Sequence record: NC_070873.1
DNA: 64,000 nucleotides
Source of the DNA: Escherichia phage St11Ph5
Reading direction: 5' to 3' (one strand)
Shown: one piece after another, positions 1 through 64,000 of the stretch
How positions within the stretch are numbered: the first letter of the stretch is position 1
How the letters are laid out: the number at the start of each line of letters is the position of its first letter
Notes under the pieces: generated by a model
Told to the model about the DNA's origin: nothing
The model's database searches: none
The model's input: the letters and a program-made list of their open reading frames with translations, nothing else
Program-made: the position numbers and the translations under genes

Positions 1-48
1 TTGTAATGGCAGGATGGATAGCTTTTACTATCTACTGTGTAAACAACT

Positions 49-76
49 AACCCTCTTAACGGAGGGTTTATTTTTT
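49..76 (+). terminator. Rho-independent terminator-like hairpin
   Basis: Stem AACCCTC / GAGGGTT with short loop, followed by TTTATTTTTT; lies just upstream of first gene. Confidence 0.5.
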
Positions 77-123
77 ACATGTCATGTATACTAATCCTGC
101 TATTTACTTATGAGGAAATTGAT

Positions 124-957
124 ATGCCAACTTTGAAAGTAGGTTTTAACAAAACCACTAATGTCGCAACTGTACTGGATGCAGGTGGTTCTATCCCGGG
201 TGGTTCCGTAGAAATAGGTACTTTTGTACACCCGGATGCTACCTACCCTGATAGTTTAGTTATCTTTCATGGTGTTCGTGATCTGCTGTATAAATGCTCT
301 GCTAAAAACCCTGCTGAAGAGGGTTTCTGGCCTAACAACATTGTGGATATGCAGTCTATCTCTATTGATATGAAAGCTACTCCACGACTGACTATTGCTA
401 CCAAACTGCCTCGTGTAGTATCTGCTATCGAAGGTGAAGACATCAACTGGCATGTTGATGTAGCAGGTGGTAAAGCACCATTTACTTATAAATGGCAATT
501 CAAAGCTAATACTGCTGGTGCAGCATTCGCTGATATTAGCTCCAGCACTAACCCATCCGCTGCTACTGCAACATTGACCCTTAATGATGTAACAGCTGCT
601 TCCGCTGGTACTTATAAAGTGATTGCTACTGATGCTAATGGAACCACGGTAGAAGATGAGTCGTTGCTGGCTGTAGGCTACTACGAAGCAAGCTCCCTGG
701 TAGCTACTCCTGATTCACTGGCTCTGTCTGTTGCTGCTGATATTGCTGCTGGTAAGACCGTAACAATTGTTGCTATGCCTGTTGGTTCTTCTGCTGGTAC
801 TTTGTCTATCAAGACCGCTCCAGATTCTGCTCGTGCTACGGCTACCATTGCTGGTAATGTACTGACAGTTAAGCCAGTGGCTGCTGGTGATGCTACTTCT
901 GTAGTAGTTACCAACGGTACTGTCGATGTAACTATCTCTGTTACTGTTGCAGAGTAA
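124..957 (+). CDS. Ig-like domain protein, probable capsid decoration protein (N4 gp17-like position)
   Basis: ORF 79..957; preferred start ATG at 124 with GAGGA RBS about 8 nt upstream; Thr/Ala/Val-rich beta-type sequence with AGTYKV Ig-like motif; flanked by terminators. Confidence 0.5.
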   Translation: MPTLKVGFNKTTNVATVLDAGGSIPGGSVEIGTFVHPDATYPDSLVIFHGVRDLLYKCSAKNPAEEGFWPNNIVDMQSISIDMKATPRLTIATKLPRVVSAIEGEDINWHVDVAGGKAPFTYKWQFKANTAGAAFADISSSTNPSAATATLTLNDVTAASAGTYKVIATDANGTTVEDESLLAVGYYEASSLVATPDSLALSVAADIAAGKTVTIVAMPVGSSAGTLSIKTAPDSARATATIAGNVLTVKPVAAGDATSVVVTNGTVDVTISVTVAE

Positions 958-979
958 GAGTATTTCTTTTTGTGGTTAT

Positions 980-1010
980 AGCCCTCCTTAGCGAGGGCTT
1001 TCTTGTATCT
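980..1010 (+). terminator. Rho-independent terminator
   Basis: Stem AGCCCTC / GAGGGCT, loop CTTAGC, followed by T-rich tract. Confidence 0.5.
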
Positions 1011-1024
1011 ATAGGAGAGTAAAA

Positions 1025-1339
1025 ATGGCGCAAAAATTGCGTGTATGGCACATTCCCCAAGTGCCAATGAAGGCATTTCAAGTAGAGACTAATAGTCTTC
1101 AGGAAGCTGTTAAGATTAAGAATGCGTTAGCAGATTATGATCTATTCCAATATGAGAACAATGTCAAAGGCGATTATGCTAATGCTAACGGTATTGAGAT
1201 GTGGGATGAGACTATCTCCGATCAAGAACTAGTGGAGATGGGTTTAGAAGACCGTTGGGTAGATTGGTATATTGAAACTGAAGATGGTTTCTTTGATGAC
1301 CCAGAAGAGTATCTGAATTATCTAATCAAGCAAGTATGA
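1025..1339 (+). CDS. hypothetical acidic protein
   Basis: 104-aa ORF with AGGAG RBS upstream; followed by terminator. Confidence 0.55.
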   Translation: MAQKLRVWHIPQVPMKAFQVETNSLQEAVKIKNALADYDLFQYENNVKGDYANANGIEMWDETISDQELVEMGLEDRWVDWYIETEDGFFDDPEEYLNYLIKQV

Positions 1340-1385
1340 TTGCTTTATTTGGGGTTATAAACCCTGAAATGAAACCCTCAAGTTT

Positions 1386-1415
1386 GACCTCCCTATTAAA
1401 GGGAGGTCTTTTTTT
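1386..1415 (+). terminator. Rho-independent terminator
   Basis: Stem GACCTCCC / GGGAGGTC, loop TATTAAA, followed by TTTTTTT. Confidence 0.55.
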
Positions 1416-1440
1416 GACTTAAACATTCTGGAGCCAGGAA

Positions 1441-1653
1441 ATGTATAAAGAGATTGCATTCTTCTCATTCTTGCTAGGTGGTTTAATAGGTGCAGGATTT
1501 GTAGCTATTTCTAATACCTACTTTGGTTCTACTCCAAATTCTGTAACACAAACCCTCAAGCATGAATGTGAATTAAATATCCCTCGTAATCAAAACTGTG
1601 TAATGCAGTTCGTACCGGAGAAAAATGAATATCCACAATCTACATTTGGTTGA
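1441..1653 (+). CDS. hypothetical small membrane protein
   Basis: 70-aa ORF, N-terminal hydrophobic segment FFSFLLGGLIGAGFVAI; GGA before ATG. Confidence 0.4.
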   Translation: MYKEIAFFSFLLGGLIGAGFVAISNTYFGSTPNSVTQTLKHECELNIPRNQNCVMQFVPEKNEYPQSTFG

Positions 1654-1885
1654 GAAACTGTATGAAGAATACAATGACAACCGACAGCAATTAGCTAGTT
1701 TGAAGAAGTCACCACATATGGTGAAAGTATCATTCAATGGTACGGATTTAGGACCGCAAGCTCGTACAAGAATACTTCCTGAACTGCTGTCATTTTATCA
1801 AAAGAGGATTGCTGTCTTAGAAAAACGCTTTGAGCATTTATGTGTAGATTTATCACCACTCCCAGATGAAGGGGAAGATGAGTGA
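1625..1885 (+). CDS. hypothetical protein
   Basis: 86-aa ORF, start overlaps preceding ORF end. Confidence 0.4.
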   Translation: MNIHNLHLVEKLYEEYNDNRQQLASLKKSPHMVKVSFNGTDLGPQARTRILPELLSFYQKRIAVLEKRFEHLCVDLSPLPDEGEDE

Positions 1886-2067
1886 AATTAACCCAGTCCC
1901 AAGCAATCTTCCTTCGTATGGTTCAAGGTGGCTCTGCCACCAGCAACCGTAATAACAAAACCGCACAGTCCCTTAAGAAGCTGGGCTTAGTTCAGTTCAA
2001 TGCTGGTCTTGGGTGGTCATTAACCCTTATCGGTGTACTTAAACTCAATGAAATGAAAGGTAACTAA
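1882..2067 (+). CDS. hypothetical protein
   Basis: 61-aa ORF with ATGA stop/start overlap with upstream ORF. Confidence 0.35.
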   Translation: MKLTQSQAIFLRMVQGGSATSNRNNKTAQSLKKLGLVQFNAGLGWSLTLIGVLKLNEMKGN

Positions 2068-2397
2068 ATGAAAACTTTACTTAAAGGTATTGCAGTAGCT
2101 GCACTGATAGCTTTAGCTCCAAATGCACAAGCAGTTAAACCAGAACCAATTCTGGAAGGTGCTCAGGCTTATCTGGATGACACTCGTGATGCATTCGGAC
2201 AAGGATTCTTCATGGGCAGTATGATCTCTTACATCGAGAACACTAATAACTGTGTTCCAGATGGTATGAAGTATTCAGACATTCTGCCTAAGATTGCCAA
2301 AGTAGTTATTTATGACTCTGCAATCCTCAAACTGAAGAATACATCTCAAATTGTCGTGTACTCCGTACACAAGGCATATCCCTGCACTAAATCTTAA
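2068..2397 (+). CDS. hypothetical secreted protein
   Basis: 109 aa; N-terminal signal-peptide-like MKTLLKGIAVAALIALAPNAQA. Confidence 0.5.
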   Translation: MKTLLKGIAVAALIALAPNAQAVKPEPILEGAQAYLDDTRDAFGQGFFMGSMISYIENTNNCVPDGMKYSDILPKIAKVVIYDSAILKLKNTSQIVVYSVHKAYPCTKS

Positions 2398-2431
2398 TCA
2401 GTAATCCCATTAGCTTTAGGAGAGTAAGTAA

Positions 2432-3484
2432 ATGGCAAGCATTGACTCCTTGACTGTATGTAATTCACGTCAAGCTCGTAACTTTATTATCCGTGCTCTG
2501 AAAGCAGGTAACGTACCGTTCCTGACTTCATCACCAGGTATGGGTAAATCTGCAATTATTCGTTCTATTGCAGAAGAATTTGGTATGAAGCTGATAGACC
2601 ATCGTCTGTCTACTTCTGCTCCGGAAGACCTTTCTGGCTTACCATTCCGTAATGGCGACCGTGCAGAATTTATTCCTTTCGCTGACCTATTCCCTATTGA
2701 AGGGGATGAAGTACCGGAAGGTTATAATGGCTGGCTCCTGTTCCTTGATGAGTTCAACTCAGCTAAGAAAGAAGTGGTAGCTGCTGCATACAAGCTGATT
2801 CTCGACCGTATGACTGGTCAGAAAAAGCTTCATCCTAATGTGATGATTGTCTGTGCTGGTAACAAAGCCACTGACCGTGCCATTGTTAACCCACTAGGTA
2901 CTGCAATGCAGTCTCGTGTGGTTCACTTCGAAATGGAACTTAACTTCGACATCTTTGTTGAAGATGTAATGATTCCTCAGCAATGGGATGAACGTCTGGT
3001 TGCATTCTTACATGCTAATCCTGGTTATCTGCATGACTTCGACCCAGCACATAAGAATAAAACATTCTGTTGCCCTCGTACCTGGGACTTTGTTAACAAA
3101 GACCTCAAGAACCTGCCAGAAGGTGCTCTGCCTGATGAAGATTCTCTTTACTACGCAGGACACGTTACTGCTGGTAAAGCTACAGAGTTTGTTCAGTTTA
3201 CTCAGGTATACAATCGTATCATTACGATTGAGAAGGTGGTCAAAGACCCATTGGGCTGTGCACTACCCGATGATAACAACCTGTGTTGGGCTACCGTTAA
3301 CCACCTGGCTAACAAAACTACTGAAGAAAACTTCGCTGATGTTCTTCAGTACATTGAACGCTTTAAAACGTTCACCCATAAGATTCTGTACTTCCGTACA
3401 GTAGGCAGAGCATTACCAGAACTACAGGCTACCCCTGAATGGCGTAAGGCTGCTGCTAATATCTCTCGTTACATTCACGGATAA
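2432..3484 (+). CDS. MoxR/CobS-like AAA+ ATPase
   Basis: Walker A SSPGMGKS, Walker B LLFLDEFN, sensor-like VCAGN; 350 aa. Confidence 0.75.
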   Translation: MASIDSLTVCNSRQARNFIIRALKAGNVPFLTSSPGMGKSAIIRSIAEEFGMKLIDHRLSTSAPEDLSGLPFRNGDRAEFIPFADLFPIEGDEVPEGYNGWLLFLDEFNSAKKEVVAAAYKLILDRMTGQKKLHPNVMIVCAGNKATDRAIVNPLGTAMQSRVVHFEMELNFDIFVEDVMIPQQWDERLVAFLHANPGYLHDFDPAHKNKTFCCPRTWDFVNKDLKNLPEGALPDEDSLYYAGHVTAGKATEFVQFTQVYNRIITIEKVVKDPLGCALPDDNNLCWATVNHLANKTTEENFADVLQYIERFKTFTHKILYFRTVGRALPELQATPEWRKAAANISRYIHG

Positions 3485-3491
3485 TCACAAC

Positions 3492-4667
3492 ATGAACCAA
3501 TTTCCTCAGCACACACTTAGTGATGAACAACTCATGCGTGAGTATGACCGTATTCAGGCGCAGGCGTTTCTCGGACGCAGTGCTGCGTTCTTTGGTTCAT
3601 TGCTGTGTAGTCTTAAGTTCTCATGGAAACGTGAGGATTGCCCCACTGCATGTACTGATGGGATAGAACTCCATTTCAACCCAGACTTCTTTATCTGGAT
3701 GTGTCCAGATGCAAGAGAAACAGTATTAATGCATGAACTATGGCATGTAGCATATCTACATGACATCCGTCGTGGAAGCCGTGACCCGGAAATCTGGAAC
3801 CAGGCTTGTGACCACTTCATTAACCTTCAGTTAGAAGAAGATGGTTACAAGTTCACTGGCATTGACAAAGGCATTTGCAAAGACCCTCAATATAAAGGAT
3901 GGGTCGAAGAAGACATCTACGATGACCTGATGAAGAACCCTCAGAAAAGGCAGAAGCCCTCGGGGGGTGCTGGAGCAGGTCTTGCTGGCGACATGAAATC
4001 CCCCACTTCGGGGCAGTCCCAGGGTGCTGTTGTCAACAACGTAGTACGTGCAATGCAAAGCCAGAAAATGGCTGGTGGACAGATGCCCGGTAAGGGTGCT
4101 GGTCGTATGGAAGAGGTTATTACCCAATTCCTTAAACCAGTGGTTCCCTGGCAGGAAGTTCTGATGAACTTCTTTACCGACATTGATGACACACACTATA
4201 CGTGGGCCAGACCTAATCGTCGTTACACTGATATCTATCTACCTTCCCTGGAAGATGATGAAGGACGTTTACGTCACTTAGCCTACTTTGAGGATGTGTC
4301 TGGTTCTATTAGTAGTGCTGACTCTCTGCGTTTTAACTCAGAGGTTGCCTACGTTAAGAGCCAATTCAATCCTAAGAAGATGTCCTTAATTACCTTCGAC
4401 GATATTATCCAGGAAGAGATAGACATCACTGAAGAAGATACTTTTGAAGAGATTAAGATTACAGGTCGTGGTGGTACAAGCCTTGTGCCTGTACGAGATT
4501 GGATTATTAAGAATAAACCAACCGCTGCAATCATATTCTCCGATATGTATGTTCGCCCAATGGAAGAATTGCCATTTGATATCCCTATCATCTGGTGTGT
4601 TCTGAATAATCCTAATGCTACCGTACCTTTTGGGGAGGTAGTTCATATCCCTAAAGGAATGAAATAA
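3492..4667 (+). CDS. VWA-like partner protein with N-terminal HExxH motif (CobT-like)
   Basis: 391 aa directly downstream of AAA ATPase; LMHELWHV motif near N-terminus, Gly-rich linker; assignment by resemblance to MoxR-VWA pairs. Confidence 0.55.
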   Translation: MNQFPQHTLSDEQLMREYDRIQAQAFLGRSAAFFGSLLCSLKFSWKREDCPTACTDGIELHFNPDFFIWMCPDARETVLMHELWHVAYLHDIRRGSRDPEIWNQACDHFINLQLEEDGYKFTGIDKGICKDPQYKGWVEEDIYDDLMKNPQKRQKPSGGAGAGLAGDMKSPTSGQSQGAVVNNVVRAMQSQKMAGGQMPGKGAGRMEEVITQFLKPVVPWQEVLMNFFTDIDDTHYTWARPNRRYTDIYLPSLEDDEGRLRHLAYFEDVSGSISSADSLRFNSEVAYVKSQFNPKKMSLITFDDIIQEEIDITEEDTFEEIKITGRGGTSLVPVRDWIIKNKPTAAIIFSDMYVRPMEELPFDIPIIWCVLNNPNATVPFGEVVHIPKGMK

Positions 4668-5173
4668 TGGTTGTTAATGGTAATTCTCTATATCGTTCTT
4701 CTCAGTTGCTAGATGTCCCTGACCGTAAGATATCCGAGCATGGTGTAAGCTACGGATTGGGTGAAGCTGGTTATGATATTCGTATCAAACAGGATATTAC
4801 CTTCTATCGCTTACTTGGGTTGATTCCAATGGTGAAGGTCGTTGATGGAAATCAAGTATCACGACATTTTGGTAAGTTCACATTGGCTTCAGCAATTGAG
4901 AAGTTCAACATGTCTCCGTCCTGTGTAGCTATCGTTCACGATAAGTCTACATGGGCAAGACGTGCATTATCCGTATTTAATACAGTAATCGAACCAGGGT
5001 GGAAAGGTTGGCTTACTTTAGAGCTTGCCTACCATGGTCGTAAGAAATTGCATATCCCGGCTGGTTCTGGGATAGCTCAAGTATTATTTCATCTGGTTCA
5101 GGAACCTGCTAATTACAATGGCAAGTACATGAACCAGGAAAACAAACCAGTAGCTGCAAGAAGCAGTAAATAA
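4667..5173 (+). CDS. dCTP deaminase-like (dUTPase superfamily) protein
   Basis: 168-aa ORF overlapping upstream stop (ATGA); weak resemblance by eye only. Confidence 0.4.
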   Translation: MVVNGNSLYRSSQLLDVPDRKISEHGVSYGLGEAGYDIRIKQDITFYRLLGLIPMVKVVDGNQVSRHFGKFTLASAIEKFNMSPSCVAIVHDKSTWARRALSVFNTVIEPGWKGWLTLELAYHGRKKLHIPAGSGIAQVLFHLVQEPANYNGKYMNQENKPVAARSSK

Positions 5174-5182
5174 GGAAACAAC

Positions 5183-5392
5183 ATGTCAGTATTTCAAGTA
5201 ACTCATGCAACCTCAGATGTACGCTTAACCATTAATGCTGCAAATGTAATTGCAGTAGAACAGATTCCACAGTCTGACCATGCACGCGTCATATTTGTAG
5301 ATAATAACTATATAGAAACCAAAGAAACCTATCGTTCAGTACGTAATTACCTGAAGAAAGCACTTGCTTCTGCAAGCAAAGACGCTGAGTAA
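5183..5392 (+). CDS. hypothetical protein
   Basis: 69-aa ORF with AGGAAA upstream. Confidence 0.4.
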   Translation: MSVFQVTHATSDVRLTINAANVIAVEQIPQSDHARVIFVDNNYIETKETYRSVRNYLKKALASASKDAE

Positions 5393-5403
5393 GTAGCTGC
5401 CTA

Positions 5404-5430
5404 AATAGCCCAGCATTGTTGGGCTATTTG
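5404..5430 (+). terminator. terminator-like hairpin
   Basis: 9-bp stem AATAGCCCA / TGGGCTATT, loop GCATTGT; weak T-tract. Confidence 0.35.
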
Positions 5431-5465
5431 TGAAGAAACTAACTCAACCCCACATAGGAACCATC

Positions 5466-5717
5466 ATGGAATCTTTAGCAGCAATCCTTGTTATGTTGTT
5501 TGTATTAGCTGTATACCTTATCCCTACTATCATTGCTTTTGCACGAGGCCATGCCTCTAAGTGGGGCATTGGTGTGCTAAACATCGTATTAGGTTGGTCA
5601 CTGGTATTCTGGGTAGTAGCACTGATTTGGGCACTGTCCAATAAAGGAACTACAATCGTTAACGTTGGTAGTGGTAACCAGTACAACGTGTCCCAAACGA
5701 GCAGTAAAGCAGAGTAA
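5466..5717 (+). CDS. superinfection-immunity-like small membrane protein
   Basis: Two predicted TM helices; IPTIIAFARG ... LGWSLVFWVVALIWAL pattern; start ATG 5466 with AGGAA RBS (ORF extends to 5430). Confidence 0.5.
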   Translation: MESLAAILVMLFVLAVYLIPTIIAFARGHASKWGIGVLNIVLGWSLVFWVVALIWALSNKGTTIVNVGSGNQYNVSQTSSKAE

Positions 5718-5789
5718 CTAACCGAAGTATCCCCAAGAGGGTACTTCTGGAAGTTACTTCCAGCTCATTGCTTATCCATCTCCTAACCC

Positions 5790-5820
5790 AAGCCCACCTA
5801 ACCCGTGGGCTTTTTTATTT
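5790..5820 (+). terminator. Rho-independent terminator
   Basis: Stem AAGCCCAC / GTGGGCTT followed by TTTTTTATTT. Confidence 0.55.
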
Positions 5821-5848
5821 AAAGGTACTTCTTGTGACAAGTAGACGA

Positions 5849-6212
5849 ATGGTAAGTCTATCCTACAAGGACTGGACTTCGGTAAGCTGGAACAAACTGC
5901 AATGCTTGCTTTAGGTAAAACTATCCATGACCAAGTGGAAAGTGAAATTGAAGCAGATATTTATACAAGAATGCAGGTTCTTATTAAGAAAAATGGGTTA
6001 CTACCAGATCCCTTCATTCATACATTCCCCCAGAACCTCATCTGAAATCTAAGGTAGACCGAATCATAGATAAGTTCTGGCTTAACCCATGTAAGGATGA
6101 CACGCAACTTTATCTGGCTCAAATACAAAAGAATCCTCGTACTAAGGATGTATTCAAAGGCAAGAGCACTACCCATCACTACCCCTGGTATAGAAGAGGT
6201 AGTAAATACTAA
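5849..6212 (+). pseudogene. possible frame-disrupted gene (three short ORFs in successive -1 frames)
   Basis: ORFs 5849-5914, 5902-6045 and 5988-6212 overlap, each -1 relative to the previous; no single ORF over 75 codons; frame-0 piece has no ATG. Confidence 0.25.
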
Positions 6213-6655
6213 TGCGTATTCCATTCCTAAGAAAAAGAGAACGAAATCCTGTTCTTTATAATAAAGGCATAGAGGATGAGTATGAACTCAACCGTAAAGC
6301 TCGTTCCTACACAACAAAATTATTCATGGGGACTAAAAACCCTGATAGATTATTGGACTTTGTTTTTGAACAAGTCTTTATCATATACAGCTTAGCTATG
6401 TCTGCTGGTTCACAAGAAGTGAGTGATAAGGCAAGAGATGCTCTCTGTATGCTCCGTAAAGAGTATGAAGCCCTCATGTATGAAGACTTATACTCCTTTA
6501 AAAAAGAAACCGCTGTAGCGTGTTCTGTGGCTCTTACTGAAGGTGTAGCAGTATTACAGGAACTACCTCGTAGTGAGTTTAAGCTGGTATACGTTCAGGT
6601 TAAGAAAATCACAGAGACGAGAAGTGGTATCACCAACTATCTAAGGTCATTCTAA
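6212..6655 (+). CDS. hypothetical protein
   Basis: 147-aa ORF; start overlaps upstream stop (TAATG); ATGA overlap with thyX downstream. Confidence 0.5.
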   Translation: MRIPFLRKRERNPVLYNKGIEDEYELNRKARSYTTKLFMGTKNPDRLLDFVFEQVFIIYSLAMSAGSQEVSDKARDALCMLRKEYEALMYEDLYSFKKETAVACSVALTEGVAVLQELPRSEFKLVYVQVKKITETRSGITNYLRSF

Positions 6656-7599
6656 TGATTAAGGCAACTGTCATTGCAGATTCCGTTCATCCAGAAACAG
6701 GAACTCGTATCACAACCTTTGAATTGGTTTACCCCCGATTCATTCACAGTGAGTTTATGACTCACCGTGTATTTAACCGTAACGCTTCAAGCAGTCGTGC
6801 TATCCCAACTGCTAAGTTAATCGAACAGGTTCGTAATGAACCAGTGATGCCAAGTCACTGGGGTAAGAACCAGAAAGGAATGCAGGCAAGTGAAGAACTC
6901 ACTCCTATGGAGATTAAGGATGCTGAGTTCATTTGGGAAAATGCTGCCTCTGTTGCTGCTGTGTATGCTGAACAACTTCGTCGCGGACAAGTACATAAGC
7001 AGATTGTTAATCGTATTCTGGAACCATTCACGCATATCCGTGTAGTGGTAACTTCAACTAGCTGGGCTAACTTCTATGGATTGCGTGACCACAAAGATGC
7101 ACAACCAGAGATTTGTAAACTGGCTCAAGCAATGCGTAAGGCACATGAGGAAAGTACGCCAAGGGCATTACCATATGGGCAATGGCATCTACCTTATATT
7201 GCTCATATTGACCGTGTTGGGGCTTACAATTTCTGCAAACGTAATCGAATTACACGCGATGAACCAAGTGATGCAGAAGTGCATGGACTACTTCTCAAAG
7301 TAAGTGCTGCACGTTGTGCTCGTGCCTCATATAACAATTTTGAGGGACGTCCCTCTACTATCGAAGAAGACCTTGGCTTATTCGCTAAGTTAGTGGAAAA
7401 CCAACCTATTCATGCTTCCCCAACAGAACATCAAGCTACGCCTATGAACCTTAGTGAGAAGTATGTGAATAACATGAACCCAGTTACCTGGGAACAAGGT
7501 GTTACATCCATGGATAAAGAAGGTAATCTGTACTCAGGTAACCTGCTCCACTTTATCCAATTCCGTAAGTTAATTCCTGGTGAGACTATTACTGAATGA
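6655..7599 (+). CDS. thyX: flavin-dependent thymidylate synthase ThyX
   Basis: ThyX signature RHRxxxxxS-type motif in THRVFNRNASSSRAIP; 314 aa. Confidence 0.8.
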   Translation: MIKATVIADSVHPETGTRITTFELVYPRFIHSEFMTHRVFNRNASSSRAIPTAKLIEQVRNEPVMPSHWGKNQKGMQASEELTPMEIKDAEFIWENAASVAAVYAEQLRRGQVHKQIVNRILEPFTHIRVVVTSTSWANFYGLRDHKDAQPEICKLAQAMRKAHEESTPRALPYGQWHLPYIAHIDRVGAYNFCKRNRITRDEPSDAEVHGLLLKVSAARCARASYNNFEGRPSTIEEDLGLFAKLVENQPIHASPTEHQATPMNLSEKYVNNMNPVTWEQGVTSMDKEGNLYSGNLLHFIQFRKLIPGETITE

Positions 7600-7834
7600 A
7601 AAACTAGCTCTATATGCAATGCTAACTAGTGGCTTACTCCCATTAATTTTCGCATACAAAGTCGCCTTTGTATTAGAAACAGATATGCAGTTCATTCGAG
7701 CCAGTATTCTGTTATTAATAAGTGAGATTGGTTTGTGGTGTCTTTATTATATTGCTCGTGACTATGAAGCAATTCGCGAGCAAGAAGAAGTGAAAAAACA
7801 AATGATACGTTTTGTAGAACAAAATCGTAAGTAA
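7580..7834 (+). CDS. hypothetical membrane protein
   Basis: 84-aa ORF with hydrophobic segments; overlaps thyX 3-prime end; followed by terminator. Confidence 0.4.
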   Translation: MRLLLNEKLALYAMLTSGLLPLIFAYKVAFVLETDMQFIRASILLLISEIGLWCLYYIARDYEAIREQEEVKKQMIRFVEQNRK

Positions 7835-7840
7835 ACCTAA

Positions 7841-7866
7841 GACCTCCTCCGGGAGGTCTTTTTTTG
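7841..7866 (+). terminator. Rho-independent terminator
   Basis: Stem GACCTCC / GGAGGTC, loop TCCG, followed by TTTTTTTT. Confidence 0.55.
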
Positions 7867-7894
7867 GTTTCAATTAACTCTTTTAGGAGGGCAT

Positions 7895-8107
7895 ATGCCT
7901 GCTAAATACCGTATCAAAGACACACCTGTAATGTGTGAGGGTGAGAAAGGTGACATTGTATATGCCTGTATCCAGGATGATTTCAATGCTGCTCAAATGC
8001 TAACCCAAATGACCAATACACTGCATGTATCTGTAACACTGGACCCTACCGGTGACTATCCATGCTTCCCTATTCCTGCCCATAACCTGGAGCAAATCCA
8101 TGATTAA
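7895..8107 (+). CDS. hypothetical protein
   Basis: 70-aa ORF with AGGAGG RBS. Confidence 0.45.
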   Translation: MPAKYRIKDTPVMCEGEKGDIVYACIQDDFNAAQMLTQMTNTLHVSVTLDPTGDYPCFPIPAHNLEQIHD

Positions 8108-8414
8108 TCCTGAAGTAATTCATAGTAAAACCGGTAAGGCTATCCCACTTAGTGAGATTGCAGTTACAGGTGATATTGCTGCTTGCCCGGCAAACATTGC
8201 CTCTTTATGTATGTGCATTGCTGCATTGGCAGAGGAACGTAAGTTATGGCTGGAACCAAGCAAAGAAATGGTACTGGCTGGTATGGCTGAACTGAATGCA
8301 CTTCTGAAAGAAATGTATGACGAGAATGGTCAATTAGTTGAACCAACTGATGACCAAATATCAGACACTGTAGTATTTGTCCTTCAAGCAATGGCAGGTA
8401 AACGTAATGGCTAA
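8100..8414 (+). CDS. hypothetical protein
   Basis: ORF 8052..8414; preferred ATG 8100 overlapping upstream stop. Confidence 0.4.
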   Translation: MINPEVIHSKTGKAIPLSEIAVTGDIAACPANIASLCMCIAALAEERKLWLEPSKEMVLAGMAELNALLKEMYDENGQLVEPTDDQISDTVVFVLQAMAGKRNG

Positions 8415-8598
8415 TGTAAATATTGCCTCAGAGAAAACGCATAGCATTCAGATTAATGGATTAACTGAGTATCAGGTCTTATTCCTAATGAATGCTTTTC
8501 AAAATAGTCCAGTGGGCCACCATCCTAATGATGAACCACGAGAAGAAGCTGAACTACGTAAAGCTATTTTTGATAAGTGTAAACAAGTTCTAATGTAA
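8407..8598 (+). CDS. hypothetical protein
   Basis: ORF 8377..8598; preferred ATG 8407 overlapping upstream stop. Confidence 0.35.
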   Translation: MANVNIASEKTHSIQINGLTEYQVLFLMNAFQNSPVGHHPNDEPREEAELRKAIFDKCKQVLM

Positions 8599-8625
8599 GC
8601 AACATTTAATCTGGAGAGTAAATAA

Positions 8626-11193
8626 ATGTTAGTTGCAGATACCAATGAAGTAGCTACCTCAGCGACACTGGGTGGCAAAGAAACAATTGCCTTTGGCATC
8701 TCTGATGACCCGGCATTCTTCCATGTATTAAGTACTTCCCTGTATAACAATCCTACTCTGGCAGTAGTTCGTGAAACTATCTGTAACAGTTGGGATGCTC
8801 ATATAGAAGCTGGTAAGACTGATAATCCTATTCGTATCACTATTGATACAGACAACTTTATTACCTTCCGTGATTACGGTAGTGGTATTCCAGATGAACT
8901 CATTGGTTCCATTTATGGTGTCTATGGTGCATCTACTAAGAAGTCCAACAGTAGTGTTACCGGTGGCTTTGGTCTGGGATGTAAATCTCCATTCGCTTAT
9001 ACAGATAGCTTCCAGGTTACTTCATGGAACCAAGGAAAGATGTCGGTATATAACATAGCTAAGGCTGCAATTGAGAATGATGGTAAGCCTGGTATTGTTC
9101 CTATTGTTACTAACATTCCTACTGAGGAATCCGGTTTGGAAGTTAAATTTCAGTTAGGTAAACATGATGTAAATACCTTCGTACATTACATCACATCAAT
9201 CGTATTTAATGGTGAGATTAAAGCTGAGCTTAGTATTCCTAAACTAGTTAAAACAGAAGCAGGAAATAGTATTCAACAAGGTGACTACACTTTACTGAAT
9301 ACGCTGGGAATGTCATTTGAACCTGGTTCATATGATATGTCTGATAGCTGGTATCAGGGCTATATGGGTAACAGTAACATATTCGTTCGTTACGGCAACG
9401 TAATGTACCCAATAGTATCTAGCCCAGCTAGTGAAGAAGCTGTAGGTCTTATCCTCAACTTTATGAACATCATTGGTGCATCTAATTTAGTAGTTCAGGC
9501 TGCACCGGATACTCTAGCTATTGCCCCTAGTCGAGAAACACTGTCTAATCAGAAGTTAACCGACGATGGTATTACTACTCTATGTGTAGATTTAGTAAAC
9601 CGTATGGAGAAAGAGATTAAGGCTAAGATTCCTGAAGCTATTAAACAGGTTGAGGAATACGCCTCTAAATCCCCTACTTGCTTCTGGACCTATCCATCTT
9701 TTATGCTTGCTGTTACAGACAGAATCGTTCAACGTTATATGTCCTCTAGTTTGTGGGCTAAGCAACGTAAGCATCACATCAAGCATTGGCGTAATCTATC
9801 CAATAAAGCATTATTAGCTCGTCCTGAATATGCAGGTCTTAAGAAACTGTATGGTAAGGCTATGCGTGCTCTTAAGGATACTCGTGAAGAAAGTACATAC
9901 TCCCCATTCCATGAATTAGTATATCGCCATCTACACTTACCTCAGCTTGCTGCTTTAAAAGCTACTGGTATTAAGTGGTCTGGTTACATAGTGAACCAGG
10001 GTAACAGTATTGACTTGGAGAAGGGTAAACTCGCTGACTACTTTAGGATATTCCATAACTCTCATCAGAGTATTGGCATATTCACTACCAAGAACGTTGT
10101 AGTTACCCGACGTTTATCTGATTGTGCAGACTCTTTCTCATACTTCCCCGAATACAACCGAGGTGACCTGGAGCGTACAGCTTTTGTTCACTTAGTTGGT
10201 CCTAAGAAGGGTGCAGCAGAAGAAGCTGTATCTAAGTTCACTGCTATGGGTTATCGGGTGATTGACCTTACTCAATATAATGAGTGGGACAAACCAACCA
10301 ACTACCGCAGAGAGCAGGCTAAGATAGCTGCTGAGAAACGGGCTAAGACAATAGCTGCCAATAAAACCAAAGCAGGAGGTAAAACTAATGCTCTGATTTC
10401 ATTGAATGCAGTTCTCGGCACTACCCCTGTACGGAATAAAAGTGGGGATTGGGATTCTAAACCGTACATTGACAAGGATTTTACTGACCCGAGCTTCCAT
10501 GAGAAATATGGTTTCGTTGAGGTAGAGCAGCCTAAGTACTATGTACTAGCCAATCAGATTAGTTCTGGTAGTCCAATAACTGCCCGTATTGGAACCATGT
10601 GGAAATGGTATGAGTTATCTGATGAGATGAAAGCAGAGACTGTTGTCTGTCGTAATCAAATCGAGGCTAACAAAGCCAAACGACGAGGTGCTATCCACAT
10701 TGATGATGTTCGCTTTAATGAGTTGATGTCAGTTATTACCAGTAAAGGCTTCAAGAAGTATGTTACTGAACACCGCATCGGTATTCTGGATTACATAGGA
10801 CTGGATGACAGAGAGTACTGGGAAATCCTCGACATACTGGGTCTAACATTCAAACCGTTACAGAATCTGATTTTTAAACCAGAGTATGAATGGGCATATG
10901 ACTTTCTACGGAGTCGACCACATGACAACAAAGAAAAACTTGTTGAAATGGGCTGTATTAAATCAGTAGATGACTTAGAGCCATATAGAATGATGGCTAA
11001 TCCACGTAATCATAAGTACTTTAAAATTCTTAATGATTACAAAGAATTATTCAGTCATAGCTGGAATAAAAATGACATCCTACAGACGCTGGACTTAGGT
11101 AGTTTGGTAAAACACCTTAAGAAGAATCCAGAGGATATTCCTGGGTTTAAGTCCCTCTACCGTAACCGTCTAAATAAACTGAAAGGTAACTAA
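8626..11193 (+). CDS. rIIA: rIIA-like protein (histidine-kinase-type ATPase fold)
   Basis: 855 aa; N-terminal HATPase_c-like motifs (ICNSWDAH, FRDYGSGIP, GGFGLG); followed by second large ORF as in rIIA/rIIB pairs. Confidence 0.6.
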   Translation: MLVADTNEVATSATLGGKETIAFGISDDPAFFHVLSTSLYNNPTLAVVRETICNSWDAHIEAGKTDNPIRITIDTDNFITFRDYGSGIPDELIGSIYGVYGASTKKSNSSVTGGFGLGCKSPFAYTDSFQVTSWNQGKMSVYNIAKAAIENDGKPGIVPIVTNIPTEESGLEVKFQLGKHDVNTFVHYITSIVFNGEIKAELSIPKLVKTEAGNSIQQGDYTLLNTLGMSFEPGSYDMSDSWYQGYMGNSNIFVRYGNVMYPIVSSPASEEAVGLILNFMNIIGASNLVVQAAPDTLAIAPSRETLSNQKLTDDGITTLCVDLVNRMEKEIKAKIPEAIKQVEEYASKSPTCFWTYPSFMLAVTDRIVQRYMSSSLWAKQRKHHIKHWRNLSNKALLARPEYAGLKKLYGKAMRALKDTREESTYSPFHELVYRHLHLPQLAALKATGIKWSGYIVNQGNSIDLEKGKLADYFRIFHNSHQSIGIFTTKNVVVTRRLSDCADSFSYFPEYNRGDLERTAFVHLVGPKKGAAEEAVSKFTAMGYRVIDLTQYNEWDKPTNYRREQAKIAAEKRAKTIAANKTKAGGKTNALISLNAVLGTTPVRNKSGDWDSKPYIDKDFTDPSFHEKYGFVEVEQPKYYVLANQISSGSPITARIGTMWKWYELSDEMKAETVVCRNQIEANKAKRRGAIHIDDVRFNELMSVITSKGFKKYVTEHRIGILDYIGLDDREYWEILDILGLTFKPLQNLIFKPEYEWAYDFLRSRPHDNKEKLVEMGCIKSVDDLEPYRMMANPRNHKYFKILNDYKELFSHSWNKNDILQTLDLGSLVKHLKKNPEDIPGFKSLYRNRLNKLKGN

Positions 11194-11197
11194 TCTG

Positions 11198-13246
11198 ATG
11201 AAAATCGAACTGATTTCTATCATCGCACTGGCAGTTGACAGTCGTAATCTTACATTGTGGAAGCCTGATGGCTCCACGATTGTATATCCTCAGAGCGACC
11301 CACGGGTTGCTCGCATTGTATCTGAAGCACAAACCAAAGGTTTGGGAACTACTAAAGACCAGATAGAAGTAAACATTGCACCAGAAGCAAACCTGCGTAC
11401 TGAATATCTGGAAGCAGAGAAGAACACTAATGGATTCGTCCGTTTCTTCAAGGTAGCTAAAGCTAAACTTAAAGAGTTCTTCCAGGATGGTACAGGTATC
11501 CAACCTGCACACATAGTCTCAGATATTAAGCTGGGTAATCCTACTAAGACATTAGTATCTAAAGCCATGGATACCTTCCTGGCTGTGCAGGCTAATGAAC
11601 CAGAAGTAACTGTAACAGACGGTTGCTACGACAGACGTGACAATCTGATGTGGGTTACTGGCTGGGATAAGGACCATAACCATCCTGCACTGGTTCGCTT
11701 TATTAACGATGTATTGTATTGGGGTTATGCCCATACCGACCGTATTCTTGCACAAGAGTGGCCTATTGCAATCCGTGCAGTATCCGATGATGAAATGAGT
11801 GAGTTTGCTAAACAAGCTAAGCACATCAAAGGAGTACACATTGTATTTACCAGTCGTGATGTAACTCCATTTCCTTACGTAGAAGTAGCTAAAACTACGA
11901 ACCAGGATAAACTGGCTGCTGCTTCTGAGAAGTTGGCTGCATTGGGGGCTATTAGCACCGATGACGCTAACTTCCACACTGAAGTGAAAGAAGACGAAGT
12001 GGTTGTTGCTGTTACCAACAATGGGGTTATTCCTGGAGTTGAAAACCTGCATCGTCACTTACGTCAGTCTGCCAAGCTGAAAGACTACAAGGGCTTTACT
12101 AAGTTCCTTGAGCGTCTGGCTCCGGTTATTAAAGACCGTCTGCACTCAGTAGAAGACCTGATGAAGTTCATGGAGACTGCTGAATTACCTATTGCTGATG
12201 ATGGTTCAATCCTGTTCCTCAAACGTCTTCAGTATAAAGACAAAGAAAATGGTAAACGTGTATTCGTTGACTGTCACTCAGGTAACATTCGTCAGTGGGT
12301 AGGCTGCAAAGTGCAGGTACGTGAAGACCTGGTAGACCCTGACCGTCGTCAGGACTGCTCTAATGGTCTACACGTAGCATCCATGAGCTATATCCGTAGC
12401 TTCGGTGGTAACGTAACTATCCTTGGTAAAGTAGCACCAGAAGATGTATTTGCTGTTCCTCAGTACAGCACCAATAAGATGCGTGTATCTGCATATCATA
12501 TTATTGCTGAACTACCAGAAGAGGAACGTAATAACGTTAACAACGGTATCTATCTGTCTAAGACAGAAGTAGGTAAGAAATTGCTTAACGATGCTATCGT
12601 TGGGAACCATAGTTCACCCACCACACTTATTATGGTTGGTGGTCATCGTGGAACTAACCTCAAATACACCAATCTCACATCTGGTTCTGTAGAACAATTC
12701 CGTACAATTGCTAGTAAAGAAGCACTGAACATGGAAGAGTCACTGAATGAAGCTGTAGCTGCTGAACCAGTGAAGGCTACTGACCTTAAACCTGTTATTA
12801 AGAAGGCTCCTACTGTGAAAGAACAAATCCAGGAACTGGTCAAAGAGTTCCTTAGTGCAACAACACCGGAAGATAAGTTAGCTGCTGCTGACCTTCTGGT
12901 AGAACTGCGTTCCAAAGCCAGAAAGCCTTGGGGTGCATTCGATGTAGGTAGTGATGTAGTAGCTAAGATTGCTGATGTACGTGCAACCTATACAGCTAAA
13001 CCTATTGGTAAACCTAAAGCTGTTAAGCAGGATAAGACAGTTAAACCCACTAAATCTAAGCCTGCTATTAATGGTACTAATGCCAATATCATCAGAGGTT
13101 ATCTAGCAGATAGTGGTATGTCCGATTATCAGAAAGCCCACTCCATTCATGACCTGAAACGTGCAGCTAAGAAGTCATACGCTGCTATGGGTCTTACTGA
13201 AGAAGAGTGCAAAGCCATTGATAAACTGAAGCACCATCTTAAGTAA
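11198..13246 (+). CDS. rIIB: rIIB-like protein
   Basis: 682-aa ORF immediately downstream of rIIA-like gene; assignment by synteny only. Confidence 0.45.
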   Translation: MKIELISIIALAVDSRNLTLWKPDGSTIVYPQSDPRVARIVSEAQTKGLGTTKDQIEVNIAPEANLRTEYLEAEKNTNGFVRFFKVAKAKLKEFFQDGTGIQPAHIVSDIKLGNPTKTLVSKAMDTFLAVQANEPEVTVTDGCYDRRDNLMWVTGWDKDHNHPALVRFINDVLYWGYAHTDRILAQEWPIAIRAVSDDEMSEFAKQAKHIKGVHIVFTSRDVTPFPYVEVAKTTNQDKLAAASEKLAALGAISTDDANFHTEVKEDEVVVAVTNNGVIPGVENLHRHLRQSAKLKDYKGFTKFLERLAPVIKDRLHSVEDLMKFMETAELPIADDGSILFLKRLQYKDKENGKRVFVDCHSGNIRQWVGCKVQVREDLVDPDRRQDCSNGLHVASMSYIRSFGGNVTILGKVAPEDVFAVPQYSTNKMRVSAYHIIAELPEEERNNVNNGIYLSKTEVGKKLLNDAIVGNHSSPTTLIMVGGHRGTNLKYTNLTSGSVEQFRTIASKEALNMEESLNEAVAAEPVKATDLKPVIKKAPTVKEQIQELVKEFLSATTPEDKLAAADLLVELRSKARKPWGAFDVGSDVVAKIADVRATYTAKPIGKPKAVKQDKTVKPTKSKPAINGTNANIIRGYLADSGMSDYQKAHSIHDLKRAAKKSYAAMGLTEEECKAIDKLKHHLK

Positions 13247-13258
13247 TAGCCTGTTCAA

Positions 13259-13295
13259 ATAGCCTCACTTATAATAAAGTGAGGCTATCTTTGAA
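13259..13295 (+). terminator. Rho-independent terminator
   Basis: Long stem AGCCTCACTTTAT / ATAAAGTGAGGCT followed by T-rich tract. Confidence 0.5.
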
Positions 13296-13308
13296 GAGGA
13301 AATAAGCT

Positions 13309-13704
13309 ATGTCTAAAGTATTCAGAAGTAATCGCAAAGCAACTGATGAAGACATCATTCGTATGAATGCTGTTGGTCTGTCCCTCGCAACTATCGCTAA
13401 GACGTTGGGGGTTCACCCCACTACGGTTACTTTGCGATTGCGTTCTCTAAACATTGAACCAGCCGATACACGTCGGACGTTCATGGAAAACGTATTACGA
13501 CCTTTACCAACCCATGTGGCTGATTGGCTATCAGAACAAGTTGGTCCTGCTTATGAGATTCGTTCATATGTAAGAGACTTGATTCTGGAGGCATATAACA
13601 ATCGTCACCTTAACCAAGAGAGTGAGCATGACAAGTTCATCCGTTTGTACGCTGGCAAATACGGAAGCCTGGTTCCGGAAAGCAGTACCAAATCCGACGA
13701 GTAA
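13309..13704 (+). CDS. HTH DNA-binding protein
   Basis: 131 aa; helix-turn-helix-like segment GLSLATIAKTLGVHPTTVTLRL. Confidence 0.45.
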   Translation: MSKVFRSNRKATDEDIIRMNAVGLSLATIAKTLGVHPTTVTLRLRSLNIEPADTRRTFMENVLRPLPTHVADWLSEQVGPAYEIRSYVRDLILEAYNNRHLNQESEHDKFIRLYAGKYGSLVPESSTKSDE

Positions 13705-13720
13705 GAACATTAGTACCCAG

Positions 13721-14083
13721 ATGGGTTGCCATCTGGAAGAAGTAGAAGAAATGCTTCAGACCATTTATCCAAATGGTAGTTACGATGCAGAATTACTGCA
13801 ACGTGCACAAGATGCCATTACAAATCTGGCAAACCATATGAAACGTAATGACGATGCTTATCGCATTGACGCTAGTACCAGTCTGCTGGACTCATTGGCT
13901 GACCAGATTGTTACAGCAACTGGCGTCGGTACTTTCCTTGGGATGAATGTCCCTGGAGCATTGGCTGAGGTCAATCGCTCAAACTATTCTAAGTTTGAAG
14001 ATGGTGAGCCTGTCTTCAATGAGAATAAGAAAGTTATGAAAGGGAAAGACTACACTCCCCCGGATTTAACCCCTTACATCTAA
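13721..14083 (+). CDS. hypothetical protein, possibly MazG-like NTP pyrophosphohydrolase
   Basis: ORF 13622..14083 overlaps upstream gene; preferred ATG 13721; weak EExxE / LADQI resemblance to MazG motifs. Confidence 0.3.
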   Translation: MGCHLEEVEEMLQTIYPNGSYDAELLQRAQDAITNLANHMKRNDDAYRIDASTSLLDSLADQIVTATGVGTFLGMNVPGALAEVNRSNYSKFEDGEPVFNENKKVMKGKDYTPPDLTPYI

Positions 14084-14103
14084 CCCTCTACGGAGGGTTT
14101 TTA
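14082..14103 (+). terminator. Rho-independent terminator
   Basis: Stem AACCCTC / GAGGGTT, loop TACG, followed by TTTTT. Confidence 0.5.
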
Positions 14104-14115
14104 CTGGAGATTTTA

Positions 14116-15426
14116 ATGTTTTCCAAACCTACCAAAGCCCCGCTGAACAAGGGGCAAGAAGCGGTTGCGAAGGAGTTCTTCGACTTCCTGCTCAACCCTA
14201 ATGCTACCGAATTCAATATTAGTGGCCCAGGGGGAACTGGCAAGACATTCCTGATGTCGCACCTCATTGATGACACAATGCCTGCATATATGGAAACTTG
14301 CTCCCTTATGGGAACCAAGCCTCTGTATAACGAAGTTGTTATGACTGCGACCACGAACAAAGCTGCTGAAGTTCTGGCTCAGGCTACTGGACGTCCAACA
14401 TCTACCTATCATTCCTTTCAGGGGCTGATTGTTAAAAATGACTTTAAGACTGGTGAGGCTAATGTCGTGCCGTCTAAATCATTCAATATTAAGAAGAACA
14501 AAATCATCTTCGTAGACGAAGCATCCATGATTGACCGTCAGTTACTTAAGTATGCTCGTGAAGGTACTCACCAGTGCAAACTGGTATTCGTAGGAGATGC
14601 TTCTCAGCTTCTGCCTGTTAAAGAGAATAAGTCTCCAGTGTATGCAGGTAATATCCCAACACACTATCTGACTGAACAGATGCGTACCGATGCACCGGAA
14701 CTTAAAGCATTGCACCAGCAATTGCGTGATACGGTGGAAGGTAAGACAGGCTTCCTGCCTATTAAATGTATTCCAGGCATCATTGACTGGGTACAGGGAG
14801 AAGAGATGGAGAAACTGGTTCTCAGTCACTTCACTCAACCTACCAATAGCCGTATTGTTGCTTACACAAATGACCAGGTTATTAATTACAATAACTACAT
14901 TCGTAAAGCCAATGGCTACGTGGGTGAATACTCCATTGGTGAACAGTTAGTTTCTAACTCTGCTGTTCGCTTAGGTGTGGAAGACCGTCTGTCTATTGAG
15001 CAGGACGTAAAACTCATTGACCAGGATAGTAGTACTCGCATGATTCAGGTTACAGGTGACCTGGAACTGGAAGTTCGTGATAGTACTCTGGACCTTGGTT
15101 ATGGTGGTATTGTAAGTGAAGTTCCAGTACCTACTGACCCAGACTACTTCAACCGTTTGGTTAAGTGGCTTGGTAAAGAGAAGAACTGGGAACCTTACTT
15201 CCGTCTTAAAGAAACCATTCCAGACCTGCGTGCTACTCATGCATGTACTGTCCATAAATCACAAGGCTCTACTTACGACACAATCTTCATTGATGCAGAT
15301 GACCTCTCAAGCTGTCGCCAACCTGATATGGTTGCCCGTCTGCTTTACGTCGCTGTGTCCCGTGCACGTAAGCGAGTAGTGTTCTATGGCAATCTTGTCA
15401 GTAAGTATGGTGGTCTAACTTTCTAA
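14116..15426 (+). CDS. SF1 DNA helicase (Dda/RecD-like)
   Basis: Walker A GPGGTGKTF, Walker B FVDEASM, VGDASQLLPV, C-terminal TVHKSQGSTYD motif. Confidence 0.75.
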   Translation: MFSKPTKAPLNKGQEAVAKEFFDFLLNPNATEFNISGPGGTGKTFLMSHLIDDTMPAYMETCSLMGTKPLYNEVVMTATTNKAAEVLAQATGRPTSTYHSFQGLIVKNDFKTGEANVVPSKSFNIKKNKIIFVDEASMIDRQLLKYAREGTHQCKLVFVGDASQLLPVKENKSPVYAGNIPTHYLTEQMRTDAPELKALHQQLRDTVEGKTGFLPIKCIPGIIDWVQGEEMEKLVLSHFTQPTNSRIVAYTNDQVINYNNYIRKANGYVGEYSIGEQLVSNSAVRLGVEDRLSIEQDVKLIDQDSSTRMIQVTGDLELEVRDSTLDLGYGGIVSEVPVPTDPDYFNRLVKWLGKEKNWEPYFRLKETIPDLRATHACTVHKSQGSTYDTIFIDADDLSSCRQPDMVARLLYVAVSRARKRVVFYGNLVSKYGGLTF

Positions 15427-15436
15427 GGGAGGATAT

Positions 15437-15967
15437 ATGCCTCAGATTGGTTCAGCGACTATTGGTCAAGTTGCCAATAGCAGTGAGATAGTCAAACACC
15501 TGTTCTTAGCAGAACTGGTTCGTCTTGATAGTGTGTTAAACGGTATCATTGATAAGAATGACCGTATCAATGGTATTGATGTATCGGCTGGATTCCTTTA
15601 TCAAGGGGAGTTCTATCAACGTTCTAATGCTGCCAGACCCCCAACCTACGGAGAACGATTAACACTTAATCCAGAACTATGGCCTGCAATGGACAAGTAT
15701 CTGAAAGCCTCCAGCCGTCTGATTATGGAAGTACACCTCGTTAACCAGACTGTATATCGCCTGGTTCGTGGTTGTATGTCCTATCAGGATGTACGTGATG
15801 CTTTACCTGAATGCCTGGTAGCCCAGGACCAGACTGGTAAGTACAAGGAACTGCCACGTACTCGTGAAGCAGCCTGGACACTTGCTGGTGATGCTATGGC
15901 AATCAAGCAGTATGAGAAGATTCTGCCATCTATTGAGTACTATGCAGCTTCCCATCTGATTTTCTAA
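15437..15967 (+). CDS. hypothetical protein
   Basis: 176-aa ORF with GGGAGG RBS. Confidence 0.5.
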   Translation: MPQIGSATIGQVANSSEIVKHLFLAELVRLDSVLNGIIDKNDRINGIDVSAGFLYQGEFYQRSNAARPPTYGERLTLNPELWPAMDKYLKASSRLIMEVHLVNQTVYRLVRGCMSYQDVRDALPECLVAQDQTGKYKELPRTREAAWTLAGDAMAIKQYEKILPSIEYYAASHLIF

Positions 15968-15976
15968 GGTAAAGCT

Positions 15977-18556
15977 ATGCGTTACATCACCTCTCAAGAT
16001 ACGGGTAAGTATCCTATTGCTATCCTCGGTCATCAAATCCGAAGGGAGGAGATGATTAAAACCTACCTGCTGCCTAATGACCTAAGTATGGAAGATTTCA
16101 TCTTCATTGAACTTCATTCTGCCCCTGGTAAGAAGAAGACTCCTGCAAGGGAGATTAAGGAGTTCATACAGCAGGAACTGCAACAAGTACTGGATGATGC
16201 AGAGACTCAGTACATTATCTGTACCGATTCTGATTACTTTAAAATACTGACTAAAGAAGCTAAAGCAGAGGCTAACCTCGGCTATGTTTGTGACTCAGTA
16301 TGGGGTAAGCAGAAGGTTATCTATGCACCTAGCTACAGACAGGTCTTTTATGACCCTCCTGTAGTGAAATCCAAGATTGCTCAGGGTATGGATGCATTAC
16401 TTAACCACATTCGTGGACAGTATGCTGAACCAGGTCATGGAATCATTGAGTTTGAAGCCTACCCAGATACTCCGGAAAAGATTAAAGCCTGGTTAGACCA
16501 ATTGCTTGAGATGAATAAGCCTCTGGCTATAGATATCGAAGCATTCGGTTTAAAACACTATAACGCCGGTATAGGGACAATTACATTCTGTTGGAGTAAG
16601 ACACAAGGCATAGCCTTTAATGTGGACTACGAGCCGATTCCTGGAGCTACTGAAGCACCTTATGGGCGTATCAACAGAAATGATATTGTTCGAAATCTTC
16701 TACGTGAGTTCTTCATTAAGTACACCCAACGGCAGATGTATCACAACATTAGCTATGACGTGTATGTGCTTATCTATCAGTTATTCATGGATAATCTGAT
16801 TGATACAGAAGGCTTACTGCATGGCATGGAAATCATGCTACGTAATTGGGACTGTACTAAGTTAATCACCTACTTGGCTACTAACAGTTGTGCTGGTAAT
16901 CACCTTAGTCTGAAAGACCAGGCTCAAGAGTATGCTGGTAACTATGCTCAGGATGATATCAAAGACATCCGTCTTATTCCTAATGAGCAACTGTTACGCT
17001 ACAACCTCATTGATGGTTTATGTACTTGGTACACCTATGAGAAGCACTGGGATACCTTGGTAGCTGATGACCAACTGGATGTTTACAACAACATCTTTAA
17101 GCCAGCTTGTGAAGACATCATCCAGATGCAATTAACCGGTATGCCTATGAATATGGATACCGTTAACCAAGTAGCTAAGGAGATGGAAACTGACAGGAAC
17201 CAAGCTCTGAAAACTATTCGTGAGTCTAAGCTCATGAAGAATTTCACCCTGATGCTTCGTCAGGAATGGGTAGATGATAAGAATGCTAAGCTCAAGAAGA
17301 AGCAGGTGACGCTTGCTGACTGTGACATCGAGTTTAATCCAAACTCCGGTCCACAATTACAGAAGCTGTTATTTGATTATATTGGCTTACCGGTTCTTGG
17401 TCTTACTAAGAGCAAGCAACCTGCTACTGACGGTGACACTATTAAAGCACTGCGTACACACACGCAGAGTGAAGATGTTAAGGAACTGCTCAATGCACTT
17501 ATCGACTATAAGCTCGTGGATAAGATTATCACTAGCTTTATACCAGCTTTCAGGAATGCCCAACCCGGGCCGGATGGATGGCACTACCTATTCGGCAACC
17601 TCAATCTGGGAGGCACAGTCTCCGGTAGGCTATCGGCTTCAGAGCCAAATCTACAAACAATTCCATCCGGCTCTAAATATGCCAAGAAGATTAAGAAATG
17701 CTTCGAAGCTCCTCCAGGCTGGATATTTTGCGGCTTGGATTTCGCCTCGCTGGAAGACAGAATCTCTGCACTAACTACTAAAGACCCACAGAAGCTTAAG
17801 GTATATACCGATGGCTATGATGGGCACAGTCTCCGTGCATATGCTTACTTTGGTGAGCAGATGCCAGACATAGAAGACACAGTAGAATCCATTAACTCCA
17901 TTCAGCATAAGTACAAATCATTACGTAGTGACTCGAAGGCTCCAACCTTCTTGCTTACCTATGGTGGTACGTATATGGGGTTAATGAAAAACTGTGGCTT
18001 CTCTGAAGAGAAAGCTAAGACTACAGAGAAGCGTTATCACGACCTCTATGTAGTTAGCGACCAGTGGGTTCAGGCTAAGCTAGACGAAGCTGCCAAAACT
18101 GGTTATGTTACTGCCGCATTCGGTTTGAGAGTGCGTACTCCTTTACTGGCTCAGGTTTTACGTGGGACATGTAAGACTCCGTATGAAGCAGAAGCAGAAG
18201 GCAGAACTGCTGGTAATGCTTTAGGGCAAAGCTGGTGTCTACTGAATAACCGTGCTGGTTCAGAATTTATGCGTAAAGTCAGAGCCAGTGAGTTCAGGTT
18301 AGATATACGTCCTAGTATTCATATTCACGATGCTCAGTACTTCATGATTCGTGACAACATGGATACCTTGCAGTTCACGAACAAGCACTTGGTTGAGGCC
18401 GTTAACTGGCAAGACCATCCCGATATTGCTCATCCAGAAGTTGGTTTGGGTGGGGAACTATCCTTGTTTTACCCAACGTGGGCTAACGAGATTGAAATTC
18501 CAAATCACGCTACCCCAGAAGAAGTTCATCAAATAATTCAAAAGGCATTCGCATGA
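15977..18556 (+). CDS. family A DNA polymerase with 3-prime-5-prime exonuclease domain
   Basis: Exo motif IDIEAFGL; Pol motif A LDFASLEDRI; motif B SDSKAPTFLLTYGG; motif C IHIHDAQ. Confidence 0.85.
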   Translation: MRYITSQDTGKYPIAILGHQIRREEMIKTYLLPNDLSMEDFIFIELHSAPGKKKTPAREIKEFIQQELQQVLDDAETQYIICTDSDYFKILTKEAKAEANLGYVCDSVWGKQKVIYAPSYRQVFYDPPVVKSKIAQGMDALLNHIRGQYAEPGHGIIEFEAYPDTPEKIKAWLDQLLEMNKPLAIDIEAFGLKHYNAGIGTITFCWSKTQGIAFNVDYEPIPGATEAPYGRINRNDIVRNLLREFFIKYTQRQMYHNISYDVYVLIYQLFMDNLIDTEGLLHGMEIMLRNWDCTKLITYLATNSCAGNHLSLKDQAQEYAGNYAQDDIKDIRLIPNEQLLRYNLIDGLCTWYTYEKHWDTLVADDQLDVYNNIFKPACEDIIQMQLTGMPMNMDTVNQVAKEMETDRNQALKTIRESKLMKNFTLMLRQEWVDDKNAKLKKKQVTLADCDIEFNPNSGPQLQKLLFDYIGLPVLGLTKSKQPATDGDTIKALRTHTQSEDVKELLNALIDYKLVDKIITSFIPAFRNAQPGPDGWHYLFGNLNLGGTVSGRLSASEPNLQTIPSGSKYAKKIKKCFEAPPGWIFCGLDFASLEDRISALTTKDPQKLKVYTDGYDGHSLRAYAYFGEQMPDIEDTVESINSIQHKYKSLRSDSKAPTFLLTYGGTYMGLMKNCGFSEEKAKTTEKRYHDLYVVSDQWVQAKLDEAAKTGYVTAAFGLRVRTPLLAQVLRGTCKTPYEAEAEGRTAGNALGQSWCLLNNRAGSEFMRKVRASEFRLDIRPSIHIHDAQYFMIRDNMDTLQFTNKHLVEAVNWQDHPDIAHPEVGLGGELSLFYPTWANEIEIPNHATPEEVHQIIQKAFA

Positions 18557-18858
18557 CCAAAAGTACTAAAGAAACTGTAGTCAGAAAATATCATTGGATG
18601 GTAGCAGCACAGGTAGTATTCCAACTTCCTAAAGTGGATGATGGTTCCCTGCTTACCATGAATACAATGTTGCTCACTGATGAACCTTATGTGACCTATA
18701 AAGATTTGGCCCGTGCCAATCACTCCCTGAAAATTAGTCTGGACCAACGCTTCGATACCTCAGTTGACTTGAAAGACATTGTTTACCTGTCTCTTAGCAA
18801 CCTGGGTCTGATGTCTGAACCAGAGTTCCAGGCAAACATGATTCCTAAGGAGAAGTAA
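18553..18858 (+). CDS. hypothetical protein
   Basis: 101-aa ORF overlapping polymerase stop. Confidence 0.45.
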   Translation: MTKSTKETVVRKYHWMVAAQVVFQLPKVDDGSLLTMNTMLLTDEPYVTYKDLARANHSLKISLDQRFDTSVDLKDIVYLSLSNLGLMSEPEFQANMIPKEK

Positions 18859-19325
18859 TGGCTAAGCTCTCCGGTGGATTGAATAACTGGTATGTAGTAC
18901 CAGTTAAGCACCCTCAACGGAAAGAGCAAGAGCCATATCAAGCGGAGTGTGAGGATATTATCCAAGCACTGGGCATGACCTTCGATGAAGGTTGTGCCTT
19001 TAAAGCTCTATGGCGAAATGCTGCTGCCCGTATGGGTAATGGTAAACCAGGAAACACTTCAGTATATGACGCTGAAAAGCTAGTTCATTACGCTAATCGT
19101 ATTCTTACTAAGGAGAAGTTAGTAGATGAATTGCCTGCCACAGATACCACTGCTATTGGGAGATGCTGGCATTACCCAGGAAATGGGAAGCCTTATATAA
19201 CAACAAACTTTCAGTTCATTGAGGTAGCCTACAAAGGTGAGCTAGATAATATAGTCAGCTATAACTTCGATGAGGTAGAGGGTATTCGCTGGAACCAGGT
19301 GCATAAATACAGGATTACCTACTGA
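18858..19325 (+). CDS. hypothetical protein
   Basis: 155-aa ORF, ATGA overlap with neighbours. Confidence 0.5.
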   Translation: MAKLSGGLNNWYVVPVKHPQRKEQEPYQAECEDIIQALGMTFDEGCAFKALWRNAAARMGNGKPGNTSVYDAEKLVHYANRILTKEKLVDELPATDTTAIGRCWHYPGNGKPYITTNFQFIEVAYKGELDNIVSYNFDEVEGIRWNQVHKYRITY

Positions 19326-28333: not shown

Positions 28334-28627
28334 ATGGAACTCTTTAAGAAGGGTCAGCTTATACCAAAGCGTATTGGTGGATTACATGTCCATCGTAAAG
28401 CCCGACACCGTTTAACCTTTGGTTGTGATGTACAAATTGATGGTAATAGCTGGATTGCTGTACCGGATACAGGAATTGCAATGGTTCTCTGTAAGAAGTT
28501 AGGTATTCGCAGAAACAACGGTACTTACCAAAACGTAGATGCAGATTTTGTAGATATTTACTTTGAAGCTAACAAGATTGATTATGTAATCAAGACTGGC
28601 AAAAAGATTCTTGTAGTTAAGAAATAA
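28334..28627 (+). CDS. hypothetical basic protein
   Basis: 97-aa ORF with AGGAG RBS; last plus-strand gene before strand switch. Confidence 0.5.
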   Translation: MELFKKGQLIPKRIGGLHVHRKARHRLTFGCDVQIDGNSWIAVPDTGIAMVLCKKLGIRRNNGTYQNVDADFVDIYFEANKIDYVIKTGKKILVVKK

Positions 28628-28629
28628 AA

Positions 28630-28657
28630 TAGAAGCCCCTCATTAGAGGGGCTTTTT
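28630..28657. terminator. bidirectional terminator between convergent gene blocks
   Basis: Stem GCCCCTC / GAGGGGC, loop ATTA, T-tract on plus strand and A-tract upstream (T-tract for minus strand). Confidence 0.55.
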
Positions 28658-28660
28658 CAT

Positions 28661-31600
28661 TTAGTTAGTTAGGTTGAGCCATGGGTTCAGGGTATGGGCA
28701 CGTAAGCCTTGTCCTAAACCGAAGGAGTAACCGAGATTACCCTGTGCAGCAATGCTAAAGATGTTGTCCTGAATAGGAAGACCGACGTTACCAAACATGG
28801 TAGGAGTTGGAGCCAGCATAGCCATAGCAGCATGTACTGGGTTATTACGAATCATGGACACTGCAACTTTTGCAGAACGAATCTTAAAGTTGTAGAACCA
28901 CATTAAACCAACACTTTCCATATATCCACGGAAGCGTCCTGGTAAACGGTCATAGTTAATGAACTCTTCCGTTACACGTCCTAGTGCTTCTTCACGAGTC
29001 TTGCCTTTACGCTGGGTCAGTTCATCATAGATGATTGCTTTAGCGATAAAGTCAGAGTACTCAACTGTCTTCTGGATACCCTGGAAGAGGGCAGTATCCT
29101 TAGTGATAAGTGCATAACGCCCTGCGTTACGTACAGACTTAGGCAGCTTATCAGCCAGCTTATCCATGTATTCGTGAATCTTACCTTCAGTAATCAGGAT
29201 GTCATCACGCCCAATACCAGCATCTGCAATTGAAGAGAACTCACCAGCTTCTAACAGAGGCCAGATACTCAAACGTTTATGGCTATCCGTGATGGACTGA
29301 ATCTCAGCCTTAAGTTTACGAATCTGGTTCGGGTTGGTAGCTGCACGTAATTCTGCTTCTGCATCTACCTGGCGCAGACGAGATTTTAGGTACTGATTAA
29401 TCTCAGCAGTTTTCTGTGGAATGCTCTTAGCAATGTTCTTAACAGGTACACCACGAGCAACCATCTGGTAAAGGTTAGCCAGGAAGTTAACAGCAGGTAC
29501 AACTACTGACTTAACTACAATCAGAGTCTTAGCTTCTTTAACTAAGTTCTGAACCAGATTCTCACCACCCATTACATACTTATAAGCACGGTTGCCAAAT
29601 ACACCCAGCATAGCTTTCTTGAAGGTATCCAGTGTTTCTGGGGACCAACGAGAATTACCAGACCAGGCATCACCAACAGAAGCTGCACGATAACCAAGAG
29701 CATCATTGAGCATGTCACGACGTACCCATAACTCACCCGGACCAAACAGACTTTCTGCTTTCTGACGAGTTTCACTGTTCATCAGCTTAAGTGCATCAGC
29801 AGTTACTGGGTCCAGTTTAGAACCAAGAAGGTTAACGTACTGGGACTTATTAGAGGCAGACATCTTAATATCGTTCTCATACATGCTATGCAGATTCTCA
29901 ATAAGCATGTCGTTGAAACGCTGAGCCTTAGCCTCTTCCACCTGACGTCCACGCCATACACCAATCGCACGAGCAAGATGGTTCTCACCTTCGATGTGCT
30001 TCAGCATATTAGGGTCAATGGATTGCTCGTAAGCAACCACATTACCATTGGCATCATATACAGGCAGCAATGGTTCATTACCACGTTCACCGCGAGCCAG
30101 TGCTTTAGTAACACGGTCCACGGAAGGCTTGTCAGTGATACGACCAGCTACCATGGTTCCCATAGTAAAGCCTGTACCAAGGTCTACGCCACCAGCAGTA
30201 TTGCGAACGTTCTGCAGGATACCCTGTGAGAATGGAGCCTGTGCCTGTACTGGTGCAAAGTAGTAGCTACGTGCTGGCCCACGATTAGCAGAGCTACCCT
30301 GATAAGTGCCCAGTCGTACATAGGATTTCTCAATCAAATCAGCAAACTGACTATCTTCAGCAACAATCAGGTTAACACCCTGTTTAGTCTCACCAGGGAT
30401 ATATCCTTTGTACTGGTTCAAGGTTGCACGACTATCAGACTTAGCTTTAGCCATTTCGTCTTTACGCTGACCAACCAGGTAAGAAGTAGCAAAGTCCATA
30501 CCTTCAATTTCTGTCTGAGCCAGTGAAGATAACATCTCACGGTCAGTCTTATTCATTGCTTCCAGTGCATACAGAGTAATCAGTTTATCCAGCTGAGCTA
30601 CATCTACAACAGAACGTGTAGTCTTACGTTCGCCCAGCAATCGAGAAATTGCAGTAGCATTACGCAGCAGGTTATTACCAACAGTACCATTAATCATGTA
30701 CTGAGCCAGTTGCTTAGATTTACGGTTAATCAAAGACCAGTTACGTCCGGCTTGTTTCTGCAAATCTGCTTCCAGTTTATTAACCTCACGGTCAACAATC
30801 TTCTGGTCAGTTAGCAAGTCACGGATTTCAGCCAAAGACATAGTGTCACGCAGAACAGCTAAGTCAGTTTTACCCATACCGGTATGCATTGCTTTCCACT
30901 CCTCATTAGTCAGCTTACGGCTGAACTTAGATGCGATAGTGGTAGGTAAATGTTCACGGAACTGTTGACGGTCAGCCTGTACCTGTGCACGTACTGCTTT
31001 AATCAAATCATACACAGAAGCATTGCTCTTAGTACGTCCGATTATGTCATTAACCAGGTCATGGAAAGGTTGCCATACTTTACCCTGGTTCATTGCAGCC
31101 ATAACACCTTCAGCTACGATTGAACCATTCTTCTCTGTAGCAATAGCAGCTATCAGTTGTGCAGCATGAGCAGCACCTTTGACCAATGGGTTCTTGGTAT
31201 TAGCCGCAACTTCACGAGCACCTTCCAAAGCACGGGTAGACAGCACATCAATAGAATCCACCAGATACTGGTTAGCACGGTCGATAGCATTACCAGTAGG
31301 AGTAGCAACGGAATCATAGAAGGATTCTGCATTAAGACTGGTCTGCATGATTGTCTGAGCCAGTGCATCCATACCTTCCTGTACGTTAGTGGCTTTAGTA
31401 TCACCTGCAACACGAGCATTCAGACTAGCCATTGCAGCAGTACCGATGTTAGTCAGCATTGCGTCAACAGTATTGCCAGATTTCTTATCTGCTTTCATAA
31501 CAGGAATATCAGCCAGCACCTTACGTACTTCTTCACTTACCATTGCCAGACCAACAAAGGTAGGCAGTAAGGAAGAACGACCATGTGCATCAAACTCAAT

Positions 31601-34600
31601 GTTGTTAGCACCCATGATGGTATCGAACTTCTGCTGTGCATAGTAACGGTCAGCAGGGTTAGTACTATCTGGGTCAGCCATGAATACTTCGACGGTCAGG
31701 TTCTTAGTAACATGTGTGTAGTATTCCTGTGCACGAGCCAGGGCAGCTGGGTTAATAGCAGCCTCAGTAGCTAGTGCAGCAACAATGTTAGTGAAGAGAC
31801 GCTGTTCCTGCATATTCATGGTGAAGCCATGGGCCTGAACATCACGGGTTACTTTGGTTGCATTCACTACTGCATCAGAGAACTTACCTTTGCGAATTAC
31901 TTGCTGTACTGGTTCTGAACCAATGTAGTTAGTAATTAGCTTATCGAAGGTTTTCCCTAATTCTTCCAGACGGGTATTGTTACCATATGCTTTGTTATGG
32001 AACAGGGTAGTGTCTTTGGCTACAGTAGCAGTAGGAGCTTGTCCACGCATTACTACAGCAGAGTTAAACAGTAAGCCAGAGAACATATCATCTGCATTAG
32101 CCGGAGCTTTCTTACGTCCGAATACCAGACGCTTGATTGCTTCATATACAGCCTGAACCATCGTTTTAAGTGCAGTGGTTTTCTTCTGCTTATTAATAAG
32201 TTCACGGTTAGTTAATCCCCAAGCCATGTACTCATTCAGTGCAGCAGCTTTAGCCATTGCTGGTTCAATGAAGCCATTAGACAAGTGACCATTAATGGTA
32301 TTCAGTGCATCAGCATATGCTTCACGTACTGCCGGAGATTCATCATAAACATCCAGAGCACGGAACTGGTTCATCAGGTCTTCAATATTCTGGACAGCTT
32401 CATTAGGAGTACCTTCGTAGTGAGCCAGTACAGATTCAAAAGTAGAAGCATGTACCAATTCATGAACCAGAGTCTCTAATGAAGGAGTAACTAAGTAGAT
32501 GGTCTTATCTTCAAAGTTAGTCCAGCCATATGCATTACCTGCTTCAGCAGCCTCAATATCTTCTGGTGCTGGGCGAGTAATATTCTTCTCAATAGCATAG
32601 GCATCCAGTTGAGAAGGTGTACCATAAACAACCTTATAGTCTTTAGCAGCAAGGGATTTCTGTATTTCTTTCAATACTTCTTGCTGTTCAGGAGACATCT
32701 CTTTAGCCAATTTAGTAATAGCAGTATTAGACAGCAGACGTACACCAGATTTCAGTACACGACCAACTTGTTCCATTGCTGGTACTTCTTTCACTGGTTC
32801 TGCTTTAGCAGCACGTACTGCATCACGACGCTTGTTTAATTCAGCATCAAACAGTTCGTTCAGCTTAGCTACTTGCTGGTCTACAGTTAAACCTTCCAGA
32901 GAGATTTTACCGTTGTTCACATAAGGAGCACCAACAGCAGCCATCTGGTCAACAGTGACCTGTACCTGGTCCATTACCTTGTGACGAATATCTACACCCA
33001 GGGCAATGTTACGCAGATTACGCTCAATTAATGCAATACCAGAATCTTTAATCATAGAAATTTTATAATCTCTATCACCATCTACTCTGGTAATCTGAGC
33101 ACGTTGATCAAAGTCTAAAGCAGACTTCGCAATAGCATCTATTGCTGCATCGGACAGCTTATTTAAATCAACATTCTTAGCAAACTTAGAGAAAGACTCA
33201 TAAACATTCTTGATAGGGTTACCCTGCCAGGAAGTATATACAGCCTCGTTAGCTTTACGGCTTGCATCAGTAATGTCATTGATACCAATGTTCATACCAT
33301 CAAAGATTTTCAGGGTATTCTTTGGAGCACCTTTCATAGTAGAAAGAGTCTGCATCATCATGCCATCACCAGTACCGATGGTCATAAATGGAATACCTGC
33401 TACACCTGCCTGCGAAGGAGCATAGATGCTCATTGGCACACGCATACGGTCATCTAAGTTAGTAGCCAGTACTTGGTTAGCAACATCAGTATTTTCACTA
33501 CCTGCAATGTAGAAAGTCTGGGAACCAGTCTCAATCATTGGAGCCAGTGGTGCTAAGCTATTCTGAATTTCATTCAGTTCTTTCTGTGTTAAGAAATCAC
33601 CTTTCTTCCATGTTGGGTCTTTTTCTTTTTCTGCCAGTTTAGCCTGTACTGCCTGTTGGAACATATCCTGCAATACCAGAGATTGAATCTGGGTAGCCTT
33701 CTGTAAGTTCTCCGTAGATTGCATCAACCCTTCACCAACAGTGAATCGGATACTTTGTCTCATAGGCTCAACAAAGAAGTGCAGCATATTCTCTTGTAAG
33801 TTCTTAAGAGCATCCCCGGATACGGTAAACTCCCGGGGATCTAACTTACCAGTCAGAACACCATCTACTTCTTTAATGAATAACTTACCTTTACGCTTAG
33901 CTGGAATATTTCCAGTCAATGCTTTCATAGAAGTAAGGAAGGTATCCAGCATAGCCTGAGCATCGGCTTCAGATGCAGCCTCCTTACCAAACATCGCCAT
34001 AGCTGGGGAAATGTTAGGGTCAACAGCACGGGCTTTTAGAACGTCGCTTAAGCGTTCATAGATGGTATCAGTAATTGCACTTACCATCTTGCCAGCAATA
34101 CCACGTGCGCCAGAACCATAGATGGTAATGGTTAGTGGGTTTTTAGCGATACCACGTTTCAAGTCCAGAGTACCGTCTTCCTTAAGATTGAAGTCTTTAA
34201 TGAACAAATCCATTAGCTTCTGGAGATGGTCCATCTGGTTTATAACAGGAATATTTTTACTATAAGCATTGCGTAATTCATTTAGATAGAATTGCAGACT
34301 ATTAGTAGATGCTTCATACAGGTCAACACTGTCTTCCTGAGTATGATGCTCATTCATGGTCTTACCGGCTTTACCGAAGAACAAACCACCTTTGGCAGTA
34401 TTCTTAATCCAGTTTGGAGTGAACTTACCACCGGTCATTAATACCATTGCGTTGATTGGACCGTTGGTTACACCATCGGCTTCAACGTACAGTGGGGTAT
34501 TAAAGTTGGCACGGTCATCACTGTTAAGATAACGGGCATATTCCATAAGAGCCATAAGAGCTACAAAGGATTTATCATTACCAAGAGATGTTCTCAGAAT

Positions 34601-37600
34601 ATCCACTGCATCAGTAGGTAAGTATCCAGACTTATCAAACTCAACCATCATATCTACAGCAGGTTTCAGCTTACCTTCCAGAGCTTTGGTAAGTTCTTCT
34701 GACATAGTTTCACGAGTCATTTTATGAACTTTGATACCTAATGCCTGAGCCAGTCCAAGCTGGAAGCCTGAGAAGTCTTCATTGTTCTGATTCGATAAAT
34801 CCAGAGTAGCTTTAGTAGGTAAGATAGCCTCACGAACCAACTTAGCTGATTGAGGATTATATTTACCTAACATCTGCATACGACCAACACGGGTCATATT
34901 GTAAGCATAGTGAATAGGCACAGTGGAAATGTCTTCACTCTGTGCTCTCACCTGTTCAATAACAGAGAACAATTGGTTGTAAGAATCCTCTACTGAACGG
35001 TTTTTACCTTCCAGAGATTTAGCATGGTTCTTATTAAGTAAATCCTTATCCAGAGTACCAGCACCCATCAATTCGAGGATACGGTCTTTACCTAAAGCCT
35101 CATAGAACTGAACCATTGGGGTATGCACAAAGAACTCTGTAGCCTGCTCTGCTTTAAGGGCAGCTTTCTGTTCCGGAGTATTACGGACAGCAGGGTTACG
35201 TAACTGAGTATGAGCCACGGGAGGAATGTCATCACCGAAATACAGTTTCTCTACTGGTTCTACGAGGACAGCTTCCTCGATAGCAGTAGGGAATTTGTTA
35301 ATAGCGTCGGTATCATCCAGCTTCTCAATGGTATACAGACCAATAGTCTTATTGGATTCTGGGTCAATTTCAGACACATCCAGCATGGACTCTTTAACTT
35401 CACCCATTTCAATAAGGGAAGATAGAATCTCTGTAGCCATTGCCATCGGGATACCTTTGGTATAACCCAGTGGTGCATCAGCATTACGATTAAGTCCCCA
35501 GTAAGATTCAATCTTTTGAGCCAGTGAGTTAGTAGCTTCTACTAAGGTTTGTGCATTCTCAAATTCTGCGAGGATACCTTCTGGTAACAAGGAAGCATTT
35601 ACACCAGTAATTGCAGCCACATCCTGCATGTCTTTAATAGCAGCATTCTGTGTAGCAGTAAGTCGCCATTGCAGACCAGCAAGTACAGCAGTCTCTAACA
35701 ATTGGTCATTGAACTTAAAGGTGTCTCCGTCTTTCTCTACGATATTAAGTAACTTACCACCTACCCAACGGTTAGCTTCAGTACCTTCTGCAAAACGTTT
35801 ACCAACGTTCTTGTTAGCAAGGAATTTAGTCAGACGGTCAGACAAAGTAGTCTTCAGAGTTTCACCAAACTCAAATAAGTCCTGGTAACGCTTAATCACA
35901 TCACTTGTGAGAGCGTTATTTTCTTTTTGAGTAAATGCTTCAAAACGAGCAGCAGAAGACAGTGCTTTATTAACATCAGTTAAAGGAGATTCAGAACCAA
36001 TGGTACGGGACTTAGGTTCTTCTGGCAGACTAAATGCTTTAAGGAACTGGTTCGGTGTCTTTTCATTGTTATAGACAGGGAACACTGCTTCCATTCCCGA
36101 TAGAGGTTTACCACCAACAGTATAGTCTGCTTTCAGTTGAGCCAGTGATACTTCTTCTTTCTCAACGTTATTGGTATTAAGCCCAGATGTATCTACACCA
36201 ATCTGAATCAGTGCATTGTTTGCTTCTACGAATGATTGAACAGTATTGAATTGTTCAGCAGTTAGCTTCTGATTATCAAACAATTGCAGAGATACGAACG
36301 GTTGCTCACTACCTTTATAGAAAGTAGAACGTACAGCACCAGTATCCAGAGACATGTCACGATAACCATCATGACCAAATACGTCAGACAGACTGATATG
36401 GTCGCCATTGGAACCAACAACAGTACCATCAGCGAATAGCCATGGACTATCTCTACGGTCACCATACTTATTAAGAGTATCTTGTGAAATAGTATTCTCT
36501 TTCACATAAGAATCTCTTTCAGATTCAGTAGGCTGTTCAACGATATCCTGTTTTTCAGACTGGTTCTCAGGTTCTTTTACGGTTTGTGGTTTAGACTCTT
36601 TAATAGTAGGTTCTGTTTTAACAGCTTCACTAACAGAGGGTTTAGTCTGTACAGTAGGGGTAACTGGTTCCTGTTTTGTAACAGGAGCTTCATCAACCTG
36701 ATTCACTGGTTCATTAGTCTGTTGGGATTGAGCAGCATCAAGATTGCCCTGACGGAACTCTTTAACTACCTGGGCAGCAGGCTTGTTCAGACGTGAATCC
36801 AATGGGGTAACTTTCACATGAGAAACATTAAGCTCCGGGTAAGCCGTAGCAAGTGCGTTAGCAATATCAGCTACGGTCTTGGCTTCCAGTCCTACTTGCT
36901 GGGCAAACTTAACAGACTTGGTATCATACGGATTGACACCGAGGCCAGTACGACTACGTACCCATTCACGCGAGGGAGTAAGAGCCTGATAATGGACAGA
37001 CTTATTCTTATCCGCATTCCCAGAAATCAGATGCTCATTCAACGCTCCGACCTTATTCTGCATGTGCTGGGCGAACTTCATAAAGTCGTCGAGATAAGCG
37101 GAAGCCAAATCGAAGTTACCAGAGTTGTACGCAGAACGAATGCGTTTAGCATGTTGCAACGCAGAGTACTGGCCTTCATTAGAACGAGACTCGTCGGTTT
37201 TAATCTGTTTACTAACAATGTCTTGAGGACGTAAGCCTAGTTCTTCTGCTTTAGCATCAAATTCTCGTGCTCCTTGTAATAGAGCAGCAGCAGATTGCAG
37301 GGCAGCACGCTGACGATTCCCCAGTGTAATCTTACCTTCACTTGCATGTTTCAGAACCATGTTCACTGAATCTGCATCCAGCACTTCTGGAGACATATCA
37401 GCAGCCATAGCAATGTTGTTTGCCTGAGCTTGGTTAGCTTCTTCAGTAGCTTTCAGTTTACCTGCTTCAGCCTGTTCCTGAATCATAGAATGGATGGCAC
37501 GGAATGCACGGAGTACCTTCGGTGTATTCTGAACATTAGCCATCAGGCCAGAGAATTGGTCAACAATATTAGCAGCAGGAGAACCCTGTTCCAGATTAGC

Positions 37601-39466
37601 CAGAGCACCAGGGTCACGGTTAATGAAGCTATCCATAGACATGATGTTGTCATACATCTGGATTGCAGCTTCCATTTGAACGTTAGGGTCTTCGGCAGTA
37701 TTAACCAGGTCAGCCATCTTCTGAATAGCTTCAACACGGTTAGTGGAACCAGAAACAGCTTCACGGATTGCCGGGCTAGCTTGTTCCAGTTCTACTGGGT
37801 CAAACTTCATTGCCTGAGTTAAGTCAGCAGCATACTGAGTAGCAGCAGCTTTCTCTTCAGGAGAAATATCCATTGCATCTACTGCTTCCTGAACAGTTGC
37901 TTGAGCCTGTTCTGCCTGAGCAGTAGCTTCTTGTGCAGCAGCATTAACTGTAGCGTCTGATACAGGGGATGCTTGTTCATTTCGCTTAGCAACTTCTTCG
38001 CCACGCTGAACCAGGATGTTAGTAATAGGAGAAGCAGCTTTTGCTAATGCATTACCAGCCAGAGAAGCAGCAGCCATGGTAGTACGTACAGCAGGACCAA
38101 CGGCAGCACCAGCAGCTTTAACAGTTGCACCAGGAGCTTGAGCAACTCCAGCAGAACCGAAGCCATACAATGCACCAAGCCCGGTTTGTTCACCAACACC
38201 TTTAAGCAAATCACGCTTAGCATCTACATTACCTTGAATTGCCTTGTTCTGTGCAAGCTGACTTGTACCAGACTGGATACCTTCTTCTACAGTCTCACGC
38301 AGCATGTTAGAACCAGCACCAGCCAGTGAACCTACCTTAAGTGGATTAAGTTCAAACTTGGATACCAGTGGACCAGTAAGAGCAGCAACCGGAGCAGTTA
38401 AGCCAGCAGCAGTAATACCTGTTTCAGATGCAGTTTGACGACGTGCTTCTTCAGGAGATAAACCATCTTTAATATGCTGTTGGTATACAGGGGATTTAGC
38501 AGCCAGTTCACTAAACGGCATTTCCATAATTTCATTAGCAGTTTGTTGGTATGCACCACCAGCTTCCATACCACCAATTGCTATAGCAGGTGCAGCAACA
38601 CGACCAGTAGCCAATGCAACCTGTGCAGGACGTGAACCTAATTCAGCAGCTAAGGTAATACCCTTAACAGCTTTATCCCCACCTACCATTACTTTACCGA
38701 GTGCGGATACACCACGAATCAATGGACCACCGGTAAAGAGAGAACCAACACCCTCAGCCAGACCATCAGTAGCAGCCATGCCATTGGACAAAGTGTTAAC
38801 AACAGAATCGTAAGCATCACGTCCAATGCGAGACAGGGAAGCAACGAGTTCGCTTTCTCCTTTAGCAATATCCTGCTTATAGAGTTTCTCATTCTCCTGT
38901 GCAGATATTACGTTCTGGTTCTGTACTACATTACGACGAGCATTCAATGCATCAGACTGTAGGTTATGTACACCTTTATTCAACCAGTCAAGACCGGAAG
39001 CAATGGATGCCCCGGCATTATCATTGACCAAGCCTGTGCCAAGAGCAGCAATGCCCCCAAGGGTATTAGCAACACCAAGACCAACACCAGAAAGGGTATC
39101 ACCAAGTGCTTCACCATATGTACGACTCTTAGTTAAATCACGACGAACAGCATTAGCTGCATTGACACGAGCATTGAGAATGTCCATTCCTTGCTCATTG
39201 CCGTACTTGTTTATGATTTCAAGAGGAGAGGCGTTAGTAAAATCTGCCTGAATAGAACCTGGGTCAAATGCACCAGCACCTAAGTTACCAGTACGACCTG
39301 CCTGCAATTGGTAGGCATTCTGAGGAGTTAATTGGAAAGGGTTTTGCCCTTGTTCAGCTTGTTTCCGAGAGGTTGCAGTAGAGACATCGACTTGCTTAGC
39401 AGTAGTGATGCTGTCTGCGAAACCTGCCAGACGGTCAAATGTTGACATAGCATGATTCCTGTTCAA
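28661..39466 (-). CDS. virion-encapsidated RNA polymerase (N4 vRNAP-like giant protein)
   Basis: Single 3601-aa ORF; size and genome position match N4 gp50; central segment ITIYGSGARG compatible with single-subunit RNAP motif B. Confidence 0.8.
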   Translation of the reverse strand: MNRNHAMSTFDRLAGFADSITTAKQVDVSTATSRKQAEQGQNPFQLTPQNAYQLQAGRTGNLGAGAFDPGSIQADFTNASPLEIINKYGNEQGMDILNARVNAANAVRRDLTKSRTYGEALGDTLSGVGLGVANTLGGIAALGTGLVNDNAGASIASGLDWLNKGVHNLQSDALNARRNVVQNQNVISAQENEKLYKQDIAKGESELVASLSRIGRDAYDSVVNTLSNGMAATDGLAEGVGSLFTGGPLIRGVSALGKVMVGGDKAVKGITLAAELGSRPAQVALATGRVAAPAIAIGGMEAGGAYQQTANEIMEMPFSELAAKSPVYQQHIKDGLSPEEARRQTASETGITAAGLTAPVAALTGPLVSKFELNPLKVGSLAGAGSNMLRETVEEGIQSGTSQLAQNKAIQGNVDAKRDLLKGVGEQTGLGALYGFGSAGVAQAPGATVKAAGAAVGPAVRTTMAAASLAGNALAKAASPITNILVQRGEEVAKRNEQASPVSDATVNAAAQEATAQAEQAQATVQEAVDAMDISPEEKAAATQYAADLTQAMKFDPVELEQASPAIREAVSGSTNRVEAIQKMADLVNTAEDPNVQMEAAIQMYDNIMSMDSFINRDPGALANLEQGSPAANIVDQFSGLMANVQNTPKVLRAFRAIHSMIQEQAEAGKLKATEEANQAQANNIAMAADMSPEVLDADSVNMVLKHASEGKITLGNRQRAALQSAAALLQGAREFDAKAEELGLRPQDIVSKQIKTDESRSNEGQYSALQHAKRIRSAYNSGNFDLASAYLDDFMKFAQHMQNKVGALNEHLISGNADKNKSVHYQALTPSREWVRSRTGLGVNPYDTKSVKFAQQVGLEAKTVADIANALATAYPELNVSHVKVTPLDSRLNKPAAQVVKEFRQGNLDAAQSQQTNEPVNQVDEAPVTKQEPVTPTVQTKPSVSEAVKTEPTIKESKPQTVKEPENQSEKQDIVEQPTESERDSYVKENTISQDTLNKYGDRRDSPWLFADGTVVGSNGDHISLSDVFGHDGYRDMSLDTGAVRSTFYKGSEQPFVSLQLFDNQKLTAEQFNTVQSFVEANNALIQIGVDTSGLNTNNVEKEEVSLAQLKADYTVGGKPLSGMEAVFPVYNNEKTPNQFLKAFSLPEEPKSRTIGSESPLTDVNKALSSAARFEAFTQKENNALTSDVIKRYQDLFEFGETLKTTLSDRLTKFLANKNVGKRFAEGTEANRWVGGKLLNIVEKDGDTFKFNDQLLETAVLAGLQWRLTATQNAAIKDMQDVAAITGVNASLLPEGILAEFENAQTLVEATNSLAQKIESYWGLNRNADAPLGYTKGIPMAMATEILSSLIEMGEVKESMLDVSEIDPESNKTIGLYTIEKLDDTDAINKFPTAIEEAVLVEPVEKLYFGDDIPPVAHTQLRNPAVRNTPEQKAALKAEQATEFFVHTPMVQFYEALGKDRILELMGAGTLDKDLLNKNHAKSLEGKNRSVEDSYNQLFSVIEQVRAQSEDISTVPIHYAYNMTRVGRMQMLGKYNPQSAKLVREAILPTKATLDLSNQNNEDFSGFQLGLAQALGIKVHKMTRETMSEELTKALEGKLKPAVDMMVEFDKSGYLPTDAVDILRTSLGNDKSFVALMALMEYARYLNSDDRANFNTPLYVEADGVTNGPINAMVLMTGGKFTPNWIKNTAKGGLFFGKAGKTMNEHHTQEDSVDLYEASTNSLQFYLNELRNAYSKNIPVINQMDHLQKLMDLFIKDFNLKEDGTLDLKRGIAKNPLTITIYGSGARGIAGKMVSAITDTIYERLSDVLKARAVDPNISPAMAMFGKEAASEADAQAMLDTFLTSMKALTGNIPAKRKGKLFIKEVDGVLTGKLDPREFTVSGDALKNLQENMLHFFVEPMRQSIRFTVGEGLMQSTENLQKATQIQSLVLQDMFQQAVQAKLAEKEKDPTWKKGDFLTQKELNEIQNSLAPLAPMIETGSQTFYIAGSENTDVANQVLATNLDDRMRVPMSIYAPSQAGVAGIPFMTIGTGDGMMMQTLSTMKGAPKNTLKIFDGMNIGINDITDASRKANEAVYTSWQGNPIKNVYESFSKFAKNVDLNKLSDAAIDAIAKSALDFDQRAQITRVDGDRDYKISMIKDSGIALIERNLRNIALGVDIRHKVMDQVQVTVDQMAAVGAPYVNNGKISLEGLTVDQQVAKLNELFDAELNKRRDAVRAAKAEPVKEVPAMEQVGRVLKSGVRLLSNTAITKLAKEMSPEQQEVLKEIQKSLAAKDYKVVYGTPSQLDAYAIEKNITRPAPEDIEAAEAGNAYGWTNFEDKTIYLVTPSLETLVHELVHASTFESVLAHYEGTPNEAVQNIEDLMNQFRALDVYDESPAVREAYADALNTINGHLSNGFIEPAMAKAAALNEYMAWGLTNRELINKQKKTTALKTMVQAVYEAIKRLVFGRKKAPANADDMFSGLLFNSAVVMRGQAPTATVAKDTTLFHNKAYGNNTRLEELGKTFDKLITNYIGSEPVQQVIRKGKFSDAVVNATKVTRDVQAHGFTMNMQEQRLFTNIVAALATEAAINPAALARAQEYYTHVTKNLTVEVFMADPDSTNPADRYYAQQKFDTIMGANNIEFDAHGRSSLLPTFVGLAMVSEEVRKVLADIPVMKADKKSGNTVDAMLTNIGTAAMASLNARVAGDTKATNVQEGMDALAQTIMQTSLNAESFYDSVATPTGNAIDRANQYLVDSIDVLSTRALEGAREVAANTKNPLVKGAAHAAQLIAAIATEKNGSIVAEGVMAAMNQGKVWQPFHDLVNDIIGRTKSNASVYDLIKAVRAQVQADRQQFREHLPTTIASKFSRKLTNEEWKAMHTGMGKTDLAVLRDTMSLAEIRDLLTDQKIVDREVNKLEADLQKQAGRNWSLINRKSKQLAQYMINGTVGNNLLRNATAISRLLGERKTTRSVVDVAQLDKLITLYALEAMNKTDREMLSSLAQTEIEGMDFATSYLVGQRKDEMAKAKSDSRATLNQYKGYIPGETKQGVNLIVAEDSQFADLIEKSYVRLGTYQGSSANRGPARSYYFAPVQAQAPFSQGILQNVRNTAGGVDLGTGFTMGTMVAGRITDKPSVDRVTKALARGERGNEPLLPVYDANGNVVAYEQSIDPNMLKHIEGENHLARAIGVWRGRQVEEAKAQRFNDMLIENLHSMYENDIKMSASNKSQYVNLLGSKLDPVTADALKLMNSETRQKAESLFGPGELWVRRDMLNDALGYRAASVGDAWSGNSRWSPETLDTFKKAMLGVFGNRAYKYVMGGENLVQNLVKEAKTLIVVKSVVVPAVNFLANLYQMVARGVPVKNIAKSIPQKTAEINQYLKSRLRQVDAEAELRAATNPNQIRKLKAEIQSITDSHKRLSIWPLLEAGEFSSIADAGIGRDDILITEGKIHEYMDKLADKLPKSVRNAGRYALITKDTALFQGIQKTVEYSDFIAKAIIYDELTQRKGKTREEALGRVTEEFINYDRLPGRFRGYMESVGLMWFYNFKIRSAKVAVSMIRNNPVHAAMAMLAPTPTMFGNVGLPIQDNIFSIAAQGNLGYSFGLGQGLRAHTLNPWLNLTN

Positions 39467-39510
39467 ACTTATATCGTATAAGAAGTTTCACTGTACAGTA
39501 AGTGAATGTA

Positions 39511-39535
39511 AGAGAAAAGCCCCGGATGGGGCTTT
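39511..39535 (-). terminator. terminator-like hairpin
   Basis: Stem AGCCCC / GGGGCT, loop GGAT; T-tract on minus strand after hairpin. Confidence 0.45.
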
Positions 39536-39551
39536 ATTAGTATGTAAGATT

Positions 39552-41498
39552 TTATCGAGGTTGCATATAGGGAGGTAAACCCTCTGCTAATTTTCGATAA
39601 CGTTTAGCTCGTTCTTCATCTTCACGACTACGCTCACGTTCTACTGAAGCATTAGAACGGAAGTTCTGTGGAACCAGGTTTCCTTGGTCAGCTACCACAG
39701 TATTGACAGCAGCATCTAGTGCAGCTCGTGCTCTTGCTAACTCAGCCTCACGAGCAGGAATAGTAGCAGCAAGTCCACTTTGCCCAGCAGCTACACGACG
39801 ACGGGTATCAGCAAGCAAGGCTTCTGCTTGTGTTACCTGGTTCTGAGCATTTTCAATATTACCCTGTACCTGAGTAAGAACATTATCACGAGCAGTAGCT
39901 TCAATACCTTCCCCACGTCGTACCGAACGTGCTAGTTCTCTGGCAACGGTATCATCAATACGAATACCACCACCACCCTCATTGGAGATGAATGGATTAA
40001 GTGCATCAAGTGCTCGACTAATCATACCTTCCGGTACGTTGGTAGTAGACTGCTTAAGAATCTCAGCAGCTACAGCAGGAGACTGACCGGATTCCTGCAT
40101 AACATCATTCAGTCGAGCTATCATCCATCCTTTCTCAGAACCTTTAAAAGCATCCTTAAGAAGACGGTCTGCTACTTCACCAATGGTAGAGTTGTCACGT
40201 AATGCACGAGCATAGTTAGCAGTAATAGTTCCAGTATTATCTTCAGACTGGCGAGCAGCAACTGTATTGCCTGCCATGTTTGAGACTACTTGCTGGGTCT
40301 GTAACTGTTCAAGAGGTGCACCTACTTCTGCCTGTGCAATTAACTGACGTGCTTCACTCCATGGCATATCCTTATAACCACCAACACCCAAGTCAGGCAA
40401 TGCAGCCCAAGTCTTGGAAAGGTTACCACTCTTACGGTCATTGAAGATTGCTTCAGCTATTTTGTCCTGTACTTCAGGAGTCATTTGCTGATTACGCCAA
40501 TCTGAACCAAGCACCTTAGGTGCATAGTCTTCCAGAGTAGCTTTATTAATCTGAAATGCTCCTACAGGGGAATGACCTTGTGACGGGTTATTAATCATAG
40601 TTTGTTGATGATTAGTAACCTCACCCAGTGTCATTTCAGTAATAGGCTTATCAGTAGCAGCAAAGGTATATGTTGCATCATAAGGAGAACCAGAACGAGT
40701 ACCAGCAGTTCCCGGAGCAGGGCCAGAAGGAGACACAGCATAAGTACCCGGGAATCTCTGGTTCACACCTCGCATGATTGCAGCACGTACACCAGGAGAA
40801 GCATTCTGCATAGCAGACTCTGCCAGTGTAAGAGCATCCATAGGTGTAGAAGCACTACGGAAAATGTCTGTCAATATACCGGATGCAGCTTGTGAATCAG
40901 CATCATTACGTTGAGCCACACCCAAATCAAAACGGTTCTGTGCTTGGTTAATAGCCTGACCACCTTGCCCTTGAAGACGACTCAGCATATCCAGTTGTTG
41001 ATCAGCAGGGAGTGTAGACAGTGCCTCTCGGGTTTGTCCCAATGCAGAATTAATACGGTTCTGGTCACCGGACTGATAAGCCTCAGACAGCAGTCGAATA
41101 GCTGGAGAAGCATTATCCAGTGCAGAGTTAACATCCTTTAAGCGACCAAAGTTATAAGCATTGAAGTCATTGATTCCCTGTTGACCTTGCTGAGTCAGAA
41201 GTGTACCTGCTCGCTCATCCAGATTCTGAAGGGTATGTTGGTTTACCAATGAAGGGTCAACCCCCTGAAACAGTGCACCAGATGCCAGAGCATTACGATA
41301 CTCAGTAGGGTCTTGATACTGCATAGCATTCATCATGACGGCATTGCCAGCCTCCTGCTTGGCAGCGTTCTGGAAGTTACCCAGTGCATCACTTAAGCCG
41401 GAGGTGGCGCTACCAATCATGCTTCCAAATGTGCGAATGCTGTCACCAACTCCGGAGAAGTTAGGTGCATCAACATTACGCCATGTAATTTGAGCCAT
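39552..41498 (-). CDS. virion protein (N4 gp51/52-like position)
   Basis: 648-aa ORF upstream of vRNAP in late operon; Gln/Ala-rich; product by synteny. Confidence 0.4.
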   Translation of the reverse strand: MAQITWRNVDAPNFSGVGDSIRTFGSMIGSATSGLSDALGNFQNAAKQEAGNAVMMNAMQYQDPTEYRNALASGALFQGVDPSLVNQHTLQNLDERAGTLLTQQGQQGINDFNAYNFGRLKDVNSALDNASPAIRLLSEAYQSGDQNRINSALGQTREALSTLPADQQLDMLSRLQGQGGQAINQAQNRFDLGVAQRNDADSQAASGILTDIFRSASTPMDALTLAESAMQNASPGVRAAIMRGVNQRFPGTYAVSPSGPAPGTAGTRSGSPYDATYTFAATDKPITEMTLGEVTNHQQTMINNPSQGHSPVGAFQINKATLEDYAPKVLGSDWRNQQMTPEVQDKIAEAIFNDRKSGNLSKTWAALPDLGVGGYKDMPWSEARQLIAQAEVGAPLEQLQTQQVVSNMAGNTVAARQSEDNTGTITANYARALRDNSTIGEVADRLLKDAFKGSEKGWMIARLNDVMQESGQSPAVAAEILKQSTTNVPEGMISRALDALNPFISNEGGGGIRIDDTVARELARSVRRGEGIEATARDNVLTQVQGNIENAQNQVTQAEALLADTRRRVAAGQSGLAATIPAREAELARARAALDAAVNTVVADQGNLVPQNFRSNASVERERSREDEERAKRYRKLAEGLPPYMQPR

Positions 41499-41510
41499 GA
41501 TGGTTTCCTA

Positions 41511-41954
41511 TTAACGAGTTAGCTTATTAGCTGCAATGTAAGCATCAGCTGAAGACTGGTCACGGTTCTCTGCTGTAGCACGACTACGAGCACGGTCTTC
41601 TAGTGCAGTGTTATAAGACTTAATCTGGTTATTCAGGTTAGTGTTAGTAACACTCTTAGCAAAGTTCAACTGGTCTTTGGCTAACTTATTAGCCTGGAAA
41701 CCACTGTAGATATTAGCTAATGAACCAAGTGCACCAAGCCCTAACTGAAAGGTAGGTACGTTCATGCCCAACTGATTAGCTGAACCAGACATGAGCGAAG
41801 TAGGGGTAGATGCACCCAAATTAGTACCCATACCAATAGCTGCACCTGGGTTATAGTTCATAGCCGAGGTATTAAAGTTCTGATTGTTATTAGACATCCA
41901 AGACATAGCAGCTGGCTGTGGGGTTTGGTTGCCTGTTAAGAATGACAAATCCAT
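41511..41954 (-). CDS. hypothetical virion protein
   Basis: 147-aa ORF in structural block. Confidence 0.4.
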   Translation of the reverse strand: MDLSFLTGNQTPQPAAMSWMSNNNQNFNTSAMNYNPGAAIGMGTNLGASTPTSLMSGSANQLGMNVPTFQLGLGALGSLANIYSGFQANKLAKDQLNFAKSVTNTNLNNQIKSYNTALEDRARSRATAENRDQSSADAYIAANKLTR

Positions 41955-41967
41955 GGGGATTCTCCTG

Positions 41968-44622
41968 TTAAACTAGGTCAGTATTAAGGGTCATGTCAGA
42001 GTAGTTGCCAATCATGTCTAGAGACAAGTCAGCTATATCTGAACCAGTCATAAGAGTACGTGATAAGAATGAATCCAGTGACTCCATTGACACGAATTGC
42101 ATTGGGTCAATTACACCCTGCCCAGCAGTACCAAACATTTCTTCATACTGCTTATTGATTGCCATCATATCAGTATTGTACTGCTGCATTACTTTCTCTG
42201 CTTTCTGAATAGTAGCAGCCGTAGATGCATTAATATACTGACTAATACCATTACCTACCGAACTGGTAAGCTGCATGATGTTTTGGGCATTCATCATCTC
42301 ACCTGCTAGGGTGGATAAGGATGTACCAGTAGACAAAGCAGTACCAACATTCATAGCTACCAATGAAGCAATAGCAGCAATGATAAAACCTAGCTTATCT
42401 CCGAACAGTGCAGTGGATACTTTTGTAGTAATGGATATCAGAATCATTGCAGCAATAGCATTTGCTACAGCACCAACTATTACAGCAGCTAATCCAACAA
42501 AACCAAGAGAAGCACCAACTGCACCATATGCTCCAAGTATACCTGCACCACCAGCACCCATAGTGAATACGGATACAACGACAGCAACTACAACAACCAC
42601 AATCTTAAAAGCAGATGTTTGGTACCACTTCTGCTTAACCTTCTTATATGAGTTCATCACTAAGTAGGAACAGGCAGTGGATAACTGAGTACTTCGAACC
42701 AGTGACATTGAACGGTAGATGTTAGTATGTAGTGGAATAATGAATCCACTCTCCTCTGCATCACCCATTGCTTCGGCAACATCAATGTGCACTGACTTAT
42801 TCTTATATACCCTGTTATTGTGGTTTAGACCCAGTACCCTGAGTTTACGGTAAGTGTTATTACCATCCTGCCAAAGCAACTCATACTCCTGCATCGAATA
42901 GAATGTATATGTTACTTCAAGTTTCTTAGCAGAACCGGAGTTAGAAGCTGTCCTTATGTTCTTGCGAGTAAGAGTTATATCTCCTGCATACCTGGCTCGA
43001 AGTTGTCCTTGCTTAGCACCAGACCATGCTTGTCCTGAGTGAGTAGTTTCGGATACATAGTTCCAGCCAATAGTCATGTCATATTTGTAATGCTTATTAC
43101 TATGTACCCTAAACTCTCGCTTAGGTATGACTGGATATTCTGGAAGTGGCGGGGGAGTTCCAATAGTATGCCCCTCAGTTCTGTTCCACCATTCTACATA
43201 TACATCAACTGCATCATTAGCTGCCTGATACCCTGCAATCACTGCCTCCAAAGTTGGGTAGGTTGGGTCAGGAGGGAATGCTTCAGTAGCCATCTGAAAG
43301 AAGCGATAGATGTATTCCTTGGCAGTATCTTCAGGAGTATTAAGAGATACACCGAATGTTCCATAAATGTACTGAATATCACCTATATCATCATTCTTCT
43401 TAAGCTCTGTCACTACCTTATCAATTTTCCCACCAGTAGCTTTATAAAGGGCTTTCTTACAGTGTGGGTAGATTGGGTCATTCTCTACCCATTGTTTATC
43501 ATTCCTGATTGGAATGAATGGATAGAACCGGTTATCAGTAGCCTCAGTTTCAAACAGTGAATCTAGTGCAACGTTACCAGAGTTCTGCTTATAGATAAGC
43601 ATCTTAGGCGTACCAACAGCAGTCATCTCAGTATCAGTACGAGTAGTCTGAGATGAGTACTTACGAACCAGTGTCTCTGTGGTTGTAGTAATTGTATCGG
43701 TACGAGTAACACCACCACCTATATCAACTACATTGGTAGTCACAACAGTACTGGACTGAATCTCACCAAACTTTTTATGAGTCATTACTCTGTCAGATAC
43801 AACTACAGTCACATCATCAGGTTTCTCAGTGAATCCTCTACGGTAAACCTTAACGTAAGAGTTCCAGTTATCCACACTTGGCTCAGTGACAGTACTATCT
43901 TCATCTGGTCTGCCATCAGAGTAAACAGAATGAGTATGTATAGTCTTAATAAGGTTGGTTGTATTAGCCGTCGTATCGCTTGAAATGGTAGTCCATAACA
44001 AAGTGGAGGGTAAGTCATCCTCATCATCATAGACAGTAGTCGGTCCTACTACAGGTGGATTAATAGAAGGGGATTTGTAAAAAGAGTAATCAGCATAGAG
44101 ATACAAAGCACCTGGTTCAAAGTTAGTAGGTGTGAATTTAATAGTAGAACCTCCATCCAAGGAGGTCATAGTAATTTCATTGATATCTTCATCAATGTCG
44201 ATGTCGAATCGTTCCATGATTCGACTTGGAGCATTCTCATAAAGATACTGGTCACACCATTGTTCAAAGTCAGCAAAGCCAATCTCTGCTGCCTGAACGT
44301 AGACAGACTCTCCAGCAGGTGGTGTAATTTGACCCTCTATAACAGTAGGGTCAATCTTAGCCAGTACACCTAATGAAGAACCAGCCATGCCAACTTCTGA
44401 ATCATAGTGATTCTTACTCCAGCTGGAGAACAGTCGCATACGAATACCCGGCCCATTCAGATAACTATCAGAGATAGTGTCTGCCATAGTGAATCCTGTA
44501 TTTGAAACGATATTGCCTATGACTACAGTCTTCATATAGTTAGGGCGTTTATGTATATCCCCTGCCATGTTATAGACAGAGGATGCTACGTATACTTTGG
44601 TCTTCCCACTGAATAAGCCCAT
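41968..44622 (-). CDS. large virion protein with C-terminal multi-pass membrane region
   Basis: 884 aa; C-terminal about 120 aa Gly/Ala/Val-rich with 3 predicted TM helices. Confidence 0.45.
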   Translation of the reverse strand: MGLFSGKTKVYVASSVYNMAGDIHKRPNYMKTVVIGNIVSNTGFTMADTISDSYLNGPGIRMRLFSSWSKNHYDSEVGMAGSSLGVLAKIDPTVIEGQITPPAGESVYVQAAEIGFADFEQWCDQYLYENAPSRIMERFDIDIDEDINEITMTSLDGGSTIKFTPTNFEPGALYLYADYSFYKSPSINPPVVGPTTVYDDEDDLPSTLLWTTISSDTTANTTNLIKTIHTHSVYSDGRPDEDSTVTEPSVDNWNSYVKVYRRGFTEKPDDVTVVVSDRVMTHKKFGEIQSSTVVTTNVVDIGGGVTRTDTITTTTETLVRKYSSQTTRTDTEMTAVGTPKMLIYKQNSGNVALDSLFETEATDNRFYPFIPIRNDKQWVENDPIYPHCKKALYKATGGKIDKVVTELKKNDDIGDIQYIYGTFGVSLNTPEDTAKEYIYRFFQMATEAFPPDPTYPTLEAVIAGYQAANDAVDVYVEWWNRTEGHTIGTPPPLPEYPVIPKREFRVHSNKHYKYDMTIGWNYVSETTHSGQAWSGAKQGQLRARYAGDITLTRKNIRTASNSGSAKKLEVTYTFYSMQEYELLWQDGNNTYRKLRVLGLNHNNRVYKNKSVHIDVAEAMGDAEESGFIIPLHTNIYRSMSLVRSTQLSTACSYLVMNSYKKVKQKWYQTSAFKIVVVVVAVVVSVFTMGAGGAGILGAYGAVGASLGFVGLAAVIVGAVANAIAAMILISITTKVSTALFGDKLGFIIAAIASLVAMNVGTALSTGTSLSTLAGEMMNAQNIMQLTSSVGNGISQYINASTAATIQKAEKVMQQYNTDMMAINKQYEEMFGTAGQGVIDPMQFVSMESLDSFLSRTLMTGSDIADLSLDMIGNYSDMTLNTDLV

Positions 44623-44623
44623 A

Positions 44624-45466
44624 TTAGTTCAGCCCGTTGTTAGACTTCAGCTTGGTCAGAATGGTATCAATACTTGCGTTAGTGAAGCCATTCGGTGGGT
44701 TCAAGCCTTCGTCAATAGTCTTCTGAGTAATCCATGCATCAGTAAACAACTTAGATGCTTTAACCTCTGCATCACGTTGGTAAGAAGTAATCTGTTGAGA
44801 GTACAACTCTTTCTGTTTACCTACAGAACCCTTAACTACTGCACCATCAGTACGAGTGTCCAGCGTCTGTGCACGTTGTGCTTCTGTCTGCTCAGTAAGC
44901 AATTTAAGCTGTTGGGGTAACATCTGACTAGCATTAAACAATGCAGCACAGTATGTCTCAGACTCAGTAGCAATCTTTAACTTAGTAAGTGCATATTCAC
45001 TCTTAGCAGACAATGCCTGAATCTTAGCTAGTACATACTGAGCTTTAGAGGTAGCCAATGTGACACGAGCAGTAACTGCTTGAATCTGTGCCAGTGCAGC
45101 AGCCCAGTATGCCTGGTCACGACCAAGTAAGAACTGAACAGCATTACTCATGCAAGATTCCATCATAGCAATGTATGCTTTGGTATATTCACCACCTGTA
45201 ATGCGGTTAGCCTTAAACTCAGCTTTAAGGTGATTGTGAGCAGATTCCATTAATGCATCAAACGTACCACTACCACCTACTTCACGGGTAGTAAGGGATT
45301 CATTGGTTATTTTGGTAATGGCTCCAAAGATTGGAGAATCATCCCCACCTGGGATATCCCATTCGGGACCGGACATATCAATATCAGGGAGGGTAAAGTC
45401 ATCACCCTTAGTCAACTCTTCAAGGAGTCGGTTAGCTTCTACCTCAGCAGAACAAGACATAATCAT
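44624..45466 (-). CDS. hypothetical virion protein
   Basis: 280-aa ORF, helical-looking sequence; structural block. Confidence 0.4.
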
Positions 45467-45536
45467 TCCTCTTGGTTCAAAAAGAAACGGCCCACGGAGT
45501 TACCCCAGTGAGCCGTGTTGAACTGTAGCTTATACG

Positions 45537-46178
45537 TTAATCGTTAAGGCTACCAGCAGCAATCTGTGCTTGAGCCAGCTGAGCCAGTTCAGCTTCAGTC
45601 AACGGAGGCAGTACTTCAATGGAGAACTCACGTGCTTCTGTTGCACGGATGTCCGGTAAGCCATTCTTACCTTTACGAGTCGTAATGTTGATAAACTTAC
45701 GCTCTTTAAGGAACTCGTAGATACAATACGGAATATGATAACCATTGTCGGTTACTTCACCGAACGGAACAAACTTACGTACAGTACCCATATATTCGTT
45801 AGCTACGGTGATAATCTCACCCGGCAGGTCTTTCTTCTTAGGATCGAGGTTCTGGATACGTACACGAATCAGTCGAGTCTGCTCTGCACGAATCTTCTGA
45901 CCCAGGGTCATCTTCTTAACACCAGCTTCCTGTTTTTCACCAAGGGGGTTAACAGCAGCTTCCTCTACTACTGGTTCATCTTTTACTTGTGCAGCTTCAA
46001 TCTTCTCACGAAGCTTCTCAACGGAAATGTTGTTAGAGAACTTAATATTCATCAACGTTGCACGTTGCTTAAGAACTTCAAGTTCGCTAGGCATTGCAAT
46101 ATCGTTAACGGTATCTTCGTTGCCCTGTACGTTTACTTCTACGTCAGTGGTCGGTTTATCGTTAATGCTCATGTTCAT
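45537..46178 (-). CDS. hypothetical protein
   Basis: 213-aa ORF downstream of capsid gene. Confidence 0.4.
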   Translation of the reverse strand: MNMSINDKPTTDVEVNVQGNEDTVNDIAMPSELEVLKQRATLMNIKFSNNISVEKLREKIEAAQVKDEPVVEEAAVNPLGEKQEAGVKKMTLGQKIRAEQTRLIRVRIQNLDPKKKDLPGEIITVANEYMGTVRKFVPFGEVTDNGYHIPYCIYEFLKERKFINITTRKGKNGLPDIRATEAREFSIEVLPPLTEAELAQLAQAQIAAGSLND

Positions 46179-46200
46179 ATTTCCTGCGGTTCATTTAGTT

Positions 46201-46235
46201 TTATTAAGAGGGGGACATAAGTCCCCCTTGTTTTA
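46201..46235 (-). other. GC hairpin immediately downstream of capsid gene
   Basis: Stem AGGGGGAC / GTCCCCCT, loop ATAA; no good T-tract on minus strand. Confidence 0.35.
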
Positions 46236-46245
46236 TTTCGGACTA

Positions 46246-47448
46246 TTACAGAGGAGCAACAGTCTTAATCAGAGCCAGACGTTCTGGGCGTTTAACCAGG
46301 ATACCATAGTACCACTTGATAGAACTGAAGCCAGTTTCACCATACGGGTCATTACGGTCAGCAGTTTCTTTACCAGGCATCTTAGTCATGATGGTGAACT
46401 TAACAGACTTACCATCAGTCTGGAAGCCAATGGTAGAGAAGGAATCATCACCAACTACCAGCATCGGGAACACGTCGTAGTGCTCCTGACCAGATACCAT
46501 AGAGCTACGATAACCTGGGTTATTGCTAACCTGTGCACCAGCACCTGCCCAATGCAGCATCTCAGGAACCTGGATAATACGGAACTTATCAATACAACCG
46601 ATTTCACCATTCATCAGTGTACCAGCATCAGCATAGTGCTGAACTTCGATGAATGCTTTATTACCAAACAGGTCTTTCATCGCTTTCAGTTCTGGAACTA
46701 GTTCAGAACCAACGTACATCACACGAGTACCACCAAGTACTTTGGTATCTGTCAGTTTAGAACCAGTGATGATAGTAGTCTGGGTCGGGGTACGGTTCTC
46801 AGTAAGAATCTGGTCAAGACGCATCAGGTTCTTATAAGAAACTACAGACGGAGTAGCACCTTCACCAGTGATGGTAGCATCAGAGACAGCAGCACCTGCA
46901 TACAGTACAGTACCGGCAGCAGCCAGCAGGTCTTTCTGGAGAACAGCTTCAGTCAACTGTACAGCACCATTCATCAGTTCACGAGACAGGTGTTCTTTCA
47001 GTTGGTCATCAGAATCAAAGTCCAGAGACTCTTGAGTAAATTCGTAGAAGAAACCGAACTTATGAATAGAGCCTTCACGAGCCAGACGAGTAAAGCCTAC
47101 ACGGTTAACACGACCACCGTTCTCTGACAGCAGAGGCAGTTTAGAAGTGATGTTACCAACGTCTTTGGAAGAACCATACAGGTTACCGTTAACGATGGTA
47201 GCACCATTAGCATCAATACCCTGGTCGTTAATGTTCTTATCGTCGAGCAGAGGAACGTACTCATACACCTTAACAGTCTTACCGTAGTTCTTCGGCATGT
47301 TAACGGTGTTAGCCAGAGGCATAAAATACTGATCTTTACGGGACTGAATAATAGCTTTCTTCAGCCAGTAATAGGTATTCATCTGGTCGGAACCAGCACC
47401 ATCAATGCTAGATTTCTGACCGTCAATTGGAGCGTTATAGTTTAACAT
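46246..47448 (-). CDS. major capsid protein (N4 gp56-like)
   Basis: 400 aa; preceded by acidic scaffold-like gene and portal; size matches N4 MCP; assignment by synteny. Confidence 0.55.
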
Positions 47449-47464
47449 ATCATCTCATTCCTGT

Positions 47465-48685
47465 TTAAAGACTACCCGGTACTGGGAGTTTAGCGAAATC
47501 TTCATCACTCATAGCGAGTGGGTTTACAATAGGTGTTGCTTTACGTGTAGCAGCCCGATTAAGGGAAGCTGCTTTAGCTTGCTCGTTGTTAGCCAGAGTT
47601 TGCTTAGGTTGTGCTACACGCACTACCGGCTGAACTGCTGGTTTAACTGCTTGTACCGGTTCAGGCTTAGCCACTTGGTTAAATGCTCCTTGTTGTGCAA
47701 GGAGGTTACCAACGTAGTTATAAGCCTGAATGAACGGAGTACCTACCGGAATCTGACCTAACACCTGAAGACGATTCACTTCATTAGCAATGGTGTCATA
47801 AATACCATTCTCACGTTGTTCGTGAATAGTGTGGAGTAGACCACGATTCTGATAAAGAGCATCTTTACTGGCAGCATCCCATGTCGAGCTAATAACACCT
47901 AATGTAGCTTGTCCTTCTTGAGTAGACTTTAAGTCGTCAATTTCGGTTGCAAAATCTGCTTCGGTGTCTGTAACACGGTGTTTGCCACCCTGGTAGTTAA
48001 TTTCCTCTTCTGGATTAAAGTCCAGAGGATCTGTACCAGAGTCCTTCAACAACTTTTTAATGGCTTCAGGATTCTTCTTATCCAGGTCAATCAGGAAAGA
48101 AAGTTTTTCCTCATCCATTAAACCGTTGTTTTGTAGCATCAGCATTACCTTACGGTACGGCTGAAGTTCTTGCATCTTACGAGTATAGTTAGCACCCATC
48201 TGCATCAGGCTAATGGCCTCCTCCGGTGAACGGGGAGTAATCATTTTGCCGTTAGCTTTAAAAGGAGCCATCAACTTCTCATAACCTTCCTTATAGTTGA
48301 AGTCAGCAGGCAGACCTTCAGACTGTTTGCCTTCTTCTTTCTGTTCCTGGCCTGGTTCAGCAGTAGAAGGTTCAGCTTTAGTAATCGGCTTACCGTTACT
48401 ATCAACTTCTGTGTCAACAACTTTATCATCAACTTTATCAGAAGTTAAAGAATTTGCTGAATCATCTTCATCTGGGTCAGGTTCAGTGGAGGTTTCTTCG
48501 GTTGGTAGGTCTTCAACAGCAGGGGTGTCAACTTCTTCATCAGGAGTCTGTACGCCGTTGGTTTCTGGGTTGTTCTGAGTGGAAGTGTCTTCCTCAGTGA
48601 TAATAGCTGGGGCTTCCATATTCAGAATCTCATCATCCGACATTGCGAGAATGTCGGAAGCTGTGGTTGCAGCTTCCGTAGTCAT
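47465..48685 (-). CDS. scaffolding-like acidic protein
   Basis: 406 aa, very acidic Thr/Glu/Asp-rich N-terminal third; located between portal and capsid genes. Confidence 0.4.
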   Translation of the reverse strand: MTTEAATTASDILAMSDDEILNMEAPAIITEEDTSTQNNPETNGVQTPDEEVDTPAVEDLPTEETSTEPDPDEDDSANSLTSDKVDDKVVDTEVDSNGKPITKAEPSTAEPGQEQKEEGKQSEGLPADFNYKEGYEKLMAPFKANGKMITPRSPEEAISLMQMGANYTRKMQELQPYRKVMLMLQNNGLMDEEKLSFLIDLDKKNPEAIKKLLKDSGTDPLDFNPEEEINYQGGKHRVTDTEADFATEIDDLKSTQEGQATLGVISSTWDAASKDALYQNRGLLHTIHEQRENGIYDTIANEVNRLQVLGQIPVGTPFIQAYNYVGNLLAQQGAFNQVAKPEPVQAVKPAVQPVVRVAQPKQTLANNEQAKAASLNRAATRKATPIVNPLAMSDEDFAKLPVPGSL

Positions 48686-48704
48686 AGGAAATATCTCCGG
48701 TTAA

Positions 48705-49049
48705 TTATTCGTCTTCAGGTTCAGCACGAACTGCATCGAGTTCTTCTTCTACCTGAAGAATAACGTCAGCTTCGTTTTCGCCCATACGAATGGCAAGGTC
48801 GAGCCAACGACGTAAGTGACCAGCAGCTTGAGCCATGTTCAATGCATCTGCACGGTTATTAGGTTCAAGCAGTGGGTCACCAGACTCCTGCACGTAACGT
48901 GCACAATCTTCCACACAGAACTGGCGAAGGATTACTTTACGGAACAGTGGATTCTCCAGAAGTTTACGTACATCTTCTGCATGTGCAACTGCACCTTTAG
49001 CAGCTTCCAGTCGATGTTCCAGTCCTGCGATTGTTGATTCTTTACTCAT
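48705..49049 (-). CDS. hypothetical protein
   Basis: 114-aa ORF between portal and scaffold-like genes. Confidence 0.4.
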   Translation of the reverse strand: MSKESTIAGLEHRLEAAKGAVAHAEDVRKLLENPLFRKVILRQFCVEDCARYVQESGDPLLEPNNRADALNMAQAAGHLRRWLDLAIRMGENEADVILQVEEELDAVRAEPEDE

Positions 49050-49062
49050 GTGAAGGTCTGCC

Positions 49063-51333
49063 TTATAAGTTCATACCAAGAGCCGATGCTGGGTCTTGGC
49101 TAGGGTCATAAAACTGGGAACTAAGTGAATAAGTCGGGTCTTGCTGTGCAGCTAAGTCACGTTCCTGTAAAGAGTTCCCGTTAGTCAAAGTGTTATATCC
49201 GACAGCAGCAGATATATTGGGGGTAGTTTCACCTTCTTTAGTAGGTGTTGTCAACGCCTTAGTTATTTGAAGGTTCTGGTTTCCTTGAGACTGTGCTTTT
49301 TGTTTCTCCATATCACGAGCATGTTTAGTACCAGATTCCTGTTCCAGATAATCCAGGTCTTTAAGATCACCACTAGAAATAGCTTCTTTAGCTTTAGCAT
49401 TATTGAGTGCAATCTTACTTTTCAACTCTTCATTCTCAAGCTGTGCTTTCTGAATTGCCAATTGCTTAAGCTGTTCTTCCATAGGGTCTGGCTGTGGTTT
49501 CCATGTACGTAATTCATGAGCAAGGTCCGGCATACGTTTAAGTTCTGCAATCTTAGCTACAAGAGATAACGTAATAGTCTGGTCAACTGTATTACCTAAT
49601 GTTTGAACCATGAAGCTTAAATCCTGAGACTTCTGGTTATCAATTTCAGCAGTATTAATATCAACCTCAATATCGAAGTTACCTTTAAGGTCTTCACGAT
49701 TAATTTCTACATACTGCTCATTAGTAATACGTACCACTTCCTTCTCAGATAAGAACACAGCATTCATTGCACAAATCTTAGTACCAATGTCTGCCATACC
49801 CTTAGCTAATCGACGAAGGATTGCCATCTCACGTTTGGATGCTGCATCAAGTGCACCACGAATACCAGCAGCCACATCTCCATACGCTGCACCAGTTACG
49901 CCACCAGAAAATGCTTTAACACCTGTTAGTGCTTCTGCTTCCTGATTCTGCATCTGAGTCATTACTATTGCCGACTGAGGTAGTTCCGGGAACTTATGCT
50001 CCATAATGGCCTGACTAGGGTTACCCTGCATTGGGTTGTATTCATAGTCTTGCCCGTCATCATATCGACGACGGTTCAGGGTATCTAACATCCCCTTGGG
50101 GTAACCACGCTGTCCATTTGCACTTCGACCTAACAGGTCAATCATCCCACGCATAGTTGCACCAAGAATTGCTTGGTTATCTCCTAACAGTTCAGCATCA
50201 GCCTCACCATAGAGTTCACGTTTACGAGGCATATAGGGAACAACTACCAAGGGCAACTTACCATCCGGGAATGGGTTCTTCTCCATACGAATAAGAGTAG
50301 AGCCAATCCAGGTAGCGACAATTGGTTCCAGTGAACCATCATCGTTGATGTCATAGAATCCCCAGTATTCATAAGCGACTACTTTCTTACGAAGTGCATC
50401 CTTAAACTGGAAGTCACCAGGAGTTTTACTTTCATGGTCTGGGTCAGTCATAGGACTGGAACTTTCCCAGTCAATCTTATCCAGGTTATGGTAACGGTCT
50501 TTGTTCTTCATAAGGTCTGCTTTGCACGTCTCAAATGAGATAACTGCATAAAGAGCCTTATCCAAATCACCATTACAGCTTGGGTCAATAACTACGTTAT
50601 TTGGGTTAAGCATTTCAACAGTAGGTCTGTTAACCAGTGCTTTCTCTACTTCTACATCAGTAACACCAGTCTGAATTGCATAGGTAGCTTCTCCAGTTTC
50701 ATTGAAGTAGTTAACAGCTTCCTTGATATCTTCCGGCATTGTTTCATCATACTCACGGGGATTCTCTGCCTGAAGCTGTAGAGCCTGCTGAAGAATATCT
50801 GCTTGTTCCTGGTTCTCAATTGGATACAACTGGAAGACTGGAGTTTCTGTTTTAATCTTAACAGTCTTACGTTCCCAACCGATACGAGCAATACCAGTAC
50901 CATCATCTACGACACTGTGTACGTAATCATCCACCAATTTTACTTTATTAAGCTGGGTACGGAATTGGTAGTTAAGAACTAGCTCATTCTGACGTGCAGC
51001 TAACTCATCTTCAAAAGTTACAGGGGTTACCTTAAAGAGTTTATTGGATGAGAGGAATGGTTCAGACAATGGTGCATAACGCCATTCTGCCTGACGGCGA
51101 ACCAGTCTAGGTTGGACTTGTGAACGACCTTTAACCTTTGGGGGTTTAGCCTTACCCTTAACTTCCATCAGGTCATTCCACTCACGAATCTGTGCCATGA
51201 TTGCATCGTGGGCAGGTTTAGCTGATTCCAAATCGCCTTTCAGTAATTGGATACTTGGTTCCTTCTTCCAGTCCGTTAACTTCTCTGATTGAGCCGGGTC
51301 TGGTAAAGGCTTAAAAGTGTCTTGGTGTTCCAT
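49063..51333 (-). CDS. portal protein (N4 gp59-like)
   Basis: 756 aa; position upstream of scaffold/capsid; assignment by synteny. Confidence 0.5.
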
Positions 51334-51335
51334 AG

Positions 51336-51842
51336 TTATTCCTGTTCAAAAAGTTTACGGTCAGCCTGAATCTGTTTACCCAACTCAATTAGTTGGCTGT
51401 CACGGAGTCTAACAGTTGCCCGGAGTTCTTCAACCAAACGTCTGCCTTCTTCAAGACTGTTGTCGAGTCTGGCTGCATGGCTTGCAAGACTTCTGCACTC
51501 AAAGGTTCCGGATTCGGCTTGACGTTTATATACCGATGCTCGTCTTTCAGACTGTTGCATCCGGCTGTCGTAATCACTGCTAACGCGAGCAAGCTCGCTT
51601 GCGTAATTACTCTCAGCCGTCTGCAACCGGGAAGTGAGTAACCCGACTTCATAACTATGGTTTCTTTGGAGAGCATTGTATTTGTCCTGTAATTTTTGTG
51701 TTGCCTTTTGGTCTTCGACCTTTTGGGCATCCCACTTCTTTTGAACAGTAGACTGTCCATTGGAGTTACCCCAAAAGTAAATGGTGGCCCCAAGGACCAC
51801 CACCAGAAGATAAGGCCAACCTTTAGAGATTAGCATCTTCAT
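51336..51842 (-). CDS. Rz-like i-spanin
   Basis: N-terminal [23 protein letters not shown] then coiled-coil-like periplasmic domain; contains embedded lipoprotein ORF in +1 frame; ORF 51336..51863, start trimmed to internal Met. Confidence 0.55.
51389..51652 (-). CDS. Rz1-like o-spanin lipoprotein (embedded in Rz)
   Basis: Signal peptide with lipobox-like TTAGC then Pro-rich NVKPNPEP; entirely inside Rz in another frame; start Met uncertain. Confidence 0.45.
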   Translation of the reverse strand: MKSGYSLPGCRRLRVITQASLLALAVITTAGCNSLKDEHRYINVKPNPEPLSAEVLQAMQPDSTTVLKKADVWLKNSGQLLDSVTAN

Positions 51843-52458
51843 TACATGCCTCCAGTGGCACATTGCCTATTCGGTTAGCTACCCAACCATACGTAAAGTC
51901 TGGCATGTTTAATGAGGTGTAGTGGTTCAGTTGTTTGGCATCAAGTAACTTAATCATTACCTGACATGCTGCAACTTTGCCTCGTTTTTTCTGTAATGCT
52001 TTATATGCATTAACAGTACTTGTACCGACTTTACCATCAACCTGTATTTTAGGGTAGTCTTTGCCGTCACGGGACATTTCATTAAGAGATAACTGCAACC
52101 ACTTAGCAGGACGGGTTACACCAGTGTTAACACCAGCATCAACCAGCTTGTGTGTTACAGCAGGAGATATATCAGCAAAGGCTACGAAGTTAGGCTTAAG
52201 TACGTAGTCATCAATGTATATCTCAGCAGCCATCTCTTTAGACAAACCTTTCATAGAACCATCCCAACCATACTCAGTAGCCAGAACTTCTTTATGAGAT
52301 TTAGCTACCGATTGGGTAATTCCATGGTTAGTTTCCCCACCTGGGTCACGAGGATTGTTTACGTAACCCCCTTCCATATAGAACACTGCCCCCAGGATAG
52401 CAGCGACAACTCCTCCCACTGCACCACCTTTCGCAGCAAGTTTTTGTTTAGCTTTCAT
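51823..52458 (-). CDS. endolysin, GH108-type muramidase with N-terminal SAR-like segment
   Basis: GGYVNNPRDPGGETNHGIT matches GH108 N-terminal signature; N-terminal Gly/Ala-rich weakly hydrophobic AAKGGAVGGVVAAILGAVFY. Confidence 0.6.
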   Translation of the reverse strand: MKAKQKLAAKGGAVGGVVAAILGAVFYMEGGYVNNPRDPGGETNHGITQSVAKSHKEVLATEYGWDGSMKGLSKEMAAEIYIDDYVLKPNFVAFADISPAVTHKLVDAGVNTGVTRPAKWLQLSLNEMSRDGKDYPKIQVDGKVGTSTVNAYKALQKKRGKVAACQVMIKLLDAKQLNHYTSLNMPDFTYGWVANRIGNVPLEACNEDANL

Positions 52459-52708
52459 GTGAATCTTCCTTTGGTCGGAAACGTATTAATCTGCCTATGA
52501 TATTTAAGGCAAACAGTGCGATTGCAATATTGGAACCATGAGGAATGTCTTCCAGGATGTGTCGAGGTAATCCTGTCAGCATTGGTTGGATAATATCTAT
52601 GGCAGAAAACATAATTAACCCAAGCGTACTAATCTGAATGGATGCCCACTTCCAGCATCTTTTCCAGTTAGGTACTAACTCTACCTTTCTATTTAACCTG
52701 CGAACCAT
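52448..52708 (-). CDS. holin-like membrane protein
   Basis: ORF 52448..52774; from internal Met about 86 aa with two hydrophobic helices; immediately upstream of endolysin. Confidence 0.4.
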   Translation of the reverse strand: MVRRLNRKVELVPNWKRCWKWASIQISTLGLIMFSAIDIIQPMLTGLPRHILEDIPHGSNIAIALFALNIIGRLIRFRPKEDSHES

Positions 52709-53022
52709 GCGAATATCTCCCGTCTTGCAGCAGCCAATACACCAATAATTGCACCTGCCCCAGCCCATACCCACTTACCGAAAATCCCTGCACCAACAAC
52801 TTTATGCTTAATGGTGATGAACTCTTCAATAGTAGGTTCATTCTTAGCTAAGCTATCCTCCACATTCTTTAGTCTATTGCCTATGTCATTGATTGAATCT
52901 CGTAGTTCTACTAGAGTCTCCTCTAGTTTCTCACGGTCCTGCCTTTCCCTTGTCTGGTTCTCAAACAGAGTCTTCAATCGTTCCTCCAACCTGACTAGGA
53001 GTAGTTCACCCGATTCATTCAT
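52693..53022 (-). CDS. membrane protein with coiled-coil N-terminus (holin/antiholin candidate)
   Basis: 109 aa; C-terminal TM VVGAGIFGKWVWAGAGAIIGVLAAA. Confidence 0.4.
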   Translation of the reverse strand: MNESGELLLVRLEERLKTLFENQTRERQDREKLEETLVELRDSINDIGNRLKNVEDSLAKNEPTIEEFITIKHKVVGAGIFGKWVWAGAGAIIGVLAAARREIFAWFAG

Positions 53023-53194
53023 AATATTACCGTAGTTGTGTAGTTAGAATCCCCAATAGGGTCATATCATAAGATGACTCATAGATAATACTTAGTATGA
53101 TGGAGTACATCCAGACATAGTGTCTGCCTTAGACATTATTGTAAGAAGTGCAGGTACAGTGAGAGAATGGGGAATGCAAACAGTAAACTCTATA

Positions 53195-53225
53195 TAGGAA
53201 AAGCCCCCTTAATTGGGGGCTTTTA
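53195..53225 (-). terminator. Rho-independent terminator
   Basis: Stem AAGCCCCC / GGGGGCTT, loop TTAATT; T-tracts on both sides. Confidence 0.45.
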
Positions 53226-53238
53226 GTAATGTCACATG

Positions 53239-55146
53239 TTATACAAAGTAAACCAATGTACCTATGATACGTGAATTATTCCCCAGTGCTGCAACAGAAC
53301 CAGAAATACCCACTGCTGAGGCTGTAGATGCAGAGATCATGATATTGGAGTTCAGTGCTTCTGCTCGGATATACAAGCCATAAACAGGTAAGGCAAGTTC
53401 AGCATAGTAGCCTACACTACCTGTACCTGTGGTATCACCACACGCAAAAGGCAGACCTAAAATTGCTGACTGATTCCCTGTACCAATAGTATTGATATGA
53501 ATATCAAACTCTACTGTTACCTTACGACCTTCTTTACGGTACTTACCCTTCTGAATGTTATAAGTAGCATTACCACCTACAGAAGGGGTCCATGTACCTT
53601 CTATAACATCAGAGGATGTCCATGCATTTGGTGATAATGGTGGGTTATTGACAACAGTGAATTTAGCACCAGCACCTGAGTTGTAGGGGATGAATACAGG
53701 ATTAATACGAGCAAAGGTGTTATTAACCTGTTCATCAAGGTTGTTCATATCAATCAGAACCTGTCCATTAGCAAATGTACTAACAGCAATATCCTCTACT
53801 ACCCAATCACGTAGCTTAACGTTACCATCCATCATTCCGATGATGCGACCATTATTCCCTATCTTCTCACTATGCATGTTGATGTAACAGTTACGGATTC
53901 GTACACTCTGTGGGAAAAGGTAGTTTGCAGGATTAGTCTTGTCACTAAGTACTGAAACCATCCAAGGTCGTACAGCTGTACTCACCTCTGTGTAGTATCC
54001 ATCAATAATAGCACCGTGAGCATTTGGCCCAAGAAGAATACCTCCAGTACAGTGGTGTGCGTTACCTCCAATTACACGGCACATTGTAGAGTTGATATAT
54101 GCAAAGTAACCTAAGTCTTGGTTATCGTATGCACCCATTGAGCAATCACGTATGGTAAATCGTGAGTTACCGCCATCATAGGCACTACCATCAGTCTTCT
54201 TGCCAAGGAGAGCTATGAAACTACCAGTTGCTACTGTACTGAAGTAGGTATGTTTCTCACAACACTCAATGATCCCATCCCAGTTCTCATACTGAGAATA
54301 GATGTCATAGGTTGCAGAGTTACCATAGTCCATAAAGATGCAGTATCTGATTCTAGGTGTGAATACGAAGGACTTAATGAAAATACCGAAACCTGCTTGC
54401 ACACCACCAGTGAATCGCAGACCCTCTATAGTGTATTCAGACTGATAGAAGTTATCAGCAGTAGGTGCATCTTCTGGAGTTGGGTCACCTAAGTACATTG
54501 CTGCACCAGTACCTGAGTAGTCCAGAGTAGCTGACTGAAAACCATATACTGCTACAGGGCGTGTAAAGTTTATACCAGTAGTATACTTATAATGACCAGC
54601 AGGAAAGATAACAGAAATGGGTGCAGAGTATTTGGCTCGGGAGTTTACCCAAGCAACCATAGCCTGAATAGCAGCAGTGTCATCGGTAATCCCATCACCT
54701 ACTGCACCAAAGTCCTTCAGACTTACCCAATCACCTAATGCAGCCTGTACAGTGCGAGCAACTTCACCAACACGTCCGGTAATGTGACCAACCTTACTAG
54801 AGCCAGTGTTAGAAGCCAGTTCGTCATATACTGCTGTAATGGCTTCATTGACTCGTACAGCAATGTCATTTGGTGCAGGAAGTAGACTAACGGTAATACC
54901 CCCTGGGTTATAGGTTAATTGGTCACCATTTACATTAGCAATGGTTGCCCCGGAGGGGAGAGTAGGTAAAGTCCATATCTTCTTAGCATTACGATCGAAG
55001 AGTATAGTCTTATCATCTAGCAATGTATTAGTATTCGTACTGAGAATAACTTTACCTTCTGCTACGTTACATGCACGAGCAATGGCTTGTATATTGGTAA
55101 GAATACCCGTAGAGCCTTTACCACCTTGAGAGAACATCTCGTTCAT
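53239..55146 (-). CDS. tailspike/tail fibre with pectate-lyase-like beta-helix
   Basis: LKDFGAVGDGITDDTAAIQA motif typical of right-handed beta-helix depolymerase domains; 635 aa. Confidence 0.55.
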   Translation of the reverse strand: MNEMFSQGGKGSTGILTNIQAIARACNVAEGKVILSTNTNTLLDDKTILFDRNAKKIWTLPTLPSGATIANVNGDQLTYNPGGITVSLLPAPNDIAVRVNEAITAVYDELASNTGSSKVGHITGRVGEVARTVQAALGDWVSLKDFGAVGDGITDDTAAIQAMVAWVNSRAKYSAPISVIFPAGHYKYTTGINFTRPVAVYGFQSATLDYSGTGAAMYLGDPTPEDAPTADNFYQSEYTIEGLRFTGGVQAGFGIFIKSFVFTPRIRYCIFMDYGNSATYDIYSQYENWDGIIECCEKHTYFSTVATGSFIALLGKKTDGSAYDGGNSRFTIRDCSMGAYDNQDLGYFAYINSTMCRVIGGNAHHCTGGILLGPNAHGAIIDGYYTEVSTAVRPWMVSVLSDKTNPANYLFPQSVRIRNCYINMHSEKIGNNGRIIGMMDGNVKLRDWVVEDIAVSTFANGQVLIDMNNLDEQVNNTFARINPVFIPYNSGAGAKFTVVNNPPLSPNAWTSSDVIEGTWTPSVGGNATYNIQKGKYRKEGRKVTVEFDIHINTIGTGNQSAILGLPFACGDTTGTGSVGYYAELALPVYGLYIRAEALNSNIMISASTASAVGISGSVAALGNNSRIIGTLVYFV

Positions 55147-55441
55147 AGCAACCTCTTTGTTTTTCTAGAAGACCTCGCTTCAGCGGGGTCTTATAACTAG
55201 GTAAGTACACGGTAGCGTAGGCCAGTATGCATTATCTTATCTAGACTTTTCCTCTTACTAGATACAATAACCATCCATTCCCTCCTACAATGTTACACCA
55301 ACCTTTCATATTAATACTTGGAATACACTAAGAGCAAACCTAGATAGTCAGGGAACAAGTCATAGACTCCAGAGCGGCACTCATAGGTGTGCTGTGAGCT
55401 ATCATAGGTCTGCCCTTGTGTACACTAAGATATTAACCTGC

Positions 55442-55591
55442 TTACGCAGAAGATACAGAAGGTTTCTTCATTGCACGACGTTGTACATCCTTAGCAATGG
55501 CGTAAGCCTGCTTAGGGTCACACTCTTCCTTGATGAGTTCTTCTGTGTTCCGGCGTACAGCACTTTGCTTAACTGACTTGATTAATGGCAT
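55442..55591 (-). CDS. small basic protein translationally coupled to upstream tailspike
   Basis: 49-aa ORF (MPLIKSVKQSAVRR...), ATG overlaps upstream TGA (TGATG); too short for the ORF track. Confidence 0.3.
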   Translation of the reverse strand: MPLIKSVKQSAVRRNTEELIKEECDPKQAYAIAKDVQRRAMKKPSVSSA

Positions 55592-58428
55592 CACTCTTCA
55601 GTCCCAAGTCTGCTCGTTACCTCTGGTATGACTGTCACTTGCATTGTTTGACCTGCGTGCCCATTGATTACCTTGATACGAATAAGATTAGCTGTGGAGG
55701 AATCATCACTAACAGTAATATCGCCAGTATTTACCCCTACTGCTCCGTATTTATCACCAAAGCTAACAGTAACAGAGGAACCGAATACTGCATGTCTCCC
55801 ATCGACACGATAGGAAGAAAAGTTTCCTGTAGAAACGTTACGGATAAGAACCCACAGACTAAGTCCACGGAAAGACAAAGTACCATTTGTTGATACAGGT
55901 AACTCAATAGTAGCTGACCCACCTTGTACAATTTCTCCTGCATACTTAGATTTGTATAGGTACTTCCCTGGCAAATCTAGGTATTCTTCATTTACACGAA
56001 GAAGATTGTTAATGTGCATTGCGTCAGTTCTGTTTGTAACAGGGGATTCATCAACTCCAACATCAAAGTTGTCATAACTATAAACTTTGCCGCCTGAACC
56101 ACTAAAGAGTAAGTTAGTGCCATGTAAGTTATTATGACGCACCGTATGGTTAGCACCGGAATGGCGAATAATGGTTATACCTCTAACACCAGACACACCA
56201 TAACAATCATTACCCTCAATAGAAGCGGAATCAACAGAATCATCTAAGAATATACAGTTAGGAACATCCTTGCCAGTGATATGGTTGCCACGTATAGTCA
56301 AGTTACGGTGACGACCTGTTGGGCTTTGGCCAAACTTACTGACGTAAATGCGAGGTACATTGTTTCCTACTACTGATACGTTCTCAGAGTTGTTAGATTG
56401 TGCAGTAATGAAAATCCTATCCGTGCAGGTGTTACCTATTACGTTAATGTTGCTAGTGTCATCTATCCATAGCAGTTTATGGAAGATATTACCAGTAACA
56501 ACACCGTAGCTTATCTGGTTATTCTCAATCTCTAAGGATCCATATTCATTGTCATGGTCATAGTTACCAATAACCACCAAAGAGCCGTTACCATTAATGA
56601 AGTTATAAGAAGTAGCATTCTTGCCACCATACGTCGAGTTACCTATGCACTTGGCATTGGTCACACCTACGTGTTGAAAGTGGCCTCTATCTTTACCATC
56701 TTTAGGCTGAACTGAAGTACAGCCCATAATAGAGGTGTCACGAACTACTCTGTTGGTAGGATCGCTTTCTGACGCATCGTAGGAGCGACCTCGGAAGTCT
56801 GTGTTATAGAAGAAACCCTCGAAACGCGCACCATGTACCTTGATGTCCTCATAGTCTCTACCGTCTTCATAGGCCAATATTTGAAATGCACGACATGCGT
56901 TGTCATATCTCGCAGCAGTAAGTGTCCCTGTCAAGAAACTACGAAACTTACTTGTTTTGATACGAATACACTCAAACTGCAAGTCTGCATCTCCAACTAG
57001 TGTAATAGGTTTGTCCACGGTAACAGTACCAAACCTATAGGGTCCGCCATAGAAACCTAAAGTACCTCCAGACGGAGTCGCATCAATTGCAGCTTGAATG
57101 GCGTAAGTACTATCTGTTGTAAGATTGGGCACTGCACCAAAATCTTTGACACTAACACTATCTTCTGCCCGTTCCTGCAATGTACGAGAAATTGTCCCAG
57201 GCAAAGGAATCTTAATACCAATCTTACTTGCACCGGAATCACTAGCTAAATCCGCTTTATATGCAGTCAGCTCATCTCTTACTGGAGATGGTACAGGAAG
57301 TAGATCAACAACAATTTCGCCAGGGGAATATGTTAACTTACCTGCATTAACAGACTGAATATATACATTCGCTGGTAATACAGGTAAACCATAAGACTTC
57401 TGTTCGCTAACAGAGTAAACAACCCTCTTACCATTAAGGGACTGGGTACTATCTGTGCTAAAGATTACCTCATTGTCTTCCACATTAGCAGCACGAGCAA
57501 CTTCCTGTAGAGTACGATCTGCTGCTTCTAGTACTCGTGCTTCACCACCAATCTGTACTATAAGACGATCATTGGTTGTCAGTGGTTCGGTAAGAAAAAT
57601 ACGCTGGTTATCTGGGTCAGCAGTATATGACTCAGTAGTTAGCCCTTTATACAAACGAAGACCATTCTTATACACAGCAGGAACAGACTGGAAGGTATAA
57701 GGAATAGCGATAACCTGCTCACCACCTACAGCAGCACCATTGTTGTACAACCAGTTAATCTGAATCCAGTCATTAACGTTAGGATTATCTGGTACAGCAG
57801 GAACCCCAGTCAGAAGGAATACCACTTCATCACCTTCTTCTAGAGGCTGAGCCAGAGTTACTGACAGGCTATCCACATTAAATTCAAAACCACGCCCTAC
57901 ATATTGCATGTCACCATTAACAATAATGAAAGGCACACCTACCGTACCATCTGGTACGTTGATTGTGGTTTCCCCACCAGTAGCGGAACCATTGCTGTAT
58001 ACCCAAGGGATATAAGCTCCTTCTCCGGAGGAAGTACCACCACCAGAGGAACCAGAAGTAGCAACAGTAATCCATGAACCGGTTGCAGCAGCATCATTTG
58101 GTAGAATACCTGTACGGTCACCCTCTACGTACAAGTAGTCAGTTACCTGCCGGTCACCTGCACGGGAGAAACCATAGATACGGGAATATTTAACCTGCGT
58201 GGATAATGCCTTCAATTCCTCTACAGAGTTTACACCGATGACCATCCCATACTGGTTCAGGAAATCATACAGGAGTTTAAGATTACCCAGGTTACAGTAC
58301 ACAGTACGAACCACATGGTAAGCATTACCAAGCAGTGCATCTACCATTGGGTCATTGGAACTATTCTGGCAGTAAGGATTAGTCCAATCCTGTTTTGCAT
58401 CAAAGGGGTTGTGTGCGTTCATCGCCAT
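55591..58428 (-). CDS. tailspike with pectate-lyase-like beta-helix
   Basis: 945 aa; VKDFGAVPNLTTDSTYAIQAAIDA motif; NxxG-rich repeats typical of beta-helix. Confidence 0.6.
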   Translation of the reverse strand: MAMNAHNPFDAKQDWTNPYCQNSSNDPMVDALLGNAYHVVRTVYCNLGNLKLLYDFLNQYGMVIGVNSVEELKALSTQVKYSRIYGFSRAGDRQVTDYLYVEGDRTGILPNDAAATGSWITVATSGSSGGGTSSGEGAYIPWVYSNGSATGGETTINVPDGTVGVPFIIVNGDMQYVGRGFEFNVDSLSVTLAQPLEEGDEVVFLLTGVPAVPDNPNVNDWIQINWLYNNGAAVGGEQVIAIPYTFQSVPAVYKNGLRLYKGLTTESYTADPDNQRIFLTEPLTTNDRLIVQIGGEARVLEAADRTLQEVARAANVEDNEVIFSTDSTQSLNGKRVVYSVSEQKSYGLPVLPANVYIQSVNAGKLTYSPGEIVVDLLPVPSPVRDELTAYKADLASDSGASKIGIKIPLPGTISRTLQERAEDSVSVKDFGAVPNLTTDSTYAIQAAIDATPSGGTLGFYGGPYRFGTVTVDKPITLVGDADLQFECIRIKTSKFRSFLTGTLTAARYDNACRAFQILAYEDGRDYEDIKVHGARFEGFFYNTDFRGRSYDASESDPTNRVVRDTSIMGCTSVQPKDGKDRGHFQHVGVTNAKCIGNSTYGGKNATSYNFINGNGSLVVIGNYDHDNEYGSLEIENNQISYGVVTGNIFHKLLWIDDTSNINVIGNTCTDRIFITAQSNNSENVSVVGNNVPRIYVSKFGQSPTGRHRNLTIRGNHITGKDVPNCIFLDDSVDSASIEGNDCYGVSGVRGITIIRHSGANHTVRHNNLHGTNLLFSGSGGKVYSYDNFDVGVDESPVTNRTDAMHINNLLRVNEEYLDLPGKYLYKSKYAGEIVQGGSATIELPVSTNGTLSFRGLSLWVLIRNVSTGNFSSYRVDGRHAVFGSSVTVSFGDKYGAVGVNTGDITVSDDSSTANLIRIKVINGHAGQTMQVTVIPEVTSRLGTEE

Positions 58429-59129
58429 CCTCGTTGTTCAAATTTAGTTTCGGTAATTGAAATACTTCCATTAGCCAGGTCGTAATCAACAACCTCACCA
58501 CAGATGCTTTCATACGTTTGCAGATACTCTGCTGCCTTAGCATTAGCTTCCGGAGTATTCAAACCAGTGTGGTAACGATAACCCACCCAGTTATTAAGTG
58601 CCGTCATTAGCGTGTCTGCTAAGTCAACTTCCTGTTCTTCATCACCCATAAGTACAGGGTGCTTAGCTTGATAAGTTACGTTAAGTGCCTCGAAGTGTCG
58701 AGGTCGCATACACTGAATAGTATCAGGCCGAGGGGTGAAGATTGCATGGGGGTCTGAATCGTCGTTAAGTCTACGTCGATTCCCTAAGTTATCAAACACA
58801 TTTAAGATTTTAATAACATCATCCTGGAAAGGTTTCATGAACCCATCCATGATGTATGGATATTGAATCTCAAGAGTGGGCTTAGTAAATCTGGAGTAAG
58901 CATATTTGGATTGAAGAGGATAATCAGTACGACCTTCCTTCATCTCCACAATGCAGCTATTAGTCCTCAGAGGGAAACGACTATGCAGTCGTACCAGCCC
59001 CTCATTAATAGCAGCCAATATCTCAGGCTTACTCTCCGGTTCAATACCCAATCTGTCATCCGTGACTGCACCAGTACCCTTTAAGGTACTTAATGCCAAG
59101 CCACGATATACTTCCGATAATTTCTGCAT
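58419..59129 (-). CDS. hypothetical virion protein
   Basis: 236-aa ORF between terminase and tailspike. Confidence 0.4.
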   Translation of the reverse strand: MQKLSEVYRGLALSTLKGTGAVTDDRLGIEPESKPEILAAINEGLVRLHSRFPLRTNSCIVEMKEGRTDYPLQSKYAYSRFTKPTLEIQYPYIMDGFMKPFQDDVIKILNVFDNLGNRRRLNDDSDPHAIFTPRPDTIQCMRPRHFEALNVTYQAKHPVLMGDEEQEVDLADTLMTALNNWVGYRYHTGLNTPEANAKAAEYLQTYESICGEVVDYDLANGSISITETKFEQRGWR

Positions 59130-59135
59130 GGTTCC

Positions 59136-60746
59136 TCACACAATGTATGAACGTAGTGGGTTAACACTATCTTCTTCTTCATCATCCCACATTGGGTCAC
59201 CCTTGTTATCCACCATAGTCATACCTGCTTGTGGTTTCCAAGGATTGAGATAACCCAGCATGGAGATAGTATCAATACAGTCATCCTTACCTTTGATTCC
59301 ATTAATGGTAGCTAGTTTAATCTGGCCCATGAACAGACCCATAATAGTTGAATCTCTCAACTCTTCCGGGAAATACATCTTACCAGCCTTGAACCAGGGA
59401 ACTACCAGGTTAAAACGTGACAGCTTAGAGGTTACAGGACGTATACCTGGCTTACCACCCTCAGAGGATGCAAAGTTAAAGAAGACATTACGGTTAATCA
59501 TTTCTTTCTGAAGGAGTGAAATGAAACCACCTTGTTGCCCTGTAATTTCGACCCCAACGTTTTGGGGTTGGTATTCTTGAACCAGACGGAATAAGTCATC
59601 AAAGTTTTTATCCATAAGCTGACGATTAGCCACACCATCAACCCAGAACCAATCTCCATTAGAACTATAAGCCCAAACTGATATGACACTGTAGTCACTG
59701 GTCTGTTTCTCCGAAGTAGCAAAGTCAGTTGTAATGTAATAGTTATAACAAGACTTCATCCTTAACAGTTGCTGTCTGCTATACCATCTAATTTCACTAT
59801 CCTGAACCAGTCTCTCATCTTCGGAGCTAATACGGAGCATAAGTTCCTGATAGAAGCCAGCCAACTTACCAGTTTTAACTGCCATGTCATATTGGGCTTT
59901 GATATAGTCGTAAGAGAAACGGTCATCCCATGCACCCTGAAATTCTTCCCTACTACAGGGGAACTTCTCACACACAGGCCATACGTTGACATCCCATGCA
60001 CCAGACTCTACTGCTTCAATGATAATGTCTTCCTTATTAAAAGGAGTACCGTTGAAGATTACTTTACGTCGAGTTGGATCAAGAGCATGGTTCACACCTT
60101 TATAGACGGTATCCTTAATAGCTTCCATGCTAGTCTTGGAGTTAGCATCACCATCACTAATCAAGTCATCCAGTACACATAGTGTTGGACGTTTACCATA
60201 TATCTTCGTACCACGAAGACCTGTCTTAGCACCAAACAGCTTAACACCAAGACGATGCCCTTCTACATTACGGAACTCCAGTAGGTTATCCGTAAAGGTA
60301 GCTTCAGGTATCCATTGCTGGAGGAACTCACTATTCTTGTAACGAAACTCAATGTTCTTACGTGCAGATTTAGCACCGTTATCCATTGAGTCAGATACGT
60401 AAATCATTCCTTCTACTTTACCCAGGCTTGGTAAGTGACCAAACACTGCCAGGAACAGAGTAAAGTATTCCATGAACACAGCAGTCTTACCTGCACCACG
60501 GAAGCATAGGTTAACTACATACTGGTTCGGACTAATCATCTTATCCAGCATCTTCAAGTGAACTGGAGGTGTTTTGTTGGATTCACCCTCTTTGCCATTA
60601 ACCAACTTAATAAAGTTGGCAAAGGTAAGAGCAAACTGACTAGGAACATAGTTAGATGAATTAAGGTGTGAGTAATCCACCTGGTCCAGCCATTCATCCA
60701 GTTCCTGCTTAATTAACTCAGACATCTGTAATGTCCTCATCTGCAC
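59136..60746 (-). CDS. terminase large subunit
   Basis: Walker A CFRGAGKT, Walker B LCVLDDLISD, C-terminal nuclease-like region; 536 aa. Confidence 0.8.
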   Translation of the reverse strand: MQMRTLQMSELIKQELDEWLDQVDYSHLNSSNYVPSQFALTFANFIKLVNGKEGESNKTPPVHLKMLDKMISPNQYVVNLCFRGAGKTAVFMEYFTLFLAVFGHLPSLGKVEGMIYVSDSMDNGAKSARKNIEFRYKNSEFLQQWIPEATFTDNLLEFRNVEGHRLGVKLFGAKTGLRGTKIYGKRPTLCVLDDLISDGDANSKTSMEAIKDTVYKGVNHALDPTRRKVIFNGTPFNKEDIIIEAVESGAWDVNVWPVCEKFPCSREEFQGAWDDRFSYDYIKAQYDMAVKTGKLAGFYQELMLRISSEDERLVQDSEIRWYSRQQLLRMKSCYNYYITTDFATSEKQTSDYSVISVWAYSSNGDWFWVDGVANRQLMDKNFDDLFRLVQEYQPQNVGVEITGQQGGFISLLQKEMINRNVFFNFASSEGGKPGIRPVTSKLSRFNLVVPWFKAGKMYFPEELRDSTIMGLFMGQIKLATINGIKGKDDCIDTISMLGYLNPWKPQAGMTMVDNKGDPMWDDEEEDSVNPLRSYIV

Positions 60747-61407
60747 GTACTAGTTTAGAACCAGCAACCTCTTTAGTAGGTACTCCACTATTGATTGCAT
60801 TAATTTGCTGTTCAGCTAATGCAGCAAGCGTTGCCTTGAGGTCAGTTAACCCAGAGTTCTCTCTCAAGTCCAGATTGATATTCGTTACCTGGTCTTTCGG
60901 TTTAGCTAAGTGGGTAAGGATAGAGTTAGCTGCATCACATCTTACCTTCTCACTTGCTGCTGTAGTCATCAGTTCAACCTGAACATTAATTGCCTTCTGA
61001 TAATTGTCCTGGTTTACAATCCACACTGGAACCAAACTTTGTTCCATGATGAGGTTAACTAGCTTACCTCTGTGATAAGCAGATACATAAGCACTAATAT
61101 CTTTCTCACTGGTTCCTCGTGCAACAAGTTCTGCTTGTCGGTTAGGGAATGTTTTGAAGTAGGCTTCCTTATTGGAGTAGCCCATGTGTTTATAAGTCAC
61201 ATACTGAACTGCATTCATGTAGTCCTGTGTCTTAAACTTACCCTCCTTCATTACACCAGAGTAGGAGATAAAGTTTTCACGGAAGGACTCAGCAACCAGT
61301 TGGTCTTGGGTAATGTTGTTAATTGTATCTACCAACTCCTGGGTCACACTGTTTTTGAAGTTAGCAGGTAAGGCATTAATAATCTGCTGCTTAGTTAGTT
61401 CACTCAT
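60718..61407 (-). CDS. putative terminase small subunit
   Basis: 229-aa ORF directly upstream of terminase large subunit, overlapping its start; by position only. Confidence 0.35.
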   Translation of the reverse strand: MSELTKQQIINALPANFKNSVTQELVDTINNITQDQLVAESFRENFISYSGVMKEGKFKTQDYMNAVQYVTYKHMGYSNKEAYFKTFPNRQAELVARGTSEKDISAYVSAYHRGKLVNLIMEQSLVPVWIVNQDNYQKAINVQVELMTTAASEKVRCDAANSILTHLAKPKDQVTNINLDLRENSGLTDLKATLAALAEQQINAINSGVPTKEVAGSKLVRADEDITDV

Positions 61408-61578
61408 ACTTATCTCGCTACAAAGTTATGTCTATTAAAGAAGATTCTTTTCTTGGGGTGAGTTACCCCTTGAAGAAACGATACCATACAGTTACACTTT
61501 AGTCATGATATAGAAAAAGTTCATGATACTAAATAGTATGTAATGTTCCGATGATCCTATTCCCAAAAGGAGTAACCT
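61408..61578. promoter_or_regulatory. divergent AT-rich intergenic region
   Basis: 170-bp AT-rich gap between divergent genes; repeated TCATGATA motifs; hairpin GGGGT-GAGTT-ACCCC. Confidence 0.3.
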
Positions 61579-61869
61579 TTGAGAATCTATATGAGAGTCC
61601 ACGACTCTAAAGATGAATACAAGGAGCTAGACCACACCAAAGCTGGTATTCTTTCAGATGACATTATCATCACACATGATGAAGACACTTACCATGAATT
61701 AGCTGGGATGATGCTTTTAGAGAATCGACCTGGCATTAAAATCTTAGAACCAAGAGAAACTTACTCTTTAGAAAAACGCCCATCAGCTCTTGTGTTCTTC
61801 ACAAAATTACCTCATAGTGTCTCCGTCAGGCGAAGCAAAGACAGTGTTCGGATGACGGTGACGATGTGA
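61579..61869 (+). CDS. small protein, paralog family member 1
   Basis: 96 aa; TTG start with AAGGAG RBS (alternative ATG 61591); shares D/E-x-H-E-hydrophobic-x-G core with four downstream ORFs. Confidence 0.4.
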   Translation: MRIYMRVHDSKDEYKELDHTKAGILSDDIIITHDEDTYHELAGMMLLENRPGIKILEPRETYSLEKRPSALVFFTKLPHSVSVRRSKDSVRMTVTM

Positions 61870-62069
61870 TTAGTCATGCCGCCTAGTAGACAGTGGCGGT
61901 ACTCGTAAAGAGTTAATAACTTCTACAGTCAGGGTTGCCCGGCTCCTTTCCTACCTAGTAGGCTAACGATACACATGTATCTAGGGTGATGAACTGACCC
62001 GTGATAGAAAACGGTAAGGGGTAGAGTCGAGAGGCTCTACCTCATTTCTTTTTCAGGAGGTATGCAAAT
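61870..62069 (+). promoter_or_regulatory. structured intergenic region with repeated CCTAGTAG and terminator-like hairpin
   Basis: CCTAGTAG at about 61882 and 61954; hairpins CCGCC...GGCGG and CCTAC-CTA-GTAGG; stem GGTAGAG/CTCTACC with T-tract just before RBS of next gene. Confidence 0.3.
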
Positions 62070-62468
62070 ATGAGCATCTACTGTTTTGATATTGATATTA
62101 CCGGAGTACTACTTATACAGGAACCTTATTACCTTGGGGAACCAGAAGTAGTAAGTAAGTTCATTACCCCGTGGCAAACAGTATTCTTACCTGACTGCGA
62201 AGAGTCCCATGAGGTTATTGGTTCTCTTTTCCTATCCAACCTGCAACTCAATACTAAGATACTTACTGAACCAAAGGTGTATGATCTTTCCTTTTATAGC
62301 GACTTTCAAATGCTCTTCCCTGGTGTACGTTTCTATAAGATAGATGGTTGGGAATTGATAGCTGACCATAATGTTTTTAATAAAACACTTTCCATTTACT
62401 TCAGACCTATTCCTAAAGGAAGGAAAATCAATCATGAAATTCATAATGACCATCCCCAGTTTTGCTGA
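62070..62468 (+). CDS. small protein, paralog family member 2
   Basis: 132 aa; AGGAGG RBS; motif VFLPDCEESHEVIGSLFL. Confidence 0.45.
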   Translation: MSIYCFDIDITGVLLIQEPYYLGEPEVVSKFITPWQTVFLPDCEESHEVIGSLFLSNLQLNTKILTEPKVYDLSFYSDFQMLFPGVRFYKIDGWELIADHNVFNKTLSIYFRPIPKGRKINHEIHNDHPQFC

Positions 62469-62748
62469 AAGGGAATCTATGTACACAACTGACTTCACTT
62501 TAGAAGAAGTCATGAACAGCAATCCTCAGCAAGTAATCCTGGTTCCTACCTTAGAAGATTATCATGAGGTAAGGGGTCAACTCTTCTTAGCAGGTAATGA
62601 CCGTAAGGTTGTATGTATTATTCCTCCTTCTGTCTATACCAACTATAACGCTAATGACCCTATCCCTTACATGATGGTATCTGATGACTATCAGTGGGAG
62701 AGTCGTTATGTGAAGGGTGAATACCGTTACTACTATACAAGGAAGTAA
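62434..62748 (+). CDS. small protein, paralog family member 3
   Basis: ORF 62371..62748; preferred ATG 62434 after AAGGAAGG; motif VILVPTLEDYHEVRGQLFL; overlaps member 2 by about 35 nt. Confidence 0.45.
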   Translation: MKFIMTIPSFAERESMYTTDFTLEEVMNSNPQQVILVPTLEDYHEVRGQLFLAGNDRKVVCIIPPSVYTNYNANDPIPYMMVSDDYQWESRYVKGEYRYYYTRK

Positions 62749-62751
62749 GTT

Positions 62752-63075
62752 ATGCGCTTCTACTCATTAGTTGCACTAAGTACAAGCTGCTATCTCAGTA
62801 CTGTAACTAAACAGGATTGTTTAAATGGTAAACTGGATGGAACTACTATCCTGTATGAACCAAATGAAGAAGCAGATGAGTTCATAGGTACATGCCTAAT
62901 GTTAGGTATACCCATCACTTTCATTAAGATAGATACATCAGTTGAGATATCTGAATTTGCAAGGGTGTACATCCTATCAACTGCTGAACCTATGGTAGTA
63001 ACTACCCTAACAGGTAGACTTATTACCCTCTACCCATCTACCTCATATTTATCTAGCGACGAGTGTGCCCTATGA
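62752..63075 (+). CDS. small protein, paralog family member 4
   Basis: 107 aa; motif TILYEPNEEADEFIGTCLML. Confidence 0.45.
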   Translation: MRFYSLVALSTSCYLSTVTKQDCLNGKLDGTTILYEPNEEADEFIGTCLMLGIPITFIKIDTSVEISEFARVYILSTAEPMVVTTLTGRLITLYPSTSYLSSDECAL

Positions 63076-63413
63076 ATAGAGTACTGTACCTTCATCAATA
63101 TACAGATGATGTCTCTGTTTACTCCGAGAATGTCAATAAAGCTATTGATTGGTTACTGCCACAAGACTGTCATATGCTTATGCTATCTGGCGAGTTAGCA
63201 GATAGTACCCGTGGTTCCATCCTTCTACTTAACAGTCTAGCTAAGTTAACCATCCTTAACCCAGGTGAATCCATAGAGATACCTGCAGGTGAATCTGCAT
63301 TTTTGTTCTTTGAACCAAGGATAGAAGAAGGGTTTGTTGGGCTTACTATAGATAGCAGACCTAATAAAGATTTTAAAAGAGTACGTATCATCACCCCAAG
63401 GGTATCTCTATGA
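63072..63413 (+). CDS. small protein, paralog family member 5
   Basis: ORF 63063..63413; ATG 63072 overlaps upstream stop (ATGA); motif MLMLSGELADSTRGSILL. Confidence 0.4.
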   Translation: MNRVLYLHQYTDDVSVYSENVNKAIDWLLPQDCHMLMLSGELADSTRGSILLLNSLAKLTILNPGESIEIPAGESAFLFFEPRIEEGFVGLTIDSRPNKDFKRVRIITPRVSL

Positions 63414-63739
63414 AACTAAACACATCCCCCTATCCAGTACAGCTAGAAGTAGTATTTGACCAGGATACCTTCATTAAAAAGTACAAGAAACTTAAAGGGT
63501 ATGAGCCAGACTTGGACGATTGTAAGGGGTATACTTCTTACTCTGGAAATCGAGTATTGATCGGTATCTTTAGGGAACCTTTACATACACTCATCCACGA
63601 ACTCAATCATTTCTGTTTATGGGTGTTTGACTACATAGGTATGCCTATAAACTCTGCCAATAGTGAAGCATATTGCTATTACTATGACCATATCTTCTCC
63701 CAGATTCCTTCCTCCTATTTAACTGCTTATAAGGGCTAA
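63410..63739 (+). CDS. small HExxH-motif protein (possible minimal zinc metallopeptidase-like)
   Basis: 109 aa; LIHELNHF motif; ATGA overlap with upstream gene. Confidence 0.4.
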   Translation: MKLNTSPYPVQLEVVFDQDTFIKKYKKLKGYEPDLDDCKGYTSYSGNRVLIGIFREPLHTLIHELNHFCLWVFDYIGMPINSANSEAYCYYYDHIFSQIPSSYLTAYKG

Positions 63740-63740
63740 C

Positions 63741-63875
63741 ATGTGGTATGTAACAGTCAAGGGCTTACCTGAACCAGTAATAGTACACAGCCTAGCTTTC
63801 GTAGAAGTTGGTGGACCATTGCTTGTAAACGGTAAGCTGTATGAGGTTTTAGGTATTAAACGCTATGACGAATAA
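63741..63875 (+). CDS. hypothetical small protein
   Basis: 44-aa ORF starting 2 nt after upstream stop; followed by hairpin GGGGTA...TACCCC. Confidence 0.25.
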   Translation: MWYVTVKGLPEPVIVHSLAFVEVGGPLLVNGKLYEVLGIKRYDE

Positions 63876-64000
63876 GGGGTAGATAGCTACCCCAACCATC
63901 TTTCATATTAATACCTCAAAGCTATCTGCTTATAGAGATAGTGCCTATAATATTTTTGCATGTCAAAATTGTGATAGCTATGTACAGCCATAGTGGTGTG

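Follow-up and report, generated by a model that had tools for sequence, protein, structure and literature searches.

A predicted pseudoknotted RNA conserved next to gp69 in N4-like phages

Comparative sequence analysis indicates that N4-like phages, including N4 itself, share a conserved RNA, roughly 200 nt long and folded with a pseudoknot, that is present once per genome. In Escherichia phage St11Ph5 (NC_070873.1), whose 64,000 nucleotides analyzed here we call the window, the element lies at positions 61856-62053, and this segment has very probably been selected as an RNA structure on the plus strand. The phage is G7C-like (Gamaleyavirus, N4-like), and at the right end of its genome a divergent gap separates gp69 (-) from gp70 (+), with 200 nt between gp70 and the next gene, gp71 (+). 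Our preferred reading, to which we give a probability of roughly 0.4, is that the element is a terminator-ended regulatory RNA that would act by anti-Shine-Dalgarno pairing with ribosome-binding sites. The element is not described in Rfam 15 or in the literature we searched, and it is unannotated in all of the records examined save for a bare "terminator" feature in two; the same terminator is annotated in the records of PhAPEC5 and PhAPEC7.

The segment 61856-62053 folds as one structured region made up of a first hairpin (H1), a pseudoknot, an A-rich linker, two stacked helices, three further hairpins (H2-H4), and a terminator. The features of the RNA and the genes on either side of it are these:

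61579-61869, plus strand: gp70 homologue (paralog 1), with a TTG start at 61579, 6 nt after AAAGGAG
61856-61998, plus strand: conserved structured RNA core, the sole match of covariance model R1 in the window (178 bits, E 4e-50)
61878-61900, plus strand: H1, with stem GCCGCC/GGCGGU and the 11-nt loop UAGUAGACAGU, holding the first CCTAGTAG
61886-61890, plus strand: 5′ strand of the pseudoknot, GUAGA, at H1 loop positions 3-7, pairing with 61922-61926
61901-61913, plus strand: H1b hairpin, ACUC-GUAAA-GAGU; 4/4 pairs covary
61914-61920, plus strand: A-rich linker UAAUAAC; RUAAC in most members, GAAAC in Axy10
61922-61926, plus strand: 3′ strand of the pseudoknot, UCUAC
61928-61940, plus strand: 5′ strands of P-outer (GUCAG) and P-inner (GUUGCCC), pairing with 61984-61998
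61943-61949, plus strand: single-stranded, anti-Shine-Dalgarno-like CUCCUUU, shortly after P-inner
61950-61962, plus strand: H2, CCUAC-CUA-GUAGG; 100% of cells paired, 5/5 pairs covary, loop free
61968-61981, plus strand: H3, GAUAC-ACAU-GUAUC; 4/5 pairs covary
61984-61998, plus strand: 3′ strands, P-inner GGGUGAU, a GA(A) bulge, and P-outer CUGAC
61999-62014, plus strand: H4, CCGU-GAUAGAAA-ACGG
62018-62053, plus strand: intrinsic terminator with an 11-bp stem, a GAGA loop, and the tail AUUUCUUUUU
62055-62468, plus strand: ribosome-binding site AGGAGG (62055-62060) and gp71 homologue, ATG at 62070

Most of these helices are maintained while their sequences change. The stem of H1 covaries (CG, GU, AU, GC, and UA pairs are all seen), and its loop preserves the pattern YAG.....RGU in N4, Axy10, inbricus, and phiAxp-3. 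The H1b hairpin varies in length; it is absent from the minimal members and expanded in Jgk1, L037, Moo19, and L066-L072. P-outer and P-inner are stacked helices with a GA bulge that together enclose CUCCUU, H2, and H3. All of their pairs covary (12/12), single-sequence MFE folding reproduces them, and GA is found just 5′ of the P-outer 3′ strand in nearly all members. Within the genus, the second pair of H3 alternates between A-U and G-C (AU9/GC7). H4 shows a compensatory change to CCGA...UCGG in Moo19 and L066, and in L079 and L085 it reads CCGG...UCGG. The RNA of N4 is without H2 and H3 and has only UCUCC, which counts against our preferred reading; H2 is absent from the minimal members too.

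Across 27 sequences, 96.3% of the cells are base-paired compared to 72.8% in shuffled alignments, a level that 0/500 shuffles reach, and 32 of the 37 pairs covary in the sense that both sides change. Covariation scored 0.515, whereas shuffles gave 0.161 and slid controls never exceeded 0.075. The shuffle control overstates the significance of these counts, because the nested helices were counted on an alignment that had been fitted to the model and the sequences share ancestry. The pseudoknot lies outside the model, yet 92.5% of its cells are paired and three of its five pairs change on both sides (alignment columns 40-44/137-141; UA19/GU4/CG3, AU19/GC7, and AU18/UA2/CG1). The members pair in many different ways at this position: GUAGA:UCUAC, GCGGA:UCCGC, GGUAC:GUACC, GGAGU:ACUUC, GUGAG:CUCAC, and GCAAA:UUUGC. 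A hairpin loop thus pairs with a downstream single strand, with covariation, which is the arrangement of an H-type pseudoknot. Covariation is also seen inside the genus, where RNAalifold on 16 close relatives recovers the helices. In contrast to these comparative signals, the folding energy of single sequences is only modestly better than that of shuffles (z -0.4 to -2.3). Many conserved pairs are G.U, which would be A.C mismatches on the opposite strand; because the helices keep these G.U pairs, the constraint acts on the plus-strand RNA and not on duplex DNA.

Phages of Escherichia, Shigella, Klebsiella, Achromobacter, and Pseudomonas carry the RNA, as do many metagenomic contigs. Model R1, whose training set holds Gamaleyavirus-type sequences only, yields one full-length match per genome on the strand opposite gp69, with E-values of 1e-12 in phiAxp-3, 2e-12 in inbricus, 3e-9 in Axy10, and 1e-8 in N4; it also matches Moo19 and metagenomic contigs, down to 4e-3. 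A strict structural descriptor likewise has a single match in the window; of 80 gp69-bearing loci, 38 contain one match apiece, always on the expected strand, and 428 kb of reversed sequence contain none. The RNA is single-copy, adjoins gp69/gp68, and is more widely conserved than gp70 and gp71. Searches of Rfam 15 returned no match overlapping 61856-62053 (window positions 61300-62200, E<=10) and none at the element in the N4, Axy10, and L037 loci (E<=1); in the window, ARAGORN finds only a tRNA-Ala at 25908. We also considered a stimulator of stop-codon read-through or frameshifting and rejected it: H1 begins 8 nt past the gp70 stop here, but this distance grows to 65-80 nt in the phages of Achromobacter and Pseudomonas, and distant members are without any gp70.

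The 3′ end of the element has the features of an intrinsic terminator. The hairpin at 62018-62043 has 11 pairs, six of them G-C, and a GAGA loop, and it is followed by ATTTCTTTTT; next come AGGAGG at 62055 and the gp71 ATG at 62070. Its stem is GGGGUAGAGUC/GGCUCUACCUC in the window, GGGGACUAGUC/GGCUAGUCCCC in Jgk1, GGGGCAUAGUC/GGCUAUGCCCC in Moo19, and GGGGAUAUGU/GCAUAUCCCC in L037, and compensatory changes preserve it in Jgk1, L037, Moo19, and L066. A hairpin terminator lies 3′ of the motif in the flanks examined, including those without an adjacent gp71-like gene; those of L107 and L118 are less canonical. The first-pass annotation had proposed that gp70 is transcribed separately. Because this conserved terminator ends the unit after gp70, it is plausible that gp70 and the structured region form a separate unit, and the hairpins and terminator that it had pointed out after gp70 are real and kept in relatives.

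Homologues of gp70 in databases are mostly called at 96 aa, and an AF2 model of gp70 (pLDDT 91.5) gave no convincing fold match. The 3′ end of gp70 (61790-61869) is frozen at the nucleotide level. An extra 5′ helix between 61812-61834 and 61847-61869 is possible and would explain this frozen end, its changes being confounded by coding. The N4 gp71 matches the gp71 homologue of the window at E 6e-8. Overall, the genes downstream of the motif are uncharacterized and not uniform across members.

Nucleotide diversity among 22 relatives is 0.00-0.11 over 61790-62060, compared to 0.15-0.30 in the bodies of gp70 and gp71. The divergent gap upstream of gp70 is conserved as well, and it contains these features:

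61408-61578, no strand: divergent gap between gp69 (-) and gp70 (+), AT-rich, GC 0.339
61453-61467, no strand: hairpin GGGGT-GAGTT-ACCCC with GATTCTTTTCTT just 5′, kept in N4
61490-61549, no strand: near-invariant gap core with both copies of TCATGATA, within an imperfect inverted repeat (I8)

The AT-richness noted earlier for this gap stands out against the window (GC 0.43); the gap falls in the lowest 0.9% of 171-nt windows. The N4 counterpart of the 61453-61467 hairpin is GGGGT-TAGC-ACCCC, with the same 5′ flank, and the gap shares ACTTTAG and CCTATTSCYC, each unique in the window, with N4 and Axy10. In the 60-nt core, diversity in the 22 relatives is 0.000-0.003 versus 0.15-0.28 in gp70. 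Since both gaps are far more conserved than gp70 and gp71, the comparison supports the view that both carry functional non-coding information. The AT-rich gap with its near-invariant core is probably the promoter and leader region of gp69 (leftward) and of gp70 and the RNA (rightward). A scan for sigma-70-type promoters (-35/-10, 16-18 nt spacer) found no site of at least 9/12 in 61408-61578 or 61790-61880, and 4 matches in the whole region compared to 9.0 in shuffles, a scan that weak late-type promoters could escape. A general promoter motif in the core was rejected, as the rest of the window shows no enrichment of CTAAAGTNTAA, CCTATTSCYC, or TAGTCATGAT.

Two readings place the function in DNA. 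The first-pass annotation had suggested that repeated octamers may be operator or promoter elements, and all of the strings that it named are present where it had placed them: CCTAGTAG at 61882 and 61954, 72 nt apart; CCGCC-11 nt-GGCGG at 61879-61899, part of the complete stem GCCGCC/GGCGGT (61878-61900); CCTAC-CTA-GTAGG at 61950-61962; and TCATGATA at 61503 and 61521. Their significance as repeats did not hold up. The window contains two occurrences of CCTAGTAG where 2.5 are expected and four of TCATGATA where 3.1 are expected, so that neither octamer is enriched; there are 16 direct-repeat families of at least 8 nt within the 721-nt region. Both copies of CCTAGTAG are instead incidental pieces of the RNA fold. 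The first, in the H1 loop, supplies the pseudoknot strand whose partner is the downstream UCUAC, and the second comprises the loop and 3′ arm of H2, whose loop varies freely among relatives (CTA, TCC, CCA, TTCG, or TACT) while compensatory changes keep the stem. That these octamers, together with TCATGATA in the divergent gap, are duplex-DNA operator or promoter elements for a regulator or polymerase is therefore highly improbable: the second CCTAGTAG is not conserved, N4 and Axy10 keep the architecture without both octamers, and duplex sites cannot explain helices that contain G.U pairs or a covarying pseudoknot. The TCATGATA pair, in contrast, is genus-invariant and part of an inverted repeat, the divergent and AT-rich gap around it is expected to hold promoters or operators, and TCATGA is a palindrome; taken alone, TCATGATA is still a candidate operator.

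The other DNA-level reading, in which a phage polymerase (the virion RNA polymerase, as in the N4 early promoters, or RNAPII) would use the DNA hairpins as promoters or to prime replication, seems to us just as remote. H2 has the geometry of an N4 promoter, a 5-bp stem with a 3-nt loop, and in G7C-type genomes it reads CCTAC-TCC-GTAGG, with the TCC loop of the promoter; there is also precedent in LUZ7, where the middle promoters are GC-rich hairpins (PMC9163698). The actual early promoters of G7C, however, have the form xxxGC-TCC-GCxxx followed by TTATGGA (GTTGC-TCC-GCAAC, ACGC-TCC-GCGT, and GACGC-TCC-GCGTC), in agreement with the description of N4. H2 carries A and T in place of the required GC and GC (AC-TCC-GT in G7C), its loop, CTA in the window, reads CCA, TTCG, or TACT elsewhere, and N4 and the minimal members are without H2. 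H1 departs further, with an 11-nt loop. Moreover, the site is at the right end, while promoters of the virion polymerase are confined to the left end, which enters first. On this comparison with G7C, we rejected a virion polymerase promoter.

CUCC (CUUCC in one case) occupies the same structural place in every member examined. In several members it is extended to ACCUCCU(U), as in the 3′ tail of 16S rRNA, and in Moo19, L068/L072, and L037 a second copy, of up to CACCUCCUUA, is found in the H1b hairpin. According to our preferred reading, the RNA would be transcribed rightward, either together with gp70 at the end of its message or from a separate start (its 5′ end and timing we infer), and the transcript would end at the terminator at 62018-62053; it could be processed from the gp70 message or form its 3′ end. 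The H-type pseudoknot, in which the loop of H1 pairs with UCUAC on the far side of the AUAAC linker, would carry the stacked P-outer/P-inner helix and serve as a rigid scaffold or stabilizer of the RNA. The exposed, anti-Shine-Dalgarno-like CUCC loop would then pair with ribosome-binding sites, either of neighboring small genes on the same transcript or of other messages in trans. The neighboring small genes are candidate targets because AAAGGAG of gp70 is exactly complementary to CUCCUUU. A terminator at the 3′ end (in the flanks examined) and a CUCC seed at a fixed structural position are both features of trans-acting small RNAs. The complementarity of the loop to ribosome-binding sites is generic: we found no extended trans target in the window beyond generic sites of the AAGGAG/AAAGGAG type, and no lineage-specific covariation between the loop and the ribosome-binding site of a neighboring gene. 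Nor did we find, in any lineage, a promoter directly 5′ of the motif or a promoter motif shared across lineages.

The main rival to an anti-Shine-Dalgarno regulatory RNA is a riboswitch-like leader of gp71, a cis-acting attenuator in which the pseudoknot domain would respond to a ligand, or to a protein of phage or host origin, and so control terminator read-through into gp71 and the small genes that follow. The order of parts suits such a leader: in the window, N4, phiAxp-3, and inbricus, a structured domain is followed by a terminator, a ribosome-binding site 2 nt later, and a gene, which in N4 and inbricus is a gp71 homologue, and H-type pseudoknots with A-rich linkers are typical of small riboswitch aptamers. 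We nevertheless regard attenuation as doubtful. The sole candidate pairing for a terminator/antiterminator switch in the window, UUCUAC:GUAGAG, is by inspection absent in phiAxp-3, inbricus, Moo19, and Jgk1, so that we found no conserved antiterminator and rejected the switch. In addition, no relationship to gp71 could be detected for the gene downstream of the motif in phiAxp-3, the terminator is not immediately followed by a gene start in L079, L085, L124, L096, and L082, and the element matches no Rfam riboswitch.

It is also conceivable, but unlikely in our judgment, that the RNA acts by its shape as a decoy or scaffold, for example as a mimic of the 16S 3′ tail that titrates a host or phage factor, as a partner for gp70, or as a cofactor in packaging or replication whose gene lies beside the terminase genes. 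Its distribution, wider than that of gp70 and gp71 with one copy per genome next to gp69/gp68, is consistent with this idea, as are stretches of up to 10 nt, found in two separate loops, that are identical to the 16S 3′ tail; in Moo19 and L072 such identities have P of about 0.001 against shuffles. In principle, the loop pairing that covaries might join two molecules, a kind of pairing that was at first misread in the phi29 pRNA. The fullest version of the idea, to which we assign a similarly low likelihood, is a hitherto unannotated Schitoviridae family-wide RNA gene whose pseudoknot scaffold would present the 16S 3′ tail once or twice, either as a mimic (a sponge for ribosome-binding sites that would reprogram late translation, or a decoy for a host or phage factor recognizing the ribosomal 3′ tail) or as an RNA cofactor of the adjacent packaging machinery.

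Although N4 has served for decades as a model phage in studies of transcription, we found neither an Rfam family nor a mention in the searched literature for this element. If expressed, it adds an RNA component to the infection program of N4-like phages. Structural and functional work would gain a compact, well-defined pseudoknot motif, and Schitoviridae genomes a nucleotide marker; the element also raises the directly testable question of whether a phage controls translation through an anti-Shine-Dalgarno mimic.

The only report that we found on candidate small non-coding RNAs in an N4-like phage concerns Pseudomonas phage LUZ7, whose late candidates are <250 nt and terminator-ended; they lie between orf69 and orf70, 3′ of the orf64-orf69 read-through unit, and their structure or motifs are not described (PMC9163698). 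Compared by published description, that locus appears distinct from the right-end gp69/gp70 region. Like the early promoters of the N4 virion RNA polymerase, H2 is a short GC-rich hairpin in an N4-like genome, with a 5-bp stem and a 3-nt loop; unlike them, it is missing the GC-TCC-GC heptamer, lies at the wrong genome end, and has a loop that is not conserved. The phi29 pRNA is similar, as a lead only, in being a structured phage RNA near a genome end, beside packaging genes, with covarying loop complementarity; there is no sequence or Rfam similarity, however, and N4-like phages have a conventional pair of small and large terminases. The put RNA of HK022 is also a cis-encoded structured RNA 5′ of intrinsic terminators in a phage transcript, but put consists of two simple stem-loops without a pseudoknot and shows no similarity. 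The element also resembles small H-type pseudoknot aptamers of the preQ1-II and SAM-II/V type, in which a loop pairs downstream, an A-rich strand runs along a GC-rich stem, and a terminator and ribosome-binding site follow; the phage RNA differs from these in having no Rfam match, no conserved switch that we could find, a second large helical domain, and non-uniform downstream genes. The hairpins of RNAIII and RsaE in Staphylococcus belong to regulatory RNAs with C-rich loops that mask Shine-Dalgarno sequences. Although the element described here is phage-encoded, has an H-type pseudoknot and putative targets, and bears no sequence or Rfam relationship to them, it resembles RNAIII and RsaE as a terminator-ended structured RNA with a conserved CUCC/UCCC pyrimidine loop motif complementary to GGAG.

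The locus lies at the right genome end, as judged against the annotated G7C and PhAPEC5 records, and over the queried region (61300-64000) the window has 85-93% identity to coliphages of the G7C type (Gamaleyavirus, Schitoviridae).

Features of the locus (genes from the G7C/PhAPEC5 comparison)
end at 61407, leftward: gp68 and gp69, terminase-like pair
61579-61869, rightward: gp70
61878-61900, +: hairpin H1
61886-61890 with 61922-61926, +: pseudoknot strands
61901-61913, +: hairpin H1b
61914-61920, +: linker UAAUAAC
61928-61932 with 61994-61998, +: P-outer, long-range helix
61934-61940 with 61984-61990, +: P-inner, long-range helix, then GA(A) bulge
61943-61949, +: CUCCUUU, single-stranded
61950-61962, +: hairpin H2
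61968-61981, +: hairpin H3
61999-62014, +: hairpin H4
62018-62053, +: terminator
62055-62060, +: RBS
62070-62468, rightward: gp71
beyond gp71, rightward: further small ORFs

The window stops near the boundary of the right terminal repeat, since its final 70 nt (63930-64000) match the G7C stretch directly before the terminal repeat of G7C, which begins TGACAGGGGC. A perfect TATAAT (CCTATAATATTTTT) falls within these 70 nt, and N4 has TATAAT at the same place (related loci: L002 4190-4242 and L027 ~3590-3654). Directly after the last small ORF, the hairpin GGGGTAGCTATCTACCCC (63876-63893, minus strand) is terminator-like on the minus strand in our scan. The reference for the virion-RNA-polymerase promoter test was a set of three N4-type promoter hairpins of that polymerase (xxxGC-TCC-GCxxx) at the left end of G7C (L003 ~88-110, ~500-520 and ~1225-1245); none is annotated in the G7C record, and TTATGGA follows two of them. 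The window also holds a 3601-aa ORF (28661-39466, minus strand) and a tRNA-Ala (anticodon CGC; 25908-25979) between the blocks of rightward and leftward genes.

Sequence comparison identifies the element between gp70 and gp71 as a predicted pseudoknotted RNA motif conserved in N4-like phages, with no match in Rfam 15 and no description in the literature that we searched. R1, a covariance model of the element built only from Gamaleyavirus-type sequences and with the pseudoknot left out, has exactly one match in the window (61856-61998, 178 bits) and one full-length match in each distant phage (phiAxp-3, 1e-12; inbricus, 2e-12; Axy10, 3e-9; N4, 1e-8). Metagenomic contigs match with E values as weak as 4e-3, and a few fainter matches lie near 0.3; all R1 matches lie upstream of gp69, on the opposite strand. 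In a 27-sequence alignment, standard pairs fill 96.3% of cells; shuffles have 72.8%, and none of the 500 gets as high. Of the 37 pairs, 32 have changed on both sides, and the covariation score is 0.515, compared to 0.161 in shuffles and at most 0.075 with partners slid by 1-3 columns; for the nested helices these counts rest on a model-fitted alignment of sequences related by descent. The pseudoknot helix, which is independent of R1, is paired in 92.5% of cells of this alignment, with covariation at three of its pairs. On the opposite strand, many of the conserved G.U pairs would become A.C mismatches, which argues that the constraint acts on the plus-strand RNA and not on a DNA cruciform. Single-sequence folding recovers the helices, with energies only modestly better than shuffles.

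In N4, gp70 is followed by a GC-rich hairpin whose loop is 11 nt long (CCCGCC-CAGGAGUUGGU-GGCGGG), then by AAUAAC, a long-range helix with GGGUGA, a terminator and the gp71 RBS, as in the window. The same layout is found in Achromobacter phages Axy10, phiAxp-3, Axy12 and Axy04, in Pseudomonas phage inbricus (Rothmandenesvirinae), in Moo19 and Jgk1, and in several IMG/VR contigs. Read side by side, these phages always have H1 loop positions 3-7 complementary to the 5 nt before the outer helix: GUAGA:UCUAC in the window and phiAxp-3, GCGGA:UCCGC in inbricus, GGUAC:GUACC in Axy10, GGAGU:ACUUC in N4, CAGUAG:CUACUG in Jgk1 and GUGG:CCAC in Moo19. The H1 loop and this strand are predicted to form an H-type pseudoknot, and the near-invariant A-rich AUAAC is the strand crossing the GC-rich stem. 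A strict structural descriptor, written for the purpose, matches once in the window, nowhere in 428 kb of reversed sequence and once in each of 38 of the 80 gp69-bearing IMG/VR loci, always on the expected strand; because the scan required pseudoknot complementarity, its pair types are illustrative and not independent evidence for the pseudoknot.

Minimal members (e.g. loci L082 and L107) are reduced to about 65 nt plus the terminator: they retain H1 and the linker, the pseudoknot, both stacked helices and a loop of 7-8 nt, and nothing more, so H1b, H2, H3 and H4 are optional decorations. Besides the helices, three features are near-universal: the A-rich linker, the GA bulge and the CUCC (CUUCC in one member) that opens the inner loop. 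This CUCC often falls within ACCUCCU(U), as found in the 3' tail of 16S rRNA, and several independent lineages carry a second copy in the variable H1b hairpin (CACCUCCUUA, ACCUCCUUA and CCUCCUUA; Moo19, L056 ~70-85, and loci L068/L072 and L037/L065), where the longest identity, CACCUCCUUA, is 10/10 (P about 0.001 against shuffles). Separately, 18 nt of the divergent-gap core (61518-61535) are 78% complementary to 61978-61995, the 3' side of the inner helix, with 7 consecutive pairs (AGUUCAU/AUGAACU); this could easily be chance. About 20 nt past the terminator in four distant metagenomic members (L079, L085, L124 and L096) lies a short conserved block, CUCUAAGUUA...CUAG, a candidate genome-end or promoter element.

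Across 22 aligned relatives, nucleotide diversity is 0.15-0.28 in the gp70 body and 0.15-0.30 in gp71, compared to 0.000-0.003 in the divergent-gap core (61490-61549, with both TCATGATA copies) and 0.01-0.11 over the gp70 3' end and the entire second gap (61790-62060); the non-coding DNA is thus more strongly constrained than the genes. Changes in the second gap are compensatory. H2 reads CCUAC-CUA-GUAGG in the window, CCUAC-UCC-GUAGG in G7C, CCAAC-CCA-GUUGG in phiG17 and CCUGA-UUCG-UCAGG in Jgk1, H3 alternates between GAUAC/GUAUC and GGUAC/GUACC, and one long-range pair takes G.U, A-U and C-G forms. At the gp70 3' end, a 23-nt imperfect inverted repeat (61812-61834 with 61847-61869, 74% complementary) might add another helix on the 5' side of the RNA and might account for the freezing of this coding stretch at synonymous sites; its covariation is ambiguous owing to coding constraint.

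The first-pass annotation had read repeats in both gaps as possible operator or promoter elements. Every string that it listed is present where it was placed, the AT-richness of the divergent gap is confirmed (GC 0.339 vs 0.43; lowest 0.9% of same-size windows), and a scan places the terminator after gp70 at 62018-62043 plus ATTTCTTTTT, annotated as such in two related records. These observations are real, and that annotation was right that gp70 ends in a terminator of its own and that the gaps are regulatory; its stress on octamers was misplaced, and its reading of them as repeated operator or promoter elements is not supported. Both CCTAGTAG (2 copies, 2.5 expected) and TCATGATA (4 copies, 3.1 expected) are statistically unremarkable, and the 721-nt region holds 16 direct-repeat families of at least 8 nt. 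Because the H2 loop differs among aligned relatives while compensatory changes keep its stem, the second CCTAGTAG is a chance product of one loop variant.

It is possible that TCATGATA is an operator: an imperfect inverted repeat makes up the near-invariant core of the divergent gap and contains both copies. The N4 and Axy10 cores closely resemble each other and differ from the window (TTAGACTTTAG...GTCTCC...ACAGAGAC...GGGGAnCCTATTGC); only ACTTTAG and CCTATTCCC are common to all three gaps, and neither occurs elsewhere in the window. A sigma-70 promoter scan of the gap gave no match at threshold. The most plausible reading of the gap is promoter and leader sequence, specific to this locus, that serves gp69 on one side and gp70 plus the RNA on the other. 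The hairpin GGGGTGAGTTACCCC (61453-61467), preceded by GATTCTTTTCTT, lies about 46-60 nt upstream of where gp69 starts and is kept in N4, where its loop differs; it may be a leader structure in the late gp69 transcript.

For function, we favor a discrete, terminator-ended regulatory RNA that would offer an anti-Shine-Dalgarno-like loop to ribosome-binding sites and pair with them, because the examined flanks have a terminator after the motif, even where no gene starts directly downstream, and distant members lack a gp70 homologue upstream. Such an RNA might regulate its small neighbor genes in cis; gp70's AAAGGAG is exactly complementary to the CUCCUUU. It could also act in trans on other messages; CUCC complementarity to ribosome-binding sites is generic, and our search of the window found no extended pairing target for the loop. 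The strongest alternative is a leader, riboswitch-like or protein-binding, that would set read-through into gp71, a model that fits the order of domain, terminator and RBS; however, we found no conserved antiterminator, and the genes downstream of the element are not uniform. A role based on shape, as decoy, scaffold or packaging cofactor, is possible. In the searched literature, small RNAs of N4-like phages are reported only for LUZ7, between orf69 and orf70 (PMC9163698), a locus that appears different from that of the element.

Follow-up and report, generated by a model that had tools for sequence, protein, structure and literature searches.

Right-end gene cluster of St11Ph5

The window, i.e. 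the whole 64,000-nt stretch of Escherichia phage St11Ph5 DNA that was analysed (NC_070873.1), carries a small gene on the + strand at positions 63410-63739. The frame appears in the open reading frame list with an ATG start, and its 109-aa product, which is 100% identical to St11Ph5_00089, contains the motif LIHELNHF at residues 61-68, exactly as the sequence-only reading had described it. The start codon at 63410 is supported because homology begins at residue 1. The protein has a pI of 6.0, no basic tail and an N-terminus that is not hydrophobic. It is a zincin-like member of the HkcC family (phrog_1365), matching this profile with an E-value of 2.5e-30 over residues 1-102 (profile positions 6-115 of 127).

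The source phage, an N4-like coliphage, belongs to the genus Gamaleyavirus. Positions 61400-64000 of the window align to the final 2.6 kb of the phage vB_EcoP_ShWW44, and the gene therefore belongs to the right-end group of short + strand open reading frames that comes after the leftward terminase genes. From 62070 to 63875 the genes are closely spaced, with overlaps or gaps of 1-3 nt between them. The gene directly upstream, p5 (63072-63413, + strand, phrog_12606), is unrelated to the HExxH protein, and the final gene of the cluster, a 44-aa open reading frame (63741-63875, + strand, phrog_19797), begins 1 nt past the stop codon of the 109-aa gene. No Pfam domain was found in the window neighbours of the gene, no helix-turn-helix (HTH) partner was detected adjoining it, and no tRNA or Rfam family was found between 61300 and 64000. 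The right-end region is patchy among the Gamaleyaviruses; 57 records were matched, 12 of them covering at least 80%.

A palindromic hairpin, GGGGTAGATAGCTACCCC (63876-63893), lies directly after the last open reading frame, and the transcription unit probably ends there. Its sister, GGGGTGAGTTACCCC, is found at 61455-61469, upstream of the cluster. In the 64 kb, GGGGT..ACCCC is matched at these two places alone (0.3 matches expected), and the pair encloses the entire + strand right-end cluster; none was found in the left 9 kb (early region) of ShWW44. The two hairpins may be terminators, promoters or elements related to packaging. A single sigma70-like site is located at 61355-61383. A 200-nt non-coding gap (61870-62069) sets the first small gene apart from the others and may divide the cluster into two units of transcription. 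A terminator-like hairpin with 11 G+C-rich base pairs, followed by a T-run, is present at 62018-62043 and has no Rfam or tRNA match.

Probable translational coupling

The TGA stop codon of p5 (63411-63413) overlaps the ATG of the 109-aa gene (63410-63412) in an ATGA junction, which is preceded by a Shine-Dalgarno (SD)-like AAGGG at 63398-63402 with a 7-nt spacer. The same 4-nt overlap is annotated in phages Bp4, Uz-1, ECBP1, U1G, ZQ2 and IME11, and it is kept in relatives despite two different upstream genes. In addition, a segment inside p5 (63272-63284) and the region 63400-63412, which includes part of the SD sequence and the AUG, form a perfect 12-13-bp inverted repeat. The minimum free energy fold of 63262-63422 includes this long-range stem of 13 bp (-46.3 kcal/mol, z=-3.5; 1 of 200 shuffles was as good). 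The stem is found with one mismatch in IME11 and more weakly in AN24P2. Where the other upstream gene is present, relatives can instead form a 10-bp stem of unrelated sequence, CUUUUCUUAU paired with the SD segment AUAAGGAAAG (loci L022 and L023, at about 102-111 and 238-247), which could do the same job. The folding predictions, made on few sequences, fit an occluded start site that is opened by ribosomes translating the upstream gene, i.e. strict translational coupling. The coupling to p5 that had been proposed from the sequence is thus supported by the conserved overlap and by the predicted stem over the SD and AUG.

Relation to the upstream gene array

The five genes upstream, p1-p5 (61579-63413), are loosely related and have a common motif, (D/E)xxHE(V/L)xGxxxL. 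Within this array, BLASTP similarity is strong between p2 and p3 (E about 5e-6) and marginal between p1 and p5 (0.008). The five proteins belong to five different PHROGs (phrog_7213, 9160, 11661, 12099 and 12606), all of unknown function.

The sequence-only reading had offered, as a second option, that the 109-aa protein is a degenerate sixth member of this array. The HExxH of such a member would have no function. The two kinds of protein are similar in size and share a tightly packed operon, and there is a superficial resemblance between HEL in the one and HEV or HEL in the others. This origin was nevertheless rejected and is now extremely unlikely. Although p2 and p3 find each other readily by BLASTP, none of p1-p5 resembles the HExxH protein in the same comparison (E of 15 or higher). 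An hhalign comparison of its family profile with the paralog alignment gave a probability of 0.11%, and the PHROG assignments are disjoint. The p5 model, of low confidence (pLDDT 64), has a b-a-b-a order plus five strands as opposed to the b-a-b-b-a-a order of the HExxH protein. Furthermore, the HExxH protein occurs in P22-like, Kuttervirus and phiKMV-like phages that do not have the array.

The HkcC family and its distribution

A profile search of 1.84 billion cluster representatives (E<=1e-3) identified 642 clusters, nearly all of them stand-alone proteins of 95-150 aa. All of the 136 diverse members compared with PHROGs matched phrog_1365, which is annotated as 'unknown function'. The same profile is matched by HkcC of HK620 and P22 (7.8e-40), Orf-129 of ST64T (6.1e-45) and open reading frames of Possum, Axy21, phiEap-2 and PhiSH19. 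Relatives in P22-like phages were also identified by tblastn with a consensus-like member. A second homologue search with the family alignment added no annotated relatives, and the DNA pattern TLxHExxH...G...ExxxY, run over viral contigs, gave two matches, both by chance and in other frames.

The HK620 gene hkcC encodes a 121-aa member of phrog_1365 (NP_112089.1) with the sequence '...VIGVFNGKLSTIAHECAHMAF...ANETYCYLM...'. Published work lists it among the 'ant moron' genes without a known function (PMC2629481; PMC4837284), and the literature on hkcC characterizes it only as 'unknown'. Phage P22 has an intact 121/125-aa hkcC open reading frame whose product is identical to NP_112089.1 (OQ031658, 13849-14226, + strand). 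This frame lies between sieA and orf59a on the late-operon strand, and it is without annotation in three records (the RefSeq entry NC_002371.2, BK000583 and OQ031658).

A second P22-like copy, represented by Orf-129 of ST64T and gp70 of epsilon34, lies between the lysis genes and terS. In the N4-like Pectobacterium phage Possum (Cbunavirus) the homologue is placed between terS and terL, and in the phiKMV-like Achromobacter phage Axy21 it is at the right end, after the lysin gene. The homologue of Enterobacter phage phiEap-2 lies between the DNA polymerase and helicase genes, while that of Kuttervirus PhiSH19 is an unannotated open reading frame in a DNA-metabolism region. Other copies adjoin the RNAP II genes in another N4-like contig and follow a PRTase_3 gene in a large Klebsiella phage. 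The phage loci have no conserved neighbour in common. The family thus spans lytic phages (N4-like, Kuttervirus, phiKMV-like and Jersey-like) and temperate P22-like phages, and its distribution is the pattern of a mobile accessory gene, often located in late operons or moron slots.

Some records of homologues deserve comment. The homologue in OR844944.1, 'Enterococcus phage Efm 3-10' (38.5 kb), has the same tblastn identity, E-value and bit score as the copies in Salmonella Kuttervirus (26.5% identity to the 109-aa query and 45.2% to family member P0138), which suggests that this record is mislabelled or contaminated. In the Klebsiella phage records OY978778.1 and OY979416.1, the 100-aa homologue is named 'tail length tape measure protein' in one and 'DNA primase' in the other; these names are probably annotation errors.

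Conserved residues

HExxH by itself is weak evidence, because the motif occurs 8 times in the six-frame translation of the window, with three of the occurrences in long open reading frames. One is in the 3601-aa virion RNA polymerase (vRNAP; 28661-39466, - strand), which contains TLVHELVHA at about aa 2335 (nt about 32464). A 391-aa putative metallopeptidase with DUF2201_N and VWA regions (3492-4667, + strand; Pfam E 2e-56 and 2e-34) also carries an HExxH.

Conservation was examined in an alignment of 154 diverse homologues, each representing a cluster at 50% identity or less. The HExxH of the 109-aa protein (H63 E64 L65 N66 H67, codons at 63596-63610, + strand) is conserved in this alignment; H63, E64 and H67 are each invariant (154/154). 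The fourth invariant residue is E86, in the segment E86-A-Y-C-Y90 (codons at 63665-63679, + strand), where Y90 is present in 152 of the 154 sequences. The invariance of these four residues across homologues indicates that the HExxH of this protein is more than a chance occurrence. G40 (145/154) and Y8 (138/154) are also conserved, as are G52 and F54 near the third predicted strand. The distance from H67 to E86 is 18 residues in 136 of 147 members, and the family signature is therefore HExxH-x18-ExxxY.

The third zinc ligand that had been sought downstream of the motif thus has a candidate in E86, 18 residues past H67 and in a predicted helix of its own (82-96). A Glu about 18-25 residues downstream on the next helix is the arrangement of the gluzincins, i.e. 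MA(E). The Asp of the gluzincin ExxxD is replaced here, position +4 being Tyr in 152 of the 154 sequences (ExxxY). In contrast, the HExxHxxGxxH and Met-turn of the metzincins are not present; positions 70 (L/I/F) and 73 (F/L) have no conserved Gly or His, and the absence of HxxGxxH rules out the metzincins.

In a set of 20 close relatives (55-97% identity), no substitution occurs at H63, N66 or H67 or within the block S85-E-A-Y-C-Y-Y91, and 19 of the 20 have E64. The exception, P0089 on a 72-kb contig, has HALNH in place of HELNH and has thus lost the presumed catalytic Glu; it may represent an inactive form that occurs naturally, or the change may be an error of sequencing. The longer members of the family carry low-complexity tails only, several of them K/R-rich. 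The tails of P0167, P0179, P0190, P0237 and P0241 are K/R-rich as in nucleic-acid-binding proteins, some other members have acidic tails, and none of the long members has an added folded domain.

Predicted fold

An AlphaFold2 model built on the 20-sequence alignment reached a pLDDT of 93.8 and a pTM of 0.85. Its elements are a strand (residues 11-15), a helix (18-29), two strands (40-45 and 48-53), two long helices (57-75 and 82-96) and a short helix (102-105), giving the order b-a-b-b-a(HExxH)-a(E). As defined by Iyer et al. (2017; PMC5512222), the zincin metallopeptidase (MPTase) core comprises a three-stranded sheet and three helices, one of them N-terminal, one carrying HExxH and one carrying the Glu. 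The predicted elements follow this topology, with the family-conserved HExxH on the predicted helix 57-75, as is characteristic of the zincin superfamily. The model is thus a zincin core without additions, and the structure prediction that the sequence-only reading had called for comes out in its favour.

H63 and H67 are spaced i, i+4, as are E86 and Y90, and each pair would therefore lie on one helix face. H63, H67 and E86 would be expected to converge on a single site. The third strand (residues 48-53, RVLIGI; codons at 63551-63568, + strand), which directly precedes the active-site helix in the model, is presumably a substrate-binding edge strand.

A Foldseek search of the predicted viral structures in BFVD gave 22 matches at E<=1e-3 (TM 0.64-0.83), nearly all to uncharacterised phage proteins. 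The named matches, some of them above this threshold, were 'PolyVal Metallopeptidase', 'Metalloprotease', 'SprT-like', BepA-like and 'IrrE'. No solved structure with a significant match was found by Foldseek in the PDB, where SprT-like/Spartan/Wss1 proteins ranked best.

Comparison with curated metallopeptidase families

No model of Pfam, NCBIfam or PADLOC reached threshold for the 109-aa protein or the 136 members. The 136 diverse members were also scanned against Pfam one by one, and sub-threshold matches were counted. SprT-like led with 19 of 136 members (best E 0.0072), followed by DUF4344, a 'putative metallopeptidase', with 12 of 136. Other zincin families were matched by fewer members (M50B by six, astacin by three, eCIS_core and M78 by two each, and M4 and M10 by one each). 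The scan also gave many single-member matches to unrelated families. Against PDB sequences, the family profile ranked the BMP-1 and TLL-1 astacin domains highest (E about 0.09), followed by Spartan (0.84); the BMP-1 astacin and Spartan alignments cover the strand before the active-site helix and the HExxH helix. An hhalign comparison of the family with the HExxH region of the phage's own vRNAP gave a 72% probability, over only 21 columns, which again fall on this strand and the HExxH helix. That region has no Pfam coverage, and a homologue search with the vRNAP HExxH segment returned two fragments only.

These searches bear on the proposal that the protein is a true SprT/Spartan-type or ImmA/IrrE-type regulated protease, either activated by DNA or cleaving a repressor. 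SprT-like is the most frequent sub-threshold match, yet the best of the 136 members reaches only E 0.0072 and the 109-aa query itself has no match to PF10263 at E<=1. The 154-sequence alignment has no invariant His after H67, the invariant residue there being Glu, and the absence of a third His argues against SprT/Spartan. Similarly, Peptidase_M78 (PF06114), the ImmA/IrrE family, is matched by two of the 136 members with E-values of 0.14 or higher; this and the lack of an HTH repressor or other HTH partner next to the gene in the window argue against ImmA/IrrE. The source phage is strictly lytic, and HK620 keeps hkcC though mnt and ant are present only as remnants. A regulated protease of either type is therefore quite improbable. 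The sequence-only reading had suggested a minimal zincin-like metallopeptidase or an SprT/ImmA-like fold; its first part stands, with the invariant HExxH and E86 and the zincin topology, whereas membership of SprT or ImmA does not, the Pfam matches being below threshold and the third His missing. Membership of the zincin superfamily and a gluzincin-type ligand set are well supported, but membership of any curated family is not.

Proposed function

The 109-aa protein is very probably a zincin-fold metal-dependent hydrolase. More specifically, we regard it as reasonably probable that it is a free-standing, minimal gluzincin-type zinc metallopeptidase and the product of an accessory gene; that it is a peptidase at all we hold to be a fair bet of much the same order.

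For metal binding, peptidase activity and the target of the protein we infer the following scheme. The gene, in a variable right-end cluster, would be translated in a manner coupled to the gene upstream. Its product would be a cytoplasmic zinc metallohydrolase of about 100 residues consisting of the zincin core alone; a cytoplasmic location is suggested by the pI of 6.0 and the lack of a hydrophobic N-terminus. [quoted passage not shown] Y90, in the place of the Asp of ExxxD, would either position a His ligand or polarise the site, and the substrate would join strand 48-53 as an extra beta-strand. The likeliest activity during infection would be endoproteolytic cleavage of a host or phage protein at a specific site.

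The same fold could also serve a protein that is not a protease. It might be a metal-dependent hydrolase acting on another substrate, such as an amidase or a YbeY-like RNase, or it might depend on zinc for a binding or regulatory role. This alternative is unlikely. A full HExxH with a distal Glu, including the general-base Glu, is the signature of peptidases, whereas YbeY has HxxxHxxxxxH without a catalytic Glu. The sub-threshold matches, too, are overwhelmingly to peptidase families, and the 109-aa protein, with its slightly acidic pI, lacks the basic tail of some relatives.

For the minimal gluzincin-type peptidase, what is known already is the zincin superfamily, the existence of minimal zincins and the clustering of these proteins as PHROG 1365/hkcC without an assigned function. 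One more predicted zincin in a phage genome would be unsurprising alone. The family, however, comprises hundreds of sequence clusters spread over phage groups that are not related to one another, and the textbook phages P22 and HK620 are among its carriers. If active, these proteins would form a new family of minimal gluzincin-type proteases, among the smallest metallopeptidases. Its presence in P22 and HK620 makes an easy genetic test feasible in those phages, and knowledge of the substrate could point to a host protein whose removal many phages require.

A broader and rather speculative possibility, which we consider unlikely as a whole, is that HkcC proteins are a pan-phage class of stand-alone proteases with about 100 residues, smaller than any other viral metallopeptidase, whose target is an anti-phage defence protein or a conserved factor of the host. 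If so, HkcC proteins would be a tool of counter-defence or host takeover, and their frequent placement by terminase and lysis genes, in moron slots and at variable ends would reflect an accessory role.

Relation to known systems

The HExxH domain of N4-type vRNAP was identified as an MPTase by Iyer and colleagues (2017; PMC5512222). This C-terminal HExxH domain and the C-terminal domain of ArdC are PolyVal MPTases, and their core definition is the same as that of the 109-aa protein. A viral protein named 'PolyVal Metallopeptidase' matches the model of the 109-aa protein in Foldseek (E 7.8e-4, TM 0.73), while no Pfam PolyVal model was among the matches listed in the 136-member scan. PolyVal MPTases are embedded in giant multidomain proteins and carry inserts, whereas the 109-aa protein is free-standing and has neither an insert nor a partner domain.

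Thermolysin-type gluzincins (MEROPS MA(E)) and the 109-aa protein both have HExxH and a Glu about 20 residues further on, in the next helix. The zinc ligands of thermolysin are H142, H146 and E166, for which the counterparts here would be H63, H67 and E86. Thermolysin-type enzymes have ExxxD, exceed 300 aa and possess a C-terminal domain; in contrast, the 109-aa protein has ExxxY, the family is about 100 aa in length and there is no C-terminal domain. The sequence signal is a single member matching Peptidase_M4 with an E-value of 0.01.

SprT-like/Spartan/Wss1 proteins resemble the 109-aa protein in their small zincin core, in addition to being the most frequent sub-threshold Pfam match and the top Foldseek match in the PDB. 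They use a His as third ligand (H130 in Spartan) and contain zinc-ribbon or DNA-binding modules, whereas the 109-aa protein has no third His and no such modules.

The minigluzincins and selecase (proabylysin and projannalysin; archaeal metallopeptidases of about 105-110 aa) are about the size of the 109-aa protein, and they illustrate that about 105-110 residues are enough for an active metallopeptidase. The third ligand in minigluzincins is a His, and the lack of a third His in the 109-aa protein argues against membership of this group. Minigluzincins reportedly (Lopez-Pelegrin et al., 2013) consist of a sheet, a backing helix, an active-site helix, a 'glutamate' helix and a short C-terminal helix, in the same order as here.

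HkcC of HK620 and its P22 counterpart, Orf-129 of ST64T and gp70 of epsilon34 are homologous to the 109-aa protein, with identities of about 27-30%. HkcC also has the length and the HExxH-18-ExxxY arrangement of the 109-aa protein, in the form HECAH...ETYCY. The two differ in setting; hkcC sits in the late operon of temperate P22-like phages, whereas the 109-aa gene is found at the end of a lytic N4-like genome.
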